In this document: piece after piece, positions 1-32,704 of the stretch | Layout of the letters: each line of letters opens with the position of its first letter | How positions within the stretch are numbered: position 1 is the first letter of the stretch | From: an uncultured archaeon | Lineage (GTDB): Archaea > Aenigmatarchaeota > Aenigmatarchaeia > GW2011-AR5 > JAHLMP01 | NCBI GenBank assembly: GCA_964623045.1 | Contig: CAZUUD010000002.1 | Coordinates: forward strand, 1 to 32,704 | DNA: 32,704 nucleotides | Direction of reading: 5' to 3' | Translations under genes and position numbers: made by a program | The notes under the pieces: generated by a model | Told to the model about the DNA's origin: nothing | Databases searched by the model: none | The model's input: the letters and a program-made list of their open reading frames with translations, nothing else

Positions 1-1
1 A

Positions 2-637
2 ATGCGTTTGAAGAGGAAGATAGAAGAAAAATTTCCACAGTTTCTACATGATATAACTGGAGCAATAGAAACTGGTATGACGTTACCTCAGGCTTTCAGA
101 GCAGTAAAACACAACGATTATGGCCCTCTCTCTAGGTACGTAAAGGAAATGAGTGCAAAACTCGATTGGGGTATAAGTTTTGAGAGAGTCCTGAGAGATT
201 TTGCAGAGAAGGTGGGTTCTCCTGTGATAAAACGTAGTATCGAAGCCATAATAGAGATTCATAGAAGTGGAGGTTACATAGCCACCATCCTAGAGGCAGT
301 TGCGGAATCCCAAACCATGATAGAAAGGATTAAGAAGGAGCGTGCAGCAAGCGTTTATTCTCAAATGATAAATGGCTATGTGATCTTCTTCGTGTTCCTA
401 GGTGTGATGTTCGGTATGTCCCATTTCCTAATTCCAGCCTTTCAATGGGAAGCTACTGGAGGAGCTGCTGGATTGGCTGAGGTATATTCGCAACTATTCA
501 GAAATCTAATCGTAATTCAAGGTGCTTTTGCTGGACTAGCCATAGGAAAGATGTCCGAAGGTAGTATCTTCGCAGGAATCAAACACTCGCTCGTGTTGGT
601 ATCGATAGGATATACTATCTTCACTTTGCTTGGCTAG
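2..637 (+). CDS. FlaJ/ArlJ/TadC-like type IV pilus/archaellum membrane platform protein, C-terminal fragment (gene runs off the 5' edge)
   Basis: The ORF is open to the window edge. It has a soluble T2SSF/GspF-type helical repeat (LDWGISFERVLRDFAEKVGSPVIKRSIEAIIEIHRSGG) followed by several hydrophobic helices, the typical second half of FlaJ/TadC proteins. Confidence 0.7.
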   Translation: MRLKRKIEEKFPQFLHDITGAIETGMTLPQAFRAVKHNDYGPLSRYVKEMSAKLDWGISFERVLRDFAEKVGSPVIKRSIEAIIEIHRSGGYIATILEAVAESQTMIERIKKERAASVYSQMINGYVIFFVFLGVMFGMSHFLIPAFQWEATGGAAGLAEVYSQLFRNLIVIQGAFAGLAIGKMSEGSIFAGIKHSLVLVSIGYTIFTLLG

Positions 638-1784
638 AGCGCTTCAATCGCTCCAATTTCTCCACATCCAATTTCAATTCTACCATTCCCGTACCTACGG
701 GAACTACCCGATTCAACATGACGTTCTCGAATACGCCACGCAATCTATCAACACTACCCATGATTGCAGCATTTCGCAGGTGTTTTTTGGTTTCCTCGAA
801 ATTGGCCCTAGCCAGTACGCTTGGCTTCCTACCTGCTACACCATACCTTCCTATCGGTCTTGGCACACCATCTACGCACATCAGGTCTGCTACCAACATG
901 AGATGTCTTATATCTACGTCTAATCCCTGCTCGTCTAGTGTTCGTTTGGCTTCCCTTAGAATAGCATTCCTTGCGGCCTCTATGCCAAGCGTTTCGTAGA
1001 TCTGTCTTATATCATCGGTCGTCGTCCTCCTAACGTCTACCCTAGGATCTGAGAGTATCTCCTTTAGATTGCTTCCCGTGGTCTGAATGACCCAGTCATC
1101 TCCTTCCCTAACTACTATGACGCGCTTGATCCCTTCAACACCACCGATCCTCATGGAAAGAACCCGTTGCTTAAGGGTGCGTAGTGTTTTTATATCGACT
1201 TGTCGTGGCTTGAGAATCAGTTTCTTCCCTTTTTTCATGACTTTCCCATATCGCTTCAATTTCTCAGCTGCGGCTTCCAGATCTCCTCTTCTTCTAAACT
1301 CGAATTCTAGTTGCATGTTAAGCAAATCAAGTGTACTCGAGAATATAACATCACCTATCTTTCTTTCCTTTATCTCCATAGCAAACTTCTTGGCATGCTC
1401 CTTGTCGTTATACTCGGGTTTTAGATAGATCTTCATGGACTTATCGAAGGTCTGTCGTAGGTCGAAGATCTCTATCAACCTAGGCAGGCCTTGAACTACC
1501 TTAGTTATACTTCCCACTAGACTAGCAAGGGTGTAGCTTCGCATTGTCATCTGGGTGGCGGGTTCGCTTATGGATTGTGCAGCAACTATCCCTATTGCCT
1601 CGCCTGGTTCGTAAGCATATCTCTCTATGAATCTTTGCTTGAGTTTTTCAAGTAACTCTTCTTTCTTCTTTCCTTTGATCCCTTTCTTTCTACAAATTCG
1701 CTCGAATTCCTCCATTAAGGCTGGTGGTAACTCTGGTAGTCTTGTTGGTTTTTTCAACTTGAGTTCAAGCTTTTGCTCGCTCAT
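621..1784 (-). CDS. rpoA2: DNA-directed RNA polymerase subunit A'' (Rpo1C)
   Basis: 387 aa with a trigger-loop/cleft region typical of archaeal A'' (AAQSISEPATQMTMRSY, NFEETKKHL). ATGA overlap with the rpoA1 stop, and a GAGGTGGA SD upstream. Confidence 0.95.
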   Translation of the reverse strand: MSEQKLELKLKKPTRLPELPPALMEEFERICRKKGIKGKKKEELLEKLKQRFIERYAYEPGEAIGIVAAQSISEPATQMTMRSYTLASLVGSITKVVQGLPRLIEIFDLRQTFDKSMKIYLKPEYNDKEHAKKFAMEIKERKIGDVIFSSTLDLLNMQLEFEFRRRGDLEAAAEKLKRYGKVMKKGKKLILKPRQVDIKTLRTLKQRVLSMRIGGVEGIKRVIVVREGDDWVIQTTGSNLKEILSDPRVDVRRTTTDDIRQIYETLGIEAARNAILREAKRTLDEQGLDVDIRHLMLVADLMCVDGVPRPIGRYGVAGRKPSVLARANFEETKKHLRNAAIMGSVDRLRGVFENVMLNRVVPVGTGMVELKLDVEKLERLKRSSQAK

Positions 1785-4285
1785 ACTTCCACCTCAAGTT
1801 CGAGGTTAACACTCCCCATATCGCTCTTAGCGGGATCGACGAAGTCTTCACCGGGAGCAAACTGGATTATAACACCGCGAGAATCGCGAACGGTGTAGTC
1901 TGCCTCAACCTTCACATCTTGCAAAGCGTTCACGAGCCTTCGTTCCATGTAACCACTATGTCTAGTTTGCAGGCTCTTATCCATGAGGTTCTCCCTACTC
2001 GCTGCTGCATCGAAGAAGAATCCGATTGGATCGAGACCCTCCTTATATCCAGTAGCAACGAAACCATGAGCTTCTAAGGAATTATCTCCCCTTTCGAAAT
2101 GTGATGTAGTTCGTTGAGCATAGCCGCGTTTTATCAGCTCTCCCATCAACACCTTCTGGCCCACGAGACCCGAGATTTGAGTAAGTGAGACGTAGCTTCC
2201 CCTAGCTCCAGACCTTATCATGTGAACTATGTTGTTCTCAGGAACACTTCGTTTTACTATCTCACTGCATCTGTTTACTATTTCATTAGCTATCCTCAGT
2301 AACGTCCTATCTCTTTCTTCTTCATCCCTTATATGCTGGGCAGACTTCCTCGCTTCTTCACTCAGCTCTTCGTAGATCTTCCTTATCCGATCTACGCTGT
2401 TCTTACTTATGTCACATTCGCTTATGCTGATGCTAAATCCTCTTTCCGTGAGGTAGTGAAGAGCTAGTTTCGAGATGGCATCGAGGAACTCCCGAGCTTT
2501 TGAGCATCCAAACTGTTTTTCGATTCTGTTGAGTAGTTTACCCTTCTTCTCTCCTAGAGCAGCCTCATCGATCACACCTTTCACTAGTTTACCGTTCTTT
2601 ATTACCACATAGGCATCGTACTCACACTCCTCTTTTTTACATCGTGCACAACCCACACAGCAGCTTGCCTTAAATTCCAGGTTCAACCCCTTGGGTAAGA
2701 GGAGTGAAATAACTTCCTTACCACTCATCGTCTCCTTGAGTTCGTCGCTGTGTTCCAAGACCCAATCATAGCCGAGCGCATGGGTAAGTAACCTCACCAC
2801 CTTCTCCTTAGGTAGCTTCTCTTCTTTGGAAAGGAGATAACAACCACTTATGTGATCATGCTTACAAGCTATGATCGGTGCACCATATCTGGGAGATCTT
2901 ATGTTCTTCTCCACGAGCATAAGTAGTTCTGCTTCTACTCTGGCCTCCTCTGTCTGAGGTACGTGGAGGTTCATCTCATCTCCATCGAAGTCGGCATTGT
3001 AAGGAATAGTTGCACACAGATTGAGAGTGAAAGTCCTGTAAGGAATCACACGAACTCTATGTGCCATCATACTCATTCGATGGAGTGAAGGCTGACGATT
3101 GAATATGACTACATCTCCATCTACTAGATGTCGCTCGACCACATATCCTGGTGTCAATTCCTTTGCCAACTCTTCCTTGTTCTCATCAGTTACTCGCTTT
3201 CTAACACCATCTGGTCTAATTATGTAGTTAGCACCAGGATAAGTCTCGCCATTGAGAACATAGCGCCTTAACTCCTCGAGATTGAATTGGGTTACTCTTT
3301 CCGCAACGGTGAGTTCCTTTGCGATCTCCAATGGAACTCCTACTTCGTTTATACTTATCATAGTATCGGGTGCTATGACAGTTCTTGCGCTGAAATTCAC
3401 CCGTTTGCCGGTGAGATTACCTCTGAATCTACCCTCCTTCTTCTGCAAACGCTGAACAAGAGTTTTAAGTGCCCTTCCTGAACGATGTCTAGCCGGTGGA
3501 ATGTTGCCTATCTCATTGTCGATATAGGTCGTTACGTGGTACTGGAGTAATTCCCATATGTCATCTATTATGAAATCGGGTGCACCAAGCTCTATGTTAC
3601 GCTTGAGCCGTTCATTGATTCTTACTATATCCACTAGCTTATGAGTGAGGTCGTCTTCGCTTCTTCCACCAGTTTCCAAGGTGATACTAGGCCTTACGGT
3701 AACGGGAGGAACGGGAAGGATCGTTATTATCATCCACTCTGGCCTACCTCCCTTGAAACGAAGCAATGGCAGGTCTTCGTCTCTTATTCTTTCTAGTCTC
3801 TCTCTGATTTCTTCAGGATTGAGTCTCTTGTTTCCTTCTCTAAACGTCGTTGGTTTCTCGTAGGTTATCTCTTTCTGTTCAGCACCGCAGTATTTACATT
3901 TCTTAGAAACCCGTTTTAGTACCTCACTGAGCTTCTTCGCCCGCTTCAAATCTTCCTCCTCCACTAGCAAACGGCCACAGTTCCTACAGGTAAGCTTTAG
4001 CAACTGATAGATCTTCGAAGCGAAGAGTGGGTTGATCACAGGTTTCACTAACTGAACATAACCGAAGTGACCAAAGCATTGTCCTATCTTTCCTCCGCAG
4101 ACTCTACACCTGAGTCCTGGATCTATAACTCCTAGTCGAAGGTCCGAGAGACCTCCTTCAATTGGAAAACCGTCAGTATCATAGAGTTCTGGTATAGTGA
4201 TCTCAACTGTAGCCATCTCTTTTATCGTCTGTGGGGATAGCAGTTTGAATTCAATCGCCTTCACATCTCCGAGTTTCTCCACCAT
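1781..4285 (-). CDS. rpoA1: DNA-directed RNA polymerase subunit A' (Rpo1N)
   Basis: 834 aa. N-terminal zinc motifs (CRVCGGKIGQCFGHFG, CRNCGRLL), the catalytic NADFDGDEMN motif, and FNRQPSLHRMSMMAH. GGTGA SD upstream. Confidence 0.97.
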   Translation of the reverse strand: MVEKLGDVKAIEFKLLSPQTIKEMATVEITIPELYDTDGFPIEGGLSDLRLGVIDPGLRCRVCGGKIGQCFGHFGYVQLVKPVINPLFASKIYQLLKLTCRNCGRLLVEEEDLKRAKKLSEVLKRVSKKCKYCGAEQKEITYEKPTTFREGNKRLNPEEIRERLERIRDEDLPLLRFKGGRPEWMIITILPVPPVTVRPSITLETGGRSEDDLTHKLVDIVRINERLKRNIELGAPDFIIDDIWELLQYHVTTYIDNEIGNIPPARHRSGRALKTLVQRLQKKEGRFRGNLTGKRVNFSARTVIAPDTMISINEVGVPLEIAKELTVAERVTQFNLEELRRYVLNGETYPGANYIIRPDGVRKRVTDENKEELAKELTPGYVVERHLVDGDVVIFNRQPSLHRMSMMAHRVRVIPYRTFTLNLCATIPYNADFDGDEMNLHVPQTEEARVEAELLMLVEKNIRSPRYGAPIIACKHDHISGCYLLSKEEKLPKEKVVRLLTHALGYDWVLEHSDELKETMSGKEVISLLLPKGLNLEFKASCCVGCARCKKEECEYDAYVVIKNGKLVKGVIDEAALGEKKGKLLNRIEKQFGCSKAREFLDAISKLALHYLTERGFSISISECDISKNSVDRIRKIYEELSEEARKSAQHIRDEEERDRTLLRIANEIVNRCSEIVKRSVPENNIVHMIRSGARGSYVSLTQISGLVGQKVLMGELIKRGYAQRTTSHFERGDNSLEAHGFVATGYKEGLDPIGFFFDAAASRENLMDKSLQTRHSGYMERRLVNALQDVKVEADYTVRDSRGVIIQFAPGEDFVDPAKSDMGSVNLELEVEV

Positions 4286-4293
4286 CTCATCAC

Positions 4294-7200
4294 CTATTCT
4301 TCTTCGACTACCAAACGTGGATAGATTCCCATACTCTTGAGCTCATTGAGCATGAGAAGGAAGGCATAGGAAGTCTCTATCCATACTACATCACCCCGTT
4401 TACAGATAGGACAATATACTCTTCCTTTCGTGTAATCTATCGTAGCTACCACACCACATCGCTTACAAATTGGAACTGTAGTGGAATCGCTTGAGAACCT
4501 CTCTTTCAATAACATGGCTGCACCGTGGGCAATGAGGCAATCCTTTTCCATTTCTCCCATTCTCAGCCCTCCTTGCTTTGCTCTTCCTTCAGTAGGTTGC
4601 TTAGTTAGGAGCGTAACAGGACCGCGTGCCCTTGCCTGGATCTTATTAGCAACCATGTGATGGAGCTTCTGATAATAACATGGTCCTATGAAGATCGTAC
4701 CTTCGAGGAGTTCTCCTGTGATCCCATTAATCATGGCCTCTTTTCCATCTTCTCTAAACCCTAGTTCTTTGAGCTTCCTTCGAAGGTATTCTTCTGGTGT
4801 TTCATTAAATGTCGTGCCATCAACTTCCTCACAACTTAAAGCAGCCACTTTACCGGCTAGTAACTCTAGGAGTTGACCTATCGTCATTCTACTGGGAATG
4901 GCGTGAGGATTGAAGATTATATCTGGTCTCACGCCATCTGCAGTGAATGGCATGTCCTCTTCGGGAACTATGAGACCTATGACGCCCTTTTGACCGTGTC
5001 TAGTTGCAAGCTTATCACCTATCTCAGTTTTCCTAGTCTCTCTAACTACCACTTTAACTAGCTTATTACCATCGCTAGTCTCGGTTATGTAGACCTTCTC
5101 CACTATTCCTTGCTCTCCGTGTCTTAGAGTAACGCTTGCATCACGTTTGTTTTGGGTCTCGAGAATGAAGCGCTCAACAGGACCATAGAAGCGTAAGGGC
5201 GATACTTTTCCTATTAACACCTCATCCTCTTTCACTTCAACTTCTGGAGAAATAATACCATCCTTATCCAATTTAGCATAGGTTTCTTCGAACTTGTAAC
5301 CCCGCACGTCTTTAGTAGGAATCCTTATCTCATCCCTTTCTATTCCCCAGTAACGTTTCTCCTCCGTTTCATAGGTTCTGAAGAAGATACTTCTAAATAG
5401 GCCTCGTTCCAATGAGGCCTTGTTGATTATCAAGGCATCCTCCATGTTATAGCCGAGGAAGCTCATCACGGCCACTACTACGTTTTGACCCTGAGGATGG
5501 GTATCGAAGCCTAAGTGTTTCCACATGGCTGTTTTCACTAGTGGAAGCTGAGGATAGACTAATATATCGCTCTTACTTTCGCATCGCTTCAGGAAGTTAA
5601 GGGCATAGATACCTAGCGATTGTCCTATCATCTTGGCCCCTATGCTCACTCTGTCTCCACGGTTGTGGTTAGCAAATGGTACGAGTGCAGCGCTGGTTCC
5701 TAACATGAAGTAGGGATTTATCTCCATGTGAGTGAAGTTAAGCTTTCTGATCTTCAGGTCGGCCTCATTAAGTGCTACTAGAGCCTCTTCTTCCTCTTCG
5801 GCATCCAGATATTCGATTATTCCTTGCTTGATTAGATCTTGCCATTTCAGCTTTCCTTCCTTCAAGGCCTCCAGATGTTTTTCCGTGAGTTTAGGTTTGT
5901 TATTCTCTATTACTATGAGAGGACGCATCAATCTTCCAGCATCCCAATGGATTCTAACTTCGTTTAGATTCGTATCATAAGCACATGTGATTTGCCAACT
6001 AATCAGTCCCATTCTACGTTTCTCCCTTATCTCCTTCACGAGGTCTTTTGGCTGGTAAGTAAAACCAACTATCCTACCCCCTGCTATCACAGGAGTTGCT
6101 TTCCTTTCTTCAACCAAGTATTTCTTTACTATCTGCATCACCGTATCTATCTCACGTGGCGATGCAGAAGTGGAGATCATAGCAAGAGATGCTAAGTATT
6201 TCCTTAGGCCTATATTGACACCTTCAGGAGTTTCTTCTGCACAGAGCCTACCGAACTGAGTAGGATGTAGACTTCTTGCTTCGAAGTGCTCTTGGGTAGA
6301 AGAGAGGGGCGACATTACGTTGCGAAGGTGTGCTATCATCCTAACTATGTTAGATCGTTCTAATCTCTGGCAAATACCAGTTAGACCCCCTACCCACTGA
6401 CCCGTGGCCATATGGGAGGTTATTCGTTTAGTAAAGTACTCACTCTCTATGATGGATTGGAGGTTAGCTAGTTTACCGCGTTTGGTCATTTGTTGATATC
6501 TGTAGATTATCCTTGCTATTAGTCCGTATTTCCCTAGGAGAATAGAACGAAAGAGGACCTCAAGAAAATCTCCCACACATCTTATGCGTTTGTTAGCGTA
6601 GTGATCTATATCTTGAGGTTTTATGTAACCATAAGCCAATCTAAGTAACTTTCCCATGGTGTAGCAGAGGAAGTAGGCTTTTTCCATCCTATGCTTCTTA
6701 TCCTGTCCTAAGTGAGGAAGTAGGTACCGATCTAATATTTCATTTATGTGGGTCATCTTAGCGTGAGTTATGTGAAGTTTCTTAGCCATGTAATCTTTCG
6801 CTTCGCCCACCTCCCTTACTGGAAATTCCGTGAAGTTGTAGAACAAATCTTCCTCCATCTCCGGAGTTGGCTGGATTGCCTCTAGAATGTCTCTATCTTT
6901 TTCCATTCCTAGTGCGCGAAGCAAGACTATGAGTGGAAACTTCTTCACGTTGGCAAAGGATATGTAGAATATTCCGCCTCTCCTTTCAATCAAGTGCATT
7001 TGGATAAATCCAGAAACCTCGCTATTAATCCTCGCGGTCTCCACATCTCCTCTTCGCTCCACGACTACTAGATTCGGCGCAAGCTCTTCACTCATCACCA
7101 TGACACGCTCGGTTCCGTTTATTATGAAGTATCCTCCCGGATCATAGGGATCCTCTCCCATTCGAATGAGTTCCTCCTCACTCTTTCCTTTGAGTACGCA

Positions 7201-7563
7201 AAGATCCGATTTCACCATCACCGGCAGATCTCCTAACTTTGCTTCCTTTCTTTCTTGTTCGATTCCGTTGATCACAGGAATTATTTCTAGATAAATCGGA
7301 GCTGCGTAGGTGAGATTCCTTACCCTTGCTTCCATTGGTGTTATCTCCCTCGTTGCACCATCTGCCTCCTTTATGCTAGGTTTGCCTACCCAAACCTTAC
7401 CCAAGCGAAGAATGAACTCTCCTGCTTCAGTTTCCAGGGGGATCTCTCCTATCTCATCTATTATCCTCTGTAATCTATAATTTACGAACTCGTTATATGA
7501 ATTTATTTGATGCTCTACAAAACCGACGTCACGAGCAAATGCCTCTAAGAGTGTACGATACAT
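4294..7563 (-). CDS. rpoB: DNA-directed RNA polymerase subunit B (unsplit Rpo2)
   Basis: Conserved motifs include GDKLATRHGQKGV, RMTIGQLLE, LRMGEMEKDCLIAHGA and a C-terminal Zn ribbon (CKRCG...CPICK). The ORF-track start at 7584 is TTG. The ATG at 7563 has a GAGGTG SD 7 nt upstream and begins MYRTLLEAF. Confidence 0.96.
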   Translation of the reverse strand: MYRTLLEAFARDVGFVEHQINSYNEFVNYRLQRIIDEIGEIPLETEAGEFILRLGKVWVGKPSIKEADGATREITPMEARVRNLTYAAPIYLEIIPVINGIEQERKEAKLGDLPVMVKSDLCVLKGKSEEELIRMGEDPYDPGGYFIINGTERVMVMSEELAPNLVVVERRGDVETARINSEVSGFIQMHLIERRGGIFYISFANVKKFPLIVLLRALGMEKDRDILEAIQPTPEMEEDLFYNFTEFPVREVGEAKDYMAKKLHITHAKMTHINEILDRYLLPHLGQDKKHRMEKAYFLCYTMGKLLRLAYGYIKPQDIDHYANKRIRCVGDFLEVLFRSILLGKYGLIARIIYRYQQMTKRGKLANLQSIIESEYFTKRITSHMATGQWVGGLTGICQRLERSNIVRMIAHLRNVMSPLSSTQEHFEARSLHPTQFGRLCAEETPEGVNIGLRKYLASLAMISTSASPREIDTVMQIVKKYLVEERKATPVIAGGRIVGFTYQPKDLVKEIREKRRMGLISWQITCAYDTNLNEVRIHWDAGRLMRPLIVIENNKPKLTEKHLEALKEGKLKWQDLIKQGIIEYLDAEEEEEALVALNEADLKIRKLNFTHMEINPYFMLGTSAALVPFANHNRGDRVSIGAKMIGQSLGIYALNFLKRCESKSDILVYPQLPLVKTAMWKHLGFDTHPQGQNVVVAVMSFLGYNMEDALIINKASLERGLFRSIFFRTYETEEKRYWGIERDEIRIPTKDVRGYKFEETYAKLDKDGIISPEVEVKEDEVLIGKVSPLRFYGPVERFILETQNKRDASVTLRHGEQGIVEKVYITETSDGNKLVKVVVRETRKTEIGDKLATRHGQKGVIGLIVPEEDMPFTADGVRPDIIFNPHAIPSRMTIGQLLELLAGKVAALSCEEVDGTTFNETPEEYLRRKLKELGFREDGKEAMINGITGELLEGTIFIGPCYYQKLHHMVANKIQARARGPVTLLTKQPTEGRAKQGGLRMGEMEKDCLIAHGAAMLLKERFSSDSTTVPICKRCGVVATIDYTKGRVYCPICKRGDVVWIETSYAFLLMLNELKSMGIYPRLVVEEE

Positions 7564-7573
7564 AGTAACACCT

Positions 7574-7816
7574 CTACTCGACAACTAACCTATAGTAATA
7601 ACTCACCCCGGCCGTGGGAGAACATCGGGTAATTTTAATTATGTCTCCCGGTTTTGCCCCGATTGCACGAGCTGCAGGATCCGAAGCTAGTATCTTCGGT
7701 AATTGTCTAGGTGATATGTTAAATTTGGCTAGAAGTTCTTGTTTCTCTTCCTCACTAAGGATTTCGTGTTTAGGAACTAGTTCATTCTCAAAGATATCGA
7801 ATTTTATCTTCTTCAA
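7574..7816 (-). CDS. rpoH: DNA-directed RNA polymerase subunit H (Rpo5)
   Basis: Canonical [19 protein letters not shown]...[26 protein letters not shown]...YYRLVV. The frame has no in-frame ATG. The TTG at 7816 is preceded by a GGGGTG SD at 7-nt spacing and gives a normal-length N-terminus; the TTG at 7831 is the alternative. Confidence 0.88.
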
Positions 7817-7864
7817 TGAATAACACCCCAAAGTATAGGCCTGAAAGAATTTATCATCAAAAAG

Positions 7865-7873
7865 TATTTAAAA
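7865..7873 (-). promoter_or_regulatory. TATA-box candidate for the rpoH-rpoB-rpoA operon
   Basis: tatttaaaa (minus-strand TTTTAAATA) about 50 nt upstream of the proposed rpoH start, with purine-rich BRE-like flanks. Position fits a roughly 25-nt leader containing the SD. Confidence 0.4.
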
Positions 7874-7997
7874 CTTACTTCGACAAAGGTCGAAGTAAAG
7901 ACCAACTGTATGGTCCCGTTCTATAAAAATTTAAACCAAACGGGAACTTAGACGGAGTCGAAACCACTAAAGATTTTGCCTTAACTATGGTGATCTC

Positions 7998-9404
7998 ATG
8001 AAAGAAGGAAATCAAAAGGGCAACGATAAGACTTCAGAAGCAATTATCTCGCTTAAGAGGGTCTACGAAAATCCTTTCTCTCGTTACTTAATCAGATATT
8101 TCGCAAAGAGAGTCAAAGTCGATAAGGCTCTAGAAGTGTACTGCGGTCTAAGGAGGCCGAAGGGAATAAGGGAAAAAGTAGGTGCTTTCGTAGTAAGTCT
8201 TGCTATTAACAAAGGTGCCGAGGTCTTCGGTAGCAAGAAAGAGGACTTCATAGACTACTTTAAGAAATCAGTTCCAAGAAGGGGGTTAAGTCTCGTTCTA
8301 AGAAGCGTAGCAGAGTATGGGGTAACTAGGCCACAGAAACTAGTAGCTCCTTTTCTCGTAGTTTGGGATTTCACCAGGAGATGTAATCTGAGATGTAAGC
8401 ATTGTTATGCTGATGCAGGAAAACCGGCTCCTGATGAGCTAACGACGGAACAAGCAAAGGAGGTGGTAGAACAACTAGATAGGGCAGGAGTAGTTGCCGT
8501 GGCCCTTTCTGGAGGGGAGCCGACACTGAGAGATGATTTTCTCGAAATAGTGAGTTATATTCACGAAAGAGGTATGTACGTAAGCGTTGCATCCAACGGA
8601 ACGTTGATAACGAAGAGACTTGCAAGACAGATGAAAAAGGCGGGAGTGGGTTACGTAGAGATAAGTTTAGATCATACTAATCCCAAGATTCATGACGAGT
8701 TCAGGGGTGTTGAAGGTGCTTGGCAAAGGGCGGTCGAGGGAATAAAGAACTGCGTGAAAGCTGGCATCACTACTGGCATTGCTACTACAGTTACGAAGTA
8801 TAACTACGACGATATACCAAAGATGATCGAGCTTGCAAAACGACTAGGAGTTCATAAATTCATCGCATTCAATTTCGTTCCGACAAGACGAGGAAAAAAG
8901 ATAGTAAATACGGATATAAGTCCTGAAGAGAGGGAGAAGCTACTGAACTTTCTCTATGATAAGCTAGTGGAACCTAATGGTCTCGAGGTATTCTCTACCT
9001 GCCCCGCCTATGCGAGGATCAGCCTCGAAAGAGCAAATGCAAATGGAGGGGGAAGCATAGCTCCAACACATTTTGCAGCCGTAGAGTTGAAGGGAAAGGC
9101 AATGGCCCTAGCTGATTTTATTGGTGGTTGTGGTGCTGGTAGAAATTATTGTTCTATCGAGTATAATGGTGATATTCAGCCTTGTGTATTCATACCAATC
9201 AAAGTTGGTAACATCCTTAAAGATGGTTTTGAAAACGTTTGGAGAAATTCAGAAGTACTACAGAAGCTACGAGATAGGGAGCTTCTCAAGGGTGAGTGTG
9301 GTCAGTGTAAGTACAAATATGTATGCGGTGGCTGCAGGGCGAGAGCATATGCTTACACTGGCGATTATCTAGCTTCTGATCCTGGATGTGTTATCGTAAC
9401 TTAG
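7998..9404 (+). CDS. Radical SAM enzyme with C-terminal SPASM domain (AhbD/NirJ/PqqE-like maturase class, substrate unknown)
   Basis: CNLRCKHCY radical-SAM CX3CX2C motif, a GGEP SAM-binding motif, and a C-terminal Cys cluster CGAGRNYC...C...CGQCKYKYVCGGCRARAY...C typical of SPASM auxiliary Fe-S sites. About 120 aa of N-terminal extension. GGTGA SD 4 nt before the ATG. Confidence 0.85.
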   Translation: MKEGNQKGNDKTSEAIISLKRVYENPFSRYLIRYFAKRVKVDKALEVYCGLRRPKGIREKVGAFVVSLAINKGAEVFGSKKEDFIDYFKKSVPRRGLSLVLRSVAEYGVTRPQKLVAPFLVVWDFTRRCNLRCKHCYADAGKPAPDELTTEQAKEVVEQLDRAGVVAVALSGGEPTLRDDFLEIVSYIHERGMYVSVASNGTLITKRLARQMKKAGVGYVEISLDHTNPKIHDEFRGVEGAWQRAVEGIKNCVKAGITTGIATTVTKYNYDDIPKMIELAKRLGVHKFIAFNFVPTRRGKKIVNTDISPEEREKLLNFLYDKLVEPNGLEVFSTCPAYARISLERANANGGGSIAPTHFAAVELKGKAMALADFIGGCGAGRNYCSIEYNGDIQPCVFIPIKVGNILKDGFENVWRNSEVLQKLRDRELLKGECGQCKYKYVCGGCRARAYAYTGDYLASDPGCVIVT

Positions 9405-9474
9405 TAAAGGATCGATATCAAAGAGAATTCTCCATTTACTTAAAATTTCCCAGTTAACTAAGTTCGTGATTGAA

Positions 9475-11199
9475 ATGAAGTTAAGATCACCTATAGTAGC
9501 TACTTTAGGTCACGTCGATCATGGCAAGACAACGCTTCTAGATAGGATTAGGAAGACCAGCGTAGCGAAGCAGGAAGCCGGAGGAATAACTCAGCACGTG
9601 GGTGCAAGTTACATCACACGTTCTACTATCGAAGATATCTGCGGTGATCTACTGAAAGAATTCAACGTAACGTTAACGGTCCCCGGCTTGCTCTTCATAG
9701 ATACCCCGGGTCACGAAGCTTTCGTTACTCTAAGAAAGAGGGGTGGAGCCGTGAGCGATCTAGCCATCTTAGTCATAGACGTAAATCAGGGATTCCAACC
9801 CCAGACCGATGAGAGTTTGGAGATCTTAAGGAGCTATAAAGTACCTTTTCTCATAGCTGCTACGAAGATAGATCTAATTCCAGGTTGGAGGAAGATAGAA
9901 ACTACGAGCTTCTTAGAAAGTTTCTCGAAACAAAGAGAAGATTGTAGGAATATCTTGGAAGAAAAAATATACTCACTTGTCGGTGAACTCTCAAAACGTG
10001 GTTTTGAGAGCGAGCGATTTGATAGAGTAAGAGATTTTACAAGAGAAGTAGCAATAGTACCATGCTCCGGTCTAACTGGTGAGGGAATTGCAGAATTACT
10101 CCTCGTGCTTGCTGGTTTAGCGCAACGCTTCCTTAGCGGAAGACTAAAGCTTCATCCCATTGCGCGAGGAACTATATTAGAAGTTAAGGAAATGAGAGGA
10201 TTTGGAAAAGTAATCGATGTAATACTCTATGACGGTTCATTGAGGAAAGGAGATTGGATAGCGATTGGTGGTGAGACTAGCTTCATTACGAAGATAAGGG
10301 CGCTCCTTCTTCCAAGAGAGCTCCAAGATCTAAGAGTTGAGAAGCGATTTAGACAAGTCAGCGAAGTCCATGCTGCTTGTGGTGTTAGAATAGCTTGTGT
10401 AGATCTTCAAAATCCGATTGCTGGCTCTCCCATCGTTGCCTCGTCTGAGAGAGAAGAAATAGAGAGGTTGGCAAAGGAATTAGAAAGTGAAATTAGCGAA
10501 CTTACTTTTTCGAAAGCTCTAGATGGTGTTGTCATAAAAGCAGATACGCTTGGTAGTCTCGAAGCACTCCTATTCATGTTGGAAAGGAGAGGAATACAAG
10601 TGAAGCGAACTGGGATAGGAGATATCACCAAGCAAGATCTGATTGAAGCCAGCCTAACCAAAGAACCGGAGCTGCGCTGCATTCTCGCATTCAACGTTTC
10701 CGTACCAGATGAGCTAAAGGAGTTAGCTGAGAGGAAGAATGTAAAGATTATAGAGAACAACGTGATCTATAAGCTTCTAGAGGAGTATGATGAGTTCCTT
10801 CAGTCCACAAGAGAAGCTAAGCTAAGAGAGAAACTAGAAACTCTCACTTGGCCTTGCAAGCTACGTGTGTTACCTGGTTATGTCTTCAGAATGAGCAAGC
10901 CAGCAATCTTTGGGGTAGAGATACTGGCTGGTAGACTCAGACCTGGAGTGAAGTTAGTGAATCGTGATGGAAAGGAAATAGGAGAGATCAAAGAGATACA
11001 AAGCGAGGGAACTAACCTGAAAGAGGCGAAAAAAGGTAGCAAAGTAGCTATCTCCGTCATAGGAGCAACTGTAGGAAGAGGATTCAAGGAGGGTGATGAG
11101 CTCTTCGTTCTCGTTCCAGAAAAGGATAAGAATGTTTGGTTGGGAGAACTTCAGAACTTACTCTCAGATGAAGAGCTAGAATTACTTGGTTCAAGGTAA
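9475..11199 (+). CDS. infB: Translation initiation factor aIF5B (IF2-type GTPase)
   Basis: MKLRSPIVATLGHVDHGKTTLLD (G1), DTPGHEAF (G3), TKID (G4). The ATG at 9475 matches the canonical aIF5B N-terminus. A TATA-like tacttaaaattt lies about 30 nt upstream, suggesting a leaderless or near-leaderless mRNA. The GTG at 9466 is the alternative start. Confidence 0.95.
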   Translation: MKLRSPIVATLGHVDHGKTTLLDRIRKTSVAKQEAGGITQHVGASYITRSTIEDICGDLLKEFNVTLTVPGLLFIDTPGHEAFVTLRKRGGAVSDLAILVIDVNQGFQPQTDESLEILRSYKVPFLIAATKIDLIPGWRKIETTSFLESFSKQREDCRNILEEKIYSLVGELSKRGFESERFDRVRDFTREVAIVPCSGLTGEGIAELLLVLAGLAQRFLSGRLKLHPIARGTILEVKEMRGFGKVIDVILYDGSLRKGDWIAIGGETSFITKIRALLLPRELQDLRVEKRFRQVSEVHAACGVRIACVDLQNPIAGSPIVASSEREEIERLAKELESEISELTFSKALDGVVIKADTLGSLEALLFMLERRGIQVKRTGIGDITKQDLIEASLTKEPELRCILAFNVSVPDELKELAERKNVKIIENNVIYKLLEEYDEFLQSTREAKLREKLETLTWPCKLRVLPGYVFRMSKPAIFGVEILAGRLRPGVKLVNRDGKEIGEIKEIQSEGTNLKEAKKGSKVAISVIGATVGRGFKEGDELFVLVPEKDKNVWLGELQNLLSDEELELLGSR

Positions 11200-11490
11200 G
11201 TATCCCACGATCCTTCTTCGTTTGATCTTAACTCCACTTAGCTTTTCGATCCGTGCTTCGATTTCTCGCTTCGTTTCTATGTAGTTTCTTCTGAGTTTCA
11301 GTTCCACGATCGCAAAGAAAAACAACATGGCATAACTAGATGCCATCACAATAGGAGAGAAGAACATGAGTCCAAAATAAAATACTATAGCACACGCAAC
11401 GAAACAAATATGAATAGCTAGAGATTGGGCGGCAAACTCGCTAACTAACGCTTGACGCTCCGCTAAAAGAGTCTCTAGCTTTCGCTCCAT
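11191..11490 (-). CDS. Small membrane protein: two-TM hairpin flanked by charged helices (hypothetical)
   Basis: 99 aa, with a GGTG SD 3 nt before the ATG and only 10 nt downstream of the PRC-barrel gene stop. The central hydrophobic stretch (IHICFVACAIVFYFGLMFFSPIVMASSYAMLFFFAIV) lies between charged helices. I recognise no family. Confidence 0.55.
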   Translation of the reverse strand: MERKLETLLAERQALVSEFAAQSLAIHICFVACAIVFYFGLMFFSPIVMASSYAMLFFFAIVELKLRRNYIETKREIEARIEKLSGVKIKRRRIVGYLP

Positions 11491-11500
11491 TTACACCGCT

Positions 11501-11776
11501 CTATTCCGTTGAAATCTCTTCACTCAGGGTAGGAGAGAAAGATCTTATTATCACGACGTCTCCGATGCTCTCAACAAGATGATAAGGAACTATGACGCCG
11601 CGTTTGTTTCCAACAATGCTTGCCAAATAGGATCCTCGCACAACATCGATCACTATGCCCTTCACTCTGAACTTTTCTATGTCGAGTTCTAAATCGGTAA
11701 CCTTACCACAATAGAGTCCCTTATCTGTAAACACGTCCTTTCCGACGAGCTCATTGAAACTCTCTACCGTCACCAC
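11501..11776 (-). CDS. PRC-barrel domain protein
   Basis: 91 aa. The pattern LVGKDVFTDKGLYCGKVTDLELDIEKFRVKGIVI...VPYHLVESIGDVVII is typical of stand-alone archaeal PRC-barrel proteins. GTG start with an AAGGTGA SD at 6-nt spacing. Confidence 0.8.
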   Translation of the reverse strand: MVTVESFNELVGKDVFTDKGLYCGKVTDLELDIEKFRVKGIVIDVVRGSYLASIVGNKRGVIVPYHLVESIGDVVIIRSFSPTLSEEISTE

Positions 11777-11862
11777 TTGGCTTCACCTTATTTTAGGATT
11801 TCTCACAGAGTTTAAATAACTTCTCTTAAGTTTTCTTGCAAAATAGTCATAAGGGCGATGAA

Positions 11863-11879
11863 CAGACTGTCCCAGTCTG
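11863..11879 (-). terminator. Perfect 7-bp hairpin just downstream of the HTH gene stop
   Basis: cagactg-tcc-cagtctg, 23 nt after the stop at 11902, followed on the transcribed strand by a short T-run (tatttt). Archaeal terminators are mainly T-tracts, so any termination function is uncertain. Confidence 0.3.
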
Positions 11880-11901
11880 AAAGTGATGAAGAAAGGGATA
11901 G

Positions 11902-12306
11902 CTAGCGAGCCCCACTTTTCAAATAAGCTTCTACTTTTCGTTTGAGTTCTTCTTCTTGACCAGGGAGGTAATACCAGAGGAAAGCTCCTTTTACCTTCCT
12001 AGAAAGTTTAGCGCGTTTTATTTCAAAACCACGTTGCTTGGCTAAATGAAATAATTCGCTATGTTTTGGAAATACTTGCCTCAACTCACCTATTGGTACA
12101 GGTCCTTTGTCTCTAATATAAGTAAGGAATTCCTCTACCTTGCTCGGTTTTGGTTTTCTCGTACATTTATACCACGCATATGCACACGAATAAGATATAC
12201 CTAGCAGTTCGGCGACTTCCTTTATACTCCTACCCATTTCAAAAAGCCTCATAGCTTTTTGATAGATTTGAGAATAGAACTCTTTGGTCTTTCGTAGCTT
12301 TGTCAT
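11902..12306 (-). CDS. Helix-turn-helix / winged-helix DNA-binding protein (hypothetical regulator)
   Basis: 134 aa. N-terminal HTH (GRSIKEVAELLGISYSCAYAWYK) and a second wHTH-like segment (FLTYIRDKGPVPIGELRQVF). The ATG sits 1 nt after the acs TAG stop. Confidence 0.6.
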   Translation of the reverse strand: MTKLRKTKEFYSQIYQKAMRLFEMGRSIKEVAELLGISYSCAYAWYKCTRKPKPSKVEEFLTYIRDKGPVPIGELRQVFPKHSELFHLAKQRGFEIKRAKLSRKVKGAFLWYYLPGQEEELKRKVEAYLKSGAR

Positions 12307-12307
12307 A

Positions 12308-14236
12308 CTAGCTCACGCGCTTGATGACACGTCTTATCTCTTCTAGGCTTTCGGGATTGAGCAATGTAGAAGTATCTCCTAGCTCCTCGTTATGGAGAAC
12401 TCTCCTTATCAATCTACGCATTATCTTCCCACTTCTAGTATGGGGAAGTGAATTAACGAAGTATATTGCCGCCGGTTTTGCAATTTTGCTTATCTTCTTC
12501 TCCACTAGCTTTATCAATTCGCTTGACGTGGCTTTCGCGCCATGCTTCAAAACGACGAAAGCTACTGGAACTTCTCCTTTAATCTCGTGTCTCATACCAA
12601 CTACGCAACATTCAGCAACTGCTGGATGGGAAGCTATGGCGTTTTCTAGCTCTGCGGTAGATAAGCGATGACCAGCTACCTTCATTACATCGTCGCTTCT
12701 CCCTAGTATCTTTATCAAATTTCCGCTAAGTCTCACAGCCCTATCATTCGTGAGGTAAGCGTTAGGAAATCTAGACCAGTAAGTTTTCACGTATCCAGCC
12801 TCATCTCTCCATAACCCTCTTAGCATGCCAGGAGCGAAGGGTGAAAGAGCAACTAGTTCCCCATCCTCACCTGGCTTCGCGTGTTTTCCATCGGCTCTAA
12901 GCACTCCCCACCTCGTTCCAGGGAATGGTAAGCCGGCAACCGTTGGAACGAAGGGACCCACGCCAGGCAACGTGTTTATTAAGGTTCCTCCTGTTTCCGT
13001 TTGCCACCAAGTATCGATGATCGGGCATCGAGATTTGCCAACTAGCCTGAAATACCATTTCCATGTTTTCTCGTCTATTGGCTCGCCAACACTCGCTAGG
13101 ATTCGCAGAGTTTCGAGCTCGTACTTTTTCACGTGCTCTTCTCCATAGCGCATGAGCATTCTGATCAACGTTGGTGCTGTGTAAAAAATCGTAACGTTGT
13201 ACTTTTCTATTATCTGCCAAATTCGCTCACAATTAGGATAATCAGGAGCCCCTTCATAGATAACAAAACTCGCCCCATTGGCTAGAGGGCCGTAACAAGA
13301 ATAGGTGTGACCTGTTATCCATCCTATATCTGCAGTGCTAAAGAAGACATCAAAGTCATGCAAATCGAAGACTAATTTAGCGGTGGCATAGGCTTGAACT
13401 AAATAGCCACCAGTAGAATGCATGGCTATTTCTGGCTTACCTGCTGAGCCACTCTCGTGTAGGATAAAAAGCAAATCCTCGCTTTGCATCCTAGCTGGCT
13501 CACAGTACTTGCCTTTTACCTCTTTGCTTAGCTCGTTGAAAGCTATCTCATTTCTCTTGAGTTCCTCTTGGATTTTTCCTTTCCTTGGAACAACGAGAAC
13601 CTTTTTCACTTTCGTTCCCTTTATTCCCTCTCTTGCGTTTGAAAGCAAATCAATTACCTTCCCCCTTCGATAGTAGTGATCGCAAGTTATCAACAATTTA
13701 GCGTCAGCATCTAAAATTCTGGTTCGCAAGGCCTCGCTTGAAAAAGCGCTAAATACAACACAGTGAATAGCTCCGATGCGAGCACAAGCTAGCATGGCAA
13801 CTATGACTTCCGGTATCATCGGCATGTAGATCACTACCCTATCACCTCTCCGTATGCCCAGCAACTTCAGAACTTGGGCAAACTCGTTAACTTCACGGAA
13901 GAGTTCAGCGTAAGTTAACTTTCTCTCCCTTTCCTCTAGATTTTCGGGCTCCCAGTAAATAGCTACCTTGTTAGGTTGTGTAGTGAGATAGCGGTCTATG
14001 CAGTTAAAGCAAGCGTTTAACTCACCGCCTATGAACCACTTGAAGTAGGGAAGCTTCTCCTGATAGATCTTTCTCCATTTTTTGAACCAAGCTAGTTCTT
14101 CTGCAAATCTGCACCAAAAGGCGAAGGGATCTCTAGCTGCATCTTTATATATTCGCTCCGAAGCTACCCAAGCTATTTCCTTCAGCTCCTTTGACGGAAA
14201 GAATTTCTTTCCCTTCTTTACAACGTACTCTTCCAT
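12308..14236 (-). CDS. acs: Acetyl-CoA synthetase (AMP-forming)
   Basis: Full-length similarity to ACS, with motifs including HESGSAGKPE, YGPL, WWQTETGG, the adenylation-domain linker LGRSDDVMKVAGHRLSTAELE and a terminal SGKIMRR. The ORF-track start at 14281 is TTG; the ATG at 14236 (MEEYVVKKG) is preferred. Confidence 0.9.
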   Translation of the reverse strand: MEEYVVKKGKKFFPSKELKEIAWVASERIYKDAARDPFAFWCRFAEELAWFKKWRKIYQEKLPYFKWFIGGELNACFNCIDRYLTTQPNKVAIYWEPENLEERERKLTYAELFREVNEFAQVLKLLGIRRGDRVVIYMPMIPEVIVAMLACARIGAIHCVVFSAFSSEALRTRILDADAKLLITCDHYYRRGKVIDLLSNAREGIKGTKVKKVLVVPRKGKIQEELKRNEIAFNELSKEVKGKYCEPARMQSEDLLFILHESGSAGKPEIAMHSTGGYLVQAYATAKLVFDLHDFDVFFSTADIGWITGHTYSCYGPLANGASFVIYEGAPDYPNCERIWQIIEKYNVTIFYTAPTLIRMLMRYGEEHVKKYELETLRILASVGEPIDEKTWKWYFRLVGKSRCPIIDTWWQTETGGTLINTLPGVGPFVPTVAGLPFPGTRWGVLRADGKHAKPGEDGELVALSPFAPGMLRGLWRDEAGYVKTYWSRFPNAYLTNDRAVRLSGNLIKILGRSDDVMKVAGHRLSTAELENAIASHPAVAECCVVGMRHEIKGEVPVAFVVLKHGAKATSSELIKLVEKKISKIAKPAAIYFVNSLPHTRSGKIMRRLIRRVLHNEELGDTSTLLNPESLEEIRRVIKRVS

Positions 14237-14302
14237 TAAGAAAACTAGTTTGGGGTTAACTAAATAGCTTTCTCTTATCAACCGTTAAGTTAACAGAATC
14301 TC

Positions 14303-14833
14303 TCATCTCAAAGGAGGAACTTCATAATCTACGAAACAGAGGGCCACGACAGCGGTACCAAACTTCTTCCTTGGTACTATACTCCTTATCACGGGTTTGA
14401 CATTTTTGAGTTCATACCTATTTGGATCGAACCTAGATTCGAACATCTCCTTTAGACTTTGTTGTAGTATCTTTCTCGCCTCCTCTTCTTCGACTTTTCC
14501 ATGATACTCTGCGACGAGGCCTCCTAGCTTCTTTCCACTTTCCTTATCAAAGACCCATCCTAAGATGAGGCCCGCACATGCCCTCTCTCCTTGCTTCGCA
14601 TGAGAAATCGCAGCTATGCACTCTAACACACACCCAAAATCTAGGCTTACTTCGTCTCGATTGATTTCTTCAGCGTCCTTCGGAAGGATCGAAGTGTAGA
14701 ATATGAGATTACAGTTCTCTATACCAGCCTCTTTAAGTGCGTGATCTAAAGAACCTGCATGAATTTGAGTATCACTTTCTCCCACACCGCTAGTGATGAA
14801 ATACCTCCTTGGAATCCTAGGACCTACTAGCAT
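14303..14833 (-). CDS. pdaD: Pyruvoyl-dependent arginine decarboxylase
   Basis: PdaD/AaxB family. It has SGVGESD, the self-cleavage site context NLIFYTSILP (Thr-Ser) and the C-terminal GTAVVALCF. The ATG at 14833 avoids overlap with rpl2; the ORF-track start at 14887 is TTG. Confidence 0.88.
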   Translation of the reverse strand: MLVGPRIPRRYFITSGVGESDTQIHAGSLDHALKEAGIENCNLIFYTSILPKDAEEINRDEVSLDFGCVLECIAAISHAKQGERACAGLILGWVFDKESGKKLGGLVAEYHGKVEEEEARKILQQSLKEMFESRFDPNRYELKNVKPVIRSIVPRKKFGTAVVALCFVDYEVPPLR

Positions 14834-14846
14834 CTCCGTCGCCCGA

Positions 14847-15551
14847 TTACTTCTTCTTACCACTTCGTCTAGCAGAAATACTTCCAACCTTCGCTCCAGG
14901 TGGAAGTCTCCTAGATCTTGTCTTGGGTCTACCTACTCTTCTCGATTTTCCACCAAAGGGATGATCCACCGGGTTCTTTGCGCCAGCCGATACTATTGGC
15001 CAATACCTGCCTTTAGCACGCATAGCATGGTACTTAGCACCAGCTTTAAGAAAAGGTTTACTTCTGAAACCTGCACCCGCAACTACACCTATAGTTGCCC
15101 GACATTTCGAGGGAAGGGCCTTGATCACTTTCGATGGCAACATGATCAGCGTTTTACCTTTCTCATGTGCCATCACAATTGCACTCGTACCTGGGGTTCT
15201 GCAAAGCTTACCCCCATCGAACGGTCTAAGCTCTATATTACATACTTGGACTCCCTCTGGTATGGACCCTAGTTCAAGAACATTACCTATCTTTACTTCT
15301 CCTTTACCTAGCTCTACTTTATCTCCTGTTTTAAGACCGCTCACGGCAAGTAAGTACTCGCGTTTACCAGTCTCAGTTTCCACTACAGCAACTGGTGCGT
15401 ACCTAGCAGGATCGTGCACTATATCTACCACCTTTCCGGTGAGTGGTTCTGTGAATGTGTATCGTGCCTCGCAAAGAAACCTATGACTAGGTGCTAGGTA
15501 AGTCTTGCTCTTTCCAGCGCCTCTTCTTTGCTGTCTGAGCCTCTTTGGCAT
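14847..15551 (-). CDS. rpl2: 50S ribosomal protein L2 (uL2)
   Basis: 234 aa with the conserved GAKYHAMRAKGRYWPIVSAGAKNPVDHPFGGK and an RRGAGKSK N-terminus. Confidence 0.97.
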   Translation of the reverse strand: MPKRLRQQRRGAGKSKTYLAPSHRFLCEARYTFTEPLTGKVVDIVHDPARYAPVAVVETETGKREYLLAVSGLKTGDKVELGKGEVKIGNVLELGSIPEGVQVCNIELRPFDGGKLCRTPGTSAIVMAHEKGKTLIMLPSKVIKALPSKCRATIGVVAGAGFRSKPFLKAGAKYHAMRAKGRYWPIVSAGAKNPVDHPFGGKSRRVGRPKTRSRRLPPGAKVGSISARRSGKKK

Positions 15552-15560
15552 GAAATCCCC

Positions 15561-15574
15561 TTACAAGAGTTCTT
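15561..15574. repeat. 14-nt exact direct repeat, copy 1 (TTACAAGAGTTCTT)
   Basis: Identical 14-mer at 15561-15574 and 15735-15748 within one 308-nt intergenic spacer. Copy 1 lies 10-23 nt upstream of the rpl2 ATG. Confidence 0.85.
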
Positions 15575-15585
15575 CACTATTGACA

Positions 15586-15593
15586 TTTTTAAG
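15586..15593 (-). promoter_or_regulatory. TATA-box candidate for rpl2
   Basis: Minus-strand CTTAAAAA, 35-42 nt upstream of the rpl2 ATG. rpl2 needs its own promoter because tfs on the opposite strand separates it from rpl23. Confidence 0.35.
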
Positions 15594-15734
15594 AGATCTT
15601 TCGACTATTGCAAACCGGTGGGGGTAAGCTTTTTATTGTTTTTCTAGCAACAGACTTTCTGAGCAATATGGATCAACGTTTCCAGTGCTGTGTTTCTGAG
15701 TTCTCCTTTCCTAATGTTAGTTGTATCTATGTAG

Positions 15735-15748
15735 TTACAAGAGTTCTT
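15735..15748. repeat. 14-nt exact direct repeat, copy 2 (TTACAAGAGTTCTT)
   Basis: Second copy, 174 nt from copy 1 in the same spacer. The flanks show no extended similarity. Confidence 0.85.
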
Positions 15749-15859
15749 AAGTGCTGATTTGGGGATGATTCCCAACTTCTTTGGGATGACCCGGGGCCGG
15801 TTCTTTTCGTGGTACGAAAAGTTTGTGATCAACACATCAATCTCGGATTGGTGTTGAGG

Positions 15860-16168
15860 ATGGAGATATGTGATAAATGTGGTAATGTGATGCTCCCCGT
15901 AAGGGGTAAGAACGGCACATTTTACAAATGTCCTACTTGTGGGTCGAGAAAGTATAAGGGAAATTCTGTGACTAAATTCACTACCCCCATCAAGAGCAAA
16001 AGGTTGGATGTAATAGAGAAGGAAGAGGTCTTGCTTCCTAAAGTGGAGAAGATATGTCCTTACTGTGGATTCAAGACAGCTTGGTTCTGGATCCAGCAAA
16101 GCGACGAGGAAACTTTAGTACAGTTCTTCCGATGTATGCGTTGTAAGAAAGTATGGAGGGAAGAATAG
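15860..16168 (+). CDS. tfs: Transcription factor S (TFIIS/RpoM-type cleavage factor)
   Basis: 102 aa from the ATG at 15860 (MEICDKCGNVM). N-terminal Zn ribbon CDKCG...CPTCG and C-terminal Zn ribbon CPYCG...FWIQQSDEE...FFRCMRCKKVWRE with a DE acidic pair. The ORF-track GTG at 15809 adds 17 non-conserved residues. Confidence 0.85.
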   Translation: MEICDKCGNVMLPVRGKNGTFYKCPTCGSRKYKGNSVTKFTTPIKSKRLDVIEKEEVLLPKVEKICPYCGFKTAWFWIQQSDEETLVQFFRCMRCKKVWREE

Positions 16169-16182
16169 GGTATGAAGTTGGT

Positions 16183-16443
16183 TCAGAGTATTCCGAGTCT
16201 CATCGCCACCTCAGCAGCACTAAACTCTGATTTTAATCTAACATATGCCTTCTTGTAGCCCTTACTGGTGATGAGAGTTCTCACCTTTGCTACCTTAACC
16301 CCAAATGCCTTCTCCACAGCTCGTTTTATCTCTGGTTTGGTAGCATCCTTCCTAACCACGAATACGAGCGTATTCTCCTTCTCTATTAATCTAGTCGATT
16401 TCTCGCTGATATGAGGGTGAAGTATTATCTCCCATGGATTCAT
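16183..16443 (-). CDS. rpl23: 50S ribosomal protein L23 (uL23)
   Basis: MNPWEIILHPHISEKS...FVVRKDATKPEIKRAVEKAFGVKVAKVRT. The ATG at 16443 overlaps the TGA of the upstream Toprim ORF (ATGA), with an AGGTGGAG SD 4 nt upstream. The ORF-track start at 16452 is GTG. Confidence 0.93.
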   Translation of the reverse strand: MNPWEIILHPHISEKSTRLIEKENTLVFVVRKDATKPEIKRAVEKAFGVKVAKVRTLITSKGYKKAYVRLKSEFSAAEVAMRLGIL

Positions 16444-16829
16444 AAGCTCCACCTTAGTTCTTTCGCAAAACTCTTGAGGGCTTCTACTTCTTTTGTCTTC
16501 TTTAAAGCTAATAAGACTTCCACTGCCCTGCGTTTCGATTCTATGATCTTAGCGCCACCTAATTCTAATGTCTTCCTAAGTTTTTTGTGTAGTTTCTCGC
16601 CCTTCTCATCAAAATCCGTGAGAATTACCACGTTCTTCCCTTGAAACTCTTCGTCCTCTAATTTCCGCAATGAATTCAGCGCCCTTATCTCCGTAGCTAT
16701 ACCCAAACTACGGAGAGCCTCTATATCCTTACGCCCCTCGACTACTATTAGATCTTCCTCGTTTAGCTTAGATACAACTTCTTTTAGCATCTCTCCCATT
16801 GTAACTAAACGCTTACGTCGTGTCACCAT
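16440..16829 (-). CDS. Small stand-alone Toprim-domain protein (RNase M5-like / UPF0292-like)
   Basis: 129 aa. Toprim signature: LIVVEGRKDIEALRSLGI (catalytic Glu) and NVVILTDFDEKGEKL (DxD). The ATG at 16829 has a GGAGGA SD 6 nt upstream, lying inside the rpl4 3' end (17-nt overlap). The stop overlaps the rpl23 ATG. Confidence 0.8.
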   Translation of the reverse strand: MVTRRKRLVTMGEMLKEVVSKLNEEDLIVVEGRKDIEALRSLGIATEIRALNSLRKLEDEEFQGKNVVILTDFDEKGEKLHKKLRKTLELGGAKIIESKRRAVEVLLALKKTKEVEALKSFAKELRWSL

Positions 16830-17625
16830 ATAGTTCCTCCAGTTTTTGTAGGGCAGAAAGAGAAATAACAACTAACCTACCAGGATGGGCTCCAGGCGCT
16901 AGTTGCTCGACCGTAAGCTCATCCACTACAGCTACATCAGCTCCGGCTATGTTTCTCGCTGCTTTCATAGCAGGACAATCTTTAGAAAAGATGAAAAGAA
17001 TGCTCTTCTTCTTTTTATATCTCCTTCCCCTCATCTTCCCCTTTCCAGCCCTCACTTTCTTCTTTTTTCCTCTTTTCAGCTCAGCTTCTAGGTTCAACTT
17101 CTTGAGAAGCTCTACTATTTGCTTAGTTGACTTCACATTCTCTATCTCCTCGCTTACGACAATTGGAACTTCGCCCTCGAATTTATGTCCACGCTGCTTT
17201 ACGAACTCTAATCTAGCACATGCTGCTAAGGCAGAGCAGAGTGCCTTAAGATACTCTTTCTTGTTGATCTTCTGTTCCCATTTCTTCTCTGGTTTTGGTG
17301 GGTGAGCTCTCCTTCCTTTCCTTGCCTGCGGAACTACGCGGGCCTCCATGTAGAGTGGTGTGTATTGGGCTCCTCTGCCATGAATGCGAGGTATACGTGC
17401 CATCTCCCTGGCTATCATCGTAAATCTAGCCCTTCTCCTCCCATGATAATGAGCACTAGTTCGCATTCCAGCAAGTTTATCAGTACCGTAAGGTTGTCTT
17501 CGCCAAGATTGCTCCGCAAGTACGGCCCTCCTTATGAGGTCTTCTCTTACTGTTGTCTCGAAGAGTGGAGGGAGATCCACTTCGCTTATCCTGTTTCCAC
17601 TCATGTCATAAACTCCTACCTTCAT
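16813..17625 (-). CDS. rpl4: 50S ribosomal protein L4 (uL4)
   Basis: 270 aa, archaeal L4/L1e family (QPYGTDKLAGMRTSAHYHGRRR, the basic loop KVRAGKGKMRGRRYK). ATGA overlap with the rpl3 stop. Confidence 0.95.
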   Translation of the reverse strand: MKVGVYDMSGNRISEVDLPPLFETTVREDLIRRAVLAEQSWRRQPYGTDKLAGMRTSAHYHGRRRARFTMIAREMARIPRIHGRGAQYTPLYMEARVVPQARKGRRAHPPKPEKKWEQKINKKEYLKALCSALAACARLEFVKQRGHKFEGEVPIVVSEEIENVKSTKQIVELLKKLNLEAELKRGKKKKVRAGKGKMRGRRYKKKKSILFIFSKDCPAMKAARNIAGADVAVVDELTVEQLAPGAHPGRLVVISLSALQKLEELYGDTT

Positions 17626-18566
17626 GGAAGTATCACCTCCTTTACCTCTACAGGTTCGAAGCGTCTCTTCCTTCTAGGCGTGGAAAGTATCACCAGTCGT
17701 TTCTTCGATCCAGGAACAGAACCTTCGACCAACACAGCTTTGCTCCGTTCTTTCATGATCCCATAGTTCGTCCATCCTCCTTTAGGGTTGAGATCCTTTC
17801 CAGGAACTATGTCCACTATCCTCTTATTGTGTTCGGTTCGTTGATGAAATCCTAGCTGACCAGGCATAGGAACTTGCCACATCACCCTGCGTGGCGTAGT
17901 AGGACCTATACTTCCCGTATGTCTCCTCGTTTTCTTCTCCTTTGGTCGTTTTTCCTTAACCCCGAATCTGGCTACTACTCCCGCAAATCCTTTCCCCTTC
18001 GTTATTGCAGTTACATCACAATATTCACCTGGCTTAAACACTTCATCCACATTTATCTCCTTGCCTAATACACTCATTGCATATTGGTATTGTTCCTCCA
18101 CGCTTCCTCCTATTGGAAGCTCAAAAACCTCTGGTTTAAGCTTATGCATTCCTGCTTCCGGTGGTTGGGTAGCAACGATTAGTCTTATCTCGACTACTTC
18201 GTCTTTTCTCTGCTCAAAATCAAAACTCGGCACCTTTTCCCTTTTTCCGATTTTCCTGTCGATATGTTTTGGCAATTCCTTACTCCACGTCTCTCCCAAA
18301 GTTATGAGATTTCCCTTATCATCTTGACCGTAAAATCTAATACCGCACACATGGAGTGGAGGGCATGCTAATACGGTTATTGCCTTAACTTTGACTTTCC
18401 CTTTTTCCACGATCTGCACATGCGCCATCCCCACCTTGTAGCCAGCAAAGCCTATGGGTTTAACTTCATCAGAGTGGGGGAACTTCACTCTAGGATAGAT
18501 CCGCTTGGCTCTTTTTCGTGGGTAAAATTGCAAACTTCCTCTTCTAGGTCTTCGCACAGTTGGCAT
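17622..18566 (-). CDS. rpl3: 50S ribosomal protein L3 (uL3)
   Basis: MPTVRRPRRGSLQFYPRKRA N-terminus, plus FAGYKVGMAHV and KGKGFAGVV. The ATG at 18566 has a GGTG SD 7 nt upstream; the ORF-track start at 18575 is GTG. Confidence 0.95.
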   Translation of the reverse strand: MPTVRRPRRGSLQFYPRKRAKRIYPRVKFPHSDEVKPIGFAGYKVGMAHVQIVEKGKVKVKAITVLACPPLHVCGIRFYGQDDKGNLITLGETWSKELPKHIDRKIGKREKVPSFDFEQRKDEVVEIRLIVATQPPEAGMHKLKPEVFELPIGGSVEEQYQYAMSVLGKEINVDEVFKPGEYCDVTAITKGKGFAGVVARFGVKEKRPKEKKTRRHTGSIGPTTPRRVMWQVPMPGQLGFHQRTEHNKRIVDIVPGKDLNPKGGWTNYGIMKERSKAVLVEGSVPGSKKRLVILSTPRRKRRFEPVEVKEVILP

Positions 18567-18643
18567 TTTAAGCACCTGATTTTGATTGAGACGTAAACCT
18601 TTAATTGGGAGTTGTTTAAAAGGTTTCTCACGAGGTTATTAAA

Positions 18644-19165
18644 GTGATCCGAATGGGTCTCTATAAGTATCTTCAGCGCCTATGGAAGCGCCCTGCAGAA
18701 AACGTGGAAAGGTACAAGAACCTTTTGAGAGAGTGGAGAAGAGGTCCTGCAATAGTTAGGATAGAGAGGCCTACTCGTATAGACAGGGCCAGAAGACTAG
18801 GTTACCGAGCCAAACAAGGTTTTGTTGTGGTTAGGGTTCGTATAAGGAAAGGTGGAAGAAAGCGACCGAAATACGGAAGAGGTGGAAGAAAACCTAGTAA
18901 GGCTGGTATCTCGAAATTCACTCCCAGAAAGAGTTTACAGTTAATAGCCGAGGAAAGGGCAGCAAGGAAATTTCCAAACCTCGAAGTGCTCAACTCTTAT
19001 TGGGTCGGAGATGATGGAAATTACAAGTACTTTGAGGTTATAATGGTAGACCCGAATCATCCCGTCATCAAGAACGATCCCAAGATCAACTGGATTGTTA
19101 GGCAAAGGGGGAGAGTGTTTAGAGGTTTAACGAGTTCTGGTAAGCGTATGCGAGGTCTACGCTAG
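18644..19165 (+). CDS. rpl15e: 50S ribosomal protein L15e (eL15)
   Basis: [13 protein letters not shown]...[36 protein letters not shown]...[11 protein letters not shown]...DPNHP. The GTG at 18644 has a GAGGT SD at 7-nt spacing. The ATG at 18653 (MGLYKY) is the alternative start. Confidence 0.93.
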
Positions 19166-19960
19166 TAATCTTCTGAGGAGTTCCTTGACGAGCTTTATCT
19201 CTCTGGAAGGTGCTCCTACCTTCTTTAGCAGTTCGGGTGTGGCCATTTGGATAGTAACTACGTTTCTTTTGTAAAGTTTATTCATCGTCTTTCTTGAGAT
19301 AGGAAGGATCGTTATGGGATAAGCCCTCTGCTCCCTTATTAACATCTCCAGGCTCCTCTCTTCTGGATACCGCCATCCTAGCAACTTTATTCCCTTAGCT
19401 AGTGCGTATTTGATGGCATGGAGTGAGAATTTGGTGTTCGTCACTATCCATGCCTCATCAAAGTTATATTTGTTCTTCCCTTCTTTGTATCCGTCCCTTA
19501 TATCTTCCAGCGTTGCCCAAACCTGTAGGGGTATATCAAGTCCGCAAAATCTGTGTGGATTCACGTGATGTTTACACTCTATGAAAAGGAGCTTATCTCG
19601 CTTTGCTACCACATCTACTTCATGTTCTATGCAACTCCCTTCTACGATAATGCTATGCTCACATCTATAACCCAAATTCTCGAAAAGACGCATCACGTAG
19701 ATCTCGAAACTCTTAGGAGGAAGTGAGGCTATGGCTTCCCTCAATCTATAAACGAGTCCACTAGTTCGCTCTATCTTGTCCAGTTCATTGAGAACTAATC
19801 TGTATATCTCCTTCGTTCTTATTCCATCATAGGCTTTTGCCTTGACTCTCTTGGCTATGGTCCTTGCAACCTCCTTACTAACACCAGAACGTATGCACGT
19901 TCGAATTATCTTCGCTTCATCAAACTCCTCTTTCCTTCCATCAGCTTTAATTACGAACAT
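19157..19960 (-). CDS. ATP-cone domain fused to a PD-(D/E)xK (Mrr-type) restriction-endonuclease-like domain
   Basis: 267 aa. N-terminus [24 protein letters not shown]...[12 protein letters not shown] fits the ATP-cone pattern. The central part [14 protein letters not shown]...[20 protein letters not shown]...[16 protein letters not shown] fits the Mrr_cat core with D...E-x-K. The ATG lies 10 nt inside the apgM 3' end. Confidence 0.8.
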
Positions 19961-21123
19961 TTACTTCGCCTCTCCATTTTCATGGCTTCTCGAACAGGAT
20001 TTCTGACTAAGATGCCTGTATGCCTACATGCTCTTTCACAGAAACGTGGAACACCTTTATCAATGGAAACTCTCTTGTTGTAGATTAGAATGGGTGTTGG
20101 TCCGAATTCGTGTTCGCCCGTTCTCGAATTAGTCACGTGATCTATCGCTACGATCAATGTGTGATTTAGATCCTTAAGCCTCGAAAAAACCTCTCGGTCC
20201 ACCCTCTCAAGGAACTTCACCTTTAGGTTAAAATTCTTATCATGGGAAGCTTCATCTGCTCCGTTTATGTGCAGCAATACGAAGTCTTTCTGTTTAGCAG
20301 CAGCTAATACTGCTCTCACTTTATTCTTCAGGTTCGTGTTTACATGACCATTTGCTCCCTTAACAGAAATGTACTCCAGTCCAAGATATCTCGCTATTCC
20401 CTTTATTATGGCAACACCGCTAATCGCTACCCCAACCATTCCATACTTTTCTCTGAAGCTCTTCACCCGCCTAGCTCTAGATGCTCCTCTCAGTAGGATG
20501 TAATTGGCCTTCGTTCTTCTCTTCGAATTAATAGGATGCCTCTCAAGAAGTTGATGCGCTATATCAGAAAAAACATTCAATATCAAGGCTGTATAGTTAG
20601 CTCTGGGACTGAGGGCCTTTATTAGAGCTGGTTTCTCCTTTCCCACGTCTGAGTCGCTTATCTTATCGCTCAATTTACTTCCTCTTAGAATTACAACGCA
20701 TCTATGACCAACGGTATGAATGACGCGTATCTTGATCGAATCTATCTTCATGGTAAGTGTCTTCGCGAGTTCATCTAGTCCTTTCTCTTCTCTTCCAGCC
20801 CTTCTGTCTACTATACGAAGGTCTTCGTCTACTGTTGCGAAGTTCCCCCTTAGGTAGATCTCGTCTTTTCTTGGAATTATACCAGCGCCAAGTGCTTCCA
20901 AGTACCCCCGTCCAGGACAGTCCTTATATCCATAGCCTAATAGGCCAAGCGTAGCTATGTCACTCATCGACTTGGGATTATATCCTTGTGGCGCCTTAGC
21001 TCCTTCCCACATTCCACAGCAACCATTCTCAGCTATTTGATCTAGATTGGGTAGCTCAGCTCTTTCTAGAGCACTCCTTCCTCTATCTGCAGCACCATCC
21101 AAAATCACAAAGATTATCGACAT
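19951..21123 (-). CDS. apgM: 2,3-bisphosphoglycerate-independent phosphoglycerate mutase, archaeal type
   Basis: 390 aa with ILDGAADR at the N-terminus, HINGADEASHD and an alkaline-phosphatase-superfamily layout typical of ApgM. The ATG sits 3 nt after the deoA TGA, which is embedded in an AGGTGA SD. Confidence 0.88.
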   Translation of the reverse strand: MSIIFVILDGAADRGRSALERAELPNLDQIAENGCCGMWEGAKAPQGYNPKSMSDIATLGLLGYGYKDCPGRGYLEALGAGIIPRKDEIYLRGNFATVDEDLRIVDRRAGREEKGLDELAKTLTMKIDSIKIRVIHTVGHRCVVILRGSKLSDKISDSDVGKEKPALIKALSPRANYTALILNVFSDIAHQLLERHPINSKRRTKANYILLRGASRARRVKSFREKYGMVGVAISGVAIIKGIARYLGLEYISVKGANGHVNTNLKNKVRAVLAAAKQKDFVLLHINGADEASHDKNFNLKVKFLERVDREVFSRLKDLNHTLIVAIDHVTNSRTGEHEFGPTPILIYNKRVSIDKGVPRFCERACRHTGILVRNPVREAMKMERRSKCS

Positions 21124-21126
21124 CTT

Positions 21127-22689
21127 TCACCTTTCTAGAATGAATTTCCTTTCGTGAGGCTCAAGTCCAACTTCGGTTATCAGCATGTATCTCCTCAGGT
21201 CATCTACTATTCCTATCGGTTTTGTTTCCTCTGCATGTTTGAGTGCTTGACGCAATCTTACTGAAGAGTTTGAATAAATCGTCAATAACTTTTCTCCCCG
21301 TCTTACCTTATCCGTTATCTTCTTGTGAAGTACTACTCCAGCCCCCTTATCTCGAGGTGCACCAGCTATCTTTGCTATTTCTGCTATTTCTCTGTTCTTT
21401 ATCCACATCACCATCCCTTTCTTCTCTGCATAAATACTTACCCGCTTTTCACCCACTGGTATATCTTCCAGTTTTATGTTTGGATCTCCACCTTGGGCAG
21501 CAATTATCTCTTTGAATTTCTTCAGAGCACGTCCTTTCCTTAACGCTCTAAGGGCTACTTCTCTATTGCCCTTTCTAATTAATTCTAAAAGTTTGCCCGC
21601 AAGCGAGGTTGCCTTATCTATCAAATCGATGGGACGGTGAGTTTGTAGGGCAAATAATGCCTCTCTCGCCTCTAGCGCCGGTCCAACGGCATTACCTACA
21701 GGTTGTTCGCCATAGGTTAGTGCCGCTTTGGCCATTATTTTCATACGTTTAGCAACTTCAATGAGCTCATGAGCAAGCTCATAGGCAGCCCCAAACGTAG
21801 GTAATTTCGATCCCCGTCCAGTTGGAAGATCAAGGATTAAATGTGTAGCACCAACTGCTTTCTTCTTGCTTATGATGGATGGGACGTAGAGTGGGTCGAG
21901 TTCTAGTGGATACTCTATCTTGATGAATGCGTCATCGACTGGAGCTAGGTTAAGGGCACCTCCCCATACTATGCATCCGTTGGTCCGTCTAACTACTCTC
22001 TCTACTTCCTCTATCGTAAGATCAACAGGGGCCAAAACTTCCATCCTATCTGCTGTACCTGCTGGAGATGTTATGGCACGAGAACTTGTCTTAGGTATCG
22101 TAAACCCAAGTGATGCAATTATAGGTACTAACACTAGCGTTGTCTTATCTCCCGGAACGCCACCTAGTGAGTGTTTATCCAGTATAATTTTCTTTTTGAG
22201 ATTAAGCGTCTTACCCGTTCTTACGAACGCTTTAGTAAAGGCAACTGCTTCTTCTATCGTAAGCCCTCTTATGGCAAGGGCAGCTATGAATGCTGCCACC
22301 TCCAGATCATTGAGTTTATTCTCCAAAACGTCGCGGGTTATTTGTTCTATTTCTCCTTTCGTAAGTCTATAGCCGAATATCTTTCGCTTAATAAATCTCT
22401 TCGAGATGAGTTCGCCCCTTGCTCTTATATCGACCTTAGCTCCGTTTACTAGATTGAGATTTTTTGCTATTTCGTGAAAGAAGAGAACCTCTCCTTCCTT
22501 AACGAAAGTGCTGCTTACGTTAACTATAGCAACTGCTGTTCTCTTCCTGTAATTTATTATTACTCTATCTAAGGGCCTCACCCCTAGATCCTCAGCATCT
22601 TTACGATTGAGCACGACTATGTACTTCCCTCCAGCATCTAGGTCCAGAATACGGGCAGTGAATTTCACAAAATAGAATTCCAATTCCAT
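21127..22689 (-). CDS. deoA: AMP phosphorylase (thymidine phosphorylase family, archaeal DeoA)
   Basis: Collinear with Thermococcus AMPpase from memory: an N-terminal extra domain (ARILDLDAGGKYIVVLNRKDAEDLGV), HSLGGVPGDKTT, KTSSRAITSPAGTADRMEV, WGGALNLAPVDD. The true start is the ATG at 22689 (MELEFYF). The 58 upstream codons in the ORF track are low-complexity read-through of a pyrimidine tract. Confidence 0.9.
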   Translation of the reverse strand: MELEFYFVKFTARILDLDAGGKYIVVLNRKDAEDLGVRPLDRVIINYRKRTAVAIVNVSSTFVKEGEVLFFHEIAKNLNLVNGAKVDIRARGELISKRFIKRKIFGYRLTKGEIEQITRDVLENKLNDLEVAAFIAALAIRGLTIEEAVAFTKAFVRTGKTLNLKKKIILDKHSLGGVPGDKTTLVLVPIIASLGFTIPKTSSRAITSPAGTADRMEVLAPVDLTIEEVERVVRRTNGCIVWGGALNLAPVDDAFIKIEYPLELDPLYVPSIISKKKAVGATHLILDLPTGRGSKLPTFGAAYELAHELIEVAKRMKIMAKAALTYGEQPVGNAVGPALEAREALFALQTHRPIDLIDKATSLAGKLLELIRKGNREVALRALRKGRALKKFKEIIAAQGGDPNIKLEDIPVGEKRVSIYAEKKGMVMWIKNREIAEIAKIAGAPRDKGAGVVLHKKITDKVRRGEKLLTIYSNSSVRLRQALKHAEETKPIGIVDDLRRYMLITEVGLEPHERKFILER

Positions 22690-22740
22690 TATTAAAAGGG
22701 TTGGTAACCTCGTGGTGAAGACGGTTGAATTGAACAAAGG

Positions 22741-22748
22741 TTTAAATA
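22741..22748. promoter_or_regulatory. Palindromic TATA-box candidate (TTTAAATA), possibly bidirectional
   Basis: Purine-rich BRE-like sequence on both sides. It lies about 55 nt upstream of the deoA ATG on the minus strand, and about 45 nt upstream of the plus-strand micro-ORF ATG at 22789. Confidence 0.4.
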
Positions 22749-22788
22749 CTTTTCTTCTTCTAGCTACTTCAGCTCCGAGGTGAGCTAG

Positions 22789-22860
22789 ATGGCAGGCTTC
22801 GAGGAAGAGTGGGAAGAGGAGGAACCTGAAGAGGAATGGTGGGAAGAGGAAGAAGAGTGA
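22789..22860 (+). CDS. Candidate 23-aa hyper-acidic micro-ORF (MAGFEEEWEEEEPEEEWWEEEEE)
   Basis: ATG preceded by a GAGGTGA SD at 5-nt spacing, with a TATA-like box about 45 nt upstream. It encodes an internally repeated EEW/EEEE peptide. It could equally be a by-product of a GA-rich regulatory tract. Confidence 0.25.
   Translation: MAGFEEEWEEEEPEEEWWEEEEE
22801..22850. repeat. Two 20-nt purine-rich direct repeats (18/20 identical) at 30-nt period
   Basis: gaggaagagtgggaagagga (22801-22820) and gaggaatggtgggaagagga (22831-22850). The whole 22799-22858 stretch is almost pure purine on the plus strand. Confidence 0.8.
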
Positions 22861-22863
22861 CAA

Positions 22864-23820
22864 CTAGCTCTTGAACTTTGATTTTAGAATTTTGTGAAAT
22901 TCTTCCAAGAACTTCATATTTATCTCAAATTTCTTCTTGAATACGTTTCTTAATTCTATCGGTGGTACGAGTCCTCCATCGCTAGCTATACCATCTATGT
23001 AGTCCGGAGGGGTGACATCGAATGCCGGATTTCTCACTTTCACCCCCTTTATTGGGGTAGGGAGTATCTCTCTTGGGTTTCTCTCCTCAATACTCTCTAA
23101 GTGGCCTGCCTCCGTGAGAGGGTCAAACTTATAGCTTCCGCTTACCACTACAAGTGGAACTCTATGCTCTTTAGCTATTGCCGCTATTGTTGAAGTCCCT
23201 ATCTTATTCACCACAGCACCATTGGAACATATCACGTCTGCTCCTACCATTACGAGATCGACCTCCTTCATGAATCTCCTTACCGCAGAATCTACGATGA
23301 GAGTTGTATCTACACCTGCTGATGCCAATTCCCTAGCTGTTATCCTACCTTGATACTTTGGTCTAGTTTCGGTACAAATTACCTCTATTTCTTTTCCTTT
23401 TCCATGAGCTTTCAGAATTGCTCTTACAACAGTAGAACTATGACAATGGGTTAATATGGTACATTCCCTTGGAATACGATTAGAAGCTACTTCTACTGTC
23501 TTCTGTTGGATATCTTCTATCAGTTTCTTGACTTCATTAACGCTAGTGCGCAGCTCCCTCTTGAGAGAGCTTACGCTTAGTTTTTTGACCTTCTCCAATC
23601 TCGTCAATACTAAGGCCAAAGCATTCCTTGTTGCTGGCTCTGTAGGTCGTGCTACTGCTAGTTGAGTTGCTAATTTGAGTATGCGTTCGTGAAACTTTGA
23701 GGGATCTTTCAATCTCAGCTTCTTTCCCTCCTTAAGAAGAGTTTCAAGGGCAAAGATGGCAATATTGCTTGCTCCTTGAATCTTAAGATCGCGAATTTGC
23801 CTAACTGGGAAGACCCCCAT
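22864..23820 (-). CDS. e2b2: Ribose-1,5-bisphosphate isomerase (eIF-2B alpha/beta/delta family)
   Basis: Strong collinearity with Thermococcus R15P isomerase from memory: ILTHCHSS, CTETRPKYQGRITARELASAG, VGADVICSNGAVVNKIGT, AKEHRVP, RNPAFDVTPPDYID. GAGGA SD 6 nt upstream of the ATG. Confidence 0.88.
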   Translation of the reverse strand: MGVFPVRQIRDLKIQGASNIAIFALETLLKEGKKLRLKDPSKFHERILKLATQLAVARPTEPATRNALALVLTRLEKVKKLSVSSLKRELRTSVNEVKKLIEDIQQKTVEVASNRIPRECTILTHCHSSTVVRAILKAHGKGKEIEVICTETRPKYQGRITARELASAGVDTTLIVDSAVRRFMKEVDLVMVGADVICSNGAVVNKIGTSTIAAIAKEHRVPLVVVSGSYKFDPLTEAGHLESIEERNPREILPTPIKGVKVRNPAFDVTPPDYIDGIASDGGLVPPIELRNVFKKKFEINMKFLEEFHKILKSKFKS

Positions 23821-23840
23821 AGAGAGTCCTCAAAATAGAA

Positions 23841-24230
23841 CTATGCCGTTGATATATGTTCAATAGATACCTTTTCTGCCTCTGGCTCTATGGTCTTTCT
23901 TACCACCATAGCATATGCAGGGGTTGCAATTATGTAGTCCTCTCCTACTCCCGCTATATCACCTCCTATAGCCATACAAGTCTTCTTGATCCTATTAACA
24001 GCACTCCTAAGCGTTTCGAGATCTTTTTCCTTGAGTTCTCTTATCCTAGCAAAGACTATGTAACCCTCTCTTAACCTCCGCTGGATTCTTTCTGCATCTA
24101 GTAAATTCTCCAAGGTTTCTACTATGATTGGAACCTTCTTCTTTGACTCGACTGGCTCATACTCCAACTCTATGTATTCTTCTTCCTCTGATTCTCTACC
24201 TTTGATTCGTCTGAAGATATCTAGTGGCAT
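23841..24230 (-). CDS. sepF: Cell division protein SepF homologue
   Basis: 129 aa. Acidic N-terminal part, then the SepF core pattern PIIVETLENLLDAERIQRRLREGYIVFARI...LRSAVNRIKKTCMAIGGDIAGVGEDYIIATP. GGTGA SD 4 nt upstream. Confidence 0.85.
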   Translation of the reverse strand: MPLDIFRRIKGRESEEEEYIELEYEPVESKKKVPIIVETLENLLDAERIQRRLREGYIVFARIRELKEKDLETLRSAVNRIKKTCMAIGGDIAGVGEDYIIATPAYAMVVRKTIEPEAEKVSIEHISTA

Positions 24231-24263
24231 GAGCTCACCGATTAAGTTTCTTCCTTATGGAGC

Positions 24264-24271
24264 TTTTAAAT
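24264..24271 (-). promoter_or_regulatory. TATA-box candidate for sepF
   Basis: Minus-strand ATTTAAAA, 34-41 nt upstream of the sepF ATG and immediately after the stop of the 50-aa ORF. Confidence 0.35.
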
Positions 24272-24273
24272 CT

Positions 24274-24426
24274 TCATGCTAAACTCATGAGTCCCTTCAG
24301 GAGAAGGACTGCCGCGAGAATTAGGTTGAGAAAGGGAAGTGGAGAAGCGTCTCGAGTGTAGATGAGAATCAAAGCAGCAGTTACGTCGACTATCCCAAGT
24401 ATTCTGAAGACTATGGATCCCTTCAT
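24274..24426 (-). CDS. 50-aa two-TM membrane micro-protein (below the ORF-track size cutoff)
   Basis: My own translation: [50 protein letters not shown]. Its ATG overlaps the rpl44e TGA (ATGA), and it has two hydrophobic helices. I recognise no family. Confidence 0.4.
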
Positions 24427-24701
24427 TTAAACTCGACCTTCTTGATTCTTACTCCTTTCCCTATAATCTGGGCTTTTCCACATTCTTGACAGATGTACCT
24501 GAGATCTATCTTCTTCGTTGGTTTTTCTCTACCTTTGGGGTTTGGTTTTGGAAAACTTCCATAACCTTTTAGCTTCCTCAGGAAGCTCCTCTGACCCTTA
24601 GCGAGTTTTCGTCTAGCCTTACGCTTCACGACTTCGACCTTATGTATAGTATATTTTCTACATCGTCTACAATACCTACGTTGTTGTTTGGGTATCTTCA
24701 T
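24423..24701 (-). CDS. rpl44e: 50S ribosomal protein L44e (eL42)
   Basis: [22 protein letters not shown]...KGQRSF...GYGSFPKP...YICQECGKA with the 4-Cys zinc ribbon. ATGA overlap with the gins stop. Confidence 0.93.
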
Positions 24702-25180
24702 CTAATCACCTTACAACACTCGTGCCTTAGAAGGAACTCTTTTAAATCCTCTGGTAGAGCTTCCAGTACTTCTCCTCGCTTCAATTCGTAGACCTTTAGG
24801 TCCCTCCAAACGAATGGCTTAAGCTCTCGTGTGATCAAAATTTTCTCCTTTTTCTCTTCTTTGGGTTCTTCCTTGATCGGTTGAAAGGACAAGGATAAGA
24901 ACTGTTTTACGATTTCACTCATTCGTCTGAAGATCTCCCTTTCCTCTGGAGAAAGATTCTTAGGCTCAATCCCTGCCCGGAGACAACTAGGAAGAAGTAT
25001 CAGGATCTTTCTCAATCTTCGCTCTATTAAGTCAAGTGCCATATTCTTTGAGATCTCGTCTTCCTTTTTTGCATCTAAGTATTCCTTAAGATCTTCGTAG
25101 AATTTAGGAGGTAGTGTTTGAAGTTGCTTTTCCTCTTTTTCCTTAATTTGAAGCTCACGAATTAGCTCGAAAGTTAGCAT
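24698..25180 (-). CDS. gins51: GINS subunit, Gins51 (Gins15) type
   Basis: 160 aa. N-terminal A-domain pattern ([34 protein letters not shown]) and C-terminal B-domain pattern ([41 protein letters not shown]). It lies directly downstream of the primase, a known conserved archaeal linkage. Confidence 0.7.
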
Positions 25181-25202
25181 GTATTACCTTCGGGTTAATT
25201 TT

Positions 25203-26585
25203 TTAGTCTATTACCTTTTCTCCGTGGACTCTTACCTGATGTAGCTTCAATGCACGAAGAGATTTGAAGCTCTTCTTGCAACGTCTGCAGTAGAATTTCG
25301 GTTTCTCCCTTCTTTTTCGTCTTATCCTCTGTAAGCCATATCGTTTGAAAGGATATGCAACCGGATTACGAATGAGTTTGCAAGTATCGTCTGGTTGACA
25401 AATTCCTATGCTTTTGTAAAAGAGATCACTATCGCAATTAGCAGGTAGTAAGTTTCTGGTAGCCTGGGCTTTATTCCAATTCAATTGGGAAGTGAGAAAA
25501 CTCCTCGAAAGCGGCCTTTCGTTCCTTTCGTTCCACTCGAAGAGCTTACTCTCTATCTCATCCCAATCGTAGCCCATAACTCTGAGGAAATTTATTAAAG
25601 TAAATGTACTTCGCTTCCTTCCATCACTCAACCCTTTTAGTATGTTCTTTATGCAAGGTGGGAAGAACTCCTCCGGAACCTTAAATTCCGCTGTTAGCAA
25701 TTTTCGTTTGGGTGCTCTCTTTTTTCTTGGTTTTTCTATGAACTTAGCATACCAATCCAAGGCCTCTCTTAGAAGAGCTGCTGCCTCTTCTGACTCTGCA
25801 GTAGGAATAAATTTCTCTCTAACTTTGACTCTAGTTATCCTCGCTTCAGATAACTTGAAGTCGGTCACATCGCGCAGTGGTATGGAGACTAACCAACTCT
25901 TCTCGTTAAGAGAGTAGGGCGCCCTGAATAGGTGTCTTTCGCCCCAACTTCGCTCCACTTCCACGAAGAAGAACGGATCCAAAGTCCCTTCTTCCAGTCC
26001 CTCGAAGAGCTCTTTTGCTGAATAGAGTTTAACCAACTTCCTCATCAGTTCCTCCCTTATCTCTTCACAAAGAAAAGTAATGATAGCATTCGGCACTTTA
26101 GGATATTGAAGTGCAAGTGGTTTGTAATTCACTTCAGTTGGAAATGCTTCCCAAGGAATCACGAGGTGAAATCCTCTCGAGCCCGAGAATTTCAAGCCCA
26201 CGTTTCTTATACCGAATTCCTTCAGTTTCTTCTTAAGTAATTGTACCACAAGCTTCGCTGCATCTAACCCTATCTTCGAATCTATATCGATAACCAAATC
26301 GAAGCCTATTCTAAGAGAATTGTAGTTCCTTCTCTCAGTAGAGAGTGCCATAGGATTGTTCCAGCGTTCTACTGAGCAATGGAAACTCGTTGCACCTTTT
26401 CTAACTAGCGCAATTATATCGCCTCTGAATTGAATTATGTTCGGCCTAGATAAATAACCTTCCTTCGTTGCTCCAACAAATTCGCGATTGTTGGCTATCT
26501 CAAGTAAGGCTTGAGAGATATCTTCTCTCGCATAGTATCTGAGGATTTCCATCTTCGATGGGGGGACAGGGGAGATAAGTTCCAT
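25203..26585 (-). CDS. priS: Single-chain archaeo-eukaryotic primase: PriS catalytic domain + PriL-CTD-like Fe-S domain + C-terminal C2H2 zinc finger
   Basis: AEP motifs FDLVIDIDS, SGSRGFHLVIPW and RAPYSLNEKS. These are followed by FPPCIKNILKGL...ANCDSD...GICQPDDTCKLIRNPVAYP (four Cys, PriL C-terminal domain pattern). The chain ends in YCRRCKKSFKSLRALKLHQVRVH (C-x2-C-x12-H-x4-H). Confidence 0.85.
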   Translation of the reverse strand: MELISPVPPSKMEILRYYAREDISQALLEIANNREFVGATKEGYLSRPNIIQFRGDIIALVRKGATSFHCSVERWNNPMALSTERRNYNSLRIGFDLVIDIDSKIGLDAAKLVVQLLKKKLKEFGIRNVGLKFSGSRGFHLVIPWEAFPTEVNYKPLALQYPKVPNAIITFLCEEIREELMRKLVKLYSAKELFEGLEEGTLDPFFFVEVERSWGERHLFRAPYSLNEKSWLVSIPLRDVTDFKLSEARITRVKVREKFIPTAESEEAAALLREALDWYAKFIEKPRKKRAPKRKLLTAEFKVPEEFFPPCIKNILKGLSDGRKRSTFTLINFLRVMGYDWDEIESKLFEWNERNERPLSRSFLTSQLNWNKAQATRNLLPANCDSDLFYKSIGICQPDDTCKLIRNPVAYPFKRYGLQRIRRKRREKPKFYCRRCKKSFKSLRALKLHQVRVHGEKVID

Positions 26586-26598
26586 GGGATAGAAATGT

Positions 26599-26613
26599 CT
26601 CTAAAACTTTAAT
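26599..26613. promoter_or_regulatory. Compact divergent promoter (overlapping TATA-like boxes) in a 42-nt spacer
   Basis: ctctaaaactttaat lies about 15-27 nt from both the primase ATG (26585, minus) and the ATG at 26628 (plus). This implies leaderless transcripts in both directions. Confidence 0.35.
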
Positions 26614-26627
26614 CGAGAGAGCTTTCT

Positions 26628-26858
26628 ATGAGCGAACTCTTATTGCAAATGGGGCTTGTCTTCATCTTACTCGGAATATTACTCACGATACTAGCTCTAG
26701 TATTAGGAGTTCTCAAGGGCAAATATAAGGTAGAATGGGGAATTGGAGGATTCATAGGACCCATTCCATTTGGCTTCGCTTCTTGTAAGGAGGTTCTCTT
26801 GCTGGTTCTTGGCATCTCTTTGTTAGTTCTAATCTTATTTTTCTTCTGTTTTAGTTAA
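26628..26858 (+). CDS. Small membrane protein, DUF131/TIGR00304-like
   Basis: 76 aa. Two hydrophobic helices flank KVEWGIGGFIGPIPFGF, which resembles the GG-x-IGPIP hallmark of that archaeal family (from memory). The opposite-strand ORF 26609-26815 looks like a shadow. Confidence 0.6.
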   Translation: MSELLLQMGLVFILLGILLTILALVLGVLKGKYKVEWGIGGFIGPIPFGFASCKEVLLLVLGISLLVLILFFFCFS

Positions 26859-26875
26859 CAAAAATAATCATCATT

Positions 26876-27553
26876 ATGGGATTGAACTTGGCTTTAGGTA
26901 AAGACGATAGCTTCTTAGTCAAGACTAAAATAGGGAGACGAATTAGGGTAGGCAAGAAGGAGTACGTCGTTGTCGAAGCGACTGTGGTGGATAAACTGAA
27001 GAATGTGAGAAGACTTCCCCAAGTAGTTCTACCAAAAGACGCTGCACTCATAGTTGCTTACACCGGCCTAGCTCCTGGATGGAAGGTTCTAGATGTAGGA
27101 ACTGGTTCTGCATTCCTAGCGATCTTCCTCGCAAATCTCGTACGTCCAGGTAAGGTATTGAGTTATGAGAAGCGAAAGGATTTTGCAGAACACGCAAAGG
27201 AAGAGGTCAAGAGGCTAGGGATAGATAACCTCCGAATAGTTAATAAGGACATCTTTCAAAGTAGAGTTCGAGGGAAGTTCGATCTCATAACACTGGACCT
27301 GAAAGGTGCTGAAAATGCTATTAGACATCTACATCGAAATCTCAAGCTTGGCAGATTCTTTGCAATTTATTCGCCCCACTTAGAACAAGTAAAAGCAGTT
27401 CGCAAAGTTCTAGAAGAACTAAAGTACGTCGAAATAAAGACAGTCGAAAATATCGTTAGAGAATGGAAGGTAACAGAAAATTACACCCATCCTCATCCGA
27501 GTGGAATACTCCATACAGGATTCATTACAATCGCTAGAAAGTATGAGGACTAA
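26876..27553 (+). CDS. trmI: tRNA (adenine57/58-N1)-methyltransferase TrmI (Gcd14 family)
   Basis: Q-x-V/I-x-PKDAA pattern (QVVLPKDAALIV), SAM motif VLDVGTGSAFLAIFLA, DLITLDL and a C-terminal HTGFITIARK, all typical of TrmI. Confidence 0.85.
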   Translation: MGLNLALGKDDSFLVKTKIGRRIRVGKKEYVVVEATVVDKLKNVRRLPQVVLPKDAALIVAYTGLAPGWKVLDVGTGSAFLAIFLANLVRPGKVLSYEKRKDFAEHAKEEVKRLGIDNLRIVNKDIFQSRVRGKFDLITLDLKGAENAIRHLHRNLKLGRFFAIYSPHLEQVKAVRKVLEELKYVEIKTVENIVREWKVTENYTHPHPSGILHTGFITIARKYED

Positions 27554-27792
27554 CTCTTTCTAAGTTCTTCTAACTTCGAGACCAGATTCCAAATCTTAGT
27601 TCTCGCATAAACCGGTAGATTAGGGTCTATTGAAACTTCATCTAGGATAGAAATTGCCGTTGCTACCCTGACATTAAGCTCTTGTTCTTCATTGAGCAAT
27701 GCTGTTTTCGCTTCAGAGATTTTGCTCTTCACATTACGTGGAACCCCTCTATCTTCCACGAGTTCGTCCATGAGTCTCAATATCTCTTCCAT
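27550..27792 (-). CDS. UPF0147-family small helical protein
   Basis: MEEILRLMDELVEDRGVPRNVKSKISEAKTAL...AISILDEVSIDPNLPVYARTKIWNLVSKLE matches the UPF0147 pattern (IPRNVR...DPN-P...RT-IW). The ATG at 27792 has a GGTGA SD 5 nt upstream. The ORF-track start at 27834 would overlap pus10. Confidence 0.75.
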   Translation of the reverse strand: MEEILRLMDELVEDRGVPRNVKSKISEAKTALLNEEQELNVRVATAISILDEVSIDPNLPVYARTKIWNLVSKLEELRKS

Positions 27793-27808
27793 TCTAATCA
27801 CCTGAGAA

Positions 27809-29089
27809 CTATGACTTTTTCTTATCTGATCCAAAACCTTTTATTGGCTTTTTGTGAATAGCTATTACATCTAACTCTTCGACTTCGCACTCGCAACCCA
27901 AAATTTCTGCGACACTTGGTTTGGTCCTTCCATTATCTCCTGTGACGAGCTCCCTAACGTAAAGTCCAGGATCCGTAGTAACTCTTAGTTCGATTCGTTT
28001 CTTTCCGATTAATCGTGCTTTCAATCTATACACTCTTCTCCTCCTCACCAAGTCGCTTCTCCTTCGAAGGACCCTCGTCGGCGTCCTCTGAGAGATAATC
28101 GTCACTAACTTCCTAAGCTTATTGATATCGTCATCTGTCAGGAACTTCTCGCATTTGATGAGAACCCTATAGCTCTTAGGATACTTAGCCTCTTTGATCC
28201 GCTCTACCATAGAGCTATCGACGAATCTTAATTTTCTTACTTTCACGAAACTGCTTCTATTTATTAGCTCTTCCATCCGTTTCAGATCGATCTTCCTTAC
28301 TCTCGGTTCTTTCACTTCGAGCACAAATGGTCTCCAACCTAAGCATCTTGCAGTTATATCCTCTCTACCAGCTCCATGAAACGACGCCTTCTTTCCTTTT
28401 GTCGCCTTCAAGATAGGTTTCTCTATTAATTCTTGTACGCTCGTTCTATAGATCTTTCGCTTCCACTTAGTCTGCGGTATTCCACGCTTTAATTTTTGGT
28501 ACTCACCATAGATGAAAAGAGAATTCACCTTGACTTCGATCTCCCTAGTTTCGAGATCGAAGATCAGAACTATTTCTGGCCTCTTGTGATCTACGGTTAT
28601 TTTCCTTCCCTCTGCCTTCAGAGCTGATTCCAATCTTTTTCCTATCTCTCTGTTGAGCTCGGCTTTCAGAGGTTCACAATACTCTATTCCTATCTTTTCC
28701 CACAGCTCTTCTTCCCTCTCTATCAACCTTGGAGGCGGCCTTGTACCAACGAGAAATCTCTCGAACTCATAGTTTCTTAATAGTTTCAACGCCTTCTTTA
28801 CAAGCGAATTGAGTTTATCGAAGATATCTTCACAAAGGAAGCATTTGATACTTTTAGCTTCCTTTGGAATTTTCACCCATCTCAGTTTCAACCCCCTAAA
28901 GTTCTCCGGAGGTATGCCAAATGTATCTCTCTTTGCATCGGCTAGTATACCTATAGTTCTTCTAAGAGTGGAGCCACGTATCTCGTTAGAAGTACTGGTA
29001 AGTAATTGGGCGAATTGTCTACCGAGGCATCGATCACAGACGTAACCTAGTCTTAGTGTCTCTATCACCTTCCTTATCACTTCCTCCAT
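27809..29089 (-). CDS. pus10: tRNA pseudouridine(54/55) synthase Pus10
   Basis: 426 aa. N-terminal Zn/THUMP-containing region (YVCDRCLGRQFAQL, CFLCEDIF) and a C-terminal pseudouridine-synthase core (FHGAGREDITARCLGWRPFVLEV, RTPTRVLRRR). The ATG lies 13 nt inside the AMMECR1 3' end. Confidence 0.9.
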   Translation of the reverse strand: MEEVIRKVIETLRLGYVCDRCLGRQFAQLLTSTSNEIRGSTLRRTIGILADAKRDTFGIPPENFRGLKLRWVKIPKEAKSIKCFLCEDIFDKLNSLVKKALKLLRNYEFERFLVGTRPPPRLIEREEELWEKIGIEYCEPLKAELNREIGKRLESALKAEGRKITVDHKRPEIVLIFDLETREIEVKVNSLFIYGEYQKLKRGIPQTKWKRKIYRTSVQELIEKPILKATKGKKASFHGAGREDITARCLGWRPFVLEVKEPRVRKIDLKRMEELINRSSFVKVRKLRFVDSSMVERIKEAKYPKSYRVLIKCEKFLTDDDINKLRKLVTIISQRTPTRVLRRRSDLVRRRRVYRLKARLIGKKRIELRVTTDPGLYVRELVTGDNGRTKPSVAEILGCECEVEELDVIAIHKKPIKGFGSDKKKS

Positions 29090-29694
29090 TTTTCCTCACC
29101 TAACTTCACTTCTTCTATTTTGCCCCTAGGTTCTGTTTCTCTCCATGCCTGAACTTCAAAGCGATAGATCTCACATTCTTCATCTTTCCAGTCTTCTGGT
29201 GCAAGACCTGCTTTGAGAGCAAGATGGGTAAAGAAGTCTTCCTTCCTCGGTAATACTTCCCAAACTTGGGGTAGGAATACAGCTCTTCTTCCCCTTAAGG
29301 ACAAGAGTACGCCATGCTTGAACTCCTCTATCTTTTTGAGTTTGGCTAATTGATTTTCTCCTTCGACCCTCTCCAACGGCGTTAAAATAGAAACTTCTAC
29401 GGTAATATGATCCAGCTCTCTAGAAGTAAGGGGTGGAAATCTCGGATCGTAACATGCCTCTATGGCACACTCCACTACTCCTTCCCTCAGTGGCTTTAAA
29501 GGTTCCACATATCCTATACATCCTCTTAACTCTCTCTTGGGATAGGTCTCTAGGGTCACGAAGACACCACGTTTCTCTTCACACCAAGATGGAAAATCTA
29601 CTTTTAGATCTCTATCTAGCAAATGGTGCTCTATAGCATCTCTAGCTACTAGCACTAGGAAGGATCCCTCCTTCAAACTAAGTTTCCTCATCAT
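29077..29694 (-). CDS. AMMECR1-domain protein
   Basis: 205 aa with the hallmark RGVFVTL...LRGCIGY...DPRFPPL...VEVSILTP...GRRAVFLPQVW. Confidence 0.9.
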   Translation of the reverse strand: MMRKLSLKEGSFLVLVARDAIEHHLLDRDLKVDFPSWCEEKRGVFVTLETYPKRELRGCIGYVEPLKPLREGVVECAIEACYDPRFPPLTSRELDHITVEVSILTPLERVEGENQLAKLKKIEEFKHGVLLSLRGRRAVFLPQVWEVLPRKEDFFTHLALKAGLAPEDWKDEECEIYRFEVQAWRETEPRGKIEEVKLGEEKWRK

Positions 29695-29750
29695 TTTTCT
29701 CTTTTCAGAATCGTTTTAATGAGAATCTGCTAAGATCTAAATGAGGTTGT

Positions 29751-30683
29751 ATGACGAGAGTAGAGCTAACATTCCTTGGAACTTCAGCAGGAATACCCAC
29801 ACCTAAACGAAATCATCCCGCGATATACTTTCGCTATATCGGAAGGGAAGAAAGGGTACTCCTCTTCGATTGTGGAGAAGGTACCCAACGCCAACTCTTT
29901 GCAAGCGGAGAGAACTACATGAAAATAGATCATATATTCATAACCCATTGGCATGCAGATCACTACGCAGGATTGTTAGGTATGATAGAAACTATGTCAC
30001 TCGAGAAGCGAAAACGGCCACTCCACATCTATGCACCAGAGGCTAGCAGATTCTTACCCCTCCTCCTTCAAATTGGTTATGGATTACGAAGTTTTGAGGT
30101 AATCTCCCATGATGTGCCCTTCCGAGGTAAAGAACTAACTGAAGTGTTAGAGGAAAAAGAGTTTTCGATTTACTCTATTCCTGTTAAACATGGTGTTCCT
30201 GCAGTGGCCTACTGTTTTCAAGAGAAGGATAGAATTAAGGTTAATAAGAAAGCTGCAAAACGACTTGGTCTCCCTGCACAGGGAAAGATCTACAGAGAGT
30301 TAAAGGAAAAAGGTTCTGTGACTTACAAGGGAAGGAGAATAGATATCTCCGATGTATGTTACGTAGAGAAAGGTAAGAAGATAGTTTACTCCGGGGATAC
30401 TACGATGTGCAATAACCTATTGAAGTTGGCGAAAGATGCCGACTTGTTAATTCTAGACTGCACTTACTTCGACTCCGTAGAAGAGAGAAACCATTTATCG
30501 GTAGAGCAGGCAATAGAACTTGCAGAACGGGCTAACATCAAGAGATTGATCCTAACCCATATCTCCAGAAGATACCAAGACCAAAAAGAGTTAGAAAGTC
30601 GCGTTCGTGAAATCTTGGAAAAGACTGGATTAGAAATTCCCGTGAAAGTAGCAAAGGACTTCATGAAGATAGTGGTGAAATGA
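29751..30683 (+). CDS. rnz: Ribonuclease Z (tRNA 3' endonuclease, metallo-beta-lactamase fold)
   Basis: LTFLGTSAGIPTPKRNHPAI, FDCGEGTQRQL, ITHWHADHYAGL, a flexible-arm region, and C-terminal YSGDT...LILTHISRRY. GAGGT SD 3 nt upstream. Confidence 0.9.
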   Translation: MTRVELTFLGTSAGIPTPKRNHPAIYFRYIGREERVLLFDCGEGTQRQLFASGENYMKIDHIFITHWHADHYAGLLGMIETMSLEKRKRPLHIYAPEASRFLPLLLQIGYGLRSFEVISHDVPFRGKELTEVLEEKEFSIYSIPVKHGVPAVAYCFQEKDRIKVNKKAAKRLGLPAQGKIYRELKEKGSVTYKGRRIDISDVCYVEKGKKIVYSGDTTMCNNLLKLAKDADLLILDCTYFDSVEERNHLSVEQAIELAERANIKRLILTHISRRYQDQKELESRVREILEKTGLEIPVKVAKDFMKIVVK

Positions 30684-30687
30684 TTGT

Positions 30688-30957
30688 TCACGGTTTTACT
30701 AGAAAGATGTTATAGAGTATCGTCCACACCACAAACCACAATAAGATCGCGTTAAACATCCCCTGCTTCATCAGCGTCTTCCACTCGTACTTCTTTCCTT
30801 TTCTCTTCTCTAGTAAAAGTTTAGAGACATAGAGAAGTAAAACTGCTATTGCCAGCCCTGCCTCAGTGGAGTTGGAATACATCGTGACGAGATGGGATAA
30901 AATTCCTAAAAGTACTCCAAAGAGCGCAAAGGAGTAATACAATTTCTTTTCACTCAT
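30688..30957 (-). CDS. Small three-TM membrane protein (hypothetical), translationally coupled to htpX
   Basis: 89 aa. Its ATG overlaps the htpX TGA (ATGA). It has three hydrophobic segments separated by a basic loop (EKRKGKKYEWK). Confidence 0.55.
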   Translation of the reverse strand: MSEKKLYYSFALFGVLLGILSHLVTMYSNSTEAGLAIAVLLLYVSKLLLEKRKGKKYEWKTLMKQGMFNAILLWFVVWTILYNIFLVKP

Positions 30958-31898
30958 GGTCTCTTCATCTCCGATTCAAGCTTTAATAAGGCTTCTATTC
31001 GTTTGTAAGTGAGGGGATGTGTTCTGAAGAATTCCATTATTCGCATGAACGGATTTCGCTTCTCCCACTCCATGGCCCGTTTTATTTCAGATTCATCGAG
31101 ACGAAGGTCTGCATATTCCTGACTTAGTGCAGCTATTTCCTTCTTTGCTGATACCGGATCTGCTATGTAGAAACAGCGAACTGCCTCGTTTCCCTTCTCC
31201 GAGCTAAGACCAAGCCCATAAGTTATTTTCGCTAATGCATTCGCTAGCTTTCTGGGGCTGGTGTTGAGACCTGCGAACCTATCAGCATAGTATTCCCTCA
31301 ACCTTGAGAGGGCGAGTACGAGAAAGTTGCTGACGAAGTATACGATAAATGCTAGTAAACCTACGAGAGCAGCACCACCTTTTTCTCTTTCTCGTGGAGT
31401 GAAGATGAGGAATCTAGCTACGAAGTATGCTATTACTGGAACTGCAGAAGCGAGGGTCATCACTACCATATCTTTGTGTTTTATGTGACCTAGCTCGTGG
31501 GCTATCACTGCTTCTACTTCCTCTCTACTTAGGGTATTCAATAATCCTTGGGTGACTGCTAGAGTTGCAGAAGACGGTGTTCTTCCGAACACAAACGCAT
31601 TAGGCTGACCGGTTCTAACGAGGGCTAGCTTGGGTACTTTGATCTTATGTGCCTTGCAAAGTCTTTCTACCATCTCCCACAGCCAAGGATATTCATCACG
31701 TCTTAGTTCACGCATGTTAGTGGTGAACCATATGACCTTTGGAGAAATCCACCACTGAATTAGTAGGAGCAAGATAGCTATGAAAACTACGAGGTATCCA
31801 GGAGCGCCTACGTAGTATCCTACCGCAGCTAGTACTCCAAACAATAATCCGAACAGAAGAATCAACGTAAAGCTCATTGTCAAAAACAGCCTTAACAT
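30954..31898 (-). CDS. htpX: Zinc metalloprotease HtpX (peptidase M48)
   Basis: N-terminal TM helices, the HELGHIKHKD zinc motif, further TM helices, EYYADRF, and a C-terminal THP motif typical of HtpX. Confidence 0.9.
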   Translation of the reverse strand: MLRLFLTMSFTLILLFGLLFGVLAAVGYYVGAPGYLVVFIAILLLLIQWWISPKVIWFTTNMRELRRDEYPWLWEMVERLCKAHKIKVPKLALVRTGQPNAFVFGRTPSSATLAVTQGLLNTLSREEVEAVIAHELGHIKHKDMVVMTLASAVPVIAYFVARFLIFTPREREKGGAALVGLLAFIVYFVSNFLVLALSRLREYYADRFAGLNTSPRKLANALAKITYGLGLSSEKGNEAVRCFYIADPVSAKKEIAALSQEYADLRLDESEIKRAMEWEKRNPFMRIMEFFRTHPLTYKRIEALLKLESEMKRP

Positions 31899-31923
31899 GA
31901 AGAATCTCTAGGTAAGTCTAGTT

Positions 31924-32704
31924 TTAAATCTCTCCTCTCAGTTTTGCAGCCTCGATTATCCTATCCACTGCTACTAAGTATGAACCCCTCCTGAGATCGA
32001 TATTATTTTCTTCTGATCTAGTCATAACTTCTTCGAAGGCCTTAGTCATGATCGTTTTGAGTTTAGAGCGAATTTCTTCCTCTTCCCATCTGTCACCCGT
32101 CCTATTTTGGACCCACTCCAGATAAGATACGACCACTCCTCCAGCATTTGCCAGTACATCAGGGATCACTATGATACCCTTTTCTTTGAGTTTCCCATCT
32201 ATGGTAATTTGAGTAGGTCCATTAGCTAGCTCTAAGATCAGTTTTGCCTTGATCTCTTTCCAATTCTCTTCTGTAATTACATTCTCCACAGCTGCTGGCA
32301 CTAAGATGTCCACATCTAGCTTGAGGATATCGTCTCGAGGAAGTTCCCTTCCACCGGAAAACCCTGTCAATTTCCCCTTCTCTCGTTTGTACTTCAAAAC
32401 CTCTTCTATATCCAACCCGTCCTCATTGTAGATCGTACAACTTGTATCGCTTACCGCTACTATTCTCTTACCATGTTCACTAGCAACCTTCACGAAGCTG
32501 CCACCAACGTTTCCTAATCCCTGAACAGCGATAACTTCTGATTCTATTCCAAACTCCTTAACTGCCTTATCTAGAATAAAATATCCTCCTAAACCCGTTG
32601 CTATCTTTCTCGTCTTGCTTCCACCGAGAGAAAGAGGTTTGCCAGTGAATGTTCCAAATGCGTATCTATTTGTGATTTTGATAAACTCATCTGTCATCCA
32701 TGCC
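31924..32704 (-). CDS. gdhA: Glutamate dehydrogenase (Glu/Leu/Phe/Val dehydrogenase family), C-terminal part; gene continues past the 3' edge
   Basis: NAD(P)-binding domain VQGLGNVGG, ELANGPT, PDVLANAGGVVVSYLEWVQN. The frame stays open upstream of the M at 32697 (reads ..AWMTDE, matching the conserved GDH AWMMD region), so the gene is truncated by the window. Confidence 0.9.
   Translation of the reverse strand, partial: AWMTDEFIKITNRYAFGTFTGKPLSLGGSKTRKIATGLGGYFILDKAVKEFGIESEVIAVQGLGNVGGSFVKVASEHGKRIVAVSDTSCTIYNEDGLDIEEVLKYKREKGKLTGFSGGRELPRDDILKLDVDILVPAAVENVITEENWKEIKAKLILELANGPTQITIDGKLKEKGIIVIPDVLANAGGVVVSYLEWVQNRTGDRWEEEEIRSKLKTIMTKAFEEVMTRSEENNIDLRRGSYLVAVDRIIEAAKLRGEI

Follow-up and report, generated by a model that had tools for sequence, protein, structure and literature searches.

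A small Toprim gene between rpl4 and rpl23 in one family of Aenigmatarchaeota, probably relocated from the neighbourhood of dnaG

Results

The Toprim gene and its junctions

The window, that is, the whole stretch of 32,704 nucleotides of archaeal DNA analysed here, carries genes for the ribosomal proteins uL3, uL4, uL23 and uL2 (Table 1). Between rpl4 and rpl23 lies an ORF for a small Toprim protein, the translation of which contains both VVEGRKD and ILTDFDEKGE. The ATG of the ORF is at 16829-16827, and the TAA stop of rpl4 comes 14 nt further on, giving an overlap of 17 nt. At its other end the TGA (16442-16440) and the ATG of rpl23 (16443-16441) share the four letters ATGA. An SD-like motif precedes each of the two starts. 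GGAGGA is found within the last codons of rpl4, 5 nt from the Toprim ATG, and AGGTGGAG is found in the 3' end of the Toprim gene, 3 nt from the rpl23 ATG. The first-pass annotation had read the 129-aa ORF with its Toprim signature, the GGAGGA motif in rpl4, the ATGA overlap and the rpl23 motif inside the Toprim gene, and all of these are present. In a relative (locus L081), GGGAGA occupies the position of GGAGGA, and the equivalent of the rpl23 motif is GAGGTGGA, which is conserved. SD-like 5-mers were found 5' of 16% of ORF starts against a background of 7.5%, an approximately twofold excess in an assembly from which the 3' end of 16S rRNA is absent. On the sense strand, no run of five or more T was found from the start of rpl4 to the end of rpl23. 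The GC3 of the Toprim ORF (0.43) equals that of its neighbours, and its GC content matches as well. The geometry of the junctions suggests that rpl3, rpl4, the Toprim gene and rpl23 are in all likelihood co-transcribed and translationally coupled, and the embedding in the L3-L4-L23 string appears tight enough to make co-expression of the Toprim gene very likely.

Table 1. Positions of genes, motifs and active-site codons around the rpl4/rpl23 junction of the window.
Feature	Position	Strand	Remarks
pdaD	14303..14887	-	Pfam PvlArgDC
rpl2 (uL2)	14847..15551	-	Pfam Ribosomal_L2_N/C; pdaD next instead of rps19
tfs/rpoM-like zinc-ribbon gene	15809..16168	+	Pfam Zn_ribbon_TFIIS, Zn_ribbon_RPB9; probable start 15860
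rpl23 (uL23)	16183..16443	-	86 aa from ATG of ATGA overlap; Pfam Ribosomal_L23 E=1.5e-20
Toprim gene	16440..16829	-	Small stand-alone, 129 aa, PRK04017/UPF0292/1T6T-like; 17-nt overlap with rpl4, 4-nt overlap with rpl23
SD-like motif for rpl23, AGGTGGAG	16447..16454	-	In 3' end of Toprim gene, 3 nt 5' of rpl23 ATG
Codon E116	16482..16484	-	C-terminal-helix Glu; at least 90% conserved; aligns with E110 of 1T6T
Codons D72-F73-D74	16608..16616	-	DxD metal-binding motif; invariant in 43 family members
Codons E31 and D35	16725..16739	-	Toprim Glu (16739-16737) and EGxxD Asp (16727-16725)
rpl4 (uL4)	16813..17625	-	270 aa; Pfam Ribosomal_L4 E=3.5e-40; stop TAA 16815-16813
SD-like motif for Toprim ORF, GGAGGA	16835..16840	-	Within last rpl4 codons, 5 nt 5' of Toprim ATG
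rpl3 (uL3)	17622..18575	-	First gene of string; Pfam Ribosomal_L3 E=1.2e-59
rpl15e	18644..19165		Divergent from rpl3

The surrounding ribosomal string

The probable start of rpl3 is the ATG at 18566 (MPTVRR...), and the gene call of a relative also begins with MPTVRR. For rpl23, the independent gene call of the relative likewise gives 86 aa and a 4-nt overlap with the Toprim gene. The tfs gene is convergent with rpl23 and interrupts the link between L23 and L2. This insertion after rpl23 is found in the window's genus, where it is repeated in loci L081-L083, and in a genome of another genus of the family (G005). In the window's family the ribosomal string stops at rpl2 and is followed by pdaD or other unrelated genes. 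Because the string was already fragmented, by tfs between L23 and L2 and by pdaD after L2, the gene-order constraint in the ribosomal string of this lineage is visibly relaxed. The first-pass annotation had assumed that the string normally has no insert. This is true of four other families of the order, in which rpl4 is followed directly by rpl23, but the string of the window's lineage is already broken by tfs and pdaD. Therefore, an insertion into this otherwise universal string weighs less as functional evidence.

Evidence for a selected gene

The Toprim model of Pfam (PF01751) matched residues 27-97 of the protein with 30.7 bits, above its gathering threshold of 23.1 bits, so that the profile search bears out the Toprim assignment first made from the sequence alone. 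A word-index protein search found two close relatives only. A 72%-identical protein (P0001) is encoded on contigs of three independent samples, and on these contigs the gene order, the Toprim start and the 17-nt and 4-nt overlaps are all as in the window. Between the window and this relative, dN of the Toprim gene was 0.18 and dN/dS was about 0.14, with synonymous sites saturated. Judging from this dN/dS, the Toprim gene is under purifying selection. In the same comparison, rpl4 and rpl2 gave dN of 0.04-0.07 and dN/dS of 0.03-0.05, and the Toprim protein has changed roughly three times as fast as the ribosomal proteins encoded beside it. Compared with its counterpart in the second genome of the window's GTDB genus, the Toprim protein is only 35% identical, as against 70% for L4. 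An AlphaFold2 model made from a 43-sequence alignment had a mean pLDDT of 92.2 and a pTM of 0.84. The Toprim ORF is a genuine gene and not a chance ORF.

Protein family and predicted active site

The NCBIfam models PRK04017.1-1/-2/-3 matched residues 4-126 with E values of about 1e-14; the name given to PRK04017 is "hypothetical protein". The five PRK04017 equivalog models scored 40-55 bits (best 54.9), below all of their cutoffs (120-193). The search for a UPF0292/PRK04017 protein thus succeeded as a full-length match but failed at the level of equivalogs, and by these scores the window protein is a divergent PRK04017 member and not an equivalog within one of the curated subgroups. [quoted passage not shown] Foldseek with the AlphaFold2 model also returned 1T6T as the top match (TM 0.61/0.70), and the secondary structure of the model agrees with the family. 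At E of at most 1e-10, the family comprises 1,493 representatives of 50%-identity clusters, nearly all of 110-170 aa and spread over most archaeal phyla. As judged from these matches, the window protein belongs to the widespread archaeal PRK04017/UPF0292 small-Toprim family and is not new. The full-length profile matches thus uphold the first-pass view of a stand-alone UPF0292-like protein. That the family is uncharacterised agrees with our literature search, which found no paper on the function of the archaeal small Toprim family (UPF0292, COG1658). The window protein is basic (pI 9.6; family median 9.2).

In the 43-sequence alignment, V30, E31, G32, D72, D74 and G77 are invariant, and at least 90% of the sequences share D35, K76 and E116. 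In the alignment with 1T6T, E31 and D35 correspond to E27 and D31. In Bacillus subtilis RNase M5, the two-metal site includes E10, D14, D56 and D58. A further residue of that site, the second-metal ligand E96, has been equated with E110 of 1T6T (PMC6755086). Schiltz et al. showed that D31 and E110 of 1T6T, together with the Toprim Glu and the DxD motif, mirror the two-metal site of OLD nucleases (PMC6755086). The window protein thus has, in E31, D35, D72, D74 and E116, all five acidic residues of the site at which RNase M5 and OLD nucleases bind two Mg2+ ions. Because this site is complete, the protein is probably an active metal-dependent nuclease.

Distribution of the L4-Toprim-L23 layout

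The window belongs to a DPANN genome with a 0.55-Mb assembly that is 84% complete. A homologue was found in seven of the nine genomes (four of the six genera) of the window's Aenigmatarchaeota family, and all seven copies lie between rpl4 and rpl23. Five of six loci have junctions of between -11 and +17 nt, and one locus has a gap of 113 nt before rpl23. Two genera of the family have no small Toprim and no visible replacement. In one of them (G005) rpl4 abuts rpl23, and in the other (G006) the gap between L4 and L23 is filled by an unrelated ORF of 72 aa. That ORF was considered as a Toprim remnant and rejected, as its hhalign probability against the family was 1.5% and it had no Pfam match. 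A profile search of the 70 genomes of the order found a full-length small Toprim in nine, namely the seven mentioned above and two of a sister family; the remaining matches were frames of the size of DnaG or topoisomerases. The other 61 genomes are without a small Toprim, and DnaG and PriS-PriL are retained in all relatives that lack it. Conservation in close relatives, which the first-pass annotation had made a point of, is therefore seen in seven of nine family genomes and in the dN/dS value, but not in the two genera or in most of the order.

Gene neighbours were compared at 137 loci across Archaea. Among 57 loci on genome contigs, 25 have dnaG directly downstream of the Toprim gene and on the same strand, and six have the L4/L23 context. 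Among 80 loci on metagenome contigs, 47 are adjacent to dnaG (46 with dnaG directly downstream, one divergent) and seven have the L4/L23 context. Some contigs are common to the two surveys, and the metagenome contigs with neither context are mostly short. dnaG is thus the neighbour in 72 of the 137 loci. On genome contigs, adjacency to dnaG was seen in Hadarchaeales, Baldrarchaeota, Odinarchaeota, Thermococci, Methanobacterium, Micrarchaeota, Iainarchaeum, Nanoarchaeota and other Aenigmatarchaeota. In Aenigmatarchaeota outside the window's family, dnaG adjacency is seen at L058, L060 and L071 and also in the two sister-family genomes, G009 and G022, which have the order Toprim - DUF167 - dnaG.

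The seven L4/L23 loci of the metagenome survey were assigned to the window's family by L4 identity of 53-99%, and all 13 loci flanked by L4 and L23 lie within this one family. No independent recurrence of the L4/L23 context was found in the 137 loci. Orthologues therefore do share the position noted at first in four genera of one family, but not elsewhere among these loci, where dnaG is the usual neighbour. At three further loci (Woesearchaeota-like and Bathyarchaeia), the Toprim gene lies within 3-4 kb of the L3 operon, none of them adjacent to it; this number is above chance. A fused PriS-PriL primase gene is a divergent or near neighbour at L034, L050, L069, L047 and L132, which belong to a Woesearchaeota-like clade.

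In the window's genome, the copy between L4 and L23 is the sole small Toprim. The dnaG gene of this genome is on contig C28 (2477-3622); the gene upstream of it is divergent and there is no Toprim gene at that place. A maximum-likelihood tree was unresolved at depth and compatible with a single origin of the ribosomal context; the copies of genera g2-g4 formed a clade with support of 96/93. DUF167 lies beside the Toprim gene in G009, in G022 and at a Micrarchaeota locus. As an obligatory partner it was rejected, since it was not detected in the window's genome and was found in many genomes without a small Toprim.

Discussion

dnaG is the usual and probably also the ancestral neighbour of the small-Toprim family. 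That the window gene is a small Toprim which has been relocated from the dnaG slot to the rpl4/rpl23 junction is, in our judgement, very likely. A single relocation looks like the simplest history because the slot upstream of dnaG is empty in the window's genome. Recent acquisition from a foreign source was considered and rejected, as GC and GC3 match those of the neighbours and the unresolved tree forces no more than one origin. The locus is thus a lineage-specific relocation of a known and widespread archaeal gene; it adds no new part to the universal operon.

We propose the following explanation. The gene would have moved once, from dnaG to the rpl4/rpl23 junction, in an ancestor shared by four genera within a single Aenigmatarchaeota family. 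There it would be transcribed with rpl3, rpl4 and rpl23 and translated by coupling through the 17-nt and ATGA overlaps. The protein would cleave its substrate by means of the metal-dependent five-residue acidic site, and the substrate would be structured RNA, namely precursors of rRNA or else RNA on which the DnaG-exosome acts. For this explanation as a whole, a relocated family member that is coupled within the ribosomal string and is probably an accessory nuclease acting on RNA, we estimate a probability of roughly 0.6. Its parts differ in strength. That the protein is an RNA-directed nuclease of any kind has close to even odds. Structured RNA, whether rRNA precursors or RNA of the DnaG-exosome, is our tentative choice as the most likely substrate, because the nearest characterised relative is RNase M5, the usual partner DnaG is RNA-binding, and the gene is wired to large-subunit proteins. 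A role linked specifically to the ribosome is doubtful.

Archaeal DnaG has been shown by experiment to be an RNA-binding subunit of the exosome (PMC4227792, PMC3672285), and as a subunit of the exosome cap it enables rRNA tailing (PMC4227792). Genes of the exosome ring were found in the window's genome. The small Toprim is an accessory factor and not a core factor of ribosome biogenesis; since the gene is missing from 61 of the order's 70 genomes and from two of the family's genera, it has no generally required role in rRNA maturation or assembly. The first-pass annotation had suggested a nuclease of rRNA processing or ribosome assembly. The intact RNase M5-like site and the very likely co-expression speak for this idea, but the insertion is limited to one lineage, dnaG is the usual neighbour and the gene is mostly absent from the order. 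The idea of an rRNA nuclease is therefore kept as a plausible hypothesis.

The ribosomal context is lineage-limited, arose in a scrambled string and may be devoid of functional meaning. The relocation would then be a neutral by-product of the heavy gene-order scrambling in reduced DPANN genomes, in which the gene hitch-hikes on a strong promoter and its function, the one that it has beside dnaG in other archaea, is not ribosomal. The single origin in only four genera with no recurrence in 137 loci, the string that tfs interrupts and that gives way to pdaD after L2, and the dispensability of the gene in 61 of 70 genomes and two family genera all agree with such a history. However, the layout persists with both of its overlaps between lineages so distant that synonymous sites are saturated, and the three additional loci within 3-4 kb of the L3 operon exceed chance. 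Moreover, where a non-ribosomal gene has been retained in an archaeal ribosomal operon, it is often one for translation or RNA, as in the case of Rpp29. We regard neutral relocation as possible though rather unlikely.

Toprim is chiefly a fold of DNA enzymes. It is also conceivable, therefore, that the small Toprim works on the DNA side as a partner of the primases DnaG and/or PriS-PriL, for instance by handling primers or by making nicks during replication, and that the ribosomal operon only couples its expression to growth rate. dnaG, a homologue of the bacterial-type primase, is the dominant neighbour of the family, the fused PriS-PriL gene is a neighbour at the five loci named above, and the sole match of PADLOC was to a DnaG-like Toprim segment. 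Primases, topoisomerases, RecR and OLD nucleases all have Toprim as their catalytic fold (Pfam; PMC6755086). Against this, DnaG of Archaea acts in the exosome as described above, the closest small Toprim enzyme of known activity is an RNase, adjacency to PriS-PriL is seen in one clade only, and DnaG and PriS-PriL persist in all relatives without the small Toprim. A DNA-side function is thus unlikely. A non-catalytic adaptor that binds metal or RNA and modulates, for instance, the DnaG-exosome or ribosome assembly without cleavage would suit a very small, fast-diverging protein that has no extra domain for substrate recognition and co-occurs in some lineages with the tiny DUF167 protein in the same gene cluster, but it is very improbable, as five acidic residues that are invariant or nearly so in 43 distant members are hard to explain without catalysis or metal binding. 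A defence nuclease of the OLD or PARIS AriB type was also rejected, since PADLOC gave only a partial match of 22.8 bits, to the DnaG-like part of a DRT protein, and the neighbours are ribosomal protein genes.

An RNA-directed accessory nuclease remains our preferred reading. To our knowledge, how the ends of archaeal 5S and 23S rRNA are finished is largely unknown. The small-Toprim family has about 1,500 clusters at 50% identity and a solved structure, and the window adds context that bears on its function: a gene cut out of the dnaG neighbourhood and placed into the predicted rpl3-rpl4-rpl23 transcript provides independent contextual evidence pointing towards RNA and the ribosome rather than DNA priming. 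This evidence comes from one insertion event in one DPANN family with frequent loss of the gene, and since the association with dnaG is dominant, any functional model must cover dnaG.

Non-ribosomal genes are known from the ribosomal protein operons of Archaea, such as the gene of the RNase P subunit Rpp29 between rpl29 and rps17, and secY, adk and cmk. The Toprim gene is like these in being a non-ribosomal gene, possibly one of RNA processing, that is tightly spaced within a ribosomal operon. The insertions of Rpp29, secY, adk and cmk are of great age and occur in nearly all Archaea, whereas the Toprim insertion is limited to four genera of one DPANN family.

Archaeal DnaG shares the Toprim fold with the window protein. 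However, DnaG, at about 400 aa, has further domains at both its N and its C terminus, whereas the window protein consists of Toprim only, and in the window's genome the two genes lie on separate contigs. The closest structural counterpart is 1T6T of Aquifex aeolicus, a "putative protein" of 118 aa, which falls within the same size class of 110-170 aa. Both have an N-terminal helix, the Toprim core and a C-terminal helix with a conserved Glu, and the five acidic residues are common to both. 1T6T has been termed a "putative RNase M5" (PMC6755086). The window protein is only 26-27% identical to the PRK04017/1T6T group, and its gene lies between rpl4 and rpl23 and not at the usual place of the family upstream of dnaG.

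RNase M5 (RnmV, TIGR00334) is the bacterial maturase of 5S rRNA and requires uL18. Its Toprim domain and the window protein place the acidic residues for two Mg2+ ions alike, as EGxxD ... DxD ... E. Unlike the archaeal window protein of 129 aa, bacterial RNase M5 has about 180 aa, including a C-terminal RNA/uL18-binding domain of about 70-80 aa. The TIGR00334 model, which the first-pass annotation had proposed for a search, matched with 25.5 bits against a cutoff of 110.65 and only at model positions 4-79 of 174. This low score and the missing C-terminal domain rule out that the window protein is RNase M5 itself. Maturases of Bacteria may depend on ribosomal proteins, as RNase M5 does on uL18 and Mini-III on uL3. 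The family might be the archaeal counterpart of such maturases, that is, a minimal two-metal endoribonuclease which has no RNA-recognition domain and is guided to pre-rRNA by a bound protein, uL4/uL23 here and DnaG/exosome elsewhere, so that the relocation would be a change of guide; we consider this extension quite improbable. RNase M5 is tied to a large-subunit ribosomal protein, and the operon context of the window makes a counterpart of this tie plausible for the small Toprim.

Genes near the small Toprim gene in other lineages

A gene for a fused PriS-PriL primase (~460-470 aa) neighbours the small Toprim gene in a Woesearchaeota-like clade, where the two are either divergently oriented or close together; the L3-L4 operon is found there at most 3 kb away. 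The same fused primase is encoded in the window, 8.4 kb distant from the Toprim gene. Another neighbour encodes a mini-protein of the DUF167 (YggU-like) type, 70-73 aa long. In the sister Aenigmatarchaeota family this gene separates the small Toprim gene from dnaG, and in a Micrarchaeota genome it immediately precedes the Toprim gene. The surveyed genome G016 has no small Toprim gene; its DUF167 gene is on the same contig as a DnaG-type Toprim match and about 0.7 kb upstream of that match. DUF167 was not detected in the genome of the window.

Coordinates of the features described in this part
Feature	Locus	Positions	Strand
Fused PriS-PriL primase	window	25203-26585	
Fused PriS-PriL primase	L034	2430-3848	
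Fused PriS-PriL primase	L050	2228-3640	
Fused PriS-PriL primase	L069	799-2178	
Fused PriS-PriL primase	L132		
DUF167 mini-protein	L060 (G009)	4332-4541	
DUF167 mini-protein	L017 (G022)		
DUF167 mini-protein	L067	3763-3981	
72-aa helical ORF	L075 (G006)	1280-1498	
tfs/rpoM-like gene	window	15809-16168	+
tfs/rpoM-like gene	L081	4662-5027	
tfs/rpoM-like gene	L076	488-790	
Putative rpl29, aIF1/SUI1 and Rpp29 ORFs	L014 (G002)	1-992	
Acetyl-CoA synthetase with intein	L081	6557-8390	
Acetyl-CoA synthetase, no intein	window	12308-14281	

Ribosomal genes in the family of the window

G006 represents the sole genus of the family that has a gap between L4 and L23 yet lacks the Toprim gene. The exact slot is occupied there, with tight junctions, by a helical ORF of 72 aa. 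Pfam gave no match for it, and a comparison with the Toprim family by hhalign detected no similarity (probability, 1.5%). The ORF may represent decayed remains or an insertion of unrelated origin.

Another insert separates rpl23 from rpl2 in the window: a tfs/rpoM-like gene with a double zinc ribbon, read from the opposite strand. It is kept in genus-level relatives and in genus g5, where the Toprim gene is absent; in the remaining genera of the family, rpl2 directly follows rpl23. In L081, the relative whose Toprim protein is 72% identical to that of the window, an intein (Intein_splicing and LAGLIDADG_3) interrupts the acetyl-CoA synthetase gene that follows pdaD, and the product has 1019 aa; the intein-free counterpart in the window has 657 aa.

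In G002, a genome of the same family, ORFs judged by eye to be putative rpl29, aIF1/SUI1 and RNase P subunit Rpp29 genes are located about 3 kb upstream of the rpl15e/rpl3 pair, and this suggests that the S10-like cluster has been fragmented and reshuffled in the family. The Toprim proteins of the window and of L027 (G001) share only 35% identity, although both genomes belong to one GTDB genus, and the L4 identity of the same genome pair is 70%. Such divergence is unusually fast for part of a ribosomal operon.

Follow-up and report, generated by a model that had tools for sequence, protein, structure and literature searches.

A three-domain ATP-cone/PD-(D/E)xK protein coupled to AMP-salvage genes in an uncultured archaeon: a candidate nuclease at the entry of nucleotide breakdown

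What is a nuclease-like gene doing at the end of an archaeal AMP-salvage gene string? In the window (the whole 32,704-nt stretch of DNA analyzed here), a 267-aa ORF, hereafter X, follows genes of the archaeal AMP/pentose-bisphosphate pathway, which consists of DeoA, E2b2, and type III RuBisCO and is described in Thermococcus kodakarensis. To our knowledge, neither a dedicated nuclease nor an operon-encoded phosphoglycerate mutase (PGM) is part of the pathway as described. The window contains deoA and e2b2 but no RuBisCO gene, which is found in the corresponding string of related species. Growth of DPANN archaea on nucleic acids via this pathway, with nucleases left unidentified, has already been proposed (PMC7414124).

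The four genes e2b2, deoA, apgM, and X are located on the same strand, exactly where a preliminary description had placed them (Table 1). TIGR03327, on which the deoA assignment is based, is an AMP phosphorylase equivalog. For e2b2, the best NCBIfam match was the ribose-1,5-bisphosphate isomerase named earlier (TIGR00511), but its score of 290.5 bits was below the equivalog cut-off of 314, and the assignment stands only as probable. The 3′ end of X overlaps that of the convergent rpl15e gene by 9 nt, and rpl15e marks the end of the deoA-apgM-X unit. The surroundings of X in the window are housekeeping in character, with primase and GINS genes 5 kb away.

Table 1. Features of the X locus, with positions in the window
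Feature	Position	Strand	Evidence
e2b2, probable ribose-1,5-bisphosphate isomerase (eIF-2B family)	22864..23820	-	PF01008 1.3e-77; TIGR00511 below cut-off
Gap e2b2/deoA, 174 nt, probable deoA-apgM-X promoter	22690..22863		Direct sequence reading; function inferred
deoA, AMP (NMP) phosphorylase	21127..22689	-	TIGR03327 572.4 bits vs cut-off 535
apgM, archaeal-type cofactor-independent phosphoglycerate mutase	19951..21123	-	TIGR00306 326.6 bits vs cut-off 320
X, 267-aa three-domain ORF	19157..19960	-	ATP-cone + Mrr/AF1548-type PD-(D/E)xK + AF1548-like C-terminal helical domain
X, ATP-cone, ~residues 1-78	19727..19960	-	PF03477 36.9 bits vs 25.8 (residues 1-60); beta-hairpin then helices
X, PD-(D/E)xK nuclease core, ~residues 79-200	19361..19726	-	PF04471 Mrr_cat 34.1 bits vs 21 (residues 78-194)
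X, AF1548-like C-terminal helical domain, ~residues 201-267, + stop codon	19157..19360	-	PF22357, 1Y88 alignment
rpl15e	18644..19165	+	PF00827 5.8e-74; convergent to X

Direct reading of the junctions showed that the TGA stop codon of deoA lies within the Shine-Dalgarno sequence of apgM, 3 nt before its start codon (AGGTGA-aag-ATG), and that the last 10 nt of apgM cover the start of X (ATGTTCGTAA). Both features had been noted before, and the proposed coupling of deoA, apgM, and X agrees with these tight, operon-like junctions and with the short gaps in related loci. e2b2 had been counted in the same string; it does adjoin deoA, as it does in most related loci, but a promoter-like gap separates the two genes. 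In a profile alignment, deoA homology began at residue 68 of the listed ORF, which starts with TTG; the true start is probably the ATG at 22689, which therefore leaves 174 nt between e2b2 and deoA. A TATTTAAA box at 22741-22748, approximately 55 nt upstream of this ATG, was also kept in a relative (L001), and the gap is a probable promoter of deoA-apgM-X, judging from these sequence features. In this window, tight coupling is limited to deoA-apgM-X, and e2b2 is probably transcribed separately.

X had been described as an ATP-cone joined to an Mrr-type nuclease core. Both domains scored above the Pfam cut-offs, but a third, C-terminal domain resembling that of AF1548 had been missed. PF22357 (AF1548-like_C) fell just below its cut-off on X (23.5 vs 23.9 bits) and exceeded it in homologs of X. 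With phmmer, residues 89-256 of X matched AF1548 of Archaeoglobus fulgidus (PDB 1Y88, E=1e-29), and a Foldseek search with the AlphaFold model of X (pLDDT 96.9, pTM 0.91) retrieved 1Y88 as a match to the nuclease and C-terminal regions (E=1.2e-15, TM 0.79 on the target) and NrdR and ribonucleotide reductase (RNR) for the ATP-cone. AF1548 shares the nuclease core and the C-terminal helical domain with X; however, it is 199 aa long, has no ATP-cone, and contains only approximately 23 residues ahead of the nuclease. As a structural-genomics product with no assigned function, it provides fold information only.

Residues E86, D116, E128, K130, D153, and N175 of X were invariant in all 38 homologs compared, and the first four were likewise invariant in 27 bacterial members, so that the conservation of the D/E-x-K residues, set beforehand as a test, was borne out. 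The predicted catalytic residues of AF1548 (D38, E51, and K53) have counterparts in the nuclease core of X (PMC1821046). By its anatomy, X is a real nuclease and is probably active.

The genes neighboring X were then compared across related genomes. In 80 species-level loci, the gene immediately upstream of X encoded ApgM (22 loci), iPGM (4), a His_Phos_1 protein of the dPGM subfamily (4), or DeoA (6), with a median gap of 4 nt (≤5 nt in 25 of 36). Within one archaeal clade of the X tree, 38 of approximately 45 tips (species) had X directly 3′ of deoA or a PGM gene. The PGM slot was occupied by ApgM, iPGM, or a probable dPGM, and the iPGM, dPGM-like, and no-PGM states formed separate subclades of the X tree, indicating that the slot was remodeled while X kept its place. 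Seven loci, including one from Bathyarchaeia with a different gene arrangement, encoded type III RuBisCO (TIGR03326, 572 bits vs 497) inside the same string.

The family also has a separate, very large branch in bacteria, where X opens a cassette that continues with genes for a beta-CASP ribonuclease, an NMP phosphorylase of archaeal type, a Prs-like protein, and PPK2. Plasmids of Pontibacter and Criblamydia carried X together with the RNase, phosphorylase, and Prs genes. Where metagenomic loci extended 3 kb or more past X (57 loci), the beta-CASP RNase was present in 36, the phosphorylase in 21, Prs in 18, and PPK2 in 8. The beta-CASP RNase of the cassette has an RNA-specificity domain. Linkage of X to DeoA-family phosphorylases thus recurs in two domains of life, and the tie to AMP salvage proved stronger than had been proposed.

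It could be argued that this linkage has no functional meaning: X might have an unrelated housekeeping function and have become fixed beside salvage genes in a single ancestral event, to be carried along ever since. The archaeal linkage is restricted to one X clade, many members elsewhere stand alone, and a convergent TtuA-like gene downstream was also kept in 14-20 loci, suggesting that rearrangement is generally slow here; indeed, the linkage may be reducible to approximately three ancestral events kept by descent or transfer. However, X retained its tightly coupled place while the upstream slot swapped among three enzyme families or vanished, and the unrelated Bathyarchaeia arrangement and the independent bacterial cassette again put X beside a DeoA-family phosphorylase, which makes a meaningless association quite improbable.

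Among loci from archaea and CPR, approximately half had no salvage linkage: archaeal and CPR members beyond the one archaeal clade were unlinked to salvage genes, and their neighbors included NFACT, dCMP deaminase, ScpB, Lhr helicase, and a P-type ATPase. The P-type ATPase is a recurrent partner of X and counts against a role at the entry of salvage, as do the finding that no exonuclease was linked to X in archaeal loci and the lack of a RuBisCO gene in the window. Three of these neighbors (the Lhr-type helicase, ScpB, and dCMP deaminase) would suit a DNA-maintenance endonuclease acting in repair, replication restart, or chromosome processing and tuned by dATP/ATP, whose position would stem from being regulated together with the supply of nucleotides and not from providing substrate. 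The primase and GINS genes of the window point the same way, as do EndoMS among the weak fold matches and the nuclease fold followed by a helical C-terminal domain, common to X and AF1548. SCOP groups the AF1548 C-terminal domain with the Rad51 N-terminal-like HhH domains, and a similar arrangement of nuclease plus HhH is seen in XPF/Hef nucleases. Nevertheless, the strongest and most repeated partners of X are catabolic (deoA, PGM, RuBisCO, beta-CASP RNase, and PPK2), the top 50 fold matches contained no XPF, Hef, or Mus81 structure, and no conserved PCNA-interaction or repair operon context was found for X, so that a role in DNA maintenance appears unlikely.

The ATP-cone of X resembles that of NrdR, the zinc ribbon + ATP-cone repressor of RNR genes. 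The X family profile matched NrdR (E=1.3e-3), the hairpin motif is common to both, and V3, K5, E11, and K17 of X align with all four nucleotide-contact residues (V51, K53, E59, and K65) validated by mutation in NrdR and are conserved; E11 was kept in only 26 of the 38 homologs, which counts against gating by the ATP-cone. The cones of class I-III RNRs, which also belong to PF03477 (X matches the R1 structures of E. coli, human, and Aquifex), are on/off allosteric switches responding to ATP vs dATP, but they control ribonucleotide reduction, whereas the partner of the cone in X is a hydrolase in a context of catabolism, not dNTP synthesis. NrdR provides a precedent for a nucleotide-driven oligomer switch controlling nucleic-acid binding, and X might likewise be a nucleotide-responsive DNA-binding regulator, an archaeal/Bacteroidota counterpart in which the ATP-cone controls oligomerization and the nuclease-fold and C-terminal domains bind operator DNA of the adjacent metabolic operon or of nucleotide-metabolism genes. 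NrdR itself joins an ATP-cone to a DNA-binding module, and its binding to DNA is switched by nucleotide load (PMC9110341, PMC12176259); X heads the bacterial cassette, dCMP deaminase recurs beside it in unlinked archaeal clades, and one homolog is followed, 125 nt downstream, by an ATP-cone RNR gene. Apart from this locus, however, X is unlinked to RNR genes, and its ATP-cone is N-terminal, not C-terminal, with a catalytic nuclease fold as effector. No zinc ribbon or HTH was found in X (NrdR TIGR00244, 17.9 bits vs 124.65), archaeal X is a last, translationally coupled gene that is not separately controlled, and the invariance of E86, D116, E128, and K130 in both branches would be unusual for a binding-only nuclease fold. 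A regulatory role is therefore rather unlikely.

The alternative offered in the preliminary description, a defense nuclease of the Mrr/type IV kind triggered by infection-induced changes in ATP or dNTP pools, draws on the Mrr_cat domain that X shares with Mrr-family type IV restriction endonucleases. Foldseek also matched X to Can2 and Card1 (7BDV, E=6.6e-4; 6WXW), CARF + PD-(D/E)xK nucleases activated by cyclic tetra-adenylate. These ligand-gated enzymes are architectural analogs with the same design logic, an adenine-nucleotide sensor joined to a restriction-endonuclease-fold nuclease, but they respond to a CRISPR second messenger in a defense setting, whereas X has neither a CARF domain nor CRISPR linkage. 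PADLOC gave weak matches to the ZorD Mrr-like nuclease domain (E=1.4e-6), and some members are plasmid-borne; the plasmid copies, however, lie inside metabolic cassettes. Unlike the Mrr family, X has no Mrr_N-type modified-DNA reader in Pfam searches and no defense-island context; it is conserved on chromosomes and coupled to genes of metabolism. Synteny is kept across approximately 40 species in the window and related loci, which are housekeeping regions; methyltransferases, Cas, toxins, and other defense families were absent among recurrent neighbors, and no phage homologs were found. The housekeeping context, vertical conservation, and lack of phage matches disfavor defense, which we consider very doubtful.

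Because the uncharacterized family of X adjoins genes of nucleotide breakdown in archaea as well as bacteria, X is a good candidate for the missing step that feeds nucleic acid into the nucleotide-breakdown pathway. We assign a probability of roughly 0.5 to the reading that X is an adenylate-gated endonuclease opening nucleic acid for conversion to NMPs. On this reading, X would be a cytoplasmic enzyme at the entry of a route from nucleic acid to central-carbon intermediates, its activity being set by adenine nucleotides on the N-terminal ATP-cone. The cone would read ATP, ADP, or dATP and, as in RNRs and NrdR, alter oligomerization or the packing of domains; one or more of these nucleotides would turn X on or off. 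With the switch in its permissive state, the PD-(D/E)xK core would cut nucleic acid gripped by the C-terminal helical domain, leaving 5′-phosphate ends. Since PD-(D/E)xK endonucleases yield fragments rather than mononucleotides, other enzymes would be required for NMP release, namely exonucleases; in bacteria this task would fall to the adjacent beta-CASP RNase, which makes RNA the favored substrate. DeoA would then convert the monophosphates to ribose-1,5-bisphosphate by phosphorolysis; in archaea, 3-phosphoglycerate would be made from this by e2b2 and type III RuBisCO and passed to lower glycolysis by the co-translated PGM. The physiological trigger would presumably be energy limitation.

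The preliminary description had considered such a module suited to a host-dependent, small-genome archaeon, which is too narrow: the X family is abundant in free-living Bacteroidota. It had also supposed that the ATP-cone + Mrr_cat architecture had no characterized member, and we likewise found none, nor biochemistry for any member. The architecture itself is common, annotated, and not specific to DPANN; it was represented by 618 clusters at 50% identity (E≤1e-30), and at a 90% identity threshold the bacterial branch of the family comprised no fewer than 7522. A Bradyrhizobium trio of MBL, Prs, and thymidine-phosphorylase-family genes, whose annotations match those of the bacterial cassette, is induced under microoxia (PMC6515984).

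The 267-aa ORF at the end of the gene string, referred to here as X, matched the ATP-cone profile PF03477 at residues 1–60 (36.9 bits against a gathering cut-off of 25.8; profile positions 1–67 of 88) and the Mrr_cat profile PF04471 at residues 78–194 (34.1 bits against a gathering cut-off of 21). A third domain, AF1548-like_C (PF22357), scored 23.5 bits in X, against a cut-off of 23.9, and exceeded this cut-off in homologs (e.g., 25.1 bits in the related locus L088). In an AlphaFold model built on 38 homologs (pLDDT 96.9, pTM 0.91), residues 1–78 formed a beta-hairpin and helices (strands 2–4 and 10–12; helices 15–24, 29–42, 49–63, and 65–78), and Foldseek matched this part to the ATP-cones of NrdR and of ribonucleotide reductase (RNR) R1 with probability 1.0 and E-values of 1e-3 to 1e-2, the RNR structures being those of E. 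coli, human, and Aquifex. When the ATP-cone alone was compared with PDB sequences, the top matches were designed helical-repeat proteins, which were rejected as compositional false positives; the only meaningful matches were NrdR and Aquifex R1. The N-terminal domain profile of the X family aligned with residues 49–127 of E. coli NrdR, pairing V3, K5, E11, and K17 of X with V51, K53, E59, and K65 of NrdR, which when mutated at these positions is impaired in nucleotide binding, oligomerization, and DNA binding (PMC12176259). Across 38 homologs, these contact positions were occupied by V/I in 37, K in 34, E in 26, and K/R in all 38.

The nuclease core of the model (residues 82–195) has an alpha-beta-beta-beta-alpha-beta restriction-endonuclease-like fold (helix 82–95; strands 99–107, 112–120, and 124–130; helix 142–159; strand 169–174), and the C-terminal part consists of four helices. 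When the D...(D/E)xK set was scored together with the helix-1 Glu, E86, D116, E128, and K130 were invariant in the 38 archaeal/CPR homologs, as were their equivalents in 27 bacterial members; the catalytic residues of X correspond to those predicted for AF1548, D38/E51/K53 (PMC1821046). The nuclease and C-terminal parts aligned with AF1548 (PDB 1Y88) at E=1e-29, with the C-terminal domain included, and Foldseek likewise returned 1Y88 (E=1.2e-15), followed by weaker matches to HindIII, MspJI, and EndoMS. AF1548 itself lacks an ATP-cone; judged from these alignments, X belongs to the AF1548-like nucleases and has gained an ATP-cone in addition, and its function is predicted to be that of a ligand-gated nuclease. 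The preliminary description had read X as an ATP-cone joined to an Mrr-type PD-(D/E)xK core, a reading to be abandoned if domain matches or residue conservation failed; because both profiles scored above their cut-offs, the fold matched solved ATP-cones, and the catalytic and contact residues were conserved, it stands.

X resembles RNRs and NrdR in its predicted ATP-cone switch but belongs to neither system. It has no zinc ribbon, the NrdR profile TIGR00244 reached 17.9 bits against 124.65 and covered the ATP-cone part only, and linkage to RNR genes is absent except at one locus. There, 125 nt separate the 42%-identical homolog P0022 from an ATP-cone ribonucleotide reductase of 897 aa encoded downstream; no other RNR adjacency was seen. 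An NrdR-like regulatory role of X is possible, but the invariant catalytic set is hard to reconcile with it. The ligand-gated PD-(D/E)xK design predicted for X is also that of Can2/Card1, which appeared among the Foldseek matches as architectural analogs; these matches rest on the nuclease domain (TM 0.26–0.35), and X, which has no CARF/SAVED domain by Pfam, is not a member. The fusion of an ATP-cone to a nuclease is in itself no discovery, because proteins with this architecture are common and databases already annotate it. Our literature search, whose scope did not extend to the original ATP-cone paper, found no description of an ATP-cone + Mrr/nuclease fusion and no functional characterization of the X family, in agreement with the earlier statement that the ATP-cone + Mrr_cat architecture has no characterized member.

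Within the window, X belongs to a minus-strand string with e2b2, deoA, and apgM, which the preliminary description had presented as a four-gene run. All four ORFs are present (see the table), the apgM ATG lies 3 nt past an AGGTGA within which the deoA stop falls, and X starts 10 nt inside the end of apgM, as read from the sequence. e2b2 is set off from the others, however. Because homology to AMP phosphorylases begins only at residue 68 of the listed TTG ORF, the true start of deoA is most likely ATG 22689, which would leave a 174-nt e2b2-deoA gap holding a TATTTAAA box. The tightly coupled unit in the window is thus deoA-apgM-X only, and e2b2 is probably transcribed separately. The top NCBIfam match of e2b2 is R15P isomerase, at a score below the TIGR00511 equivalog cut-off, and the deoA/rbcL context in relatives supports this probable assignment. 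A Pfam and NCBIfam profile search found no type III RuBisCO in the 32.7-kb window, of which the remaining genes are housekeeping genes (RNA polymerase, ribosomal proteins, IF-2, primase, and GINS).

Two small features of this region were observed in passing. X shares its last 9 nt with the 3' end of the convergent rpl15e gene, an arrangement kept in L001 (the 82%-identical relative of the window) and L008, and there is therefore no terminator space between the two genes. The e2b2-deoA gap contains, on the plus strand, a 23-codon ORF, MAGFEEEWEEEEPEEEWWEEEEE, that is extremely acidic and Trp-containing, with a GAGGTGA Shine-Dalgarno sequence 5 nt upstream and a TTTAAATA box approximately 40 nt upstream. 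The 82% relative has indels here but keeps the reading frame (MVGFEEEWEEEEEWWEEEEEEEEEE), and a gene caller predicts the ORF there as well; it was found in none of the more distant loci.

Positions of the genes and features in the window and in related loci (L numbers)
Feature	Locus	Position	Strand	Description
e2b2	window	22864–23820	-	eIF-2B family; top NCBIfam match TIGR00511 (R15P isomerase), 290.5 bits vs cut-off 314 (equivalog)
deoA (listed TTG ORF)	window	21127–22863	-	AMP phosphorylase equivalog TIGR03327, 572.4 bits vs 535
apgM	window	19951–21123	-	archaeal cofactor-independent phosphoglycerate mutase, TIGR00306, 326.6 bits vs 320
X	window	19157–19960	-	267-aa ORF
X/rpl15e overlap	window	19157–19165		shared 3' ends
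acidic 23-codon ORF	window	22789–22860	+	in e2b2-deoA gap
acetyl-CoA-synthetase-like enzyme	window	12308–14281		657 aa
acetyl-CoA-synthetase-like enzyme	L001	15688–18747		1019 aa
AMP phosphorylase gene with intein	L025	1990–4818		Aenigmarchaeota; 942-aa ORF
AMP phosphorylase gene with intein	L024	1145–3829		Aenigmarchaeota
225-aa protein	L005	4147–4824		between deoA and apgM
176-aa protein	L018	805–1335		between e2b2 and rbcL
~168-aa protein	L072	2021–2527		directly 3' of X
~229-aa protein	L092	10659–11348		between Prs and PPK2
~229-aa protein	L093	6924–7601		between Prs and PPK2
P-type ATPase	L060	6780–9194
P-type ATPase	L079	6789–9200
P-type ATPase	L085	6879–9806
P-type ATPase	L091	1658–4282
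P-type ATPase	L089	137–2845
P-type ATPase	L092/L093

Scanning a genome collection with a 19-sequence alignment yielded 80 species-level loci, a sample biased to Aenigmarchaeota. The gene immediately upstream of X was ApgM in 22, iPGM in 4, a His_Phos_1 protein in 4, and deoA in 6. The iPGM is bona fide (TIGR01307, 688 bits against 331), and the His_Phos_1 proteins are probable dPGMs, since the dPGM subfamily cut-off was the only one they passed (95 and 91 bits against 81.7). The gap between the upstream gene and X had a median of 4 nt and was ≤5 nt in 25 of 36 cases, with overlaps in 8. The 82%-identical relative was fully syntenic with the window, and the ~430-aa gene recurring in salvage strings proved to be type III RuBisCO (TIGR03326, 572 bits against 497), which lies within the string in seven related loci. 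Gene orders in six Aenigmarchaeota-type loci were e2b2-x-rbcL-deoA-X, where x is a further gene, or rbcL-deoA-apgM-X; a Bathyarchaeia locus had another arrangement, with X divergent from e2b2-rbcL-deoA. A neighbor-joining tree of X contained one clade, composed of Aenigmarchaeota-type sequences including that of the window, in which linkage to salvage genes was seen at 38 of about 45 tips, bearing out the linkage that the earlier reading had expected in related genomes. The iPGM, dPGM-like, and no-PGM states sat in separate subclades, and the upstream slot has therefore been remodeled several times while the position of X was kept. Two further proteins were seen inside such strings: one of 225 aa without a family match and one of 176 aa with faint HAD/nucleotidase-like matches.

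These neighborhoods bear on the earlier alternative that X is a restriction or defense nuclease of the Mrr/type IV kind. The typical N-terminal modified-DNA domain and defense-island or mobile context of such systems are absent for X: its N-terminus is an ATP-cone rather than the Mrr_N reader domain, its neighbors are housekeeping or metabolic genes in conserved synteny, no defense genes were found next to it in the archaeal loci, and no phage homologs were found. The match in PADLOC was to a generic nuclease domain only. A defense role is disfavored on these grounds.

No salvage linkage was found in the remaining archaeal and CPR clades of X, where the recurrent neighbors were NFACT, dCMP deaminase, ScpB, Lhr-type helicase, Na/H exchanger, and P-type ATPase genes. 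Some of these neighbors, together with the helical C-terminal domain, would suit a DNA-maintenance nuclease tuned by dATP, which is a possible reading of X. In Nanohaloarchaea-type and related loci (L063, L065, L072, L073, L077, and L086), a conserved protein of ~168 aa lies directly 3' of X and overlaps its stop by 4 nt; it had no Pfam or NCBIfam match and may be a clade-specific partner.

When plasmids were searched with tblastn, Pontibacter actiniarum and Criblamydia sequanensis yielded full-length homologs (31–32% identity, 97% coverage), both annotated "ATP cone domain-containing protein"; the Pontibacter ATP-cone scored 28.3 bits, and a Pontibacter ortholog of X has the accession WP_237151220.1. 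In both species, X is the first gene of the same cassette, followed by a beta-CASP metallo-beta-lactamase ribonuclease with an RMMBL RNA-specificity domain, an archaeal-type thymidine/NMP phosphorylase (PRK04350, 668–679 bits against 434; AMP_phos, 480–506 bits, under 535), and a PRPP-synthetase-family (Prs-like) protein. Phosphoketolase, glycogen phosphorylase, and acetate kinase surround the Criblamydia cassette. This bacterial branch comprises at least 7522 clusters at 90% identity and includes cultured Bacteroidota (Pontibacter, Flavobacterium, Sporocytophaga, and Cyclobacterium), in which X stands beside the beta-CASP RNase, NMP phosphorylase, and PPK2. Among the 57 metagenomic loci that extend for 3 kb or more downstream of X, the beta-CASP RNase occurred in 36, mostly directly adjacent to X, the NMP phosphorylase in 21, the Prs-like protein and a conserved 229-aa protein in 18 each, and PPK2 in 8. 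The 229-aa protein gave a sub-threshold DUF3108-like match. A P-type (E1-E2) cation ATPase, found in 23 of the 57, is a second recurrent neighbor of X in archaea and bacteria and often overlaps its stop. The beta-CASP RNase, Prs, and PPK2 were not partners of X in archaeal loci; the CPR loci L052 and L064, considered as cassette carriers from gene sizes, encode glycoside hydrolases and an EamA transporter. The common core of the archaeal and bacterial contexts is X with a DeoA-family phosphorylase. If the linkage of X to salvage genes were pure synteny hitch-hiking, neither the repeated remodeling around X nor the independent bacterial cassette would be expected, and we therefore consider this unlikely.

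Possible parallels to the cassette were seen in two other bacteria. The core microoxic proteome of Bradyrhizobium diazoefficiens includes an MBL-fold hydrolase, a ribose-phosphate pyrophosphokinase, and a thymidine phosphorylase family protein (PMC6515984), a trio resembling the cassette by annotation alone; the three microoxia-induced genes are bll3115–3117, flanked by bll3114 and bll3118. The Burkholderia lxa low-oxygen locus was set aside as a loose parallel (RNase, P-type ATPase, and acetate kinase), its likeness being again by annotation and its listed genes including neither X nor a thymidine phosphorylase.

The evidence best supports a reading of X as an adenylate-gated endonuclease acting where nucleic acids enter catabolism based on NMP phosphorylases. 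Cleavage by a PD-(D/E)xK enzyme would leave 5'-phosphate ends, which RNase J-type beta-CASP enzymes prefer for 5'-to-3' exonucleolysis to NMPs. DeoA would convert the NMPs to ribose-1,5-bisphosphate, from which, in archaea, e2b2 and type III RuBisCO would yield 3-phosphoglycerate, on which the co-translated PGM acts. If the ATP-cone of X behaves like those of RNR and NrdR, gating would come about through nucleotide-dependent oligomerization. More ambitiously, archaea and bacteria may share a starvation pathway from "nucleic acid to ATP" in which the X family provides the committed step, gated by energy charge; we hold this proposal tentatively, at a probability of roughly 0.3. A drop in adenylate status would lead the ATP-cone to free the nuclease, and cellular or imported RNA would be opened; NMPs would undergo DeoA-type phosphorolysis, and the products would be burned in archaea by way of RuBisCO, PGM, and lower glycolysis, and in bacteria be recycled via Prs and PPK2.

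Several observations weaken the gated-endonuclease reading. Endonucleases do not make mononucleotides, and no exonuclease was linked to X in the archaeal loci. Half of the archaeal members are unlinked to salvage genes, and linkage may have arisen independently only about three times. The P-type ATPase, a recurrent partner that the salvage model does not explain, also counts against this reading.

The archaeal AMP/pentose-bisphosphate pathway and DPANN/CPR RuBisCO are widely proposed to use nucleotides derived from nucleic acids, and we know of no dedicated enzyme identified so far as their supplier. X is a concrete, testable candidate for this step; if the starvation proposal is true, the long-missing NMP source of the type III RuBisCO pathway would have been found. 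To our knowledge, experiments have established the ATP-cone solely as a master switch, in ribonucleotide reductases and in NrdR, their repressor. If a nuclease were under its control, that switch would be carried over to nucleic-acid degradation and, should the starvation proposal hold, X would provide the first demonstration that an ATP-cone regulates an enzyme outside deoxyribonucleotide synthesis. Our searches found no mention of a nuclease or PGM partner in RuBisCO neighborhood papers, and no paper on the coupling of X to the pentose-bisphosphate pathway and three PGM types or, in bacteria, to the beta-CASP RNase/NMP phosphorylase/PPK2 cassette. Because cultured Bacteroidota are among the carriers, ordinary genetics and biochemistry can be used without culturing a DPANN archaeon.

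Inteins were encountered in two of the enzymes compared. The AMP-binding acetyl-CoA-synthetase-like enzyme of L001 carries an intein with a LAGLIDADG domain, and the copy in the window appears to be without one. In L024 and L025, the AMP phosphorylase gene is itself interrupted by an intein (Intein_splicing + LAGLIDADG_3).
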